Assembly: GCF_963921235.1 (NCBI RefSeq)
Contig: NC_086097.1
Location: 155,622,001-155,686,000, forward strand
Direction of reading: 5' to 3'
From: Mobula hypostoma
Lineage: Eukaryota
DNA: 64,000 bases
Shown piece after piece: positions 1 to 64,000 of this stretch. A program made the translations under genes and the position numbers. A model generated the notes under the pieces. It was not told where the DNA came from. It searched no databases and worked only from the letters and a program-made list of their open reading frames with translations. The first letter of the stretch is position 1. Each line of letters opens with the position of its first letter.

Positions 1-146
1 TTAGGTGGCATCTCCATCTGGAGAGCTGGATCATTGCTGGTAATCCACTGTTTTGTAGATGTTGAATTGTTTCTAAAAATGATGGTTGTGGACTATGTTA
101 ATATATAACGTCTGCTTTAACACTCAGTTTTAAAAAATCTTAGTCT

Positions 147-3100
147 AACAATAGACAATAGACAATAGGTGCAGGAGTAGGCCATTCGGCCCTTCGAGCC
201 ACCACCGCCATTCACTGTGATCATGGCTGATCATCCACAATCAGTATCCAGTTCCTGCCTTATCCCCATAACCTTTGATTCCGCTATCTTTAAGAGCTCT
301 ATCCATCTCTTTCTTGAAGGCATCCAGAGACTTGGCCTCCACAGCCTTCTGGGGCAGAGCATTCCGTACATCCACCACTCTCTGGGTGAAAAAGTTTTTC
401 CTCAACTCCATTCTAAATGGCCTACCCCTTATTCTTAAACTGTGGTCTCTGGTTCTGGACTCACCCATCAGCGGGAACATGCTTCCTGCCTCCAGCGTGT
501 CCAATTCCTTAATAATCTTATATGTTTCAATAAGATCTCCTCTCAGCCTTCTAAATTCCAGAGTATACAAGCCCAGTCGCTCCAATCTTTCAACATATGA
601 CAGTCCCGCCATCCCGGGAATTAACCTTGTGAACATACGCTGCACGCCTTCAATAGCAAGAATGTCCTTCCTCAAATTTGGAGACCAAATCTGCACACAG
701 TACTCCAGGTATGGTCTCACCAGGGCCCTGCACAACTGCAGAAGGACCTCTTTGCTCTTATACTCAATTCCCCTTGTTATGAAGGCCATCATGCCATTAG
801 CTTTCTTCACGGCCTGCTGTACTTGCATGCTTGCTTTCAGAGACTGATGCACAACAACACCTAGATCTTGTTGTACTTCCTTTTTTCCTAACTTGGCTCC
901 ATTTAGATAATAATCTGCCTTCCAGTTCTTACTACCAAAGTGGGTAACCTCACATTTATTCACATTTATTGCATCTGCCATATATCTGCCCACTCACCCA
1001 GCCTGTCCAAGTCTCCCTGCATTCTCATAACATCCTCCTCACATTTCACACTGCCACCCAGCTTGGTGTCATCAGCAAATTTGCTAATGTTACTTTTAAT
1101 TCCCTCATCTAATTCATTAATATATATTGTAAACAGCTGCGGTCCCAGCACTGATCCCTACGGTATCCCACTGGTCACCGCCTGCCATTCCGAAAGGGAC
1201 CCGTTAATCGCTACTTTTTGTTTTCTGTCTGCCAGCCAATTTTCAATCCATGTCAGTACTCTGCCCCCAATACCATGTGCCCTAATTTTGCCCGCTAATT
1301 TCCTATGTGGGACTTTATCAAAGGCTTTCTGAAAGTCCAGGTACACTACATCCACTGGCTCTCCCTTGTCCATTTTCATAGTTACATCCTCAAAAAATTA
1401 CAGAAGATTAGTCAAGCACGATTTCCCCTTCGTAAATCCATGCTGACTCGGACCGATCCTGTTACTGCTATCCAGATGTGTCGTAATTCCATCTTTTATA
1501 ATTGACTCCAGCATCTTTCCCACCACCGACGTCAGGCTAACCGGTCTATAATTCCCTGTTTTCTCTCTTCCTCCCTTCTTGAAGAGAGGGACAATATTAC
1601 CAACCCTCCAATCCACAGGAACTGATCCTGAGTCTATAGAACATTGATTACCAATGTGTTCACGATTTCTAAAGCCACCTCCTTAAGTACCCTGGGATGC
1701 AGACGATCAGGTCCCCGGGACTTATCAGCCTTCAGACCCAACTGACTATCCAACACCATTTCCTGCCTAATATAAATTTCCTTCAGTTCATCCATTACCC
1801 TAGGTCCTTTGGCCACTATTATATCTGGGAGATTGTTTGTGTCTTCCCTAGTGAAGACAGATCCAAAGTACCTGTTCAACTCATTCTGCCATTTCCTTGT
1901 TCCCCATAATAAATTCACCCGCTTCTGTCTTCAAGGTCCTAATTTTGGTCTTAACTATTTTTTTCCTTTTCACATACCTAAAGAAGCTTTTACTATCCTC
2001 CTTTATATTCTTGGCTAGTTTACCTTTGTACCTCATTTCTTCTCCACATATTGCCTTTTTAGTTACCTTCTGTTGCTCTTTAAAAGTTTCCCAATCCTCC
2101 GGCTTCCCACTCGTCTTTGCTATGTTATACTTCTTCTCTTTTATTTTTATACTGTCCATTACTTCCCTTGTCAGCCACGGCCTCCCCTTACACCCCTTAG
2201 GATCTTTTTTCCTCTTTGGAATGAACTGATCCTGCACCTTCCGCATTATTCCCAGAAACACTTGCCATTGCTGTTCCACTGTCATCCCTGCTAGGGTATT
2301 GTTCCATTGAACTTTGGCCAGCTCCTCCCTCATAGCACCATAGTTCCCTTTGTTCAGGCTGTAATACTGACACTTCCAAGTTTCCTTTCTCCCTCTCAAA
2401 TTGTGGATTAAAACTTATCATTTTATGGTCACTACCTCCTAATGGCTCCTTTACCTCGAGGTCCTTGATCAAATCTGGTTCATTGCACAACACTAAATCT
2501 AGAATTGCATTCTCTCTGGTAGGCTCCAGTACAAGCTGTTCTAAGAATCCATCTCAGAGGGACTCCACAAACTCCCTTTCTTGGGGTCCAGTACCAACTT
2601 GATTCCTCCAGTCTACCTTCATGTTGAAGTCCCCCATAACAACTGTAGCATTACCTTTGTGACATGCCAATTGTAACTCCTGATTCAACTTACACCCTAC
2701 ATCCAGACTACTGTTTGGGGGCCTGTAGATAACTCCCATTAGGGTCTTTCTGCCCTTAGAATTTCTCAGTTCTATCCATACTGACTCTACGTCTCCTGAT
2801 TCTATGTCCCCCCTCGCAAGGGACTGAATATCATTCCTCACCAACAGAGACACCCCACCTCCTCTGCCCATCAGTCTGTCCTTTCGATAGGACGAATATT
2901 CATTTCCCAGGCCCTGTCCACTTGAAGCCGTGTCTCTGTTATTCCCACAACATCATACTTACCAATTTCCAACTGTGCCTCAAGCTCATCCACTTTATTT
3001 CTTATACTCCGTGCATTCATATACAATACTTTTAATTCATTACTCCCCTCACCTCCCACATCAATTCCTATTTCACTTGGCCATACTGTACGATCCCTTC

Positions 3101-3517
3101 TTGAGCTTTCTGCTCTGTTGATTCTGCTGTCACTCTTAACTTTTCTTATTCTCACTTTCCCTTTATCTCCATCCTTATGTTTCCAGTTCGTCCCCCCCCC
3201 CACTACTTAGTTTAAACACACCCGTGTTGCAGAGGCAAACCTGCCTGCCAGAATGCTGGTGCCCGGCTTATCAAGATGCAACCCGTCCCTTTTGTACAAT
3301 TCATCCTTACCCCGAAACATACCCCAGTGGTCCAAGAATGTAAATCCTTGCTTCCTGCACCAGTTCCTCAGCCACACGTTCAGATCCATTATCTCCCTGT
3401 TCTTGACCACTCCAGCACAGGGAACTGGAAGCAAACTGGAGATAACCACCCTGGAAGTCCTGCTTTTCAGCCTTCTTCCAAGTTCTCTGAAATCATGCTG
3501 TAGAATGTTTTTCCTCC
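147..3517 (-). mobile_element. CR1-clade LINE, 5'-truncated within ORF1, ORF2 disrupted
   Basis: Minus-strand fragments: SGNH-esterase ORF1 end (DGLHL, 3207-3449), APE endonuclease (NARSIRNK, GITET, GDFN, SDH), RT (YLDFQKAFDKVPH, KFADD) and C-terminus. (CTATTGT)n tail at ~147-170; 6-bp TSD TAGTCT at 141-146 and 3518-3523. Confidence 0.95.
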
Positions 3518-3639
3518 TAGTCTGAAAGCCAAACTAGTTTAAGAAATGACACCAAATAAGAAATCAACTTAACAGTCTATGTAGCATCTATAGAAAAGAG
3601 CAAAAGAGAGCATTTTGAAATTAACTTCCATTGGAACAA

Positions 3640-4228
3640 TGAAAGAGCCAGTTGAGATCATACTTGGAGTATTGTGTGCAGTTTTGGGCTCCTTATTTTG
3701 GAAAGGATATACTGACATTGGAGAGGGTTCAGAAAGGATTCACAAGAAAGATTCCAGGAATGAAAGGGTAACTGTATGAGTAATGTCTGGCAGCTCTTGG
3801 GCTGTATTCCCTGCAGTTCAGGAGAATGGCGGGGGGGGGTGGGATCTCATGGAAACATTCCAAATGTTAAAAGGCCTGAACAGGTTAGATATGGCAAAGT
3901 TATTTCCCATGGTAGAAGAGTTTAGGACAAGAGGGCATGACTTCAGGATTGAAGGACGTCCATTTAGAACAGAGATGCAGAGAAATTACTTTAGTCAGAG
4001 GGTGATCAATCTGTGGAATTTGTTGCCACGAGTGGCTGTGGAGGCCAAGACATTGGGTGTATTTAAGGCAGAGATAGATAGGTTCTTGATTATACAGGGC
4101 ATAAAAGGGTATGGGGTGAAGGCAGGGGAGTGGGGATGACTGGAAGAATTGGATCAACCCATGATTGAATGGTGGAGCAGACTCGATGGGCCGAACGGCC
4201 TACTTCTGCTCCTATATCTTATGGTTTT
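3640..4228 (+). mobile_element. CR1 LINE 3' fragment
   Basis: LEYCVQFW-type codons, ORF 3783-4139 (RTRGHDFRI...FSQRVINLWN), 3' UTR GGGCCGAACGGCC stem and TCTTATGG tail. Confidence 0.9.
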
Positions 4229-4655
4229 AAGGAGGTATTGAGGGCAAGGACTTGAAACATTGATTAGTTTTGAGGGGACAATAGTATTGGATGTCGAGCT
4301 GTAGTCAATGAAGAACATTCTCATGTATGCATCTTCACTGTCCAGGTGTTCCAGAGTTGAATGAAGAGCCAATAGAATATCATCAGCTGTTGACCTGTTG
4401 TGATGCTAGGCAAATTAGAGTGGATCCAAGTGGCAGGAGCTGATATGCTTCATTACCAACCTCTGAAAGCACTTCACCACAGTGCATGTAAATGTGACTG
4501 GATGATAGTCAATGAGGCAGGTCACTATGTGTTTCTTAGGCAACGGCATAATTGAAAACTGCTTGAAGCAGGTGGGTACCTGAGACTGCTGAAGTGAAAG
4601 GTTAAATACATCACTGAACACTCCATCCAGCTGATCAGCACAGGTCTTTGGTTCT
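4229..4655 (-). mobile_element. Rex1/Babar-like LINE RT fragment
   Basis: ORFs 4415-4621 (FNLSLQQSQVPTCFK...DYHPV) and 4154-4372 ([10 protein letters not shown]...[13 protein letters not shown]) match Rex1/Babar RT motifs. Confidence 0.8.
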
Positions 4656-5405
4656 TAGAAACATAGCAACATAGAAAATCTACAGCACAATACAGGCCCT
4701 TTGGCCCACTAAGCTGTGCCGAACATGTCCTGACCTGAGAGATTACCTACGGTTACCCATAGCCCTCTATTTTTCTGAGCTCCATATACCTGTCCAGGAG
4801 TCTCTTGAAAGACCCTATCATATCCGTCTCCACCACCCTCACTGGCAGCCCATTCCACGCACTCACCACTCTCTGCGTAAGAAAACTTACCCCGACATCT
4901 TCTCTGTACCTACTTCCAAGCACCTTAAAACTGTGCCCTCTTGTGCAAGTCATTTCAGCCCTGGGAAAAAGCCTCTGACTATCCACATGATCAATGCCTC
5001 TCATCATCTTATACACCTCTGTCAGGTCACTTCTCATCCTCCATTGCTCCAAGAAAAAAGGCCCAGTTCACTCAACGTATTCTCATAAGGCATGCTCCCC
5101 AATCCAGGCAACATCCTTGTAAATTTCTTCTGCACCCTTTCCATAGTTTCCACATCCTTCCTGTAGTAAGGTGACCAGAACTGAGCACAGTACTCCAAGT
5201 GGGGTCTGACCAGCGTCCTATATAGTTGCAACATTACTTCTTGGCTCCTGAACTGAGTCCCACAATTGATGAGGGCCAATGCACCATATGCTTTCTTAAC
5301 CATAGAGTTAACCTGCACAGCAGCTTTGTGTGTCCTATGGACTCAGACCCCAAGATCCCTCTGATCCTCCACACTGCCAAGAGTCTTACCATTAATACTA
5401 TATTC
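4656..5405 (-). mobile_element. CR1 LINE 3' fragment
   Basis: ORFs 5034-5318 (LVRPHLEYCAQFWSP) and 4753-5052; tail AGAAACATAGCAACATAG at the left end. Confidence 0.9.
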
Positions 5406-5499
5406 TTTCCTTGGATCTACAATTGAAAGGCAATTGAACTGAAACTTTACCTCACATTTATTTCATTCGTACTTAATAATGTGCAGCTCCCACTTTAGG

Positions 5500-6706
5500 G
5501 CTCATTATTCTCTAGACTGTTTAATGATTAAGCAATCTTATAGAATTTTTAAGGAGATTACAAGAAAAGTTGACCAAGGAAAGGCAGTAGATATTGACTT
5601 TAACAAGGGTTTGACAAGGTCCCACATGCAAAGTTGGTCGAGAATATTCAGTCACTTGGCATTGAGGTTGAGGAAGTAAATTTGACATTGGCTTTGTGGG
5701 AGAAGCCAGAGAGTGGTAGTAGATGGCTGCCTTTCTGACTGGAGGCCTGTGACCAGTGGTGTGCTGCATGGATTGGTGCTGGGTCCATTGTTGTTTGTCA
5801 TCTATATCAACAAAAACTGGACCAGCAAATTTGCGGATGACACCAAGATTCAAGGAAGGCTATCAAAGCTTGAAGCGAGATCCAGACCAGCTGGAAAAAT
5901 GGGCTGACAAATGGCATTTGGGATCTAATGCAGATGAGTGTGAGCTGTTGCATTTTAGGAGGACAAACCAGGGTAGGACTTCCACAGTGAATAGTAGAAG
6001 ACTGAGGGGTGTGGTAGAACAGAGGTATCTGGGAACACATAATTCCTTGAAAGTGGTGTCACAGGTACATAGGGTCATAAAGAGAGCTTTTGGCACCCAT
6101 AAACCAGAGTATTGAATACAGAAGTCGGGATGTTACGCTGAAGCCGTACAAGACATTACTGAGTCCTAATTTGGAGTATTGTGTGCAATTTTGGTTACCT
6201 ACCTACAGGAAAATTATCAATAAGATTGAAAGAGTACAGAGAAAATTTACAAGGATGTTTTCAGGATTTGAGGAACTGAGTTATAGGGAAAATTATAGGT
6301 CAGGAGTTTATTTCCTGGAGCATAGGTGAATGAAGGGAGATTTGACAGTGGTAAACAGAATGATGAGGGTATAGATAAGGAAAATGCAAATAAGCTTTTT
6401 CCACTGAGGTTGGATGAGACTAGAACTAGAGGTCATAAGTTAAAGATGAAAGATGAAATACTTAAGGGAACATGAGGGGGTACTTCTTCACTCAGAGGGT
6501 GGTGTGAGTGTGGAATGAACTGCCAGCAGAAGTGGTAGATGCAGGCTCAATTCCAGCACTTAAGAGAAATTTGGTTACGTCCATGGATGGGAGAGGTATG
6601 GAGGGCTATGTTTCAGATGCAGGCCAATAGACTGGCATAATAAATAATTCAGTACAGACTAGATAGGTTGAAGGGTCTGCTTTTGTACTGTAGTGCTCTA
6701 TGACTA
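5500..6706 (+). mobile_element. Degenerate CR1 LINE (RT to 3' end)
   Basis: Frameshifted RT motifs (WRPVTSGV, LGPLLFVIYIN, KFADD, LEYCVQFW) followed by CR1 3' UTR. Confidence 0.9.
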
Positions 6707-7439
6707 ACAAGCAGAAAGAAAATGCCATGGATGCTGGGAAATGGAAGCTTTTATCTCCTTTTTTAAATAACTTGTTATAAATTCCTCATACTTTAAATTC
6801 AATCTTAAATTCATGCACTAATCAATTGGTAAATTCATTCTAAATTTCACTAAATTAATTTAGAAACATAAATAAGTACAAATCTATTTTACGTGAGCTA
6901 TGTGTTTGTGAAAAAAAGGTAGTTTATGTTTAAATTAATTAATTTGAAAAGAATTAATGTTCAAGATTGGACAGAAGTTATTCTGAAATGAGATTGTGGA
7001 TCCTTATCTATATATTCATAATTCACAAAAGAGCTGGAATAGAAGCAGCTAAATTTTATTTATGATTAGGTTATCCACATCTTCAGAATGGAGTTCTATT
7101 TCACAGCAATTTTACTGCTTTGTTCCAAGTACTATCTTTAAGAAAAGATGCTAAACCCAGCGACCACTTCTCTCTCAGGTGAATATAAAATGTGAAGCAA
7201 TATTGAAAAAGAATATAGAAATTGGAACCTCTCGTTCTCTTTTCCTTGATGTGATTGGATCTAAAATCAGACCATTAATTGATCGAACGACAGCCAAGAT
7301 TGTTTACCTCCATTAATGCTGCAATAGCGTACTCTAATCATAATGCACTATGCATCAGTTTTGTGATTGGTATGCACTGTTCTTTTTGGAATGCCTTATG
7401 GGAAATTACATTGTTCTGCGAGCAACTATTATTCGATAT

Positions 7440-8221
7440 CACTGGGCAACAAATTTTTTCAAAAGTCTTGTTTCCTCAGAATTTTCTTTTTGTTCATGAT
7501 AGACCACTTGAAGCTGAACACAAATGTAATTTCAGACCACTGGTATTACATAGAAATCCGGAGAAACAAGAAATGATCTTCTATTCAATATAATATTCGA
7601 TATTGACACTTTGCAATAGTTGAACGAAGCTAAAAATCTTTTGTTGATGATTTTCATTTGTACTCAGCTTCTGAGGTATTTCATTTAAATGTCTCACAGT
7701 AATCAGCCAGCACTGATGGATTCCAATTGCCCTGATGCCGTTTTGCCATGACTGCAGTGTCCTAATGAAACATTTCACCATGCTCGTCACTGGCAGCACC
7801 AAGATTTGCAAGGAAGAAATCTATATGGGAATGCAGTAAATGAATCTTTAGCGACATGTTGCACTTCCTGGTTTTGTATACTTGAAGTACATTGTCAACC
7901 AGCTGCATGTCTGTTGGTGCTCTGTAGTCGCCAAGAAAATTTTCAACACCAGCCTTGAACGCCTTCCATGCAATTTTCTCTGGTCCCACTAGAAGTTCTT
8001 CAAATTGCCTGTCGTTGATGACCTGTTTGATTTGTGGACCAACAAAAATGCCTTTCTTAATCTTGGCATCAGTTATTCTGGCTTGAATTATGAATTGAAA
8101 TTACAAGTTCAGGCCAAAGAATAGTGCCTGATACGGAAATTTCATGATAATTTTCATGATCAGCAGCCTAAACGCCATAAAATACACACAAAAGTATTCA
8201 GGAAGTAAAACCTTTGTTGTC
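7440..8221 (-). mobile_element. Internally deleted Chapaev3-like (CMC) DNA transposon
   Basis: Minus-strand KIKKGIFVGPQI...AWKAFK...NFLG...CNMSLKIHLLHSHIDFF...SDEHGE...QGNWNPSVLADYC; left terminus CACTGGGCAACAAA at 7440 and partial inverted match TTTGTTGTC at 8213-8221. Family assignment from recalled motifs. Confidence 0.65.
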
Positions 8222-11039
8222 TCTTCAAGCGTTATTTAACACATTGCAAGGGGATGACACCCACTCATAACGCCCTTCACTGATGCCACCTCCTTGTCCC
8301 TCTGTTCCTAGCACTGAGGCCACTAGCACTCCATTACTTTGCAGCCACCCAGCTCTTCCCAGCAACAAGCTCATGATCACCACCTATCTTGAAGTTTGTC
8401 CTGCACCCAAATACCAACTTGTTACCCCCAATCCTACCTGCAATCTATCGGCTGGAATCATGCCATCTTTTCCTCAAAGAATTTTTTCTCCCACACCCCC
8501 ACATAGCTGCTGGTACCTAATATTTTGGTATTTGGACATCAAAACACGAAGTTCCCTATCTGCTGATAGATTCCAGCTGGCAAATATGCTCCCAACTTAT
8601 ATACTGGTTTAGACATGGAGAAAAATCTACTGTATACATTCTTAATTTCAATGAAGATTTTATAGGAAGAAAGGTGTGTTTCTCATTGTGAACTGCCATT
8701 TATCACTCTCTTGTCTCTTCAATTTTTATAGACTTTGGGATTAATATATCTTTTCAAAATCTTTTTAAATGTTGGCAATACATTGTCATGCTCCTTCACA
8801 CTGGATTCCATTCTTTTATTCCTCTGTTTCTTATTAGAATGCAAGACACAAGCAGCAATTTTCATCTTGTTGGTGAGGACCAATTTCACCCCTAACAAGT
8901 TAAACGAGAAATCGTTTATCTGTACAAATGGATATAAAGGACATTATATAAAGTAGAGAAGGTATTCCAGATTCCTGACTGGCATTTTTCCACAATCAAC
9001 ACCCCGCCCCCCCATCAAAACACGCTATTTAGATATTTACTTAATTAATCTCTCATGGCTCTTTACCATTGGTTTATCTCCATAATAGTGGCACTTTGAT
9101 ATAATTCAACCTTGATGCACTTTAAGGATATGAAAGACACTAGAATCTTTATATAATAATTTCTTTCAAAGTATTGTTGATTTTACTTGCTTCTCTCCCA
9201 CATGAATTAAACAGAAATAAAGATTAGATTCTGCCCACCCAAACCTACATCTAAATTAACAATAGCCCAATCACCTGTGTGCTCAAACTTTCATCAAATG
9301 ATTGAGTATTTTATTTTCTATCACTCTCCCTAGCCAACAAAAAGTGAGCAGTATTGATGTTGACAGCAGAGAAACCACTCTTGCATGGCCATACTTTTCA
9401 GGGTAAGAAGGCATGTTTCAGAAGAGTCATTGCTGGATCCTAGTATCTACTACCAGATATAAAATATTGAAGGGTACTTCGGGGTGAAACTTAGCTGCAG
9501 GTAATTAAAGGTTTAAATGATTTACTCCTGCAGCTGTCAATAAATATTGCTTTCATTTGCACTTTTCTGATATTTTACAATGCAAAGTGCAGCCTACTGA
9601 AAGACTGACGAATATATGCCCTTTTCTCATGAAATGTAAATGTTTTTCATTTTAAAAAAGATGCCAAAAACAAAAATGAGTGAGGAAAAGCAGTAAGAAG
9701 TTCAAATGTTACATTTCTGACCACCTTAATGAATTCATGAGAAAACAGTTCTGCTCAAGACTAGCGGCTTGACATTTGGATGACTTTGAGGCGCAGGATG
9801 GAAAACAAGCGGAAGACATAACTGGCACGGCTGGCAAAAACATTGCAAACAAATTGCAGCTGACATTTGAAATAGATAACTTAAATGTAATTCTCCTCCA
9901 ACAATGCCTTCCAGTGAAACACAATCACAAGAGATTTATGTAAATCTTTGCCTTTCTTTCTTCTCTGTAGGGAAGACGAGGAACAGGTTGGCAAATCACA
10001 GCCCTGCCACAGCTGAGGCCCAACTGACAAATGCCACAATTGTTTCTTTTATGATCTGCACCAGACTACTGTGCTTCACAAAACTTGAATTGTTAAAGGA
10101 AAGGTTAATAGTATGCAAAATTTGATCTGGCTCATAAAGAGCTGTATAAAAAATACACGTTTGTTGCCCTTTTGTTGCTCTCCTATATCATGTGACATGA
10201 TATTAGTACTTTAAATAAATTAATAGGTAAATTAAAGGAACAGTACAAGTGCTTAAAATCGATTTGCATATGCACCTTATATTTCTTTATGTCTTCTGCA
10301 ACTTGAAGTTTTCTTCTATAGTATCAAGGTTCCAAGTGAAAGGAGCTCAGACATTAAGTCCTTCTGAAAGTGGGTCATTCCTTTTACTCCAAAAGTTTCC
10401 TCAGCTTATCCAAACTCTCACTTTGAACAGGAAGCAGGAGTATGTGGAGAGTGGTTGGAGAGAGATGAGATGGGAAAGACAGAAAAGACAACATCTGCAG
10501 ACACTGATGGTTTGCAGCAGCCAGTATTGAGCAGATGCCAAATATACAGCCCTGTCCCAACACACCAACACTTCATTGAGCAAATTTAAGATGGTCTCAA
10601 AAAGGCTATAGAATGACAAAATACTATTTATATTATGATGTCCATCTAATGCATCAGAAATTGTGCCACTGTTGGGTAGAGTTATGGTTAGACCACATCT
10701 AGTATGAAGCATAAATTGACTAGTTAAGAGTTCACAATGCAAAAAGGCAATCCATTACTAGACCCATTACCTGCAACTAAGGCATGATAACATCTCAACT
10801 TTCTTTTTGGTCTGGTCATTGCTCGAGCACAGGGCTTGCATAGTGCAAAGTCCTGCTGGTGCTAAATTGCAAGCATTGAAATGTGCTGGTTACTCTAAAA
10901 AGTATGGCCAACTTTAGTAAATGGACAAAGAATGAGACCTGAAAACTGGATCAAGTGTTGGCAATTCAGTAGTAAATGAAAATTAGAAGTTGCAGAATTG
11001 GAAAAAATGGAAATATTCATTTAACAAATGGAATTTGAT

Positions 11040-11222
11040 CTGCAACACCACTTTGTTGAGCACCTCTGTTCCACCTGCCACAAACGGAACTTCCCAGTGA
11101 CCAAGATTTTCAACTCTGATTCCCATTGCCATTCCCACATATCGGTCCATGGTCTCCTCTTGTGCCAAGATGATGCTACTCTCAGGGTGGAGGAGCAACA
11201 CCTCATATTCCAAATAGGGACC
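11040..11222 (+). mobile_element. Penelope-like element, GIY-YIG endonuclease C-terminal fragment
   Basis: HFVEHL...FPVTKIFNSDSHCHSHISVHGLL...LRVEEQHLIFQIG resembles the C-terminus of vertebrate PLE GIY-YIG domains. Confidence 0.8.
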
Positions 11223-12019
11223 AAGGAGCTAAACAGAAGTTCGGTATGGATCAGCCAGTTATAATTTAACGGCTGAGCATGATCAAAAACTTGAAAGGCT
11301 TCATCTCACCCCTATCCCAATGTTCCTGACATGGGACATGAAAGCTCATAACATTAGTTGGGAGTATGTCACTTATCTAAAGGCTGAAGTTGCTTGACAC
11401 TCAGTTTTGTGTGCACCAACTGGAAAGATCCCACAAGGGAGTCTTTGATTTTGGAAATGAATTATAACACTGAGGTTGTTAAATATTGACAGGAGTGTAA
11501 ACTATGAGTTAAGGACCACCAATATTTGATTTGAAGAATGTATGTTAAAGCCACAGATGTCATTATTTAGGAAAATAACAGATTACGCTATTTCTCCTCA
11601 TCATATTTGACCTCTCGCTACCCTTATTTACAATAGAACAAACTGTGGTCCTCCAGCAGTCCCAAAAGTGTAGAAATCTGCAACATTAGAAGGTGTGCCA
11701 TATGCTCCAAGTCATTTGAATCTCAGTAACTTTTGAAGTTGACTGGTAACTCCTTTACTAATTATGGAGAGAAAGCTAGTTTAACTCTGAGTTAAGGGAT
11801 GATTTCCAGTTGTCAAGGTATGAGGAAGAAAAAATGGGTAGTAATGACAACCTTTTTCAGCCGATTGGCAGTTCAGGGGTTGGAAAGTGGTTTTGTCTAT
11901 TGCCATTCTACGTATGAAGAGCAAATGTAAGATGTATTCTTGCTGTTTCATGTCTCATCATGTATATGATGTCTCAGCCTGACCTTTCTGCCCACTAAAG
12001 TTAACATCTTGTACAGTAA

Positions 12020-12310
12020 CGTAACTAGGTGAGCTGCAGCTCCATCGTTCCAACACTCCGGGCTTGATCCTGACCTTGGGGGCTGTTTGTGAGGAGCTGC
12101 ACTTTCTCCCTGAGTCTGTGTAGATTCCCCCGGGGAGTTGCCAAATAGACAGCAGATTTGAATATTTTACAGTTGCTAGATATTCAGGTGTGCTGATTAT
12201 TCTTCAATTATAAGTTATCCATTAGTTGTTGAATAATCAAAGGGTGTTAAAGGGGGTGAGAGAAAATGGTTTTCAGGGAAATAAGCCGGGAATTGATAAT
12301 AATGCTCTGA
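12020..12310 (+). mobile_element. Degenerate tRNA-derived SINE (V-SINE/HE1-like)
   Basis: B-box-like GGGCTTGATCCTG followed by V-domain-like GGAGCTGCACTTTCTCCCTG...GATTCCCCCGGGG. Confidence 0.55.
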
Positions 12311-13084
12311 GAATCAGTTTCAACTTAATAAGTCAATGAGGTGATGCCAGCAGGAAGCCAGGACAAGGTGATCAAACTGAAATGGGAAATGCATACACCT
12401 CCACATTACATCTACACTGACAAGATTAACCTTGCTGGAGAAGCATAATATCATTATATATTTAAATGAAAGAAACATTATGGATGAAGTATTGGGAAAA
12501 CTGTTTTTATGGGGTTGTATTTTGCTTTCAGTAGAGACACTGAAACAAAATTTTGTGGTGACAGACTATCACTTTATCTTAATTGTGTTTAATTAACCAT
12601 TCTGTCCCTGTGTGAAAGGATTTGCAGAATGTTAAGTAACCCAGGCAGCGAGCTGAGTCAGAATAGGTAACAATCAATGTCAGGGAATGGAGGGAATCAA
12701 CAATGTTTGGTGAAATTGTGTTGTGCTGGGATTATTTGAAAAGATGTATTGGAAATGATCACGCAAAACATGTGGAATAGCGACCTCTTGCATCACCACT
12801 GAAGACCATTGTGACCAGACCCACTGCCTGATTTCAATACTCTGTAAAAATTCACTAACAGATATGCTGCAGTGCAAGGAATCTACATTCAAAATTGATG
12901 ACTGATTTTCTATGCAGTTCCTAATATATTAAGTAGAATTGCCATTCTATTATTGAAGCCTTATCGAAAATGCTCGGAGACTCACCATTGTTACTGACTG
13001 ATTCCTCCTGCTGCTTCACAACTGCATCTATGCTGCTGGGTGTGATAGTATAGAAATGCTTTCGCTGGTGATCATTATTCTGTG

Positions 13085-13193
13085 CTGGTGGTGGAGTGGC
13101 AACCACACCAGACTTCAGAGTTCCAACCCAGCCGGCTCCTTGCACAAGTTCTACTCGTGCTGGGTGGAGCATCGAACTAGCAACTCTGCCTTG
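13085..13193 (+). mobile_element. tRNA-derived SINE 5' part, abutted by a CR1
   Basis: B-box-like GAGTTCCAACCC followed by CAGCCGGCTCC...GCTGGG stem and CTAGCAACTC; ends at the CR1 5' junction. Confidence 0.45.
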
Positions 13194-13992
13194 CTAGAGA
13201 GATTTAGGCCAGTTAGAAGAGTGGGCTGAAATATGGCAGATGGAGTTTAATGCTGAAAAATGTGAGGTGCTACATTTTGGTAGGATTAATCAAAATAGGA
13301 CATACATGGTAAATGGTAGGGCATTGAAGAATGCTGTGGAACAGAGGGATCTAGGAATAATGGTGCATAGTTCCCTGAAGGTAGAATCTCATGTGGATAG
13401 GGTGGTGAAGAAAGCTTTTGGTATGCTGGCCTTTATTAATCTGAGTATTGAGTATAGGAGTTGGGATGTAGTGTTGAAATTGTATAAGGCATTGGTAAGG
13501 CCAAATTTGGAGTATTGTGTACAGTTCTGGTCACCGAATTATAGGAAAGATGTCAATAAAATTGAAAGAGTACAGAGGAGGTTTACTAAAATGTTGCCTG
13601 GGTTTCATCTCCTAAGTCACAGAGAAAGGTTGAACAAGTTAGGTCTTTATTCTTTGGAGCGTAGAAGGTTGAGAGGGGACTTGACAGAGGTGTTTAAAAT
13701 TATGAAGGGGATAGACAGAGTTGACATGGATAGGTTTTTCCATTGAGAATAGGGGAGATTCAAACAAGAGGACAGGTGGCTGTGTGGAACGAGCTTCCAG
13801 AAGAAAGTGAAATGGTTCAGGCAGGTTTGATGTTGTCGTTTAAAGTTAATTTGGATAGACATATGGACTTGAAGGGAATGGAGGGTTATGGACCGAGTGC
13901 AGGTTGGTGGGACTAGGTGAGAGTACGAGTTCGGCACGGACTAGAAGGGCCAAGATGGCCTGTTTCCGTGCTGTAATTGTTATATGGTTATA
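13194..13992 (+). mobile_element. CR1 LINE 3' fragment
   Basis: ORF 13240-13746 (MEFNAEKCEVLHFG...LEYCVQFWSP...RRRLRGDL), internal deletion near 13775, tail TTGTTATATGGTTATA. Confidence 0.92.
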
Positions 13993-16900
13993 AGTCAGAT
14001 GGCCTTCCTTTCTGTGAGATGCAAATATAATATATGATGACTAGGTGACTCTTGACCAGCTGTGTCTCAGTTTCTGAGTAGTAATAATATGTCTTAATAA
14101 TATGTCAATCAAAAATCTATTTTGATCCTTGCCCATCATATTGAGGAATATACATCTCCTGTAGAAACACATTGTACAGGACCTCTGGCAGTTCACTACT
14201 TAAATTTTATTTAAATGATATTATTGTGTTTCAACAATGTAAGCTTTACAACTTTCCAATCAGTTATAATCCACACTTGATATTAATGATGTACATGTTC
14301 AAATTCAAATTGGTTTATTGCCATATATGCCAAAGATCAATGACATTCTTTGTTTGCTTGAATCTCACATTGTACACAGAAGATTTGTTAATAAGATATA
14401 AAACAATAAATACAACACAAGCGCAGTATGGCAGGAGGGTGCAATGGTTGTTCTACAATTCTGAAGCTGCTCCAAAAGTGACAAGAATGGAATTACCAGG
14501 AGAGATAGAATTAAGAGTAAGAGGACATGGCACCATCACCTGGAAGGAAGTGTAAATGATTTGATTAGTTTAAAAATCGAATAGTAGTGGGGAATATCCT
14601 CCAGTTTTTAAGCTCATGTATCTTCTCCCAGAAGGCACAAGAGAGAAAAGAGAAAAGGGAAAAGGGAGGAGAGAATCCTTCTGTGAAATTCTCAGCATTA
14701 GCATTCTGCATACAAGTACTGAAAAGCCTCCAAAACATTTAGTTCAGCATATTTAGCAGTTTTCATTTCTGTATTTCAACAGGTTCTTCAGTTACAGTGG
14801 GATTTTCTGGAGTGGAAGTGTAAATTGCTCCCATTTGGCTGGCTGACGCTAAGTGACCGGCAAATTTTGGAACTAAGATTATTAGTTTATGGTGTTGAAT
14901 CTTTCTTTTTCAATCTTTTTTATTGAGTTTCAAATTGATAAACATAACAATGATCATGATACAAACAGATTGGGATTACATTAATAATAGTTAACATATA
15001 CAGGCACAGACTCCGAGTAACATATTTAATTTAAACCTCCCAATCTCTTAATAACTGAACATGAAAAAGAATCAAAAAAAGGTTTTTACCCCCTACACTA
15101 AAAAAACCAATGCAAAACAAAACAAAGACTGGGCTGCCATAGTTCATCGGTTAAGATCATTATTTGTCATTAACTCCACTCCTCTATACACAAACAAAAA
15201 GTTATTAAAAAAGATTTGGAAAGGGTCAACTTACATCATATGAAAATGTTGAATAAATGGCCTCCAAGTTTCTTCATATTTAACCGAAGGGTCAATGGTA
15301 CTACTCCTAATTTTTTCCAAATTTAAACATGTTATAGTCTGAGAAAACCATTGAAATGTAGTAGGGGGATTGGAATCTTTCCATTTAAATAAAATGGATC
15401 TTCTGGCTATTAATGTAACAAATGCAATCAAATGACAAGCTGAAGGGGATAAATGACTAAAGTCTATCATTGGTAATCCAAAAATCGCAGTAATAGGATG
15501 AGGTTGTAAATCAATATGCAAAACTACTGAAATAATATCAAAAATGTCTTTCCAATATTTTTCCAAAAGAGGGCAAGACCAGAACATATCTGTCAAGGAA
15601 GCTACCTCAGAATTACACCTGTCACAGACAGGATTTATATGACCATAAAAACGAGCTAACTTATCCTCAAACATACGGGCCCTATGAACCACCTTAACTT
15701 GTATCAAAACATTGAAGAAGTGTTGAGTGGTTGGAGAATTTTCTCCCATTTCTCTGTGGGTATGGATACTTGAAGTTCTCTTTCCCATTCAATCTTTCTT
15801 TTATCAGACATACCTAAACATATTTTCATAATTAAATCATAAACAATTGCTATTAAACTCTTCTGATGGGGTTTAAACCTAAAAAGTTTTCTGTAATTTC
15901 AGTTTGATGTGATATTGGAAAAGTAGGTAAAATAACCTTCAAAGAGTTTCTAATCTGTAACTATCTGAAAGAATGTGATCTAGGCAAATTATATTTATTA
16001 GACAACTGTTCAAATTTCCGTAAAAGAAAAGCTTGATCAGTTCTGGATGGTTGGAAGAAAAATTTGGGTATAATAGAACTTGATAAGATAAATTTATTCA
16101 GTCCAAAAAATTTACAAAATTGAAACCATACTTGTATTGTATGTTTAATTATTGGATTAATAGTTTGTTTATTTGGTTTAGTAAATGCAAAGGGAAGTGA
16201 AGCCCCTAAAATAGAAGCCAATGACAACCCCTGTACAGATTCGTACTCGAGGTTCACCCATCGTGGACGTTGAATTTCACCCAGATCTTGTGTCCAGAAT
16301 GTTAGGTATCGAATATTAATTGCCCAATAATAGAATCTAAAGTTTGGCAATGCCAAACCACCATCCTTTTTTGATATCTGTAATTATTTCTTACTTAATC
16401 TGGGATTTTTATTCTGCCATATATATGAAGAAATTTTCGAATCAATAATATCAAAAAAGGATATAGAGATGAAGATTGGTACCACTTGAAATAGATACAG
16501 AAATTTAGGTAAAATAATCATCTTAATAGCATTGATTCGACCAGTCAATGATAGGGTCAATGGGGACCATTTAGTAAGCAGTTGTTTAATATGATCAATT
16601 AAGGGTAAAAAGTTAACTTTAAATAGATCTTTATGCTTCTTAGTAATTCTAACACCCAAATAACTAAAATAATCAGTAACCTGTCAAAAACCTGTCAAAT
16701 CAGTAACCTGATTGTCTATAGATTGGAACTTGCATATTTAATGGAAAAAGCTCACTCTTATTAAGATTCAATTTATAACCAGAAAAACTACTAAACTGAG
16801 CAAGTAGTAATATTATTGCAGGAATGGATTTCTCCAGATTAGAGATACATAGTAACAGGTCATTTGCATATAATGATAACTTATGTGTCTCATTCCCACG

Positions 16901-17487
16901 AATAATGCCAAATATATTGGGTGAATCACAAAGAGTGATTGCCAAGAGCTCGAAGGCAATATCAAATAGTAAAGGGCTTAAAAGACAGCCCTGTCTAGTA
17001 CCTTGAAAAAGCCTAAAAAAGGGAGATCTCTGATTATTAGTAAGTACAGAAGCCAAAGGTATATGATATATCAATTTAATCCAAGATATGGATCTTGGGC
17101 TAAAATTAAATTTCTCAAAGATGTTAAATAAGTATTCCCATTCAACTCTGTCAAACGTCTTCTCGGCATCAAGTGAAATAACACAATCTGGAGTTTTAAA
17201 TGAAGAAGTAGAAACAATGTTCATCAACCTCCTAACATTAAAATACAAATAACGATTTTTAATAAATCCTGTCTCATCGTCAGAAACAATTTGTGGCAAT
17301 ACATTTTCAATCTAATTGCTAATATTTTGGAAAGAATTTTAGAGATCACATTTAACAAGGGTATAGGTCTATATGATGCACATTCAGTGGGGTCTTTACC
17401 TTTTTTAGGAATTAAAGAAATAGATGCTTCATAAAAAAATTGTGGTAATTTACCTACAGATAAGGCATCCTTAAAAATTTTACATAA

Positions 17488-20400
17488 TACCATGAGATAA
17501 AGGAGCAGAAGTCGGCCATTTGGCCCATCAAGTCTGCTCCACCATTTTATCATGAGCTGATCCATTCACCCATTTAGTCCCACCCCCGGCCTTCTCACCA
17601 TAACCTTTGATGCCCTGGCTACTCAGATACCAATCAGTCTCTACCTTAAATATACCCAATGTCTTGGCCTCCACTGCTGCCCGTGGCAACAAATTCCATA
17701 GATTCACCACCCTCTGGCTAAAAAAAATTATTCACATTTCTGTTCTGAATGGACGCCCTTCAATCCTTAAGTCATGCCCTCTCGTACTAGACTCCTGCAT
17801 CATGGGAAAAAACTTTGCCACATCCACCCTGTCCATGCCTTTCAACATTCGAAATGTTTCTATGAGGTCTCCCCTCATTCTTCTAAGCTCCAAGGAATCC
17901 AGTCCAAGAGCGGACAAACGTTCCTCATATGTTAACGCTCTCATTCCCGGAATTATTCTAGTGAACCTTCTCTGTACCCTCTCCAATGTCAGCACATCCT
18001 TTCTTAAATAAGGAGACCAAAACTGCCCACAGTACTCCAAGTGAGGTCTCACCAGCGCCTTATAGAGCCTCCTGCTCCTATACTCTATTCCTCTAGAAAT
18101 GAATGCCAACATTGCATTCGCCTTCTTCACAACCGATTCAACCTGAAGGTTAACCTTAAGGGTATCCTGTACAAGGACTCCCAAGTCCCGTTGCATCTCA
18201 GAACTTTGAATTCTTTCCCCATTTAAATAATAGTCTGCCCATTTATTTCTTCTGCCAAAGTGCATAACCATACACTTTCCAACGTTGTTTTCATTTGCCA
18301 CTTCTTTGCCCATTCTTCCAATCTATCCAAGTCTCTCTGCAGACTTTCTGTTTCCTCAGCACTACTGGCCCCTCCACCTATCTTTGTATCGTCAGCAAAC
18401 TTAGCCACAAAGCCATCTATTCCATAATCCAAATTGTTGATGTACAATGTAAAAAGAAGCGGCCCCAACACCGGCCCCTGTGGAACACCACTGGTAACCG
18501 GCAGCCAACCAGAATAGGATCCCTTTATTCCCACTCTCTGTTTCCTGCCAATCAGCCAACGCTTTATCCACGTATGTAACTTTCCCATAATTCCATGGGC
18601 TCTTATCTTGTTAAGTAGCCTCATGTGTGGCACCTTGTCAAAGGCCTTCTGAAAATCCAAATATACAACATCCACCGCATCTCCCTTGTCTAGCCTACTT
18701 GTAATTTCCTCAAAAAATTGTAATAGGTTTGTCAGGCAGAATTTTCCTTTCAGGAATCCATGCTGAGTTCTGCCTATCTTGTCATATGCCTCTAGGTACT
18801 CTGTAACCTCATCCTTGACAATCGACTCCAACAACTTCCCAACCACCAATGTCAAGCTAACGAGTCTATAATTTCCTTTTTGCTTCCTTGCCCCCTTCTT
18901 AAATAGCGGAGTGACATTTGCAATCTTCCAGTCCTCTGGAACAATGCCAGAATCTATCGACTTTTGAAAGATCAATGCTAATGCCTCCGCAATCTCCACA
19001 GCTACTTCCTTCAGAGCACGAGGGTGCATTCCATCTGGTCCGGGGGATTTATCTACCTTTAGACTATTCAGCTTCCTGAGTACTTTTTCTGTCATAATTG
19101 TGACTGCGCACACTTCTCTTCCCTGTCACCCTTGAGTGTTCGGTATACTGCTGATGTCTTCCTCAGTGAAGACTGATGCAAAATACTCGTTCAGTTCCTC
19201 CGCCATCTCCTTATCTCCCATTATAATTTCTCCAGCATCATTTTCTATCGGTCCTATATCTACTCTCACCTGTCTTTTACTCTTTATATACTTGAAAAAG
19301 CTTTTAGTATCCTCTTTGATATTATCCGCTAACTTCATTTCATAGTTAATCTTTTTCCTCTTAATGACTTTCTTAGTTTCCTTTTGTAAGCTTTTAAAAA
19401 CTTCCCAATCCTCTGTCTTCCCACTAATTTTTGCTTCCTTGTATGCCCTCTCCTTTGCTTTAACTTTGGCTTTGACTTCTCTTGTCAACCACGGTTGCAT
19501 CCTTTTTCCATTCGAAAATTTCTTCTTTTTTGGAATATACCTGTCTTGCACCTTCCTCACTTCTCGCATAAACTCCAGCCACTGCTACTCTGCCGTCCTT
19601 CCCTCCAGTGTCCCTTTCCAGTCAACCTTTGGCCAGATCCTCTCTCATGCCACTGTAATTTCCTTTACTCCACTGAAATACTGACACATTGGATTTCGTC
19701 TTCTCTTTTTCAAATTTCACAGTGAACTCAATCATGTTATGATCACTGCCTCCTAAGGGTTCCTTCACCTCAATCTCTCTAATCACCTCTGGTTCGTTAC
19801 ACAATACCCAATCCAGTACAGCCGATCCCCTAGTGGGCTCAACAACAAGCTGTTCTAAAAAGCCATCTCGAAGACATTCTACAAATTCTCTCTCTTGAGA
19901 TCCAGTGCCGACCTGATTTTCCCAATCCACTCGCATGTTAAAATCCCCCACAATTATCATAACACTGCCCTTCTGACAAGCCTTTTCTATTTCAGAGAAA
20001 CATAGAAACATAGAAAATAGGTGCAGGAGTAGGCCATTCGGCCCTTCGAGCCTGCACCGCCATTTATTATGATCATGGCTGATCATCCAACTCAGAACCC
20101 AGCCTTCCCTCCATACCCCCTGACCCCTGTAGCCACAAGGGCCATATCTAACTTCCTTTTAAACATAGCTAATGAACTGGCCTCAACAGTTTGCTGTGGC
20201 AGAGAATTCCACAGATTCACCACTCTCTGTGTGAAGAAGTTTTTCCTAACCTCGGTCCTAAAAGGCTTCCCCTCTATCCTCAAACTGTGACCCCTCGTTC
20301 TAGACCTCCCCAACATCGGGAACAATCTTCCCGCATCTAGCCTGTCCAATCCCTTTAGGATCTTATACGTTTCAATCAGATCCCCCCTCAATCTTCTAAA

Positions 20401-20864
20401 TTCCAACGAGTACAAGCCCAGTTCATCCAGTCTTTCTTCATATGAAAGACCTGCCATCCCAGGAATCAATCTGGTGAACCTTCTTTGTACTCCCTCTATG
20501 GCAAAGATGTCTTTCCTCAGATTAGGGGACCAAAACTGCACACAATACTCCAGGTGTGGTCTCACCAAGGCCTTGTACAACTGCAGTAGTACCTCCCTGC
20601 TCCTGTACTCGAATCCTCTCGCTATAAATGCCAGCATACCGTTCGCCTTTTTCACCGCCTGCTGTACCTGCATGCCCACTTTCAATGACTGGTGTATAAT
20701 GACCTGTTGTAATTTGTAGTCCACATCACTGCAGCTGTTTGGAGGCCTATAAATAACTGCCATCAGGGTCCTTTTACCCCTGCAATTTCTTAGCTGAACC
20801 CATAAAGATTCTGCACCTTCCGATCCTATATCACCTCTTTCTAATGATTTAATATAATTTCTTA
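17488..20864 (-). mobile_element. CR1 LINE inserted into L1 ORF2 (itself interrupted at 19994-20703)
   Basis: APE to RT to 3' UTR fragments (ORFs 19622-20086, 19126-19569, 18223-19113 with KFADD, 17732-18313). L1 reading SLVSPW|LCKIFKD is split exactly across it. Confidence 0.93.
19994..20703 (-). mobile_element. Young CR1 3' fragment nested in another CR1
   Basis: (TTTCTATG)n tail and uninterrupted C-terminal ORF; host reading KLQQ|EIEKACQKG is split across it. Confidence 0.95.
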
Positions 20865-23629
20865 CCAAGGAGAAACTAGACTTGAAAAAGATTTTAAAAA
20901 TTCTACTGTATACCCATCCAGGCCAGGTGCTTTACCATAATTCATCGAAGTAATTGCTTTCTTTATTTCTTCTTCCGTGATGGGTGCATCTAATGTTAAA
21001 CATTCATTAAGTGGTAATTTCAGAATATTCAATTTTCTTAAAAATTCAAGCATTGTGGTAGAATCTTCAGGAAATTCTGATTGGTATAAAGAGGTATAGA
21101 ATTCTTGAAAAGATTTATTAATTTCATCGTGATCAACCACAAAGTACCATCCTGTTTACGAACTTTAATAATCTGACATTTAGCCGAACCAGCTTTCAAT
21201 TGGTTGGCCAGTAATTTACCCGATATATCACCATGTATATAAAATTGACTCTTAGATTTAAGTAATTGATTTTCAATTGGGGATATTAATAACAAGCTGT
21301 GTTGCACCTGAAGTTCAACTCTCTTTTTGTAAAGCTCCAAATTAGGAGCAGCAGAATATTTTCTATCAATTTCTTTAATCTTATCAACTGATGTATGTAC
21401 TTCATTATTACTTTGTTTTTTCAATTCAGCAGAATATGAAATAATTTGCCCATGGATATGTAATTTAAAAGCATCCCATAATATCCCACTGGAAATTTCT
21501 TCTGTAAAATTAGTTGAGAAGAAAAAGGCAATATGTTCTTTAATAAAGTTAAAAAAATTTAAGTCCTGAAGCAGAATAGAATTGAACCACCATTGTCTTG
21601 CGCTGAAAATTACATCAGTTAATTTGATTGATAGTTTTCAGGGGCGCATGATCTGAGACAGCAATTGTATCATACTCACAGGCAGTAACAGATGAAACTA
21701 ATCAAGAGTCAATGAAAAAGTAATCAGTTCTGGAGTAATCATGATATGCATGAGAAAAGAATGAGAACTCTTTATTGTTAGGATGTAAAAACCTCCGAAC
21801 CTAAAATTCCTGTGTTAACTAAAAAGGAGTTAATAAAAATAGCGGATTTGTTTGGAAGTACCTGACTGGGTGCAGACCTGTCCATGGAGGGATTCAGGCA
21901 ACAGGTAAAATCTCTGCCCATTTTCAATGTATATTCATTTAAATTTGGAAGAGTTGCAAATAAATGCTTAAAAATTCAGGATAATTGGTGTTAGGTGCAT
22001 AGATATTAACCATAACAACTTTTTGGTTATAAAGTAAACCAGTAATTAACAGAAATCTACCATTTGGGTCTGAAGTTGTTTCATAGTGAACAAATGAAAT
22101 CGAGGAATCTATAAAAATTGAAACTTCTTTCACCTTAGCCTGTGAATTAGAGTAATTTTTTTTATATTTCCAAAACCTAAAAAATACGCTGATTATCCTC
22201 CTTCCTTACATGAGTCTCCTGGGCAAAGATAATCTGAGCATTCAACCTATGAAAAACTAAAAATCTTCTTCCGTTTAATCGGATGATTCAAACCATTCAT
22301 ATTCCATTAAACAAAATTAATAATATTATCCATTGTACTTGAATAAACCATATGGTGTGTAAAGGGTTAACCTTACTGAATAGGAAACTCATGAATCAGG
22401 AAGAGGGAAAAAGGTTTAAAGAGGAACCAGAAGTTATGACAATTCAGACATATTTGTAGTTTCAGATCAGCCCAGATAGAAAAAAAATCAAACGAAAAAT
22501 GCCCCACCCCCACCCAGAAAGACCCGAAAACTGGCCAATAGACAGCCAGATAACTAACTAGACACTTCCCTACCTCCATCTCTCTTGAAGGCCAGTCTCC
22601 GATGAAAAGGAATTCAAAATACCACCTGCTGTCATAACATTGAAAAGAGAATACCATAAAAAAAACCAAAACAAATGTTAAAAACAAAACATTTTGAAAG
22701 GCAAGATCTTGGAAAGTGAAACAGAATACATCTTATTAATATTTCAAGAAAGAAAAATCAATCACCAAATCAGACTCTTAATTATTTTCAAAAACAAAGA
22801 ATTGAAATAATAAAGTAAAATAATAAAGGGAGAGAAAAAAAGGAACTTTAACATAAAAGCATGATAATTATCCATACTCCAAAACAAGGTACAAGCATTG
22901 TCAAACGAAGAGCAAATTTCTTTAAACTTTAAAAGTCCAAATCTATGAACAGGTTATTAACTTATAAACAAGTGAATACAGACATGAAAAAAACAGTAAA
23001 TTTATTAGACATCAGAGCTCGAACTTTGATCCTCAAGAAATTGATATGCTTCGTCCATGGATTTAAACCATTTACACGATTTGTCAGGCAGAACAACCCT
23101 TAGGCGTGCTGGAAATAGCAGGGATTGTGGAAAATTTCTTTGATATAACTCAGTCATCACCATTTTAAAAAGCGATCTTTGTTGCATTAACTCAAGACTG
23201 TAGTCTTCAACCAGACAAAATTTGAGATCTCTATGTGCAATATTTCCGAAGAGCAATCGAATTAAATGCTCCTTAGTATGCACATAGTGAAATCCGAGTA
23301 TCACAGGTCGGAGTTTTAACTCTTTAGGGGGTTTAGCTCTTAAAGACCGGTGGGCACGATCAAGAAAAAAGCATCAGAGCCGAACACCTCCATTAAAAAT
23401 TGTGACCTACTCTATCTAGCACCCCCAAGAGAGTGATGGTGTTGAATCAAGTGAGACTATTACCTCGTGAGATAGCTGTCTGAACAAATATTTCACTTAA
23501 TGATTGGGTTCATTATATTTGCATAAATTTATGGATCGGTATAGCCCTGAGATGTTCATTTTAGCAATGTGTGTCAATAGCTTTGTCTACATGAGCCAAC
23601 AAATTAATGCCAATCTTTTGCATATATAC

Positions 23630-24213
23630 TGTGACCCTGAGATTCAGCCAGCATACATTTGTCTAGGGTAAGACAGCCTCTGGCCTAGCCAAACTGAGAA
23701 ATCTCATTTGTGTGGATGCTGTGTGATGTGTTGCCCGGTTACAAATCTGAGCTACCAAATATCAGACAGTACCCGCATGCAATTAAATGATTGAACTTTA
23801 TAAATTTTAATCTGACTATAGGGTTAGTAAAGAAAGCAACAAGAAAAAGGGCCCATTTTAATGAAACAGTCTAAAGTGCATGTTGGAGCTCACAGAATCG
23901 TCCCTTCATCCCCCATCGGCCTCCTCTGAGCGTCACTGACCCTTGGACCCTCGCTCCAAGTCCAGTCTGTCCAGCGGTCTACCAACTCTTTCCATTCACA
24001 TCTTCTCTTTTCATATCTCGCTGACAAAAGACCGCAAAATCCCTGCTCGCAAACCAGAAGAAAGAACAATATCCCTCTCATTGGCTAGCATACATTCCAA
24101 AGCACCCTCTAGTCATAACCCAAACATTGCTGCTACAGAGAAACCATTACCTCAGCAGTGAAACATTACAGAGAGGACATTACATTAGCAGTGAAATCTT
24201 ACAGCGTGTTACA
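23630..24213. mobile_element. Solo LTR (584 bp)
   Basis: TGTGAC...GTTACA termini; 4-bp TSD ATAC at 23626-23629 and 24214-24217; no coding sequence. Confidence 0.8.
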
Positions 24214-24216
24214 ATA

Positions 24217-24975
24217 CATTCAGTGGCCACTTTATTACATTACTCCTGTACCTAATAAAGCGGACACCGAGTGTATGTTCATCTCTTTGCATCTCAGTGG
24301 TATGCATCTCTGAATGCACAATATATCAAACCTTGAAGTAGATGGGTTATAGTAGCAGAAAACTATAGTTTTAGGGTTAAGGTTCGGGTGCTATAGCCCA
24401 TCCACTTCAAAGTTTGATGTGCTGTGCATTCAGAGATGTACACCACTGTTATAATGCATGGTTTACTTGAATTATTGTCACCATTGGTCAGTTTAAACTG
24501 TTTCAAGACAAATATTTCAGACGAAAACAACGGTGCATGTGCACCAACTTTAATCGTCTGCTCATGAGTGCATGTACAAGTATATCATAACAGAACCATT
24601 CTGGCCATTTTCCTTTGACCTCTCTCATTAACAAAGCATTTTCACCCACAGAATTGCTGCTCACTGGAGGTTCTTTTTTCTTTTGTTTTTGCACTGTTCT
24701 CTGCAAACTCTAGAGACTATTGTGAGTAAAAATCCCAGGAGATCAGCAGTTTTGGAGATACTCAAACCACTCTGTATGGCACCAACAACCATTCCACAAT
24801 CAAAGTCACATAGACATTTCTTCCTCATGCTGATGTTTGGTCTGAACAGTAACTGAACCTCTAAACCAAGTCTGCATGCTTTATGCATTGAGTTGCTGTC
24901 ACATGATTGAGTGGTAAGATATTTGCATTAAAGTGCAGGTGTATGGGTATATCTAATGAAGTGTCCGCTGAGTGT
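24217..24975 (-). mobile_element. Tc1/mariner-derived non-autonomous element
   Basis: TIR-like CATTCAGTGGCCACTTTATTA ... TAATGAAGTGTCCGCTGAGTGT; ORF 24661-24888 resembles the Tc1 transposase N-terminal HTH (DFDCGMVVGA...GLSISKTADLLGF...VSRV). Confidence 0.85.
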
Positions 24976-24979
24976 CTGA

Positions 24980-25345
24980 TAACTATAGAAAGATATAGAG
25001 AAGTTAAGTGGATAGACAAGGATTTGACAAATGGAGTATAAAGTGGGAACATTTGTAACTATCCATCTTGACAAGGAAAACTAAAAAAATGATAATTCTG
25101 ATCTAAATGTAGAGAAATAACAGAACTCCAAGAAGCAGAGGTAATTGTGATTCCAAGGATGTTATTCACAACATTCAAGTGCAGAAGGTAATTAGGAAAG
25201 TTAATTGAATGTTACAGTTTATTGAGATGTTATGTGTCTAGAAGTGGATAAAGTTATGAAATATGTAGATAGGGTAGTTAATTGGCATCTGTTTCCAGGA
25301 CAGGGGCGTCTAAAACTAGAGGACATAGATCTAAGATAAAAGGCA
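24980..25345 (+). mobile_element. Highly degenerate CR1 fragments
   Basis: Residual AATGGAGTATAAAGTGGGA and TCTAAAACTAGAGGACATAG (SKTRGH) motifs. Confidence 0.55.
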
Positions 25346-25816
25346 TAGCAGAGAGTGCAATACTTTACAGCATGTGGTTACTTGAGTTACTGTAACCTTC
25401 CTGTCAGCTTGAACCAGTCTGGTCATTCCACTCTGACTTCTCTAATTAACAAGGTGTATCCAACCACAGAACTGCCACTCTCTGGATCTTTCCTTTTTGT
25501 TTTTTGCACCATTCTTTGTAAACTCTAGTGTTTGTTGTGTGTGAACATCCCAGGAGATCAGCAGTTTCTGAGATATTCAAAGCACCAATCATCATTCCAC
25601 AACTATCAAACATCAACCATTAACAATTAATCCACAGTTAAAGTAATTTTGGTCACCTTTCTCCCCCATTCCAGTGTTCGGTCTGAACAACATCTGAACC
25701 TTTTGACCATGTTTGTATGCTTTTATGCATTGAGTTGCTGCCACATGATTGGCTAATGAGATATTTGCATTAATGAGCAAATGTGCAGCTACACCATAAA
25801 GTGGCCACTGAGTGCA
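25346..25816 (-). mobile_element. Second Tc1-derived element fragment
   Basis: Colinear similarity to 24440-24975; terminus TAAAGTGGCCACTGAGTGCA. Confidence 0.8.
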
Positions 25817-25919
25817 GTTTTTATAAGCAATTATTTATTTTTGTATCATAAAATCTATATTTTTAGCAGTATGACACTTTTTCAATTATGTTTGTATTCC
25901 AGCTAACTGATGAATAAGA

Positions 25920-26160
25920 CCAAAATAGTACCCAGGAAGAATTGAGCAGGCAAGCATTATTAAGGAACATCTTTTCAAATTGAGATCCTGTATCAGCAGT
26001 GTGGCAAAGCAGGAAAGGTAAACAGAGTATAGCTTTGTTTCAGGACTAGGGTTTAGGGTGGGGCTGAGGCTGGTTGGTAATAGGTGGAGTCAGAAGAGGA
26101 GTGGATGATGTGTAGATTGAACAATATAGAGGGAAAGTGTGGGGAAGCTAAAATGGAACC
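25920..26160 (-). mobile_element. Degenerate Penelope pLTR fragment
   Basis: Similar to the PLE terminus at 61319-61680 (GAATTGAGCAGGCAAGC...TTTCAAATTGAGATCCTGTATCAG, then purine-rich tract). Confidence 0.5.
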
Positions 26161-26472
26161 TGAAGGTGACTTTTTCAAGCTCATCTGTGAAACACCTTAA
26201 ATTCCTCTCTTTAATGTCTATTGTTTTTTCCTTTTCAATGTGGTTGGGGTCCTGTTGGAGTCAGTGATCGGCAGCTACACTCAAACTGCAGTTCCACAAG
26301 GCATTAGGTTCCTGATTCTGGAGCTCGCTGAGCAGCCTAGCGGTTTTACTGTCTCCAGGAGTGGCCTGGAAGAGATGTGCCTTTGGGTGTTGCACCCCCA
26401 GGAGTCCCCTGTGGATGACTCAGTTCATCGCCAGTTTTGCCAAATGGAACATCAGGGAGATCAGAATATCAA

Positions 26473-26688
26473 TGATGCACTATCAATAACTCTAAAAGAC
26501 TGGAAGGCTTTTATTAGCAGTAAAATGTGACCTCCACCATGCTGAGTATCTACCCCTGGACTGAGAGGAGGAGCAATGGTACAATCGCCTTTATTCAGGG
26601 GTCTGTGGGAAGAGCCACAGGAGCAGTCAGCAGAGGGGTGTGTCCAGACAGGTAACCCAGTTACAACATATATATATGGTTTACCACA
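26473..26688 (-). mobile_element. Short solo LTR (216 bp)
   Basis: TG...CA termini; 5-bp TSD ATCAA at 26468-26472 and 26689-26693; minus-strand AATAAA at 26510-26515. Confidence 0.85.
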
Positions 26689-26782
26689 ATCAAGACAGTG
26701 AGTGTGACTGTTGAGGCCTCTGCACCTAGGCAATCTCTTTTTCTTTTTCTTTCTTTTTTTCCCCCTCCCCCTCCCCCTCGAA

Positions 26783-26915
26783 GACCCTGACGAAGAGTCT
26801 CGGCCCAAAACATCGATTGTACCTCTTCCTAGAGATGCTGCCTGGCCTGCTGTGTTCACCAGCAACTTTCATGTGAGTTGCATGAATTTCTGGTATCTGC
26901 AGAATTCCTCGTGTT
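26783..26915 (+). mobile_element. Penelope pLTR end with decayed hammerhead core
   Basis: CTGACGA-AGAG-TCTCGG-CCC-AAAAC-ATC-GATTG then GATGCTGCCTGGCCTGCTG...CCAGCA. Confidence 0.75.
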
Positions 26916-26919
26916 TAAG

Positions 26920-27085
26920 CATAGGAGATTTTTTTTTCCATTTTATATTTGGCCTCTCTACAGCAATGTAGAGAAGTGATGACAAGTAAATTGTTATGGG
27001 AGTGGAGAGAAGAGTTAAAATAACATGCAATCGAAAGCTCCGGGTGGTCATTATGGACTGAGTGCATGTACTCCACAAAACTTAG
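26920..27085 (-). mobile_element. Penelope GIY-YIG C-terminal fragment
   Basis: FVEYMHSV...PELSIACYFNSSLHSH...EAKYKME, homologous to 11040-11222. Confidence 0.7.
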
Positions 27086-27259
27086 TTTCATGAATCGTTT
27101 CATCAGATTTTATGCCAATTGGTTCCTTTGCCTTTCAATTTGATGAACAATTACAATTTGGAAGTTTTTGCAAGGATCTGAAAGGCTCTATTTACATCAA
27201 GTCTTGTTTTATATTCATTGTCTATAATGTTATAATAACCTACCTATAATGAAATTAGG

Positions 27260-27352
27260 TGGTCCCAATGAAGGGTCTCAGCCTGAAACATAGACTCTTT
27301 ATAGATGCAGGCTGATTTGCTGAGTTCCTCCAGCATTTTGTGTGTGTTGCTA
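27260..27352 (+). mobile_element. Penelope pLTR end with decayed hammerhead core
   Basis: GTC-CCAATGA-AGGG-TCTCAG-CCT-GAAAC-ATA-GAC then GCTGAGTTCCTCCAGCATTTTGTGTGTGTTGC. Confidence 0.75.
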
Positions 27353-29280
27353 TAGTGACATTGCTTCTATTGCAAAGTGCAATTCCATGCATTATACTAT
27401 AGAATTACAGTATATCCATCCTAAAATTAAATTATCTCGATCTTTAAATATATGTGATTATACAGAACCTGAAGCCAATGTCTGCGTTAATAATATATTA
27501 GTATAACAACTCTCACAAACATAGGGCATCCCTTAGAATTTTAGCTTTTAGTTTGAACAAAGCTTTCACTAAATCATTCCAACAAAAAGGCATTGGCTTG
27601 GAAGAGTAATATTTTTTAAATCTACAGATTTTGTTTAACTCGCTAAGTATCTATAACATCTGTGCGATTTAACAAACTTATATTTCTGGCTGTAAGTTGA
27701 CTGACCAGTAAAACTAATCTGCAAGGTACGTGTTTGTGTTTGAATGCAAAAGAAAAGAAGTCCTATTCAATAAACTGATAAATAGTAAACGTATAATCCA
27801 TCTCCCCTTCAAAAAAGTGCAATGTTTTCATCAGGAAAGTTGCGTGAGTTATTTTACAATTTTGTGGAAAACACAAGTCGTAAAAAAACAGTCCAAACAC
27901 AGCTGAGGGTTAACAGCTAGATGTGCTCTAACACTATTTGTCCAATGTTATTTTAGAAAACTTCATTCTTAAGTAATTCTTAGGTTAATCCAAATCTTTG
28001 GGTTGATGTTAGGTATGCAGTAGAGAAATCCACATGGTCCTTCAAGGCTTCTACAAGATTTCGTAGCTGATCCGATACCTCACTTTTTTGCTTCTGAATC
28101 CCTATGGCTCATTGTTCCCCGTTTTATTCAAACATTATTTAACTTTGAACTGAGTATTCACAACTTTTTGATTTACAATGTTCCATATAAAGAGATTTCT
28201 TTTGACCAAATTCCTAAATAGACAAAATAGACTTTACCTGAGATGATGAATTCTAGATTCTCCAGCTAGAAGACATAGTGCCTCTCAGAATCCCCAAGTA
28301 TTTCTCATTCTTCTAACCTATAGTTCACAGCAAATCTTCTTCTTTCTGCCTTTCTTCCCCAAAGTGATAGATCTTTCCATTGATGCAGGGCTCCCAAGCT
28401 GACCTCGGCTAGATCCTGAACTGTGCAGAGACCATCTACAAGCAGACCAAAGATATTGCATTGTTCATCTTTTGCTATTACCACTGGTCTAAGATGTTGT
28501 CTATAACCTCATTTCCCCTCGCAAAGCCGACATCGATATGAAGGTGTTTTAGCATTTTGCAGGTTGTCAATTTCTCAGTCGTAAGTATTGGTAAATGGTC
28601 TCATGCTTGCAATAACCCCTGGTGTTAATCCTCATAAGAAGCACATACCCTCCTCATGTATGGTTGGATCAGACTGCTGGTTACCTGTGTGGCATGAGGG
28701 TGTTCTTTAGGCATTTCTCTGCAGTGCTGCTACCATGCATAAACAGATTCTGGCATCTGCCATTTGAAAGTGCCTTTCATAGTTGGCAGCCTACAACTCT
28801 CTGGGTATGTTGACGTATTATTCAGAGAGAATGTACAAGCTGCTTAATGCAGCCAATAATTGTTCTGAAGCTATCATTCAGCACCAGAGACACAGCAAGA
28901 GAGCTTAAGGTGCTCTTCTGATTGTCAATCCTGATAGTGCTGTTCACTGAATAGGTTTATAGCACTTTGAGTGCCACCGTCTCATGAAACAATCCCATAT
29001 TACTGCAAAATGCCTCAATAATTGCCCACTCAAGATTTAATGAAGCTTATCCTAACAGCAGAATGTGGTACAAATGATGCACAGTTTGGAAATTCAATCT
29101 CATAAGGGTGAAATCCTATAATTCCTGTACTATTGAACCTCATCAAGGAATTTCAATTTACGTGTGAAAACAGGAGCTAAATGTGTGCTACCTGAATAAA
29201 GCATTAAAATAGATGCATTAAAACAGCCACTCAAGTACCCTAACTAACTTGTAGCTTAAACAGTGAAGCTAATATGAAGA

Positions 29281-29466
29281 CAAAGGGGACTGCAGATGCT
29301 TTAAATCTGGAGCAATCCACAAATGAGCTCAAAGAACTCAGCTGGCAATGTTTCCTCTTTCTTTCCAGCCCTGGCGAAGGGAACCAATCCAAAATGTCAA
29401 CTGTGAATTTCTCTTCATAGATGCTGCCTGACTCACCGCGTTCCTCAAGCTCTTTTGTGTGTTGCT
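29281..29466. mobile_element. Two oppositely oriented Penelope terminus fragments
   Basis: 29281-29350 minus orientation (CTGCAGATGC...GAACTCAGC); 29351-29466 plus orientation with CAGCC-CTGGCGA-AGGG...AAAAT-GTC-AACTG. Confidence 0.65.
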
Positions 29467-30146
29467 GAAGCGAAAATGAATTGCTGGTGAATGGTTGTTT
29501 TATTTATTTACATTCTTTTGTTCATTTCAATTAATTACATTAATGTAATAAATAGATGAAGGACAGGTTACCTGAGGTTCTCAGAATGTGTACTCTTTGC
29601 CCTAAAGGAATCCCAGTTGCTGCATGTGTTTTCTCCCACCATAAATACGAATGAACTGTCATCAGAAGGAGTTTGAACTCTGAGTATTGGAACTTGAGTG
29701 GCAGCAGGCATCACTGTATTCTATCCAGGCACTTCAAGGCTGAGTGGATAATATGTGTCAGGAAGTGGTCACCTCAACACCACAAGAGAACTCAGGTAGA
29801 CGTAGTGTTAGAAACGTGGATTATGACCAAAAGAAAATATGGCTGGAGTCACTTAGCACTTTAGCACAAAGTTGTTATTAGGTGCATCAAAAGTAAACTT
29901 ACAAAAATTAGCGAAAATAGGGAAAGCACAATAATAGCTCGTACGTACTTTCTAGTGTGAAATCCTGGCAGCCCCCATCTCACTCACATACTAAGGGTGA
30001 TGAGCTTCTTTTATTTGGCACTGGGACACACCATCTTCAAATACCAACAAAGTTAACTTAAGACTACACATGAATTAGAATACGATGCACCCCTCAATGT
30101 AGTTACAATCAGATGACAAAATAAACAGAAGTACTGTATCTACCTT

Positions 30147-31729
30147 CATGATGGCGTTAATGGCAGGGATAGACAGAAGAATTGTACAGCAATGATCCCA
30201 ACAGCAGAGACACCTGCAATGACTCCCTCATCGATCTAGAGCCAGACATTCTGGAAAGTGAAGTTGAATGGGTGATAGAAAACATTGCCAATAATAAGGC
30301 TGCAGGATATGGCAGGATTCCAGCTGAATTGTTTAAAACTTTAAAAGTAAAAGTGTTGCATGCAATTTGCCAGCAGATCTGGAAAACCTAAGAATGGCTT
30401 TTAGAGTGGAAAAACTCAGTTTATATCCCAATTCCCAAGCAGGGAAATGTAGTGTTCAAATTACCAAACAATTTCACTAATTTCACATGCTAATAAGGTA
30501 ATGATAAAGACCATGCAAGCAAGACTTCAGCAATATATGGAATGAGAACTGCCAGATGTACAAGTTGGTTTTGGAAAAGGGAGAGGCACCAGAGATCAAA
30601 TTGCTAACCTACACTGGATAATTGATAAGTCAGGGGAATTCCAGACATATATTGTTCTATGTTTTATTGACTACTATAAAACCTTCAACAGTGTGGACCA
30701 TAATAAATTTTGGCAAATCCTTGAAGAAATAGGGATACCTGGACATCTGATCCACCTTATGAGAAACTTGTACGAAAATCAAGAAGCAACAGTTAGAACT
30801 GAACAGGGAACAACAAACTGGATCAAGATTGGGAAAGGAGTACGACAAGGCTGCATACTGTTACTCTACTTATTTAATTTATATTCTGAACACACCATGA
30901 GGAATGCTGGTCTAGAGGACTCAAATGTGGGAATCAAAATTGCCATATGAAATATTAACACCCTCAGATATGCAGATGATACTACTCTAATGGCTGAAAG
31001 TGCAGAGTATCTGAGGAAGCTTCTAATCAAAGTGAAAGAAAAAGTGCAAAAGCTGATTTGTTGTTAATATTAAGAAAAACAAGATTATGTCGACCAGTCC
31101 TATTAATTCTGTGGTAATAAGTGTAAAGGAAGTGGAAGCAGTGACAGATTTTGTCTTCATAGATGGTAAGTACAGCCACAAAATTAAACGGTGCCTACTT
31201 TTGGGGAGGGCAGGAATGGCAAATTTAGATAAAATACTGAAGAGCAAAGACATAGCATTATCTACGAAGATCTGTACAGTCAAGTCTGTGGTACTTCCAG
31301 TTGTGATGTATGGCTGTGAGAGCTGGACTATTAGTCAGGCTGAATACAAAAGAATCGACGCCTGTGAATTTGGAGGCTCGAGGAAAGTGTTAGAGTTTGT
31401 TGGACAGCAAAAAGATCCAACGTCAATACTTGAAGAAGTACAGCCAGAGTGCTCATTAGGAGGCTTGATTATGAGACAAAAGTTCAAATATTTTGGCCAC
31501 ATCATGAGAAGACAGGATTCCTTGGAGAAGGCTCTCATGTTAGGAAAAACAGAAGGTAAAAGAAGGAGAGGACGACAGAGGCTAAGATGGATAGATAATA
31601 TTACTCAGACAATGCGAATGACCTTGGGAGATCTTAGAGAGGCAGTTTCCAAGAAGAAGGCTTGGTATGCAAGAGACCATGAGGTCACGAAGAGTCGGAC
31701 TCAACTTAAGGACTGAACAACAACAACAA
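30147..31729 (+). mobile_element. BovB-like RTE LINE, 5'-truncated
   Basis: LEPDILESEVEW, DHNKFW...NLYENQEATVRT...GKGVRQGCIL, LRYADD, VVMYGCESWT, YFGHIMRR...GKRRRGRQRLRW; (CAA)n tail; 9-bp TSD ATCTACCTT at 30138-30146 and 31730-31738. Confidence 0.92.
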
Positions 31730-32099
31730 ATCTACCTTAAATATAGTACACAAACAGCATATACACATTTAAATGTCCCCATTACTAAAGAAATGGAATA
31801 TTCTGCCATATGTGGTGGGAAAGGCATAATAAAGTCAACACAAGTACATCAGCTAAGTTTAGGACCCAGTGGATGCCACGGGACTGCAGGGATACAACAG
31901 CAACAGAACGATCAACACGATTGCACACTTACTGTCAAGTACAAATAAAGAATAAAATTAAACTGAACTTTGGTGTCTGTATTGATGCAGAGGGAAAACA
32001 GTGGGTTAGTTATTGGCATACATACAAAAAGAGCAGACAGATAGCTCAAGAGATCCCTCTATGCATTTTGATCTTCAACCAATACTGCTGAAGGAATGG

Positions 32100-33020
32100 G
32101 TTCCTCTGAGTAGTTTAGTCAGAAGCTAAGAAGATGGTAGTATGGGTGACTCAGACAGGTAGAGAGAAGGTTAGAAAAACCAAACTGAAAGGGTTAAAGG
32201 AAACAGATAGACACGGATGCCAAAGTGCACAATGTCACCGCAAAATATTTTGGAGGTGAATTGTGAACTGTTAAAAGTTAAGGTTTTTTGACATCAACAT
32301 CTTATGTGCAAAAAATGATGAAATCCTACAGATTTTAGGAAGTTAAGAAAGAGCTTAAGAAGCAAGATGTTAAAAGAAATTATATTCAGCATTTACAATG
32401 CCACAAAAGAAAATTAGAGGATAGTATTAATGATTGCATGGTACAGAAGTGAGGGGTTAAAATTTCTGGTGCTTTGGACCAGGTTTGGAGTGTGTAGGGC
32501 CTATACAGATAAAATAGGCTGCACCTCATTGGAATGGGGTCTGAAGTCTTTATTGGGAGATTCACAAGCACTGCAGGTGTGGTGGTGTAAGCTTGAAGTA
32601 TTTTAGCAGAGGGATGGGAATGGTGTGGTAGCACTGAGAAGGAGAAGAAAAGTGCACAAATAATTTGGAAAGATAAAAATAAAATGCTACATAGGATCAA
32701 ATAAAATAAATTCGAGAAAGTGTTACATAACGTGAAAATTATGAAAAAGCTTTGGAGAGCTGCATGTGGGAGTATGATACTATGGAAATAACGGAGCTCC
32801 AGTTAAAAGAAATTCAAGAAAAGTTATTCATATCACTTCTAACAAGTTGCTCATGAAAAGTAGGAAAGGTTACAAAACGTCAAGGAGTGTGGAGGCTAGA
32901 AGTATTAATTAAAGAGAATATTGCAGAGCTGGAAATAAAGGAATTCATGGAGGGGGAAGGAAAAAAAGAACTATCAGTTTATAATTTAAAGAATATATTA
33001 ATAAGTGGTCTATGAAGTAT
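32100..33020 (+). mobile_element. Very old CR1 ORF1/ORF2 junction region
   Basis: Eroded SGNH ORF1 codons (WYRSEG..FL..W, RLHL) and APE start (YDT..ITE) spread over several frames. Confidence 0.5.
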
Positions 33021-33044
33021 TGCCACAATTGTTTGAAGTGTAAG

Positions 33045-33170
33045 GACAATAAACTGCAGATACTGGAATGTAGAGGAAGAGACAATCTATTGGAAGAACT
33101 TAGTGGGTTGAACATTCTCTGTGGGTAGAAAGGAATTATTGATGCTTCTAGTCGAAACTCTCCATCAGGA
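33045..33170 (-). mobile_element. Degenerate Penelope pLTR end
   Basis: CTGCAGATACTGGAA...GGAAGAACTTAG...; minus-strand CTGATGG-AGAG...GAAGC-ATC hammerhead-like relic. Confidence 0.55.
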
Positions 33171-34064
33171 GAGGTGTTAGTAGAATTATTTAAAGCACTT
33201 AAAAGGAAAATTAGAATGCAGATCTGTAGAAAGAGGACAGTGAAGTGGAACTAATTAGTTTGCTATTGCATAGAACTTGGGTTGATAGCCTCCTTTTGAG
33301 TTGTAATTTTTCAGTGTCCCTTTGAAAATAGTTCTATCTCAAGGTAGATTTTTAACATGTCATTTTGGATCTAATTGTTAATTATATACTATAAATGAAA
33401 TTTGCCTGGAAGTGCTTAACAAGAGATGGATGTGGATTTAGCATGCAAGTGGTGATTAGTTTCAATATACTTGCTGTCATTGTTGGCTTCTCCCACACAT
33501 TTCCAATGAAGGAGGGTATTAGGTCAAAACCACTCACCAATTATTAAACAGCTTCCTTGATGAATGCACTTACAAAAGAATCAGCTGTTTTAGTGATTTT
33601 CCAAGCTGAGTGTAATGTATATTTCATCTCTTTTACTAAGAAGGTACCTTTGAGATTAAGAAAGAGTAAACTAACATTCTAACTTTGGACACTATCTTGA
33701 TCCTATCACAGTTTCCTGTTACTCAAACCAGTAGCAAAAAATTACCCCTTTGATTTAATTATGGGATGTTTCTACAGTTCTAGCTTTCTCATCCCGATGA
33801 GCACTCTGGCACATCACATTAATGGTTATAGAATCGCAGTCAATGATGTACAGCACAACAAGGGCTCTTCGGCCCACAATATTCATGCAGAACTTTTGGC
33901 CCATTTAATCCCAATTACTAGCTTAAAAGTGTATCCTCTTAGCCCTTGCCCATTTACTATAAGGGCCTGTCCAAATTCCTCTTGTTAATCTTTGTTTGTC
34001 ATGTGTGTAATATACTGTGCTCTTTACTGCAAAAACTATTTCTCATGGCATTTATACTGGGAAT

Positions 34065-34340
34065 ATCCTGTTAGTAGTTAACGCAATACTTTACAGCACC
34101 AAAGACCTGGGTTTACTTCACACCACTGTCTGTAAGGAGCTTGTACATTTTCCCCATAACTGCATGGATTTCCTCCAGTTACTCCAGTTTCCTCCAAAAT
34201 TCCAAAGATGTATTGATAAGTAGGTTAAATAGTCATTGTAAATTGTTCCATGATTAGGCTAGGGTTAAATCAGGGGTTGCTGGGGAGTATGGCTCGAAGG
34301 GCCTATTCTGCACGATACCCCAAAAAATAAATAAATAAAT
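34065..34340 (+). mobile_element. V-SINE-like SINE with (TAAA)n tail
   Basis: tRNA-like head, GGAGCTTGTACATTTTCCCC...GGATTTCCTCC...TTTCCTCC V-domain, CR1-like 3' end, AAATAAATAAATAAAT. Confidence 0.75.
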
Positions 34341-34389
34341 GGCTACAATCGTAAATTTGAACTTGAACTGATTTCACCACTTCTCAGAG

Positions 34390-35465
34390 TGCGGAAAAGC
34401 TTTACAAGGGTGTTGCCAGGACTTAGGGGACAGAGTAATAGGAGGAATTTGGAGAGCTATTTTGTGGGCTGTAGAAAACTAAGGGTGCTATAAAAGCATG
34501 AGAGGCATAGATAGCATAGAATACACTCAGTCTTTTTCCCAGGGGAGGAATCAAGAACTAGAGGGGATAGGTTTAAGATGAGACGGAAATGATTAAATAG
34601 AAACTTGCTGGTGTCTTATTTACACAAAAGGTATAATATGCGTGTTGAATAAGCTGCCAGTGGAAGTGGTTTAGGCAGGTAAAATAACAACTTTTGAAAG
34701 ATATTTGGAAAGGTTCAGAAGGTTATTTGCCAAATGTTGGCAAAGCTCGGACAGACATCTTGTTGGCATGGATCAAAGTTGATTAGAAGGGTTCACTAGC
34801 AGTGATAATGGCAGAGCAGCAAATGCTGGAGATTCTGGGAACAACCCAGAAGGTGCAGGAAAGATAGATTCCTAAGAAGTATTCTAAAGGGAGAATGACA
34901 CAACCATGGTTGACAAGGAAAGTCAAAGACAGCATACTGTAAAAACAAAAAAAAGGCCATATAACACAGCAAAAAGTAGTGGGAAGTCAGAGGATTAGGA
35001 AGCTTTTATAAACTAACAGGTAACTAAAAAGCCATACAGAGAGCAAAGATGAAATATGAAGGTAAGGCAGCCAAGAATATAAAAGAAGATACAAAATGTT
35101 TTTTCAGATAGAAAGTATAAAGAGTATAAGAGAGGCGAGACTGCTGAACAATAATACTGGGGATGTTGTTATGGGGGACAAGGAAATGGCAGACAAACTT
35201 AATACGTATTTTGTGTCAGTCTTCACTCTGGAAGACTCCAGCAGTATGCCAGAAATTCGAGAGTGTCAGACTGCAGAAATGAGTGTAGTTGTTGTTACTA
35301 AGGAGAAGGTGCTTGGGAAGCTGAAAGGTCTAAAGGTAGATAAGTCATCTGGACCAGATGGACTACAACCCATGGTTCTAAAAGAGGTAGCTGAAGAGAT
35401 TGTCTTGTGGTCTTACAGATTAATTGGGCCAAAAGGTCTGTTTCCATTTGGTACGGCTCTGTGAC
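34390..35465 (+). mobile_element. Cluster of CR1 fragments
   Basis: 3' coding remnants at 34390-34780 and ORF 35096-35464 (DKEMADKLN...DKSSGPDGL..VLKE). Confidence 0.8.
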
Positions 35466-35619
35466 TCTTCTGGTAGCACATTCCGGATATCAACTTCACT
35501 CTGCATAAAAATCATGCTTGGGCATAAGATCCCCTTTGGAACTCGTTGCTGCACAATAAATTTGAGCAGCTATTTAATTACCAACCCAAATACCTAATTA
35601 TAAGTTAATGTGATATTTT

Positions 35620-35860
35620 AGAACATAAGACATTGAAGCAGAAGTCGGCCATTCGGCCCATTGAGTCTGTTCCACCATTTCATCATGGCTGATTTATTAT
35701 CTTCCTCATGCCATTCTTTGCCCTTCTCTTCATAACCTTTGACACAACTTACTAATCAAGAACCTATCGATTTCCACTTTAGATATACCAATGACTTGGT
35801 CTCCACAGTCACCTGCGGTAATTATTTCCCCAGATTCATCACTCTCTGGCTGAAGAAATA
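35620..35860 (-). mobile_element. CR1 3' end fragment
   Basis: AACATAAGACAT tail and GGCCATTCGGCCC / CATCATGGCTGAT 3' UTR motifs. Confidence 0.8.
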
Positions 35861-37619
35861 GCTTAAAGTAAGCCATAGAAGAGTAACTATCTCTTCAAAA
35901 TCTCAAACTTAAAATTGTTGTGCAAAGCATTATTTTGTTAAGCAATGAGCAAGTGAATATTGCTCACTATTTACTACCTGATCAGCTAATGGAGAGGCCA
36001 AGGCTTGATATCAGTCAAGAAAATTGCTGTGTAAATTATAGTGATCCCACCATTAACCCTCTTTCTGTTGAAATACTCAGTGTCCATTCTGTTTCACTTT
36101 GAGTCTCATGCCCAATTCCTCCGTCCATTCTGAACGTCTCCATAGATTTTGCCTGCAATCATTTCTCGGTATCCCTGAGTACTTCACTCGTCAACTTTGT
36201 CACTGAAACCAACCATTTTAGAATTTCCTCATTAATCACGATCACCTCCCTACCCGCAATTGCAAGAGTGCACAGCACTTCTCCTCTTCAGTTTGTACCC
36301 TCTGCTCTATCAAGCAAAGACCATTGTGTGTGTTTTCATAGTGGGCCAATTCTATTATTCCCCTGTCTTGGTTTTCAACTGTGGTAATATAAAAACTGAC
36401 TCAGATCCCATACACTGTCAATACCTATGTTACACCCCTTGAGTGAGGTAGAATCTCCAGAAGCCCTCATTTCAATGATTTAATAAGACTTTCCCTGTAA
36501 TCCCAGAAAGAACAATGCCAGTTTTAGTTTGAATTGATAGAAAGCAGTGCATTTGCAAACCAAACACTGTGCATATCTCATCCTTTTCTTTAAAACTCAG
36601 TTACATTTTTACTTTGCCAAGTAAGCTCTTGTGCCAACATTAAAGAACATCTTAATATTTTTGTTGCACTGCCATTCATTCTGCAGAAGCAGTTTCCTGT
36701 CAATGAATACTTATCTGCCTGCTTCATCTGTCCATTTTCTATCTCATTGCATTAAGCTGAGTAATGAATTGCGATTGTCCAAATTCACTGGGGAGTTCAG
36801 TTATGTTTAATTCAACTCAATATACTTTTTGGCCTTAAGAGAATGCCATTTGTTTCTTGGAAAATGAGAAAGCCTTCTGTACTTTGAGAAAATTAATCTA
36901 GCGCATAAGAAATTATGGGATCATTACATCAAGGCATTTGAATTTAATAAATGGCAGAATAGATAGAAACTGACTCCTGTGGCTATTTGAGTGGAGATAT
37001 TGTGAAGTATCTAGGGCCAAGAGGGATTTTTTTCTTTTCACACTGGGTGGATATAGTAATTGAAACAGAGATTTTGCCATATTTAAGGTGCAGTTAGGGA
37101 AGAAAAAGGAGCAAAAGTGTTTGCAAACAAACAAATGAGATGTCGTTCATGTGGAGATTAAGCACCATCTTCAATTCTTTGGAGAAAATAATTACCTTGT
37201 TTAATTTTTGTGTAGTAATATACTGATTTGGGTTAATCTGTAATGATACTTCAGATTATACAGTAATTGCTGTCTTTTCCTTCCCCTATAGCTGTAAAGT
37301 CCATAGTATTCCTTTTAGTTTCTAATCTCATGGAAAGATATGATACAGAAATGTATTAAAGACTTGCCACATTGGTTTTTATATACATTATGCTAATTTT
37401 CCTTTTAAAAACAGAAAATAATCTATTATAAACCACTAACTTTTGCGTGTGTGATATTAAGTAATCACTGTCACCCAACAATAAATTTATAGAATATCTC
37501 AGTTTCTTCATCCAGTGCAATCTTCACTGAAAGTTACAGTTGATATCAGTCAACTATCCATTCCAGCAGTAAGAGATTTTACTGGATAAATTCCCAATGT
37601 AATCTCAAATTTATTATAC

Positions 37620-38140
37620 TGCATATTTATTTATGATTAACGATCCTATATGGAACAGTGATCGTAGCATAGTGGAATTCCAAAAACAGCTTGAAGGCAA
37701 TCATCTCAGTTTTCAAACCAATTTAAATAAAGCTAACTACAAAGGTATGGAGGTTGAAGGTGAGGTGAGGTGTCTCAAGCAAACTGGGGGTAAAAGACTA
37801 AAGAAAGAGCCAGGAGAGAAACAGTGGTAGATATTTAAACAACATTTCAAAAAACTTAACAGAAAATTATCCCAATCAGAAGGAAGGATTTATAAGCAAG
37901 ATAACCTGTCTGTGGCTAACAAAATAGTTTAAGGAAAATATTGAGTCAAAGTATTCTTCAATCTATCTTAGTACGTCAACCCCAACGAAGTCAGATGTTA
38001 TTTTGTGCACTATAATTTTATCCAGTAGCTGATAGAATGTCTTCTGACAATCCAAATATATTACAGCAACAAGTTCCCATTCATGGGCTCTATTTGCTAT
38101 TTCCTCAAAGAACGCCAGCAAATATGTCATAAACCATGTG
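37620..38140. mobile_element. Highly degenerate CR1 fragments in both orientations
   Basis: SDRSIVEF...NLNKANYKGM (ORF 37633-37830) followed by minus-strand RT remnants. Confidence 0.55.
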
Positions 38141-39325
38141 GAATTGATTCAAGATTGTTTAATGCCATTTCATGTACATAAGTGTAAGGAGAGCAAAATA
38201 ATTGTTACTCTGGACCAATGCAACACAAAAATCATAAAGATAATGAACATAACAATAATAATAAAACACACAATAAATATGAATACACTAGATAGCTTAT
38301 ATACATAGATTAATTGTTTGTCCGTAAAGTAAAGATAGGCTGAACAGTGAGAAATAATAATGTAGCAGGTGATCAGTGGGAAATAATAATGTAGCAGGTG
38401 AGTTAGTGTGTGGAGGTGTTACTCAGCCTTACTGTTTGGGGAAATTAACTGATTTTGAGTTTGGTGGTACGGCATGGATGCTCCGTAGCATCCTCCCTGA
38501 TGGACGTGGAACAAGCAGTCCCCATATGCAGGGTGTGTGGTGACTTTCATGATCATGGGTAGTCTTGTGCCAAAGATGCTTTGCGCTGTTTTGACTACCC
38601 TTTACCGTTGTAGAGTATTCTTCTCTGCCACAGCTTAATGATGTTTTGAGGGGATGATATTGTTGAATGCTGAGCTGTATTCCATGTCTTTTAGAGTTGA
38701 GCGAAGAGCAGTTGGCAGAAACTTCTGTTGCATCTAGGTCTGCTAGATTTATTGGAATAATGATAACCTAAAACCAGGCACAGTGTAAAATAAGTATCTG
38801 TTCCAATTTCATTGGGATCCCATTGGGTGGCTGTGGGCATTGTGAGTAGAGACAATGGGGTTTCATAGCCAATGGCATCTGTTGTTAACCTGTTGTGACT
38901 ATAGGCAAATTGGAGCGGATCCAGGTCACTCTTCTGGCAGAAGTTGATACGGTTATAACCAACCTCTCAAAATACTTCATCATGATGGATGCAAATGCTA
39001 CTGAATAACCTTCAGGCAGGAGGTACTGTAGTATTAGCATAAGAACTGTTAGGTTGGGAAACAGCTTATTCCACCAGGATGTAAGACTACTGAACTCCCT
39101 CCCACCACCAATGTCTTATCATTCATAACGTGTCAGTAGTGTTACACTGTTTCCTTTTTAACTTGTATATACACTTTATTATTTGTTAATTGATTTGTGG
39201 TGATATTAATTTATGTGTTATATCTGTGAGTTACATGTATTGTGTTATGCACTTTGGTCCGGAGGAACATTGTCTCGTTTGGCAGGATATATGTATATGG
39301 TTGGATGACAATAAATTTGAACTCA
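38140..39325. mobile_element. Rex1/Babar-like fragments (minus 38140-39010; plus 3' end 39040-39325)
   Basis: GATTCAAGATTGTTTAATG tail, LDPLQFAYSHNR-type codons on minus; AAGAACTGTTAGG..GGGAAACAGCTT and GACAATAAATTTGAAC on plus. Confidence 0.65.
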
Positions 39326-39559
39326 AAAGGGCAGCATTTTCTGTTAATACACTGTATTGCCAATTCTGACATAAAATGTACAGATTCAGTTTAGATCACC
39401 ATGAAACATAGTCATTAAGCTAACTACATAGATAGGAAAGGTTTAGAGAGACATGGACGAAACAGACATAGACAAATGGGACTAGCTTGGGTAGGCAACT
39501 TTACATAAAATGGGCTGAAGAGACAGTCTCTGTGTAGTCTAAATCTGGCTATGAATTGG

Positions 39560-41800
39560 AACAGAAGAAAGCATTTATCCCTCTGGGATTGTGCTAACAT
39601 TTAATATGATCATGGCTGATCACCTACATTATTTGTCTTGATCCTTTCTTTACCTCAAAACTGTTCATATCTTCAGTATAAAAAAAATAACTTTCTAAAA
39701 TGCATTTGATTACTTGGCATACAGTGATGAAGAATTCAACTGGGTCTCCCCTATTCTATGTGAAGAATATACCTTCTTATTCTTCTGTTCTCCATTGAAG
39801 TTAGGTCTAATCCATCTGCTCTATCCTCAGACTTTCCTTTCTTTTGCCTACCACCCTTCTTAAAGAATGGTGTGGCATTTGCAATTTTTTGGTCCTCCAG
39901 AACCATTCAACAATCTCTTCAGCCAACTCTTTCAGAAGCTAAGGCATAGTCCAGGTGAGTTATCTACCTTAAGGCCTTTTAGCTTCCCCAACATCTTCTC
40001 CTTAGATTTAGTGTCTACACTTAATTCTGCACCTTGACATTATTAAAGTTCTGGCATACTACTGGTGTCTTCATGGTAAAGACTGATGCAAAATACTTAT
40101 TGAGTGTGTCCGGAATTTCGTTGTCCCCCATTATTACCTATTCAGTATCACCTTCCAGCAGTATGATACTCACGCTCACCTCTCTTTTACTCTTTATATA
40201 TCAGGAAAAAACTTAAAGAATCCTCTTTTATATTATTGGCTTGTATTCCTTCACATTTCGTCCTTTCCCTCCTTATTGCTTTTTAGATGCCTTCTGTTGG
40301 TTTTTAGAAGTGTCACAATCACGGTTCATCAGCGCAGCAGATACGGAAATTGCACTCGTGAATATGCACGTGTCAGCTAATTATTATTTCATTGTGATAG
40401 TATTTAATTCCATTCATTCCATCGTAGTATTTGTTGAGATTTGGACATGGATATAGCTACGTTTCGTTATCTGCATTCCGCCTTCCCTGAGAAATTGGAC
40501 TGTCGAGTCAACTGACTCTGAAGACTAGCTGTATTCGTTTTATTCTAAGCTGTTCTTTTCAGCCACAGCGTAGGCTACATTTTCAATTTGAGTGTTTTAG
40601 TCAATGGCCCTGTTAGGCCTAGCGTTTATTGTTTTCTTTTTCTCTGTCTGTGAAAGATCGACCCACTTCAGTTTCTCTCACTCCGCACTTGGGCCATATC
40701 CGTACTGGGTGACAAAAAGTTTCCCAATCCTCCAGCTTATTTCTTATTTTAATTTTTCTATATTCTTTTGCTTTTATGCTGTATTTGACTTTCCTTGTCA
40801 GCTACAGTTGCCTTACCTTTTTTGGGATGTGCCTTCTGAATTGCTCAGAACCTCTATCTATTGCTTCTCTGCCTTCATCCCTGCTAGTGTCCCCATCCAA
40901 TCAAATTTGGCCAGCTTCTCTCACGCCTCTGTAGTTCCCTTTACTCCACTGTAATACTGTTACATCTGATTTTATCTTCTCCTTCTCAAACTGTAGGGTG
41001 AATTCTATCATATTATGATCACTGGCTCCTAAGAGCACCTTTACCTTAAGGTCATTACATTACATCCAATCCAGAATTGCTATTCCTTAACAGGCTCAGC
41101 CACAAGTTGCTTTAAAAAGCCATCTCTTAGGTAGTCTATTTTCAAAATCTACCAGCATATTGAAATTCCCCATAACTATTGCAACACTGTCCTTTTCACA
41201 TGCTTTTTCTATCTCCTGTTGTAATTTGTATCCTGGCTACTGTTCGGAGGTCTGTATATAACTTCCACGAGTTTCTTTTTACCCTTGCAGTTTCTTAACT
41301 TTACCCACAAGAGCTCTACATCTTCTACTCCTATATCACCTCTTTCTAACCAATAGAGCCACCCCACCCATCCTTTCGATACAATGTCTATCCTTGGATG
41401 TTAAGCTCCCAACCATGATTTTTTTTTCAGCCACTCTCTGAGATGCCCACAACATCAAAACTGCCAATCTCTAACTGTGTTACAAGATCACCTACCTTAT
41501 CCCACATAATGCATGCATTCAAATATAACACCTTCAGTCCTTCATTTATTGCCACCTGTTACACATTAACTGATCCCACTGATTGATATTTTGCTCTATC
41601 GTCTGTCTTTCCTTCCTCACAGTCTCACTACACACTGCATCTACTTGTATACAAGCTGCCTCATCCTCAGCCGTATCACTTTAGTTCCCAACCACCTGCC
41701 AAATTAGTTTAAACCCTCCCCAAAAGTTCTACAAGCATGCCAACAAGGGCATTGGTTCTTGTTCAGGTGTCATACCTTTCCCATAGGAGATCCCAATAAT
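39560..41800 (-). mobile_element. Old, internally deleted CR1 LINE (ORF1 end to 3' UTR), interrupted by a solo LTR
   Basis: 3' UTR GATCATGGCTGATC at 39609; fragments of RT and APE; ORF1 end GEGLN* at ~41704-41722. Confidence 0.85.
40311..40714. mobile_element. Solo LTR (404 bp) inside CR1
   Basis: Perfect inverted termini TGTCAC...GTGACA; 5-bp TSD AGAAG/AAAAG (1 mismatch); host CR1 resumes at once. Confidence 0.85.
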
Positions 41801-43329
41801 AGCATTTAAAAGTTTTTTGATTTATTTATTGATTTACATTGGGTTCTCTGAATACAGCCTTTAACATGTTTTGCAACAGTGTTCAGTAAGATTGATATTT
41901 CAAACATAGAACCTGACTATTTTAAGGTTCCTACCTTATTCACTTCATCTCCAGTTTAATAGGTTCTGGCATCTTCCAGTATCTCACTGTTCATCCTATT
42001 CTTCACATCCCACTCTTAGTGGAAAATCTTGGTTTTCTACTGTGAGCTGTGACTCAGTGGTAGCCTCATTATCTCCCAAACAAGATCTTATGTGTTTAAG
42101 TTACTTTCTCCCCTACTTGACTTCATTAAAGCAGCATATTCTTGAATTGTGTTTCACATTAAAAAGAGAACTTGCTGATGAGTCACAGATTTGGAAAGAA
42201 TTCATCCTGCTTGTTCACCTTGTACTCACATGAGTCTGAAATAAAAAAACCTCTCTACAGCCCCTACAATGTGAGGACATAGTCTGCAGACAGCAGGCAC
42301 CATTGTATAGTTATCTGCATCTTTTTGAAGGTTGTTTTATGCAATAAATTGGAGGGAGGTGGTCCACGTTAGGCTGCGGTGTACTGTGGCTGCTGTGATA
42401 CCTGGAGAGCTGGGAGGTGGTCTGGTGGCCAGGAAACAGTCTCACCTTGGGAGCAAACAAATGGGTAGAGGATGGTGCACAAGAAAGGAAGGAAGGGAAG
42501 GGAAATAGAAGGGGTATGAGGAGGCAGCAGAAGGAGATTCACGAAGTTCCTGCTTGCTACTTCTGCAGGAATACTGAGAAAATGATTGAGGATAAAATGC
42601 ATGGATTTATGCTCCTGTTCATCTGGTCTATGTGAGAAAACTTGCACAGTTGCCCTAATACCAGAATTTTGTTTTTATCCATATATTTACTTTAATAGGC
42701 ATTTCTGTGTTCTGTTCTTGCTGAACCATAACACTAGCAAATTTCTTTCAGTCGCAGTTGTCCAAAAAGTTCAATCTTAAATGCAATTATCTTCAACAGT
42801 TATTCAGCTGAAAGCAACTAAAGCATCTAACAATTGGCAATTAATGGTAATTAAATCACTGAAATTGTAAGACAATCAGTCAACAACATAGGTTATCAGG
42901 AGTAGGTCTGGGAAACTTGCAAGAAGCAGGAGATGAGCCTTGAGAAGTCAATGAGCCTGTGTCTTTGGGTCCTGACATGACAAACTGAAGAATCTATGAT
43001 TTAGGCTCACACTCCATTCAACAGAGGGGAACTGTTGCTGAGTAGGAAGCACCATCTATTGAATAATTCAAGCAGAAAATAGTTGAGATTAAAAGCTTTA
43101 AACATCCACAAACTTGATCTGCCGCATGTTCTCCAGCTGAAGTGAATAATAGCAACTTTAGTCAAGCATGGAAATTAATTTCTTCTCTCCTAGTAAAGAG
43201 CTCATATGTGAGCTTCACTTTGAGCATTCCTGTATATATTCTCCAGCTTGAATAGTGAAAATACAAGAGGCCAAAGTAACAGTCAAATGCTAGTATGGCA
43301 AAAGGAGAACAGTAAAATCACATTCAAGT

Positions 43330-43518
43330 TATTAAACTAGCTACCAGATTTGACCCATTGATCCAGAGATTAAAATCCTAACATGGCATTTGAGGAATTT
43401 AAATTTAGGTCATTAAATAAATCTGGAAGCAATCATCTAGCTTCAATTAAACAACATATTTCTTAAAGGATCCTTGTGATTCAATAACATCCTTCAGGTA
43501 GAAAATCTACCATCCTTT
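43330..43518 (+). mobile_element. tRNA-derived SINE, 5' half (split by CR1)
   Basis: GATTAAAATCC B-box relic, GGAATTTAAATT...TAAATAAATCTGGAA...AAATCTACCATCCTT; appears to continue at 47774. Confidence 0.6.
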
Positions 43519-46500
43519 TGCCGCTGATGGGAGTACTGTGCAGGTTTGACAAGGAGCTTGAAAAGCAGCAAGTTTTTTTATCAGGACTTGTTGATGGGAG
43601 TACTGTGCAGACACAACAGAAGTGTTCCTGTGCAGGTTCAACAAAGATTTTTGATGGGCAACCTAGTCTCTATAAAAGAGAGGTATCATCTAGTGGAGCG
43701 GTTATCATTGGAGTAGTCTGAGGCAGAGTAGTAAGGCTTTGGCTCAACAGGGCTTCAGTGAGAACAGGTGGAGGCAAGGTAAGTTCATTCCTTATTTCTA
43801 ATTTAAATCTTAAGAGAGTAGGGGGTATGTCTACAAAGATAGTGTTCTGTTCTGGGAGTCAGATGTGGGATTTCCAGGAGACCCCCCCCCCCCACGGCCA
43901 CGTCTGTGCTAGGTGCATTGAGATGCACCTCCTTAGAGACCATGTTAGGGAACTGGAGCCGCTTGTTAGGGAAAGTGAAGCAGTGATAATCAGGAGCTAC
44001 AGGGAGATAGTCACCCCAAGGCTACAGAAGACAGTTAAATGGGTGACTGTCAGGAGAACGAAGGAGGAGCATCAGATAGTAGAGAGCACACCTGTGGACA
44101 TCCCTCTCAACAATAAATACTCCATTTTGAGTACTGTTGGGTGGGATGACCTACCTGGGGGAAGTAACAGCAACTGAGCTTCTGCCAGTGAGTCTGGCCC
44201 TGTGGCTCAGAAGGGTAGGAAACTGAAGAGGATGGCAACAGTGAGAGGGGACTCTATAGTCAGGGGGACAGATAGGCTGCTCCGTGGATGTGATATGGAA
44301 ACACAGATAGTAGTTTGCCTCTCAGGTGCCAGGGTCCAAGATGTTTCTGGGCACGTCCACAATATCCTGAAAAGGGAGGGACAGCAGCCAGAAGTCATGG
44401 TACATATTGATACCAACAACATAAGAAGAAAAAGGGAGGAGATCCTGAAATCAGAATACAGGGAGTTAGGAAGGAAGCTGAGAAGTAGGACTTCAAGGGA
44501 AGTAATCTTGGGATTGTTGCCTATGCCACGCAACAGTGAGGGTAGGAATAGAATGAGGTGGCAGATAAATGTGTGGTTGAAAAATTAGTAGGGGGCTGGG
44601 ATTCAGGTTTCTGAATAATTGGAACCTCTTCTAGGGCAGGTTTGATTTGTGCAATAGGGACTGGTTGCACTTGAATCCAAGGGGGATCAATATCCCTTAA
44701 GGCGGAATTACTAGAGCTGTTGGGAGTGGTTTAAAGTAATAGGGCAGGGGAATGGGAACCAGTATGACAGAGTGGAGGATGAGCCAGCAAGCCAGCAGGT
44801 TTACAAGTAGATGGTGGATGTAACATGAATGTAAGGAAAGACAAGCCAATGCAGACAGAGCAAAGAGTTAAATTGTACCACAGATGCAAAATTCAAAAGG
44901 GTGAAGAATACAGGACTGAAGGTGCTATATTTAAATGTGTGTAGCATTCAACATAAGGTGGACAAGTTTGTGGCGTGATTAGAGATTGGTAGGTATGAAG
45001 TTATGGGCATCACTGAGTCGTGGTTGAAAGAAGGCCATAGTTAGGAGCTTAACATCAAAGGATATACTTTGTATCGAAAGGACAGGCAGGAAGGTATGGG
45101 CATTGGTGTGGCTCTGTTGTTAAGAGATGGAATTCCATTTTTAGAAAGAGGTGACATAGGGTCAGAGAAGGTTGAATCTTTGTGGGTGGAGTTAAGAAAC
45201 AGCAAAGGTAAAAAAAAAACATTAAGGGAATCATATATGCTTCCAAATAGTAACCAAGATGTGGGGTTATGATTGCAAAAGGAGCTAGAAAAGGCATGTA
45301 ATAAGGATGATGACATAATGTTAATGGTGGACATCAATATGCAAGGGAAAATCAGGTTGGTGTCAAATCGCAAGAGAGGGAATTTGTTGAATGCCTGTGA
45401 AATGGATTTTTAGAATAGCTTGTGCTTGAGCCTACTTGGGGAAAGGTTATTTTAGATTGTGTGTTGAGTAGTAACCCAGATCTTATTTGGTCACTTAATG
45501 TAAAGGAACCCTTAGGAGGCAGTGATCATAATATGATTGAATTCATACTGCAGTTTGAGAGGGAGAAGCATAACTCACATGTACTGGTATCACAATGGAA
45601 TAAAGGGAATTACAGAGGCATGAGAGAAGAACTTGCCCAGGTGGATAGGAGGAGGATACTGGCGAGGATGATGGCAGAGCAGAGATGGCTGAAGTTTCTG
45701 GGATCAGTTCTTAAGGCACAGGATAGATATGTACCACAGGAGAAGCAGTTCTCAAATGGCAGGGGTAGGCAATCGTGGCTGAAAAAGGAAGTTAAGGTCC
45801 CCATAAAAGCCAAGGAAAGGGCATATAAGAAAGCAAGAGTGAGCCGGAAGTTGGATGATTGGGAAGCTTTTAAAATCCAACAAAAGGCAACTGAAAAAGC
45901 TATATGAAGGCAAAATAGGAAGACTAGTCAATAATATAAAGCAGGATACCAGAAGTTTTTCAGTTATGTAAGGAATAAAAGGCAGGTGAGAGTTAATATT
46001 GGACCACTGGAAAATGATGCTGGCGAGGTCGTAATGGGGGAGAAAGAATTGGCTGGTGTACTTAATGGGTACTTTGCATCTGTCTTCACTGTGGAAGACA
46101 CTAGCAGTATGCCAGAGGTCCGTGAGTCATGGTGCAGGAGTGAGTGCCATTGCTATTACAAAGGAGAAAGTGCTAGGCAAACTGAAAGGTCTTAACATGG
46201 ATAAGTCACCTGGATCAGATGGACTATATCCCAGAGTCCTAAAAGAGGTTGGTGAAGAGATAACAGATGCATTGGGCATGATATTTCAAGAATCACTTAA
46301 TTCTGGTATGGTCCTGGACAACTGGAAGATTGTAAATGCCACTCTACTCTTTATACAGACAGGAAAGCAAAAGAAAGAAAATTATAGGCCATTTAGTCTG
46401 ACCTCAGTGGTTGGAAAAATGTTGGAGTCCATTATTAAGGATGAGATTTCGAGATACTTGGAGACTAATGATAAAATTAAGTCAAAGTCAGCATGGTGTC

Positions 46501-47773
46501 TGTATAATGAAATCTCGCCTGACAAATCTGTTAGTTCTTTGAGGAAGTAACAAGCAGGGTGGACAAAGGAGAGACAGTGGATGTCACTTACTTGGAATTT
46601 CAGAAGGTGTTTGATAAGATGCCACACATGAGGCTGCTGAGCAAGTTAAAATCCTATGGCGTTACAGGAAAGATATTGGCATGGATAGCAGAATGGCTGA
46701 CAGGCAGGAGGCAGTGAGTGGGAATAAAAGGGGCCTTTTCTGGTTGGCTGTCAGTGACTAATGGTGTTCCTCAGGGGTCAGTATTGGGACCGTCACTTTT
46801 CACATTGTTTGTCAATGATTTAAAAATAGAATTGATGGCTTTGTACCAAAGTTTGCAGATGATATGAAGATAGGTGGAGGGGTAGGTTGTGCTGAAGAAG
46901 CAATGTGATCGCAGCAGGACTTAGACAAACGGGAAGAATAGGCAAACTAGTGGTAGATGGAATACAGTTTTGGGAAACGTATGATAACGGACTTTGGTGA
47001 AAGGAGCAATAGTGCAGACTATTATCTATATAGCAGAAGGTACAAACATCAGAAGTGCAGAGGGACTTAAGAGTCCTCGTGCAAGGCTGCCTGAGGGTTA
47101 ATTTACAGGTTGAATCTATGGTAAAGAAGGCAAGTACAATGTTGGCATTTATTTCAAGGGGAATAGAATATAAAAGGCAAGGAGATTATGCTGAGCTTTG
47201 AGGAGACACTAGTCAGGCTGCACTTGAAGTATTGTTAACAGTTTTGGGCCCCATGAAGGATGTGTTCTTATTGGAGAGAGTCCAGAGGAGGTTCACGAGG
47301 TTGATTCTGGGAATGAAGGGGTTAACATATTAGGAGTGCTTGGCAGTTTGGGGCCTGTACTCACTGGAATTTAAAAGATGAGGGGGGATCTCATTGAAAC
47401 CTACTGAATGTTGAAAGGACTAGATAGGGTGGACATGAAGAGGATGTTTCTGATGGTGGGGGTATCCAGAACTGAAGGGCACAGCCTCAAAATTGAGAGG
47501 CAACCCTTTAGAACAGAACTAAGGAACAACACTTTTAGCCATAGAGTAGTAAATCTGTGGAGTGTTCTGCCACAGACCGCGGTGGAGGTCAACTCCATGC
47601 GTTTTATTTAAGGCAGAAGTTGATTGTTTCCTCATCGGTCAGGGTATCAAAGGATATGGTGAGAAGGCAGGTGTATGGGGTTGAGTGGGATCTGGGATCA
47701 GCCATGATGGAATAATGGAGCAGACTCGATGGGCTGAATGGCCTAATTCTGCTCCTCTGTCTTATGGTCTTAT
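43519..47773 (+). mobile_element. Full-length, decayed CR1 LINE (~4.25 kb)
   Basis: 5' UTR, ORF1 from ATG 43827 (zinc-finger-like CxxC, GDSIVRG SGNH esterase), APE, RT (KFADD at ~46850), 3' UTR and TCTTATGGTCTTAT tail; many stops and frameshifts. Confidence 0.93.
43827..44739 (+). pseudogene. CR1 ORF1 (zinc finger / coiled coil / SGNH esterase), disrupted
   Basis: ORFs 43758-44177 and 44202-44588 plus downstream D.LHLNP.G codons ending GLK* at 44739. Confidence 0.85.
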
Positions 47774-47916
47774 CAGATCTGATTTTATATGTAACTGAAA
47801 ACCCAAAAATGTGGATCCCTCTTAAATGGATTCTCAGTCTAGGGGCAAGTAGGGATGAACAATGAATGCTGACATTGTCAATAACATTGATACTGCATGA
47901 CTGAGTAAAGAGAAAA
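47774..47916 (+). mobile_element. tRNA-derived SINE, 3' half
   Basis: ATGTAACT...AATGTGG...CTCTTAA...GGGCAAGTAGGGATGAACAATGAATGCTG then A-rich end; matches my recollection of the continuation of 43330-43518. Confidence 0.55.
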
Positions 47917-47959
47917 GTAATTGAATTCAGCTTGAGTATACACACATATTTGCTCCCTT

Positions 47960-49360
47960 GACAGAACATAGAACAGAGCAGAAAAGGAAAAGGCCCTTCA
48001 GCCTACAATAACCTCCTCTCCCTCACCTTAACCTTTGCCCTCTAGTTTTAGATGCCCTACCATGGGAAAGTGACTCTTGTCATCTATACTATCTGTACCT
48101 CTCATTGTCTTGTATATCCCTTTCATGCCAATGCTTGGCTTCTTTATACTCCAAGAAAACAGACCCAGCCTATCTAGTCTCCCCTTACAAATTCAATCAA
48201 CATCCTTGTGAAACATTTCTGCATCCTATCTAATTTGATTACATCTTTTCTGTAGTATGGTGATCTCCAAATGCAGCTTAATTAACATTATTCAGTATAA
48301 CATGACATCCTAGCCCTCTACTTTCAAACACTCCCATGGATTTATTATTCACTGAGTAAGTCTTGCCCTGGTTTAACTTCCAAAATTGTATCATTTTACA
48401 CTTGTCTGAATTAATTTTCACCTGCCATTCCCTTGCCCATATTTTAGTTGATCTACAGTACAAACCGCTAATTCATCAATATGCAACACTCGTCTGATCT
48501 TCTGTTCCCTCTCCAGCTTATTAGCCTTTATCTTTCTCCATAGGAAATACAGATGAGAAGCATTCATTTAAGCCCTTGTCCAGTTTCAGTACCTCACACA
48601 TAGATTACCGCACTGATCCTTAAATGCATCTAATCTCTTACAAACAACTCTTCTACTCTTAACATACTGACACAATCTGTTCTTTTGTTTCTCCCTTGTT
48701 TTACCTGCTAGGAATATCCAAAGGCCTCTTCTGATCTTCCTGATTTCCCTCTTAATATACTTCCCTGTTACATGCCTTGTGCTCTGCAGGGGATTTGCTT
48801 GATCCCAGCTGCCTATGCCTGACATATACCTCCTTTTTCCTGAGCAGAACCTCAAATTACCCCAGTCTTGCCTGCATTTGTCTCCACTCTAATGCTGGCT
48901 TTGAACTCTTCAGACCACACATTTAAAAACCTCCCATTTGCCAGAATTCATTTTACATGCCAACAGCCCTTCTGATCAGCTTTTGAGAGTTGCTGTCTAA
49001 TGACAACAAAATCGGCCTTCCATCAATTTAGGACTTTAAAATGAGAATTGGACCTAATGGATTTATAAAAGAAGAGTCATATTTGGGACCCCCTGCCCCT
49101 TACAGTATATTTTTAGGCTTGTTTTTGAGGACGTTATTAATAAATTAGAAAAGGGAGAACCAGTGGAAATCTTCTATTTAGATTTTCAGAAGTTTTTAAA
49201 AAGTCTCACAAAAGATGTTAATATGTATATTTAAAATGTAGGTTGATACACTTGCATGGATTGATAATTGGTTGACAATATCCAGACAAAGGGTGTAAGT
49301 GGAGGTGGTATCATGTGGGGTATCACAGCAGTCAATGCTAGGGCCCAAAATATTACTGAT
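47960..49360. mobile_element. Degenerate CR1 fragments (minus 47960-49060; plus 49110-49360)
   Basis: AGAACATAGAACA tail; WAREWQVKINSDKC (ORF 48278-48463); plus-strand KGEPVEIFYLDFQK. Confidence 0.7.
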
Positions 49361-49469
49361 TCAAAATGCTGGGAAACCTAAAATAAAAAGAAAATGCAGA
49401 AAATTCTCAGTGGGTCATGACATATCAGGAAATTGGATACGTTACGGACATTTAAGAGATACATTTGGA

Positions 49470-50612
49470 ACCTGACTACTGTAATTTGCCTGTTCTCACA
49501 ATAGGGCTACGCAGATGCAATCTCACTGGCTTTCCCCTCGGACTTGGATCACCTGGACAACAGTAATACCTATGTCAGGCTGCTTTTATTGATTACAGCT
49601 CAATGTTCAACACAATCATACCCTCTAGTCCTAATCAACAAACTCCAAAACCTGGGCCTCTGTATCTCCCTCAACAACTGGATCCTTGACTTCCTCATCA
49701 GGAGACCACAGTCTGTGCAGATCAGAAATAACATCTCCTCCTTGCTGTCAATAAACTCAGGCGCACCTCAAGAATGTGTGCTTAGCCCACTGCTCTACTC
49801 TCTATAAATTTGCCAATAAGACTTCTATTGTTGGCAGAATTTCAGATGGTGGTGAGAAAGCATGCAGAAGGGAGATAGGTCAGCTGGTTGAGTGGTGTCA
49901 CAGCAACCTTGCACTCAACGTCAGTAGGAGCAAAGAATTGTTTGTGGATTTCAGGAAGGGGAAGTCGAGGGAACACACTCCAGTTCTCTTTGAGAGATCA
50001 GTAGTGAAGAGGCAGGGCAGTTTCAACTTCCTGGGTGTCAGCTTCTCTGAAGATCTATCCTGGGCCCAACATATTGATACAATTACAAAGAAGACATTTC
50101 AGGGGCTATATTTCATTAGGAGCTTGAGGAGACTTGGTATGTCAGCAAAGACTCTCGCAAATTTACCATCACCATCTGGTATAGAGGGGCCACTGCATAA
50201 GATCATAAAAAAGCTGCAGAAAGTTGCAAACTCAGCCAGCTTCATCATGGCCACTGGCCTCCCCAACATCGAGGACCCCTTCAAAAGGCAATGCCTCAAA
50301 GTGGCATTAGTCATAAGGACCCATCACCCAGGGCATGCCCTCTTCTGATTGCTAGCATCAAGGAGGAGGTATAGGCACCTGAAGACACACACTTGACATT
50401 CCAGGAACAGCTTCTGCCATCAGATTTCTAAAAGGACAATAACCCATATACACTACCTCACTATTTTATTTTTTGACTCTCCTTTTGCACTACGTATTTA
50501 CTTTAATATATTTCTTATCGTAATTTCTGTCTATATTATTATGTATTGCAATGTACTGCTGTCGCAAAATCAAATTTCATGACATACACCAGTGATATTA
50601 AACCTGAATCTG
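49470..50612 (+). mobile_element. Rex1/Babar-like LINE 3' portion
   Basis: HLDNSNTYVRLL, NWILDFL...GAPQECVLSPLLYSL, KFANK(FADD)...LALNVSRSKELFVDFRK; tail TAAACCTGAATCTG. Confidence 0.88.
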
Positions 50613-50929
50613 GTTTAAGAGACTCTTGGGCATTGGATGAAAGGAAAGTGGAGGGATACGTGTGAAAGAAAGGGAGAGAATGGAGCATTAGTGAGAGATT
50701 GAACTTGGAGTGGGTTAAAGGGTTGGCACATCATTCTGGGTTGAAGGGCCTGTACTGTGCTGTATTGTTTTAGGTTCAATGATCTGTATCTGTTGGAGGA
50801 AGAGAAAATATAGAGTTATGTTTCAGTTCTGAGAAATTGTCTCCAAACTTTTGGTACTCCAGTTTCCTCCCACATTGTAAAGGTTAGGGTTAGTAAGTTG
50901 TGGGTATGCAATGCTGACACCAAAGAGTG

Positions 50930-52070
50930 AGGCACTTCTCTACATTTTAGCCAACTTTTACAGGAGCACCATCGAGAATGCGCTGACCAGCTACATCACT
51001 GTCTGGTATGGGAATTGCAAGGTATCTGACTGCAAGTCCCGACAAAGGATTACGAGAACTGCTGATAGGATCATTGGGGTTTCTCTTCCACCCGTTAGAG
51101 ATATTTATCAGGAGAAATGCATACGCAGGGCTCTTAGCCACTGATCCCTCCCATCTGTCTAAAAATCTCTTTGACAACCAACCCCCCCCCCCGGCCCCCA
51201 CCATCAGGCAGGAGGTGCTGTAGCACTAGGGCAAGAACTGTTAGGATGGGAAACAACTTCTTCCCTCTGGCCCCAGGCTGTAAAATGACTGAACTTCCTC
51301 CCATTATTCAGGTCTTATCACCTATGAAGCACCAGTAGCATATTTAACTTGCATCATATATGCACATTATTATTTGTTAATTAGATTAGAATTAGATTAG
51401 ATTATGAGAAAACGCAGCGCTCTTTTATTGTCATTTAGTAATGTATGCATTAAGAAATGATACAATGTTTTTCCAGAATGAAATCACAGAAACACATGAC
51501 AAACCGACTTAAAAATTGACAAAAACCACATAATTATAACATATAGTTACAACAGTGCAAAGCAGTACCATAATTTGATAAGAACAGACCATGGGCACAG
51601 TAAAAGTCTCAAAGTCTCTCGAAAGTCCCATCATCTCACGCAGATGGTGAACCAAACTTGCCGATGCTGCATCCTGGAAGCATCCGACCACAGTCTGACT
51701 CCAAGTCCGTCTGAAAACTCTGAGCCTCCGACCAGCTCTCCGACACCGAGCACCATCTCTGCCGAGCGCTTCGGCCCCGGCCCCGGCCCCGGCAACAGGC
51801 AACAGGCAAAGCCGAGGATTTGGGGCCTTCCCTCCAGAGATTCTTGATTGCACAGTAGCAGCGGCAGCAAAGCGAGCATTTCAGAAGTTTCTCCAGATGT
51901 TCCTCTGTGCTTCTCACGGCTGTCTCCATCAAATCAGGATTGTGCACGGCCCCCTAGTTAACACATATCGATATCATTCAGAACAGCCACACACGCTGCG
52001 TCGTGTCGCCATCTTCTCCTCCTAATTTATTTGTGATAATATTACTTTATGTGTTATCTGTGTGATGATT
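50930..52070 (+). mobile_element. Rex1/Babar-like 3' fragment, interrupted at 51383-52022
   Basis: NFYRSTIENALTSYITVWYGNC...QRITRTADRIIG; the 3' UTR TATTTGTTAATT|TATTTGTG is split by the insertion. Confidence 0.8.
51383..52022 (-). mobile_element. Young non-coding retroposon (640 bp) with (TCTAA)n tail
   Basis: 5-bp TSD TAATT (51378-51382, 52023-52027); 5' end GGAGGAGAAGATGGCG; CpG-rich body; GACAATAAAAG then microsatellite tail. Confidence 0.8.
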
Positions 52071-53284
52071 TTTACAACATTCTGTATGCATGTGTTTATT
52101 TTGGCTTTCCAGCATCTGCAGTATTTTAGCTTTATTTCCAAATCACAATTTATAGGATTTGGGTAAGGGATTATTCTATAATCCCCTATATTATAATTTT
52201 TCTAAGTAAGAAAATTGGTGAGATTATGAAGAGGATGCTGATCAAGAGGCCTAATTGAGCGAGTCCCATTTACCTGCATTTGGCCGATATCCTTCTTTTC
52301 TTTTCCTTGCCTATTCCATGCACCTGGCTAAATATCTTTAAAAGTTGTAATTGTACCCACATCTACCACTTCCTCTGGCAGCTTATTCCACGTACTCTCC
52401 ACTTTCTGAGGAGAGTGTTTTGTCTTTGCTCATGGAGGCAAAATTCTCAAATATATTTAAGGAAGTAGAAATATACCGAGAATTAAAAGGTGTGAAGGGA
52501 ATGCGGAGAGCAAAAAAATGGTATTGAGTTGGTGGATCAGGCCCGAGGAGCAGACATATTGTCTTAAGCTAAAGGATCAGCCATGATGGCACTGAAATGG
52601 TAGATCAGGCTTGAAGGGCCAAATGGTCTTGTGCTGGCCATGATTCTGTATCAAGAAACCCAAGTGAAGGATCAAAGCTCCACTATGATTGGATGCTTCA
52701 ATTAACAGCAATATTCGTTGAAGAAAGAAAATGTTGGAAGATATCCTAATTAACACAGAATTATTCACTCAGGCATTAGAAGGATGATGTATAAATGAAT
52801 GCAGACTTTAAACGAAAGTGGCAATCAGTCATTTCCGTATGCAGGTTGTTATCTAAGGAATATGACCCTTTTCAAGCCTTTCTGAGAGCAATTTAGATAT
52901 CTTACGAACAGATGTAGTCTGGTAAGCTTGAGGAAGTAGACTGTGCCAACCGGCAGCTCAAGGCATTTATCATCACAAGCTCCAAGGAGCTTAGCAGGCC
53001 AGACAACCATTTCACTCAATATGAATTGGTAAATGAATTAGCAACTTTAGCTTTTGGTACTTAACGCTAAATCTGAGCTTGCTTTCGTTGCACAAGAATG
53101 AAATCATATCTTCTTTTTGACATTTTCTGGAGTCTGGAGGTTGCCAGTAGTGATAACACCTAAAAGAAAAAAAAAATAAGGAAGCTGAAATATCTCAGGG
53201 TTTGCACTTAGCTCAAAGGGTTTTTGGAACTCTCATGCCGACTTGGTACTGACTCTGGTAATAAGGCCTACAAGAAGCGGATCA

Positions 53285-54625
53285 AGTGGCCACAGAAAAG
53301 CCTGTCAAGAGCTTAGGCAAGGTTTTTGACAGCTCTTTAAGGGGCACGACATCCATTCAGGTGACCTGCACCAAGTTAGATGGCTGTCTGAAATCTGTGG
53401 ACAAGTCTGGCCTACCTGGGAAGTTTAAAGCCTGGGTGTATCAGCATGGCATTCTTCCCAGAATCCTATGGCCCCTCCTCATCTATGCAGTTTTGATCTC
53501 GACAGTCGAAACTTTAGAGAAGAGGGTTAGCAACCACCTCAGGAGATGGCTGGAGCTACCAAAGAACCTGAGCAGCATGGCACTTTATAGACACCACCAC
53601 AAACTGCAACTGCCCTTCAAATCCCTGGAGACGAGAACTTGCATGGTGGTGGGAATGAAGCAATAGGGAGCTTGGACAAGATGGGAGAATGCGATTGAGA
53701 GGCAAGTGACCTGGGCTGATCTTTGGAAAGCTGAACAACACCGCATCCAATTTCTCATCCAGGCAGTGTACGATGTGCTTCTAAGCCCATCAAACCTGCA
53801 CACATGGGACAAGGCAGAGTCATCTGCGTGCCCACTGTGCTCCAAGTGAGGAACCCTGGAGCACATCCTCAGCGGCTGTGCAAGGGCACTTGGTGAGAGA
53901 CGGTACAGGTGGAGGCATGATCAGGTCCTGAAGACCACCGCTGAAGCCGTCAGCACAGGAGTTGAGTGGGTGAAGCGGTCCCGACCCTCCAAGCAGACCA
54001 TTGCCTTTGTCAGAGCTAGGGAGCAGCCAATACCCGTCAAAAGAACATCTGCAGGCATTCTGACCTCTGCAAGGGACTGGCAGCTGTTGGTGGATCTCGA
54101 AGGGCAACTGAAGTTCCCCAACCATATTGCAGCCACCACCCTGCGACCAGACGTTGTCCTAGTGTCTGAGTCTACTAAGCAAGTGGTGCTGCTGGAGCTG
54201 ACAGTCCCATGGGAAGATCGCTTGGAAGAGGCTCTTGAAAGGAAGCTCTCCAAGTACGCAGGACTGGTCAGTAACTGTCAGCAGGCTGGATGGAGAGCAA
54301 GGTGTCTCCCAGTGGAGGCTGGTTGTAGGGGATTTGCAGCCCGTTCCTTAGCAAATGCCTTCAGCAATTTGGGCATCGAGGGAGAGGGGAAGAGGAGAGC
54401 CATCCGCAGTACCACCAATGCGGCAGAGAGGGCCTCAAGATTGCTGTGGCTCAAAAGAGGGGAGCCATGGAGTCATAAGTAGCTAGCCCTCTGGACACAA
54501 GCTGGGGTCTGATCAGCCCTGGCTGGGTCACCTGGAGGAGGGTGTATGATGTTGAAAGACCCGAAACACCCAATGATTCCAGGAACATCACTGAAGATGT
54601 GTCCAGAGGCATCAGTAGATGTATG
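53285..54625 (+). mobile_element. HERO-like (R2-group, RLE-type) non-LTR retrotransposon, 5'-truncated
   Basis: EKPVKSLGK...SGLPGKFKAWVYQHGILPRILWPL; CCHC knuckle CPLC..GTLEHILSGC; RHDQVL; restriction-like endonuclease RPDVV...LLELTVPWE...KLSKY...VEAGCRG. Confidence 0.9.
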
Positions 54626-55639
54626 TACACAGCAAAATGGGTGATTGTACATCTGCAGGATGTTTTAGACTACATCCAGTTCAATTTATTGATTAAAATC
54701 AGTGCAAGAGCATTATATATAGATGAATCATGGCCCTCTTTAGGTTACTGGGCAAGACAAATTGTACCAATTTCAGTCCAAATGGAATGAAGGGCACATA
54801 GGGCCTACTGGATTTAGATGGGAAGGTACTGGACATGGGAAGACAGCTGATATATCTTGTATCCCTCCCTAGCTCTGCTTTGAAAACTTCAAATGCTCCA
54901 CTCTCCCACCCTCCATTTCCAAAGTAGAATCATTGACACAAGGTGCTAACTGCTTTCTCTTTCCATAGATACGTCACTGGATAAGTTCCTCCTGCATTTC
55001 TGCTTTTATTTCCAATTCTAGCAATTGCAGTTTGATTTGTTTTGCAGTGTGCATTAAGTTTGTCAAATATCACCCCCGCCCCCGCCCCCCCCCCCCCCCA
55101 GATAAGGCAGTTTCAAAGCTACTAACCAGGCTATTTCCTGGGATAAGAGGATTGTCTGTCAAGAAAGGCTAAACAGACAGGAACTGGATTCTTTGGAGTT
55201 TAAAGGATGAGGGGATGATCTCATTGCCTATACTTTCCTAATGGGAAATGTAGAATGAGTGGATATAATTTTAAGATAAGAGATTGGTAATTTAAATCCA
55301 AAGTATGGACATATTACCCAAAGGAATCTCTGACAATTCTGCCCTAGGGTGATAGAAGTTCTTAAAGTAGATATAAATAAATTTTTGAAAGATCAGGAGA
55401 TTGAGCACTCTGGGGATTTGGCATGGACAAGGAGGCAAGGCTTGAGGGGTCAGATGGCTTATACCTGTTCCTGTATTTTTATATATTTTGTTCTTTTGTA
55501 TCAGAACTGGCCATTTCTCTTGTAAGTTCATTGATCTGTAATGATAACTCAATTTTACTTCCTCTATAAATACTTTTCAGCAGACTCTTAGTTTGGATGT
55601 TTTAGCAACTGCTGTGTTTTACATTTCAGAGTCCCATCA

Positions 55640-55950
55640 CTTATGTAATTTTTGTCTCTTCTCTTTTCTTATTCGTCTCCCTCCATTTGCATTTCTTCCA
55701 GGCATATAATTTGCAGTTAACAAACCGTCACCATCTTCTCTCAGCGTAAATTATCAAAATTTGCATAATTCAGTCTTTCTTGACCTCCACCATTTTAAAA
55801 GACATTCTCTGTGTCCTATCCTTTCTCTGTAACCTAAAACATATTTGCTTTCTAACTTCTGGTTCTGATCAAAATTCAGTGATCTGTAGCTTAACAGTGC
55901 TTCCTTCTTCACAGCTGCTGCAGATATACTGAACATTTGTTTATTTTTTA
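55640..55950 (+). mobile_element. Degenerate Penelope pLTR-like fragment
   Basis: Pyrimidine-rich tract, then GTTCTGATCAAA...TTAAC...CACAGCTGCTG...CTGAACATTT. Confidence 0.45.
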
Positions 55951-55954
55951 TTTA

Positions 55955-56192
55955 CAGATGCATCATTGTAAACAGTCCCTTCTGGTCCAACAACCCCACA
56001 CCTCCCATTACACTTGTGTGACCAATTAACCTACTAACCTATTTGTCCTTGGAATGTGGGAAGAAACCAGAAAACGAGGAAACCCATGTACATTCTCCCC
56101 GTAATCACAAACTCCTTACAGAGAGTGGTGGAATTGAACCATGATCGCTAGCAATGTAATAAAGTTATGCTAACCTCTACACTACTGTGCTG
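55955..56192 (-). mobile_element. V-SINE-like SINE
   Basis: GGAATGTGGGAAGAAACCAG...GAAACCCA...AAACTCCTTACAGA...GGAATTGAACC (reverse B-box)...GCTAACC. Confidence 0.75.
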
Positions 56193-56559
56193 GCCCCAAG
56201 TTTTATTTTCAGTTTAGATTTATGCCATCTGCGGTTGTTTAATTTTCATAAAGTGTTACCTTGTATTAGACAAAATTACTTGACTGTGGCTACTATCAGT
56301 TCACAATATCTCTTTCTGAGAAATCACCTTATAGATGTAGATTCAAAAGGAGGGTTAGACATTTCGTTTAAGAACTTGACAGTGCAGTTTTTAATTTGTA
56401 TCTTTTCATATGAAACAATTTAGATCCTCATTAACAAAATTCTTCAGTAAATTTCAGTACAAATCAGCTCAGCTTTCACTTTGCAAAAGATTGAAAGTCT
56501 CTTCACAGGAGAGCACAAACCTAAATGGCATAGATCTTAGACGAAAGAGGAAAGATTTA

Positions 56560-56850
56560 AAAATATAGAACATAGAATAATATAGCACAGTGTGGGCCTT
56601 TTGCCTATGATGTTGTGCTGACTTGCATAAACCTGTTCTATGATCAATCTAACCTCTCCTTCCACAAAATTCCAGTTTTCTCTCATCTGTGTGTCTGTGT
56701 TAAATGTCCCTAATGTATCAGCCTCAACCATCACACCTGGCAGTGCATTCTAAGAACTTACCACTCTGTTTACAAATAACCTGAGGGACAAGTTTTTCAA
56801 TCAGAGTGTTGGGGATATAGAACATGCTGCCAGAGGAAGTGGTAGATGCA
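56560..56850. mobile_element. CR1 3' fragments in opposite orientations
   Basis: ATAGAACATAGAA tail and minus-strand 3' end to ~56770; plus-strand CTGAGGGACAAGTTTTT...GCTGCCAGAGGAAGTGG follows. Confidence 0.65.
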
Positions 56851-57429
56851 ACTCCTTTTCCTTCCTTTGTTAGGCTAGAATGACAATATCATTAACCAAC
56901 TTCATAAAACTCCTGAATGTAGAAATTATTTGTTTAATAACCATAATGACTTTACAGTTACAAATTGTGGTGGATTATTCCATGAAGAAATGTGTGCCAA
57001 AATCTACTGGTACTCACTAAATGACAAACAGATAAGTAACCTCAGCCTCTTAGAAAGAAGCAGGTTAGAAGGATGTTATCAACAAACTAAATAAACAATT
57101 GTGCTGCTAAATCAATGAAGTGTAAAACTAAACGAAAATCACTTGTAAATCAAGAGCTATTTGATAATGTTGCAGTTCTTTTTCTGCTTGCATTTTGACA
57201 AAGAACCTTCTTTTTATCCCATTCTAATGGTTTCATATTGATTACTTGTGGAAAAACAATATCTGGATGTAATCCGAGACTTCTAATTGGATATTTTGTA
57301 CAAGGCTATGCAACCAAGTTTGTGGTTAGTTCTCATTTGGCTCAGTGTCCATTATTTGATATTGTTTCTGTAAAGCGCAAAGAATTCTGAGAAAGCTAGT
57401 GTCTACTGTTTTAGGAGATTAAGGATATT

Positions 57430-58010
57430 CAACTTGTCACTGAACATTTTAACAAACTTCCAGAAATATACAATTGACAATATCCTGACTGGTTGCATCA
57501 TAGTCCAATGTAGCAGTGCAAATGCACAGGGAACTTGCGCAGCTGCAGAGGGTAGTGCCCAATGTAGGGGGCACATTTGTCCTTGCCACTGAGGGCATCA
57601 ACAGGAGGTGCTGCTTCAAGAAGGCAACATCTATTATTAAAGATCTCCACCATCTGGGCCATGTCATCTTCTCCCAGTTACTACTAGATGTGAGGTTCAG
57701 AGGCTTGAAGTTCCACACCACTGGGTTCAAGAACAGCTAATTCCTTTCAACCATTCAGTTCTTGAACCAACAGGCACAACTCTAATCATTAGATTTTAGC
57801 AACACTCTGATCTCTTTGAACACCTGGAACTAAAATGGACTTCGATTTTTTTTTCTCTGTTTTTCTCCTTCTAAAAATTGTATTTATGTTTAACATGCAT
57901 TTTCATGTGAATGCTGCTTGTGTGATGCTATATGCCCTGCAGTGCCGCCGCAAGGAAGTTCTTCATTGCATCTGTGCATATATGTACTTGTGCAGATTAT
58001 AATAAACTCA
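57430..58010 (+). mobile_element. Rex1/Babar-like 3' fragment
   Basis: NF...TIDNILTGCI, LQRVV, CFKKATSIIKDLHHLGH, TTGFKNS; ends TAATAAACTC. Confidence 0.75.
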
Positions 58011-58018
58011 AGCAACAC

Positions 58019-61000
58019 AGAAACATAGAAACATAGAAAATAGGTGCAGGAGTAGGCCATTCGGCCCTTCGAGCCTGCACCGCCTTTTATTATGATCATG
58101 GCTGATCATCCAACTCAGAACCCCGCCCCAGCCTTCCCTCCATACCCCCGATCCCCGTAGCCACAAGGGCCATATCTAACTCCCTCTTAAATATAGCCAA
58201 TGAACTGGCCTCAACTGTTTCCTGTGGCAGAGAATTCCACAGATTTACCACTCTCTGTGTGAAGAAGTTTTTCCTAATCTCGGTCCTAAAAGGCTTCCCC
58301 TTTATCCTCAAACTGTGACCCCTCGTTCTGGACTTCCCCAACATCGGGAACAATCTTCCTGCATCTAGCCTGTCCAATCCCTTTAGGATTTTATACGTTT
58401 CAATCAGATCCCCCCTCAATCTTCTAAATTCCAACGAGTACAAGCCCAGTCCATCCAGTCTTTCTTCATATGAAAATCCTGCCATCCCAGGAATCAATCT
58501 GGTGAACCTTCTTTGTACTCCCTCTATGGCAAGGATGTCTTTCCTCAGATTAGGGGACCAAAACTGCACACAATACTCCAGGTGTGGTCTCACCAAGGCC
58601 TTGTACAACTGCAGTAGTACCTCCCTGCTCCTGTACTCGAATCCTCTCGCTATATATGCCAGCATGCCATTTGCCTTTTTCACCGCCTGCTGTACCTGCA
58701 TGCCCACTTTCAATGACTGGTGTATAATGACACCCAGGTCTTGTTGCACCTCCCCTTTTCCTAATCGGCCACCATTCAGATAATAATCTGTTTTCCTATT
58801 TTTGCCACCAAAGTGGATAACTTCACATTTATCCACATTAAATTGCATCTGCCATGAATTTGCCCACTCACCCAACCTATCCAAGTCACTCTGCATCCTC
58901 TTAGCATCCTCCTCACAGCTAACACTGCCACCCAGCTTCATGACATCCGCAAACTTGGAGATGCTGCATTTAATTCCCTCATCCAAGTCATTAATATATA
59001 TTGTAAACAACTGGGGTCCCAGCACTGAGCCTTGCGGTACCCCACTAGTCACCGCCTGCCATTCTGAAAAGGTCCCGTTTATTCCCACTCTTTGCTTCCT
59101 GTCTGCTAACCAATTCTCCATCCACATCAATACCTTACCCCCAATACCGTGTGCTTTAAGTTTGCACACTAATCTCCTGTGTGGGACCTTGTCAAAAGCC
59201 TTTTGAAAATCCAAATATACCACATCCACTGGTTCTCCCCTATCCACTCTACTAGTTACATCCTCAAAAAATTCTATGAGATTCGTCAGACATGATTTTC
59301 CTTTCACAAATCCATGCTGACTTTGTCCGATCATTTCTCCGCTTTCCAAATGTGCTGTTATCACATCCTTGATAACTGACTCCAGCAGTTTCCCCACCAC
59401 CGACGTTAGGCTAACTGGTCTATAATTCCCCGGTTTCTCTCTCCCTCCTTTTTTAAAAAGTGGGGTTACATTAGCCACCCTCCAATCCTCAGGAACTAGT
59501 CCAGAATCTAACGAGTTTTGAAAAATTATCACTAATGCATCCACTATTTCTTGGGCTACTTCCCTAAGCACTCTAGGATGCAGACCATCTGGCCCTGGGG
59601 ATTTATTTGCCTTCAATCCCTTCAATTTACCTAACACCACTTCCCTACTAACATGTATTTCGCTCAGTTCCTCCATCTCACTGGACCCTCTGTCCCCTAC
59701 TATTTCTGGAAGATTATTTATGTCCTCCTTAGTGAAGACAGAACCAAAGTAATTATTCAGTTGGTCTGCCATGTCCTTGCTCCCCATAATCAATTCACCT
59801 GTTTCTGTCTGCAGGGGACCTACATTTGTCTTTACCAGTCTTTTCCTTTTTACATATCTATAAAAGCTTTTACAGTCCGTTTTTATGTTCCCTGCCAGTT
59901 TTCTCTCAATCTTTTTTCCCCTTCCTAATTAAGCCCTTTGTCCTCCTCTGCTGAACTCTGAATTTCTCCCAGTCCTCAGGTGAGCCACTTTCTCTGGCTA
60001 ATTTGTATGCTTCTTCTTTGGAATTGATACTATCCCTAATTTCTCTTGTCAGCCACGGGTGCACTACCTTCCTTGATTCATTCTTTTGTCAAACTGGGAT
60101 GAACAATTGTTGTAGTTCATCCATGCAACCTTTAAATGCTTGCCATTGCATATCCACCGTCAATCCTTTAAGTGTCATTTGCCAGTCTATCTTAGCTAAT
60201 TCACGTCTCATACCTTCAAAGTTACCCCTCTTTAAGTTCAGAACCTTTGTTTCTGAATTAACTATGTCACCCTCCATCTTAATGAAGAATTCCACCATAT
60301 TATGGTCACTCTTACCCAAGGGGTCTCTCACGACAAGATTGCTAATTAACCCTTCCTCATTGCTCAAAACCCAGTCCAGAATAGCCTGCTCTCTAGTTGG
60401 TTCCTCGACATGTTGGTTCAAAAAACCATCCCGCATACATTCCAAGAAATCCTCTTCCTCAGCACCTTTACCAATTTGGTTCACCCAATCTACATGTAGA
60501 TTGAAGTCACCCATTATAACTGCTGTTCCTTTATTGCACACATTTCTAATTTCCTGTTTAATACTATCTCCGACCTCACTACTACTGTTAGGTGGCCTGT
60601 ACACAACTCCCACCAGCATCTTCTGCCCCTTAGTGTTATGCAGCTCTACCCATATCGATTCCACATCTTCCCGGCTTATGTCCTTCCTTTCTATTGCGTT
60701 AATCTCTTCTTTAACCAGGAACGCCACCCCACCTCCCCTTCCTTCATGTCTATCCCTCCTGAATATTGAATATCCCTGAACGTTGAGCTCCCATCTTTGG
60801 TCACCCTGGAGCCATGTCTCTGTGATCCCAACTATATCATAATCATTAATAACAATCTGCACTTTCAATTCATCCACCTTATTACGAATGCTCCTTGCAT
60901 TGACACACAAAGCCTTCAGGCGCTCTTTTACAACTCTCTTAGCCCTTATACAATTATGTTGAAAAGTGGCCCTTTTTAATGCTTGCCCTGGATTTGTCGG

Positions 61001-61318
61001 CCTGCCACTTTTACTTTTCTCCTTAGTACTTTTTGCTTCTACCCTCACTTTACACCCCTCTGTCTTTCTGCACTGGTTCCCATCCCCCTGTTGTGAACTA
61101 ACCTCCTCATGCCTAGCCTCTTTAATTTGATTCCCACCCCCCAACCATTCTAGTTTAAAGTCACCTCAGTAGCCCTTGCCAATCTCCCTGCCAGGATATT
61201 GGTCCCCCTAGGATTCAAGTGTAACCCGTCCTTTTTGTACAGGTCACGTCTGTGCCAAAAGAGGTCTCAATGATCCAAAAACTTGAATCCCTGCCTCCTG
61301 CTCCAATCCCTCAGCCAC
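58019..61318 (-). mobile_element. Young CR1 LINE, 5'-truncated within ORF1
   Basis: ORF1 end (DGLHLNPRGTNILAGR...TLN*), APE ORF 60089-61144, RT ORF 58096-59793, (TTTCTATG)n tail. Confidence 0.96.
58096..61159 (-). pseudogene. CR1 ORF2 (APE endonuclease + reverse transcriptase), disrupted
   Basis: 351-aa and 565-aa open segments separated by a disrupted stretch at ~59800-60090; RT active site reads FADV rather than FADD. Confidence 0.93.
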
Positions 61319-61680
61319 TATCAAAATGTTGGAGGAACTCAGCAAGTTTGGCAGTATCTGTTAGAGGGAAAACAGTTGATATTTTGGGCTGAGACCTTCA
61401 TCAGACTGGAAAGCAAAGGGGCATAATTTGAAATAAGAAGGTGTGGGAGGGTAGGAGTACAACTGGCAGGTGATAGGAGGGATCAGATGAGGGGCAAGAT
61501 GTGTGGATTGATGATAGGAGGTATGTTTAAAAAAACTGGGAGGTGATGGGTGGAAGAGGTAAATGGCTGCAGAATAAGAAATTTTATTAGAGGGTACAGT
61601 GGACTTTGGAATATAGGGAATGCAAGGGGGATGCGGTTGGCAGATCATGAAGGTGGGAGGGTAACCTAAATAGGGAATAA
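61319..61680 (-). mobile_element. Penelope pLTR fragment with hammerhead-like core
   Basis: CAAAATGTTGGAGGAACTCAGC terminus; minus-strand CAGT-CTGATGA-AGG-TCTCAG-CCC-AAAAT-ATC-AACTG at 61373-61408. Confidence 0.8.
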
Positions 61681-61765
61681 TCCACTGTCCTCTCAGTTTA
61701 GGCTACGATTTTAATATACTGTAGATCCTTAAAGCCAATTAATCAAGTTCTAATCAGCCACAAAT

Positions 61766-62240
61766 CTTTTTTATTTTATAATTTTTATTAAATTTTCAAA
61801 AAGAATACATGAAAAGATAAAATCTATCCACCCCCCCTCCCCTTAACCCTCCCCCCCCATATATATAGTCCTACCTAAAAGAAAGAAAGAGAAAAAAAAA
61901 GAGCCGCCTGGGTATTGGAAGGTTTCCACATGCTCCATGGGATTCAAAATAAATTTGGTATAATTATTCGTTACTTTCCCCAAGTAACCAAATTCTTTGT
62001 CGGAGCACTTAAATATGACATCCTATCTTTTGTAAATAAGGGCGCCAAATATTCAAGAATGTTACATAATTATCTCTTAAATTATAAGTAATTTTTTCAA
62101 GTGGAATAGAACTAGCCATTTCATTATTCCAACGATCCATACTTAAATACGAATCAGATTTCCAAGTAACTGCTATAGTCTTCTTAGCTACTGCCAATGC
62201 AATTTTTATAAATTCTTTCTGATATTTATTCAATTTCTTG
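61766..62240 (-). mobile_element. L1/Tx1-type LINE 3' fragment
   Basis: ORF 62009-62233 (AKKTIAVTWKS...W...LEKITY...F..IW.PY) is an L1-clade ORF2 C-terminus; G-rich 3' UTR and A-rich tail. Confidence 0.85.
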
Positions 62241-62616
62241 AAACCTTGAAACTCTCAAAGTCCTGCGGGTTGTGTAAAATAATGACCAGATAATCCAAAA
62301 AGTAGCTGTTTGATAACTATGATTCACTGTTGTGACCCCTTCACCTAAATCTTGCCAGAAATATGATAGAAACTCACATACATAGGCTTTATGTGTTGCT
62401 GGCAACGAAAGCGTTTAATTCAATCTCAACTCTCCGTGTGCTTTCATAGTGTACAAGCCCAGCACTTCGGTGAAGATTTTGAATTATCAGAGAGCGAATA
62501 ATGTTCAATGTTTTCCCTTTTGGAACAATAATGATATAGTTAGGTTTGCAATATTCTGATAGTTTCAAACTCTTATTCTTTGATAATAGTTCATTATTTT
62601 CTCATTATTTTTAATA

Positions 62617-63530
62617 CAATGAATTCTGGTTAATTGCGACACATCAGGACCAATACATTTTGTACCAATTAAGTGACTGCCCCATTTAGTTGAAGTTTCA
62701 TAGAAATAGTTAAAAAGGCATAAAAATACAAACTACCTTTCAACTGAGTAACAAATTCTGTACTTAAGTGAAATACAGAACAAATGAGTACACCACCAAT
62801 ACTAATGGTTGTCTGTGGCATCTGATGATGACAGGAAAAACTTGGGAGGGAGGGTTGCTACAGTGGAAAAGCCATTGCACTGAGACAGTTCCACTCTCTT
62901 GACCGGGCCCAGTGGTAGAATAGCTGTCATAACTGGGCTCTTGCTTGTTAGTAGTGGATGACCATAGCTTTTTCTGTGCCTTGTCATGCACTTTTCTCTC
63001 CACTGAATGACGCAGAACTGCCTTCCTGGCTGTTAGATGTCCATTGTAGATCTCACCAACCCAATCCGCCAGTGTTGACTTAGCATACTAGGACTGGCAT
63101 GTCCCTATTTTACAGGGCTATGAGACTCGCTGGCTACCTTTACCTTGTTTAGCCAGCTTGGTGGAAGTGGTGTACTGGGCTGTGGCCATGGTTGCATGCC
63201 ATTGGTTACTTGTAGCCACCGGTGAAAGCTGAATGGGAACCATAAGCAACATTCATGATCGCCAACACCTTCAAATTCTTCACAGTTCCTCAAGCTTTGA
63301 AGTAGTGAGGTAATTTCAGTTTCACACCTGGCCATTTCAGTCATTTCCAAACCTGAATGCTTGAAACTGCAGTGAGCAAAATGACTCTGAATTCTCTTTC
63401 TGCTTATTTCCCACCAACTGTCAGTGGCAAAATCACAAACACACAGATGATGCTAGTTAGAAACTATTTGTCAAATCTATCCACTTTAAGCAGCATAGTG
63501 TCCCATTAAATGAAGGGAATCCTGGCTGTT
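62617..63530. mobile_element. Tigger/pogo-like MITE remnant, interrupted at ~62805-63230
   Basis: TA|CAATGAATTCTGGTTAATTGCGACAC terminus with repeated CCAATTA motifs; distal GTGTCCCATTAAA. Confidence 0.5.
62805..63230 (-). mobile_element. Non-coding RTE-related/SINE-like insertion
   Basis: GC-richer block inside the MITE; minus-strand end TTTTCCACTG...TCCTGTCATCATCAGATGCCACAGACAACC resembles RTE-associated non-autonomous elements (recollection only). Confidence 0.4.
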
Positions 63531-63537
63531 TAGTTTC

Positions 63538-64000
63538 TGTTCAGAATCAGTATGAGGTTTAATATTACTGGCATATGTTGTGAAATTTGTTAACTTAGTG
63601 GCAATAGTACAATGCATTTCATGATAAATATAGAAAATATATATGATACTGTGAAGACTGGTACCTATGATGGAGTTGACTTTCTGTAGTTTCTTTCAGT
63701 CCCATGCTGAAGACTCCCATACCAGACAGTGATGCAGCCTGTCAAAATGCTCTCCACGGTACATATGTAGAAGTTTTCGAGTGTTTTAGGTGACAAACTA
63801 AATCTTCTCAAACTCCTAATGAAATATAGCCACTGTCCTGCCTTATAGTTGCATAGATATGTTGTAACCAGATTAGGTCCTTAGAGATATTGATGCCCAG
63901 GAACTTGAAGTTGCTCACTCTCTCCACTTCAGATCCCTCTATGAGGATTGGTTTATGTTTCCCTGTCTTACCCTTACTGAAGTGCACAATCAGCTTTTTA
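63538..64000 (-). mobile_element. Rex1/Babar-like 3' end, runs off the window
   Basis: TCAGAATCAG tail; minus-strand SNFKFLGINISKDLIW...QWLYFIRSLRRF...NFYICTVESILTGCITVWYG. Confidence 0.85.

Follow-up and report, generated by a model that had tools for sequence, protein, structure and literature searches.

A conserved candidate -1 frameshift site without a canonical 3' structure at the ORF1/ORF2 junction of vertebrate CR1 LINEs

Introduction

How LINEs with two open reading frames translate the second one is described, in passages of PMC3708506, as unclear outside L1 and SART1. The question is raised by an element in the genome of the ray Mobula hypostoma, in which an ORF1 ends within a short overlap with an ORF2 that has no start codon ahead of its endonuclease motifs: by which route could ribosomes enter this ORF2? 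The window analyzed here is a stretch of 64,000 nucleotides (contig NC_086097.1, positions 155,622,001 to 155,686,000), and all coordinates refer to it. The element belongs to the CR1 group, members of which dominate most vertebrate genomes (passages in PMC13343379). Literature listings and abstract openings contained no report of CR1 frameshifting, although an overlap or a frameshift may be mentioned in Repbase, in Kapitonov and Jurka 2003 or in the chicken and turtle CR1 papers of 1997. CR1 is unmentioned in the first 300,000 of the 449,034 characters of PMC5009743; the terms "overlap", "start codon" and "translation" have no occurrences in the main text of PMC13343379; and four passages of the PMC4316615 supplement contain ORF2 3'-end sequence alone, with no junction.

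The junction in the Mobula element

Sequence comparison identifies the site as the place where ORF1 and ORF2 meet in a vertebrate CR1 LINE with an esterase ORF1. The parts of the studied copy are the following.

61150..61305, minus strand: ORF1 3' remnant, C-terminus of an SGNH esterase with the DGLH motif and a private stop at 61267
61153..61159, minus strand: slippery heptamer T_TTA_AAC (phase X_XXY_YYZ), at the end of ORF1, which closes with Thr-Leu-Asn
61150..61152, minus strand: ORF1 stop TAG, directly 3' of the heptamer
61129..61142, minus strand: G-run, candidate unstructured stimulator
60902..61149, minus strand: ATG-free open linker in the -1 frame, from the heptamer site to the NARS motif
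60089..60901, minus strand: ORF2 APE endonuclease region, closed by a premature stop
58096..59928, minus strand: ORF2 reverse transcriptase (RT) region of 610 codons, behind a frame break
58016..58095, minus strand: 3' UTR that finishes in a short tail of 8-nt repeats and has no poly(A)

ORF2 carries APE and RT domains (Pfam PF03372/PF14529 and PF00078, respectively), and ORF1 is of the SGNH esterase type as indicated by the DGLH remnant, homologues that match PF13472 and a profile match to PDB 4C1B (4e-44). The closest named homologues of the element come from rays and sharks. CR1 elements have a 3' tail of short repeats in place of poly(A), and the 8-nt repeats at ~58040-58016 fit such an end. 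The junctions described below also resemble, as judged by eye, rows labelled CR1 in the searched parts of PMC13343379. The studied LINE spans ~61305 to 58016 and is 5'-truncated, with an ORF1 remnant ending in ...ATEVTLN-stop. This copy is dead: ORF1 is cut at ~61305 and contains the private stop, and ORF2 is broken by the stop at 60091-60089 and the frame break near 59930. A fragment at 19993-20703 (minus strand) is 95.5% identical to the 3' end of the element.

The description of the junction in the first-pass annotation of this DNA proved accurate. The minus strand reads GTG ACT TTA AAC TAG, with TTTAAAC in phase at 61159-61153 and the stop at 61152-61150; the -1 frame is indeed open into the endonuclease (FKLEWLGGGNQ...NARS...TETW, 358 codons with Pfam Exo_endo_phos matches); none of the 86 codons before NARS is an ATG, the first in-frame one being located inside the APE domain; and the G-rich tract that had been claimed 3' of the heptamer is present, its first run of at least four G beginning 11 nt behind the heptamer. 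Codon 6 of the -1 frame is TTG. This frame is closed by a stop at 61168-61166 and opens after it, resulting in an ORF1/ORF2 overlap of 16 nt that includes the heptamer. Across the 86 linker codons, there are no stops in the -1 frame versus 7 and 10 in the other two frames. Of 2000 dinucleotide shuffles of the linker, 3 stay open, which makes the open frame informative, whereas 652 are free of Met, so that the lack of an ATG is uninformative by itself. The string TTTAAAC is common in the window (28 matches on both strands) and is therefore unremarkable as such; phase, position and conservation are what count.

Conservation of the heptamer in CR1 elements

Three further CR1 junctions, from diverged subfamilies, were located in the window by tblastn and blastn.

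3207..3216, minus strand: second CR1 subfamily, TGT TTA AAC TAA
41704..41713, minus strand: third, old CR1 copy, GGT TTA AAC TAA
44730..44739, plus strand: fourth, old CR1 copy with a decayed site, GGT TTA AAG TAA

Another junction, CAT TTA AAC TAG, comes from L002, a single locus from a metagenome scan that encodes a 304-codon ORF1 (~35% identical), with a 25-nt overlap and no ATG in the 35 codons before NARS. Altogether, TTTAAAC is present at four of the five junctions found by homology (the one at 41713 was spotted first in a motif list and afterwards matched by APE homology), and the fifth, an old copy, has TTTAAAG. The codons preceding Leu are ACT, TGT, GGT, GGT and CAT, so that the amino acid changes and the T is constant; with Leu-Asn given and the codon usage of the element applied, T|TTA|AAC would arise by chance with a probability of ~0.014 per lineage. 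A weak fifth ORF1-like match in the window is found at 32453-32587 (E 0.022). Two of the four window copies are 5'-truncated near the junction, at 41713-41750 and 61305 (both minus strand), within ~40 and ~150 nt upstream of it. The viral-contig scans yielded no CR1 and one weak unrelated locus; the first genome-contig scan gave no locus, and the phage search was empty.

Among the listed 40 of 79 rows for contigs assembled from four read runs, no variant falls within 61159-61150, which is a weak indication of constancy, and third positions at 61177-61189, upstream of the heptamer, vary in the same contigs; run X19, with 12 contigs, was too thin for this comparison. A variant at 61023 that would create an in-frame ATG accounts for ~28% of depth in run X5 and is absent in X1.

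Published consensus sequences extend the taxonomic range. Supplementary Table 2 of PMC13343379 consists of ~1000 rows of 400 letters each, most junctions lying beyond their reach, and was covered through search matches. The heptamer followed by TAG, TAA or TGA has 12, 8 and 3 matches, respectively, of which 11, 6 and 1 are junctions by eye; these 18 rows, which were thus selected by the motif itself, include halosaur, bowfin, bullfrog, alligator, crocodile, bearded dragon, coelacanth, chimaera, stingray, sawfish, catshark and dogfish. Searches for synonymous heptamer variants gave no junction by eye among the matches listed (10 of 12, 20 of 47 and 22 of 25). A search with DGLH codons, for which 22 of 44 places were listed, gave six junction-reaching rows that all carry the heptamer, and this result is not independent because the codons were chosen from rows already seen. 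The leucines of DGLHL, which are equally invariant, use varied codons.

The ends of ORF1 proteins point in the same direction. The set comprises 256 ORF1 homologues, of which 160 match the DGxH pattern and 146 have a tail of 22-40 residues, the rest being fragments or run-ons. Proteins with DGxH[LFIM] and a tail of 22-40 aa (n=137) end in LN in 108 cases, in GN in 7, in KN in 1 and otherwise in 21; the named LN-ending ones include proteins of sharks, rays, Xenopus, Hyla, turtles, Anolis, Varanus, barn swallow and a mormyrid fish. Intact ORF1 copies are numerous in the Anolis family. In L2-type esterases (DGxHP), only one of nine ends in LN, and therefore the esterase fold does not need LN. The residue before LN has 14 identities, yet E, K, Q, M or W, which lack an NNT codon, are found there in 2 of 109 proteins, compared with 48 and 42 at one and two places further upstream; after clustering at 60% tail identity, the count is 0 of 27 against a background of 15% (p=0.011). 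Such scarcity is what one would predict if the heptamer has an invariant T at its start. These conservation counts are not independent because the lineages are related. All seven GN-ending distant ORF1s end in QGN, and one distant ORF1 ends in SKN; known from proteins alone, these ends are compatible with CAG GGA AAC (G_GGA_AAC) and A_AAA_AAC, respectively. These two heptamers and U_UUA_AAC are named among the shiftiest in mammals (passages in PMC5009743). Three broken copies are annotated as run-on proteins in which ...FKL... follows the esterase, two of them reaching the APE domain.

According to the first-pass annotation, frameshifting would be contradicted by an ORF2 outside the -1 frame or by free variation of the Leu-Asn codons. 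ORF2 lies in the -1 frame, and TTA AAC is kept across families while the neighboring codons vary, to an extent that exceeds the needs of the protein. The one exception is a Ranitomeya (frog) family in which two reading frames decode to the imperfect heptamer G_UUA_AAY; G_UU(A) is a listed natural variant, of a type listed for equine arteritis virus.

The region downstream of the heptamer

Of the features of canonical -1 signals, a phased heptamer within the overlap is present, and a stem-loop or pseudoknot 5-9 nt downstream was not found. No stable fold was predicted behind the heptamer in 15 tests (5 junctions by 3 lengths; z from -1.0 to +1.4) with a folding program that ignores pseudoknots, the region being purine-rich. 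An Rfam search returned no frameshift element and one chance match.

The other candidate feature is the G-run. A run of at least four G begins 11, 9, 11 and 11 nt behind the heptamer at the first, second, fourth and fifth of the five junctions and is missing at the third; for comparison, GGGG is present in 5.6% of the element's 10-nt windows. Judged by eye, the onset in the 18 consensus rows is at +10/+11 in 9, elsewhere between +4 and +14 in 5, and there is no such run in 4, all these spacings being approximate because the rows drop columns. The G-run encodes Gly-x-Gly in ORF2, so it may have a role in the protein. Small indels at the G-run reach up to ~3% of depth in DNA contigs. In two of three window copies, the best predicted duplex of the G-run, G-U rich and obtained without a control, is with the 3' UTR, the partners being 58040-58060 (minus strand) and ~47735 (plus strand); we draw no conclusion from this pairing.

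Frameshifting and alternative routes to ORF2

The junction carries a genuine signal, deeply conserved within a family of elements that is already known, and this signal is best read as a -1 frameshift site without a canonical 3' structure. We consider it likely that programmed -1 frameshifting at U_UUA_AAC gives rise to an esterase-APE-RT fusion. Under this scenario, most ribosomes would terminate at the ORF1 stop and free the ORF1 esterase, whereas a minority, carrying tRNA-Leu and tRNA-Asn, would shift backward by one base on U_UUA_AAC, read ...TLN-LEWLGG..., traverse the variable linker and yield an ORF1-APE-RT fusion. Slippage would thus set a low ORF2:ORF1 ratio in the gag-pol style. A local hairpin is probably not what stimulates the shift; the candidates are the stop next to the heptamer and the G-run that lies 10-11 nt downstream. 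The gag-pol-style fusion that the first-pass annotation proposed is supported by the phase, the overlap, the open linker and the conservation, from which we infer the frameshifting itself.

The main alternative is termination followed by reinitiation, be it at a UAAUG as in SART1, at a linker AUG or without any AUG as in L1, with the conserved letters serving as a termination/restart context. There is precedent, given that SART1 uses UAAUG coupling (passages in PMC3708506) and L1 ORF2 tolerates the loss of its AUG (passages in PMC1965478 and PMC5009743). Within CR1, 3 of the 18 consensus rows have a TAATG whose AUG is in the -1 frame, and linker methionines occur in several families. A linker AUG in some CR1 families is real: among nine ORF2-type database proteins, a set biased toward Met because gene callers require ATG, eight have a Met upstream of NARS, in five of the nine at -27 or -28. 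The frog linker Met varies between copies. Hence the expectation that CR1 has no AUG upstream of the endonuclease was borne out in that none is conserved, and failed for those families that have a linker Met or TAATG. However, TAATG is missing from 15 of the 18 rows and UAAUG from all five junctions examined directly (the studied copy reads TAGAA), the TTG at codon 6 is not conserved, and both the studied copy and L002 lack an in-frame ATG before NARS. Moreover, reinitiation predicts neither the fixed -1 phase, nor a linker open from the heptamer on, nor the T before Leu, nor the QGN alternative. We regard this route as unlikely.

It is also conceivable, albeit very improbable, that the motif is a by-product, with Leu-Asn kept for the last helix of the esterase, the overlapping F-K-L of ORF2 fixing the codons, and ORF2 made in some other way. 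In the alignment, Leu seems to lie on the hydrophobic side of the final helix and might also be retained for helix packing, and dual coding of L-N-stop and F-K-L alone would force TTTAAAY. Nevertheless, there is no start upstream of F-K-L since a stop closes the -1 frame two codons before it; AAT variants, which dual coding permits, are absent among the junction matches listed from PMC13343379; and L2 esterases do without LN, with Gly or Lys taking the place of Leu in distant families. The least probable route, which we find hardly plausible, is splicing to a ...CTAG acceptor or slippage during transcription of the T/A or G runs. A pyrimidine precedes TAG in many families and the G-run shows the indels mentioned above, but TAA or TGA replaces TAG in 3 of the 4 window copies and 7 of the 18 consensus rows, so that the acceptor is lost, neither the T run nor the A run exceeds three letters, and the indels occur in DNA contigs.

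If frameshifting is the mechanism, CR1 gains gag-pol logic, the expected replicase becomes an esterase-APE-RT fusion, the inconsistent annotations of ORF2 starts are explained and, possibly, a structure-free frameshift signal is supplied. A broader generalization can be offered tentatively and is itself rather doubtful: all esterase-type vertebrate CR1 might make RT solely as a fusion, via an ancient, structure-free -1 frameshift driven by the adjacent stop and a fixed-distance G-run that binds a host or element protein, with invertebrate relatives using other heptamers or stop readthrough.

Junctions in other LINEs

For comparison, of the 158 in bacterial genome bins, 80 host-derived LINE loci were retained, and 41 of all 82 loci include the APE start. 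The upstream frame spans 150 codons or more in 18 of them; in these, ORF2 is in the -1 frame 10 times (including L002 and the single-ORF-like L052), in the same frame 6 times and in the +1 frame twice. Four of the -1 loci (L006, L018, L041 and L047) contain an in-phase U_UUU_UUA in the overlap with no Met behind it, L010 has an in-phase A_AAU_UUA followed by the stop, and L011, L056 and L057 lack a canonical heptamer. In the RT frame, in-phase heptamers account for 2 of 607 codons.

An in-phase U_UUU_UUA or A_AAU_UUA closes ORF1, and ORF2 follows in the -1 frame, in L006:1297, L018:398, L041:3483, L042:3483, L047:3468 and L010:2425, all of them LINEs of the non-esterase type. A different arrangement is seen in L031:1438, L046:1523 and L081:1088, where an ORF1 of 362-417 codons is in frame with an ATG-less ORF2 and separated from it by TGA followed by CTA; TGA CTA is a known readthrough context. 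The same in-frame arrangement in L035:500 is separated by TAG G. A 2A-like PGP motif precedes APE in the single-ORF LINEs L028, L029, L033, L034, L050, L052, L063, L064 and L066; single-ORF LINEs with such a motif are described in passages of PMC3708506. Many genome records of bacteria and archaea are contaminated with LINE DNA from animals (L003-L082; proteins P0016 and P0129), including proteins labelled Pseudomonas and Carnobacterium.

Comparison with known recoding systems

The closest counterpart of the CR1 site by sequence is the 1a/1b junction of the coronavirus IBV, which has the same heptamer, U_UUA_AAC, in the same phase (passages in PMC5009743). In organization, gag-pol of Rous sarcoma virus resembles CR1 in having a structural ORF upstream, a polymerase in the -1 frame and a stop close behind. 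Unlike these viral sites, CR1 has no predicted pseudoknot or hairpin 5-9 nt downstream, and it is a non-LTR element that lacks a protease and whose ORF1 encodes an esterase. Among APE-type non-LTR elements, TRE5-A and TRE3-A of Dictyostelium need a -1 frameshift for ORF2 according to a figure legend in a review (PMC5911963); these belong to another lineage and host, target tRNA genes and have a non-esterase ORF1.

With respect to the putative stimulator, Semliki Forest virus has an unstructured 3' one, and the protein-stimulated sites of arteriviruses and cardioviruses have a signal 11-14 nt behind the shift site that consists of linear RNA and a trans factor (passages in PMC5009743). The likeness of CR1 to the latter is in spacing alone and is an analogy, the CR1 motif being G-rich and its factor hypothetical. 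Finally, L1, SART1 and the single-ORF CR1/L2 elements with 2A share with the CR1 site the problem of obtaining low-level ORF2 product from one LINE RNA (passages in PMC3708506). Those elements yield separate proteins, by reinitiation or skipping, whereas the CR1 site predicts a fusion.
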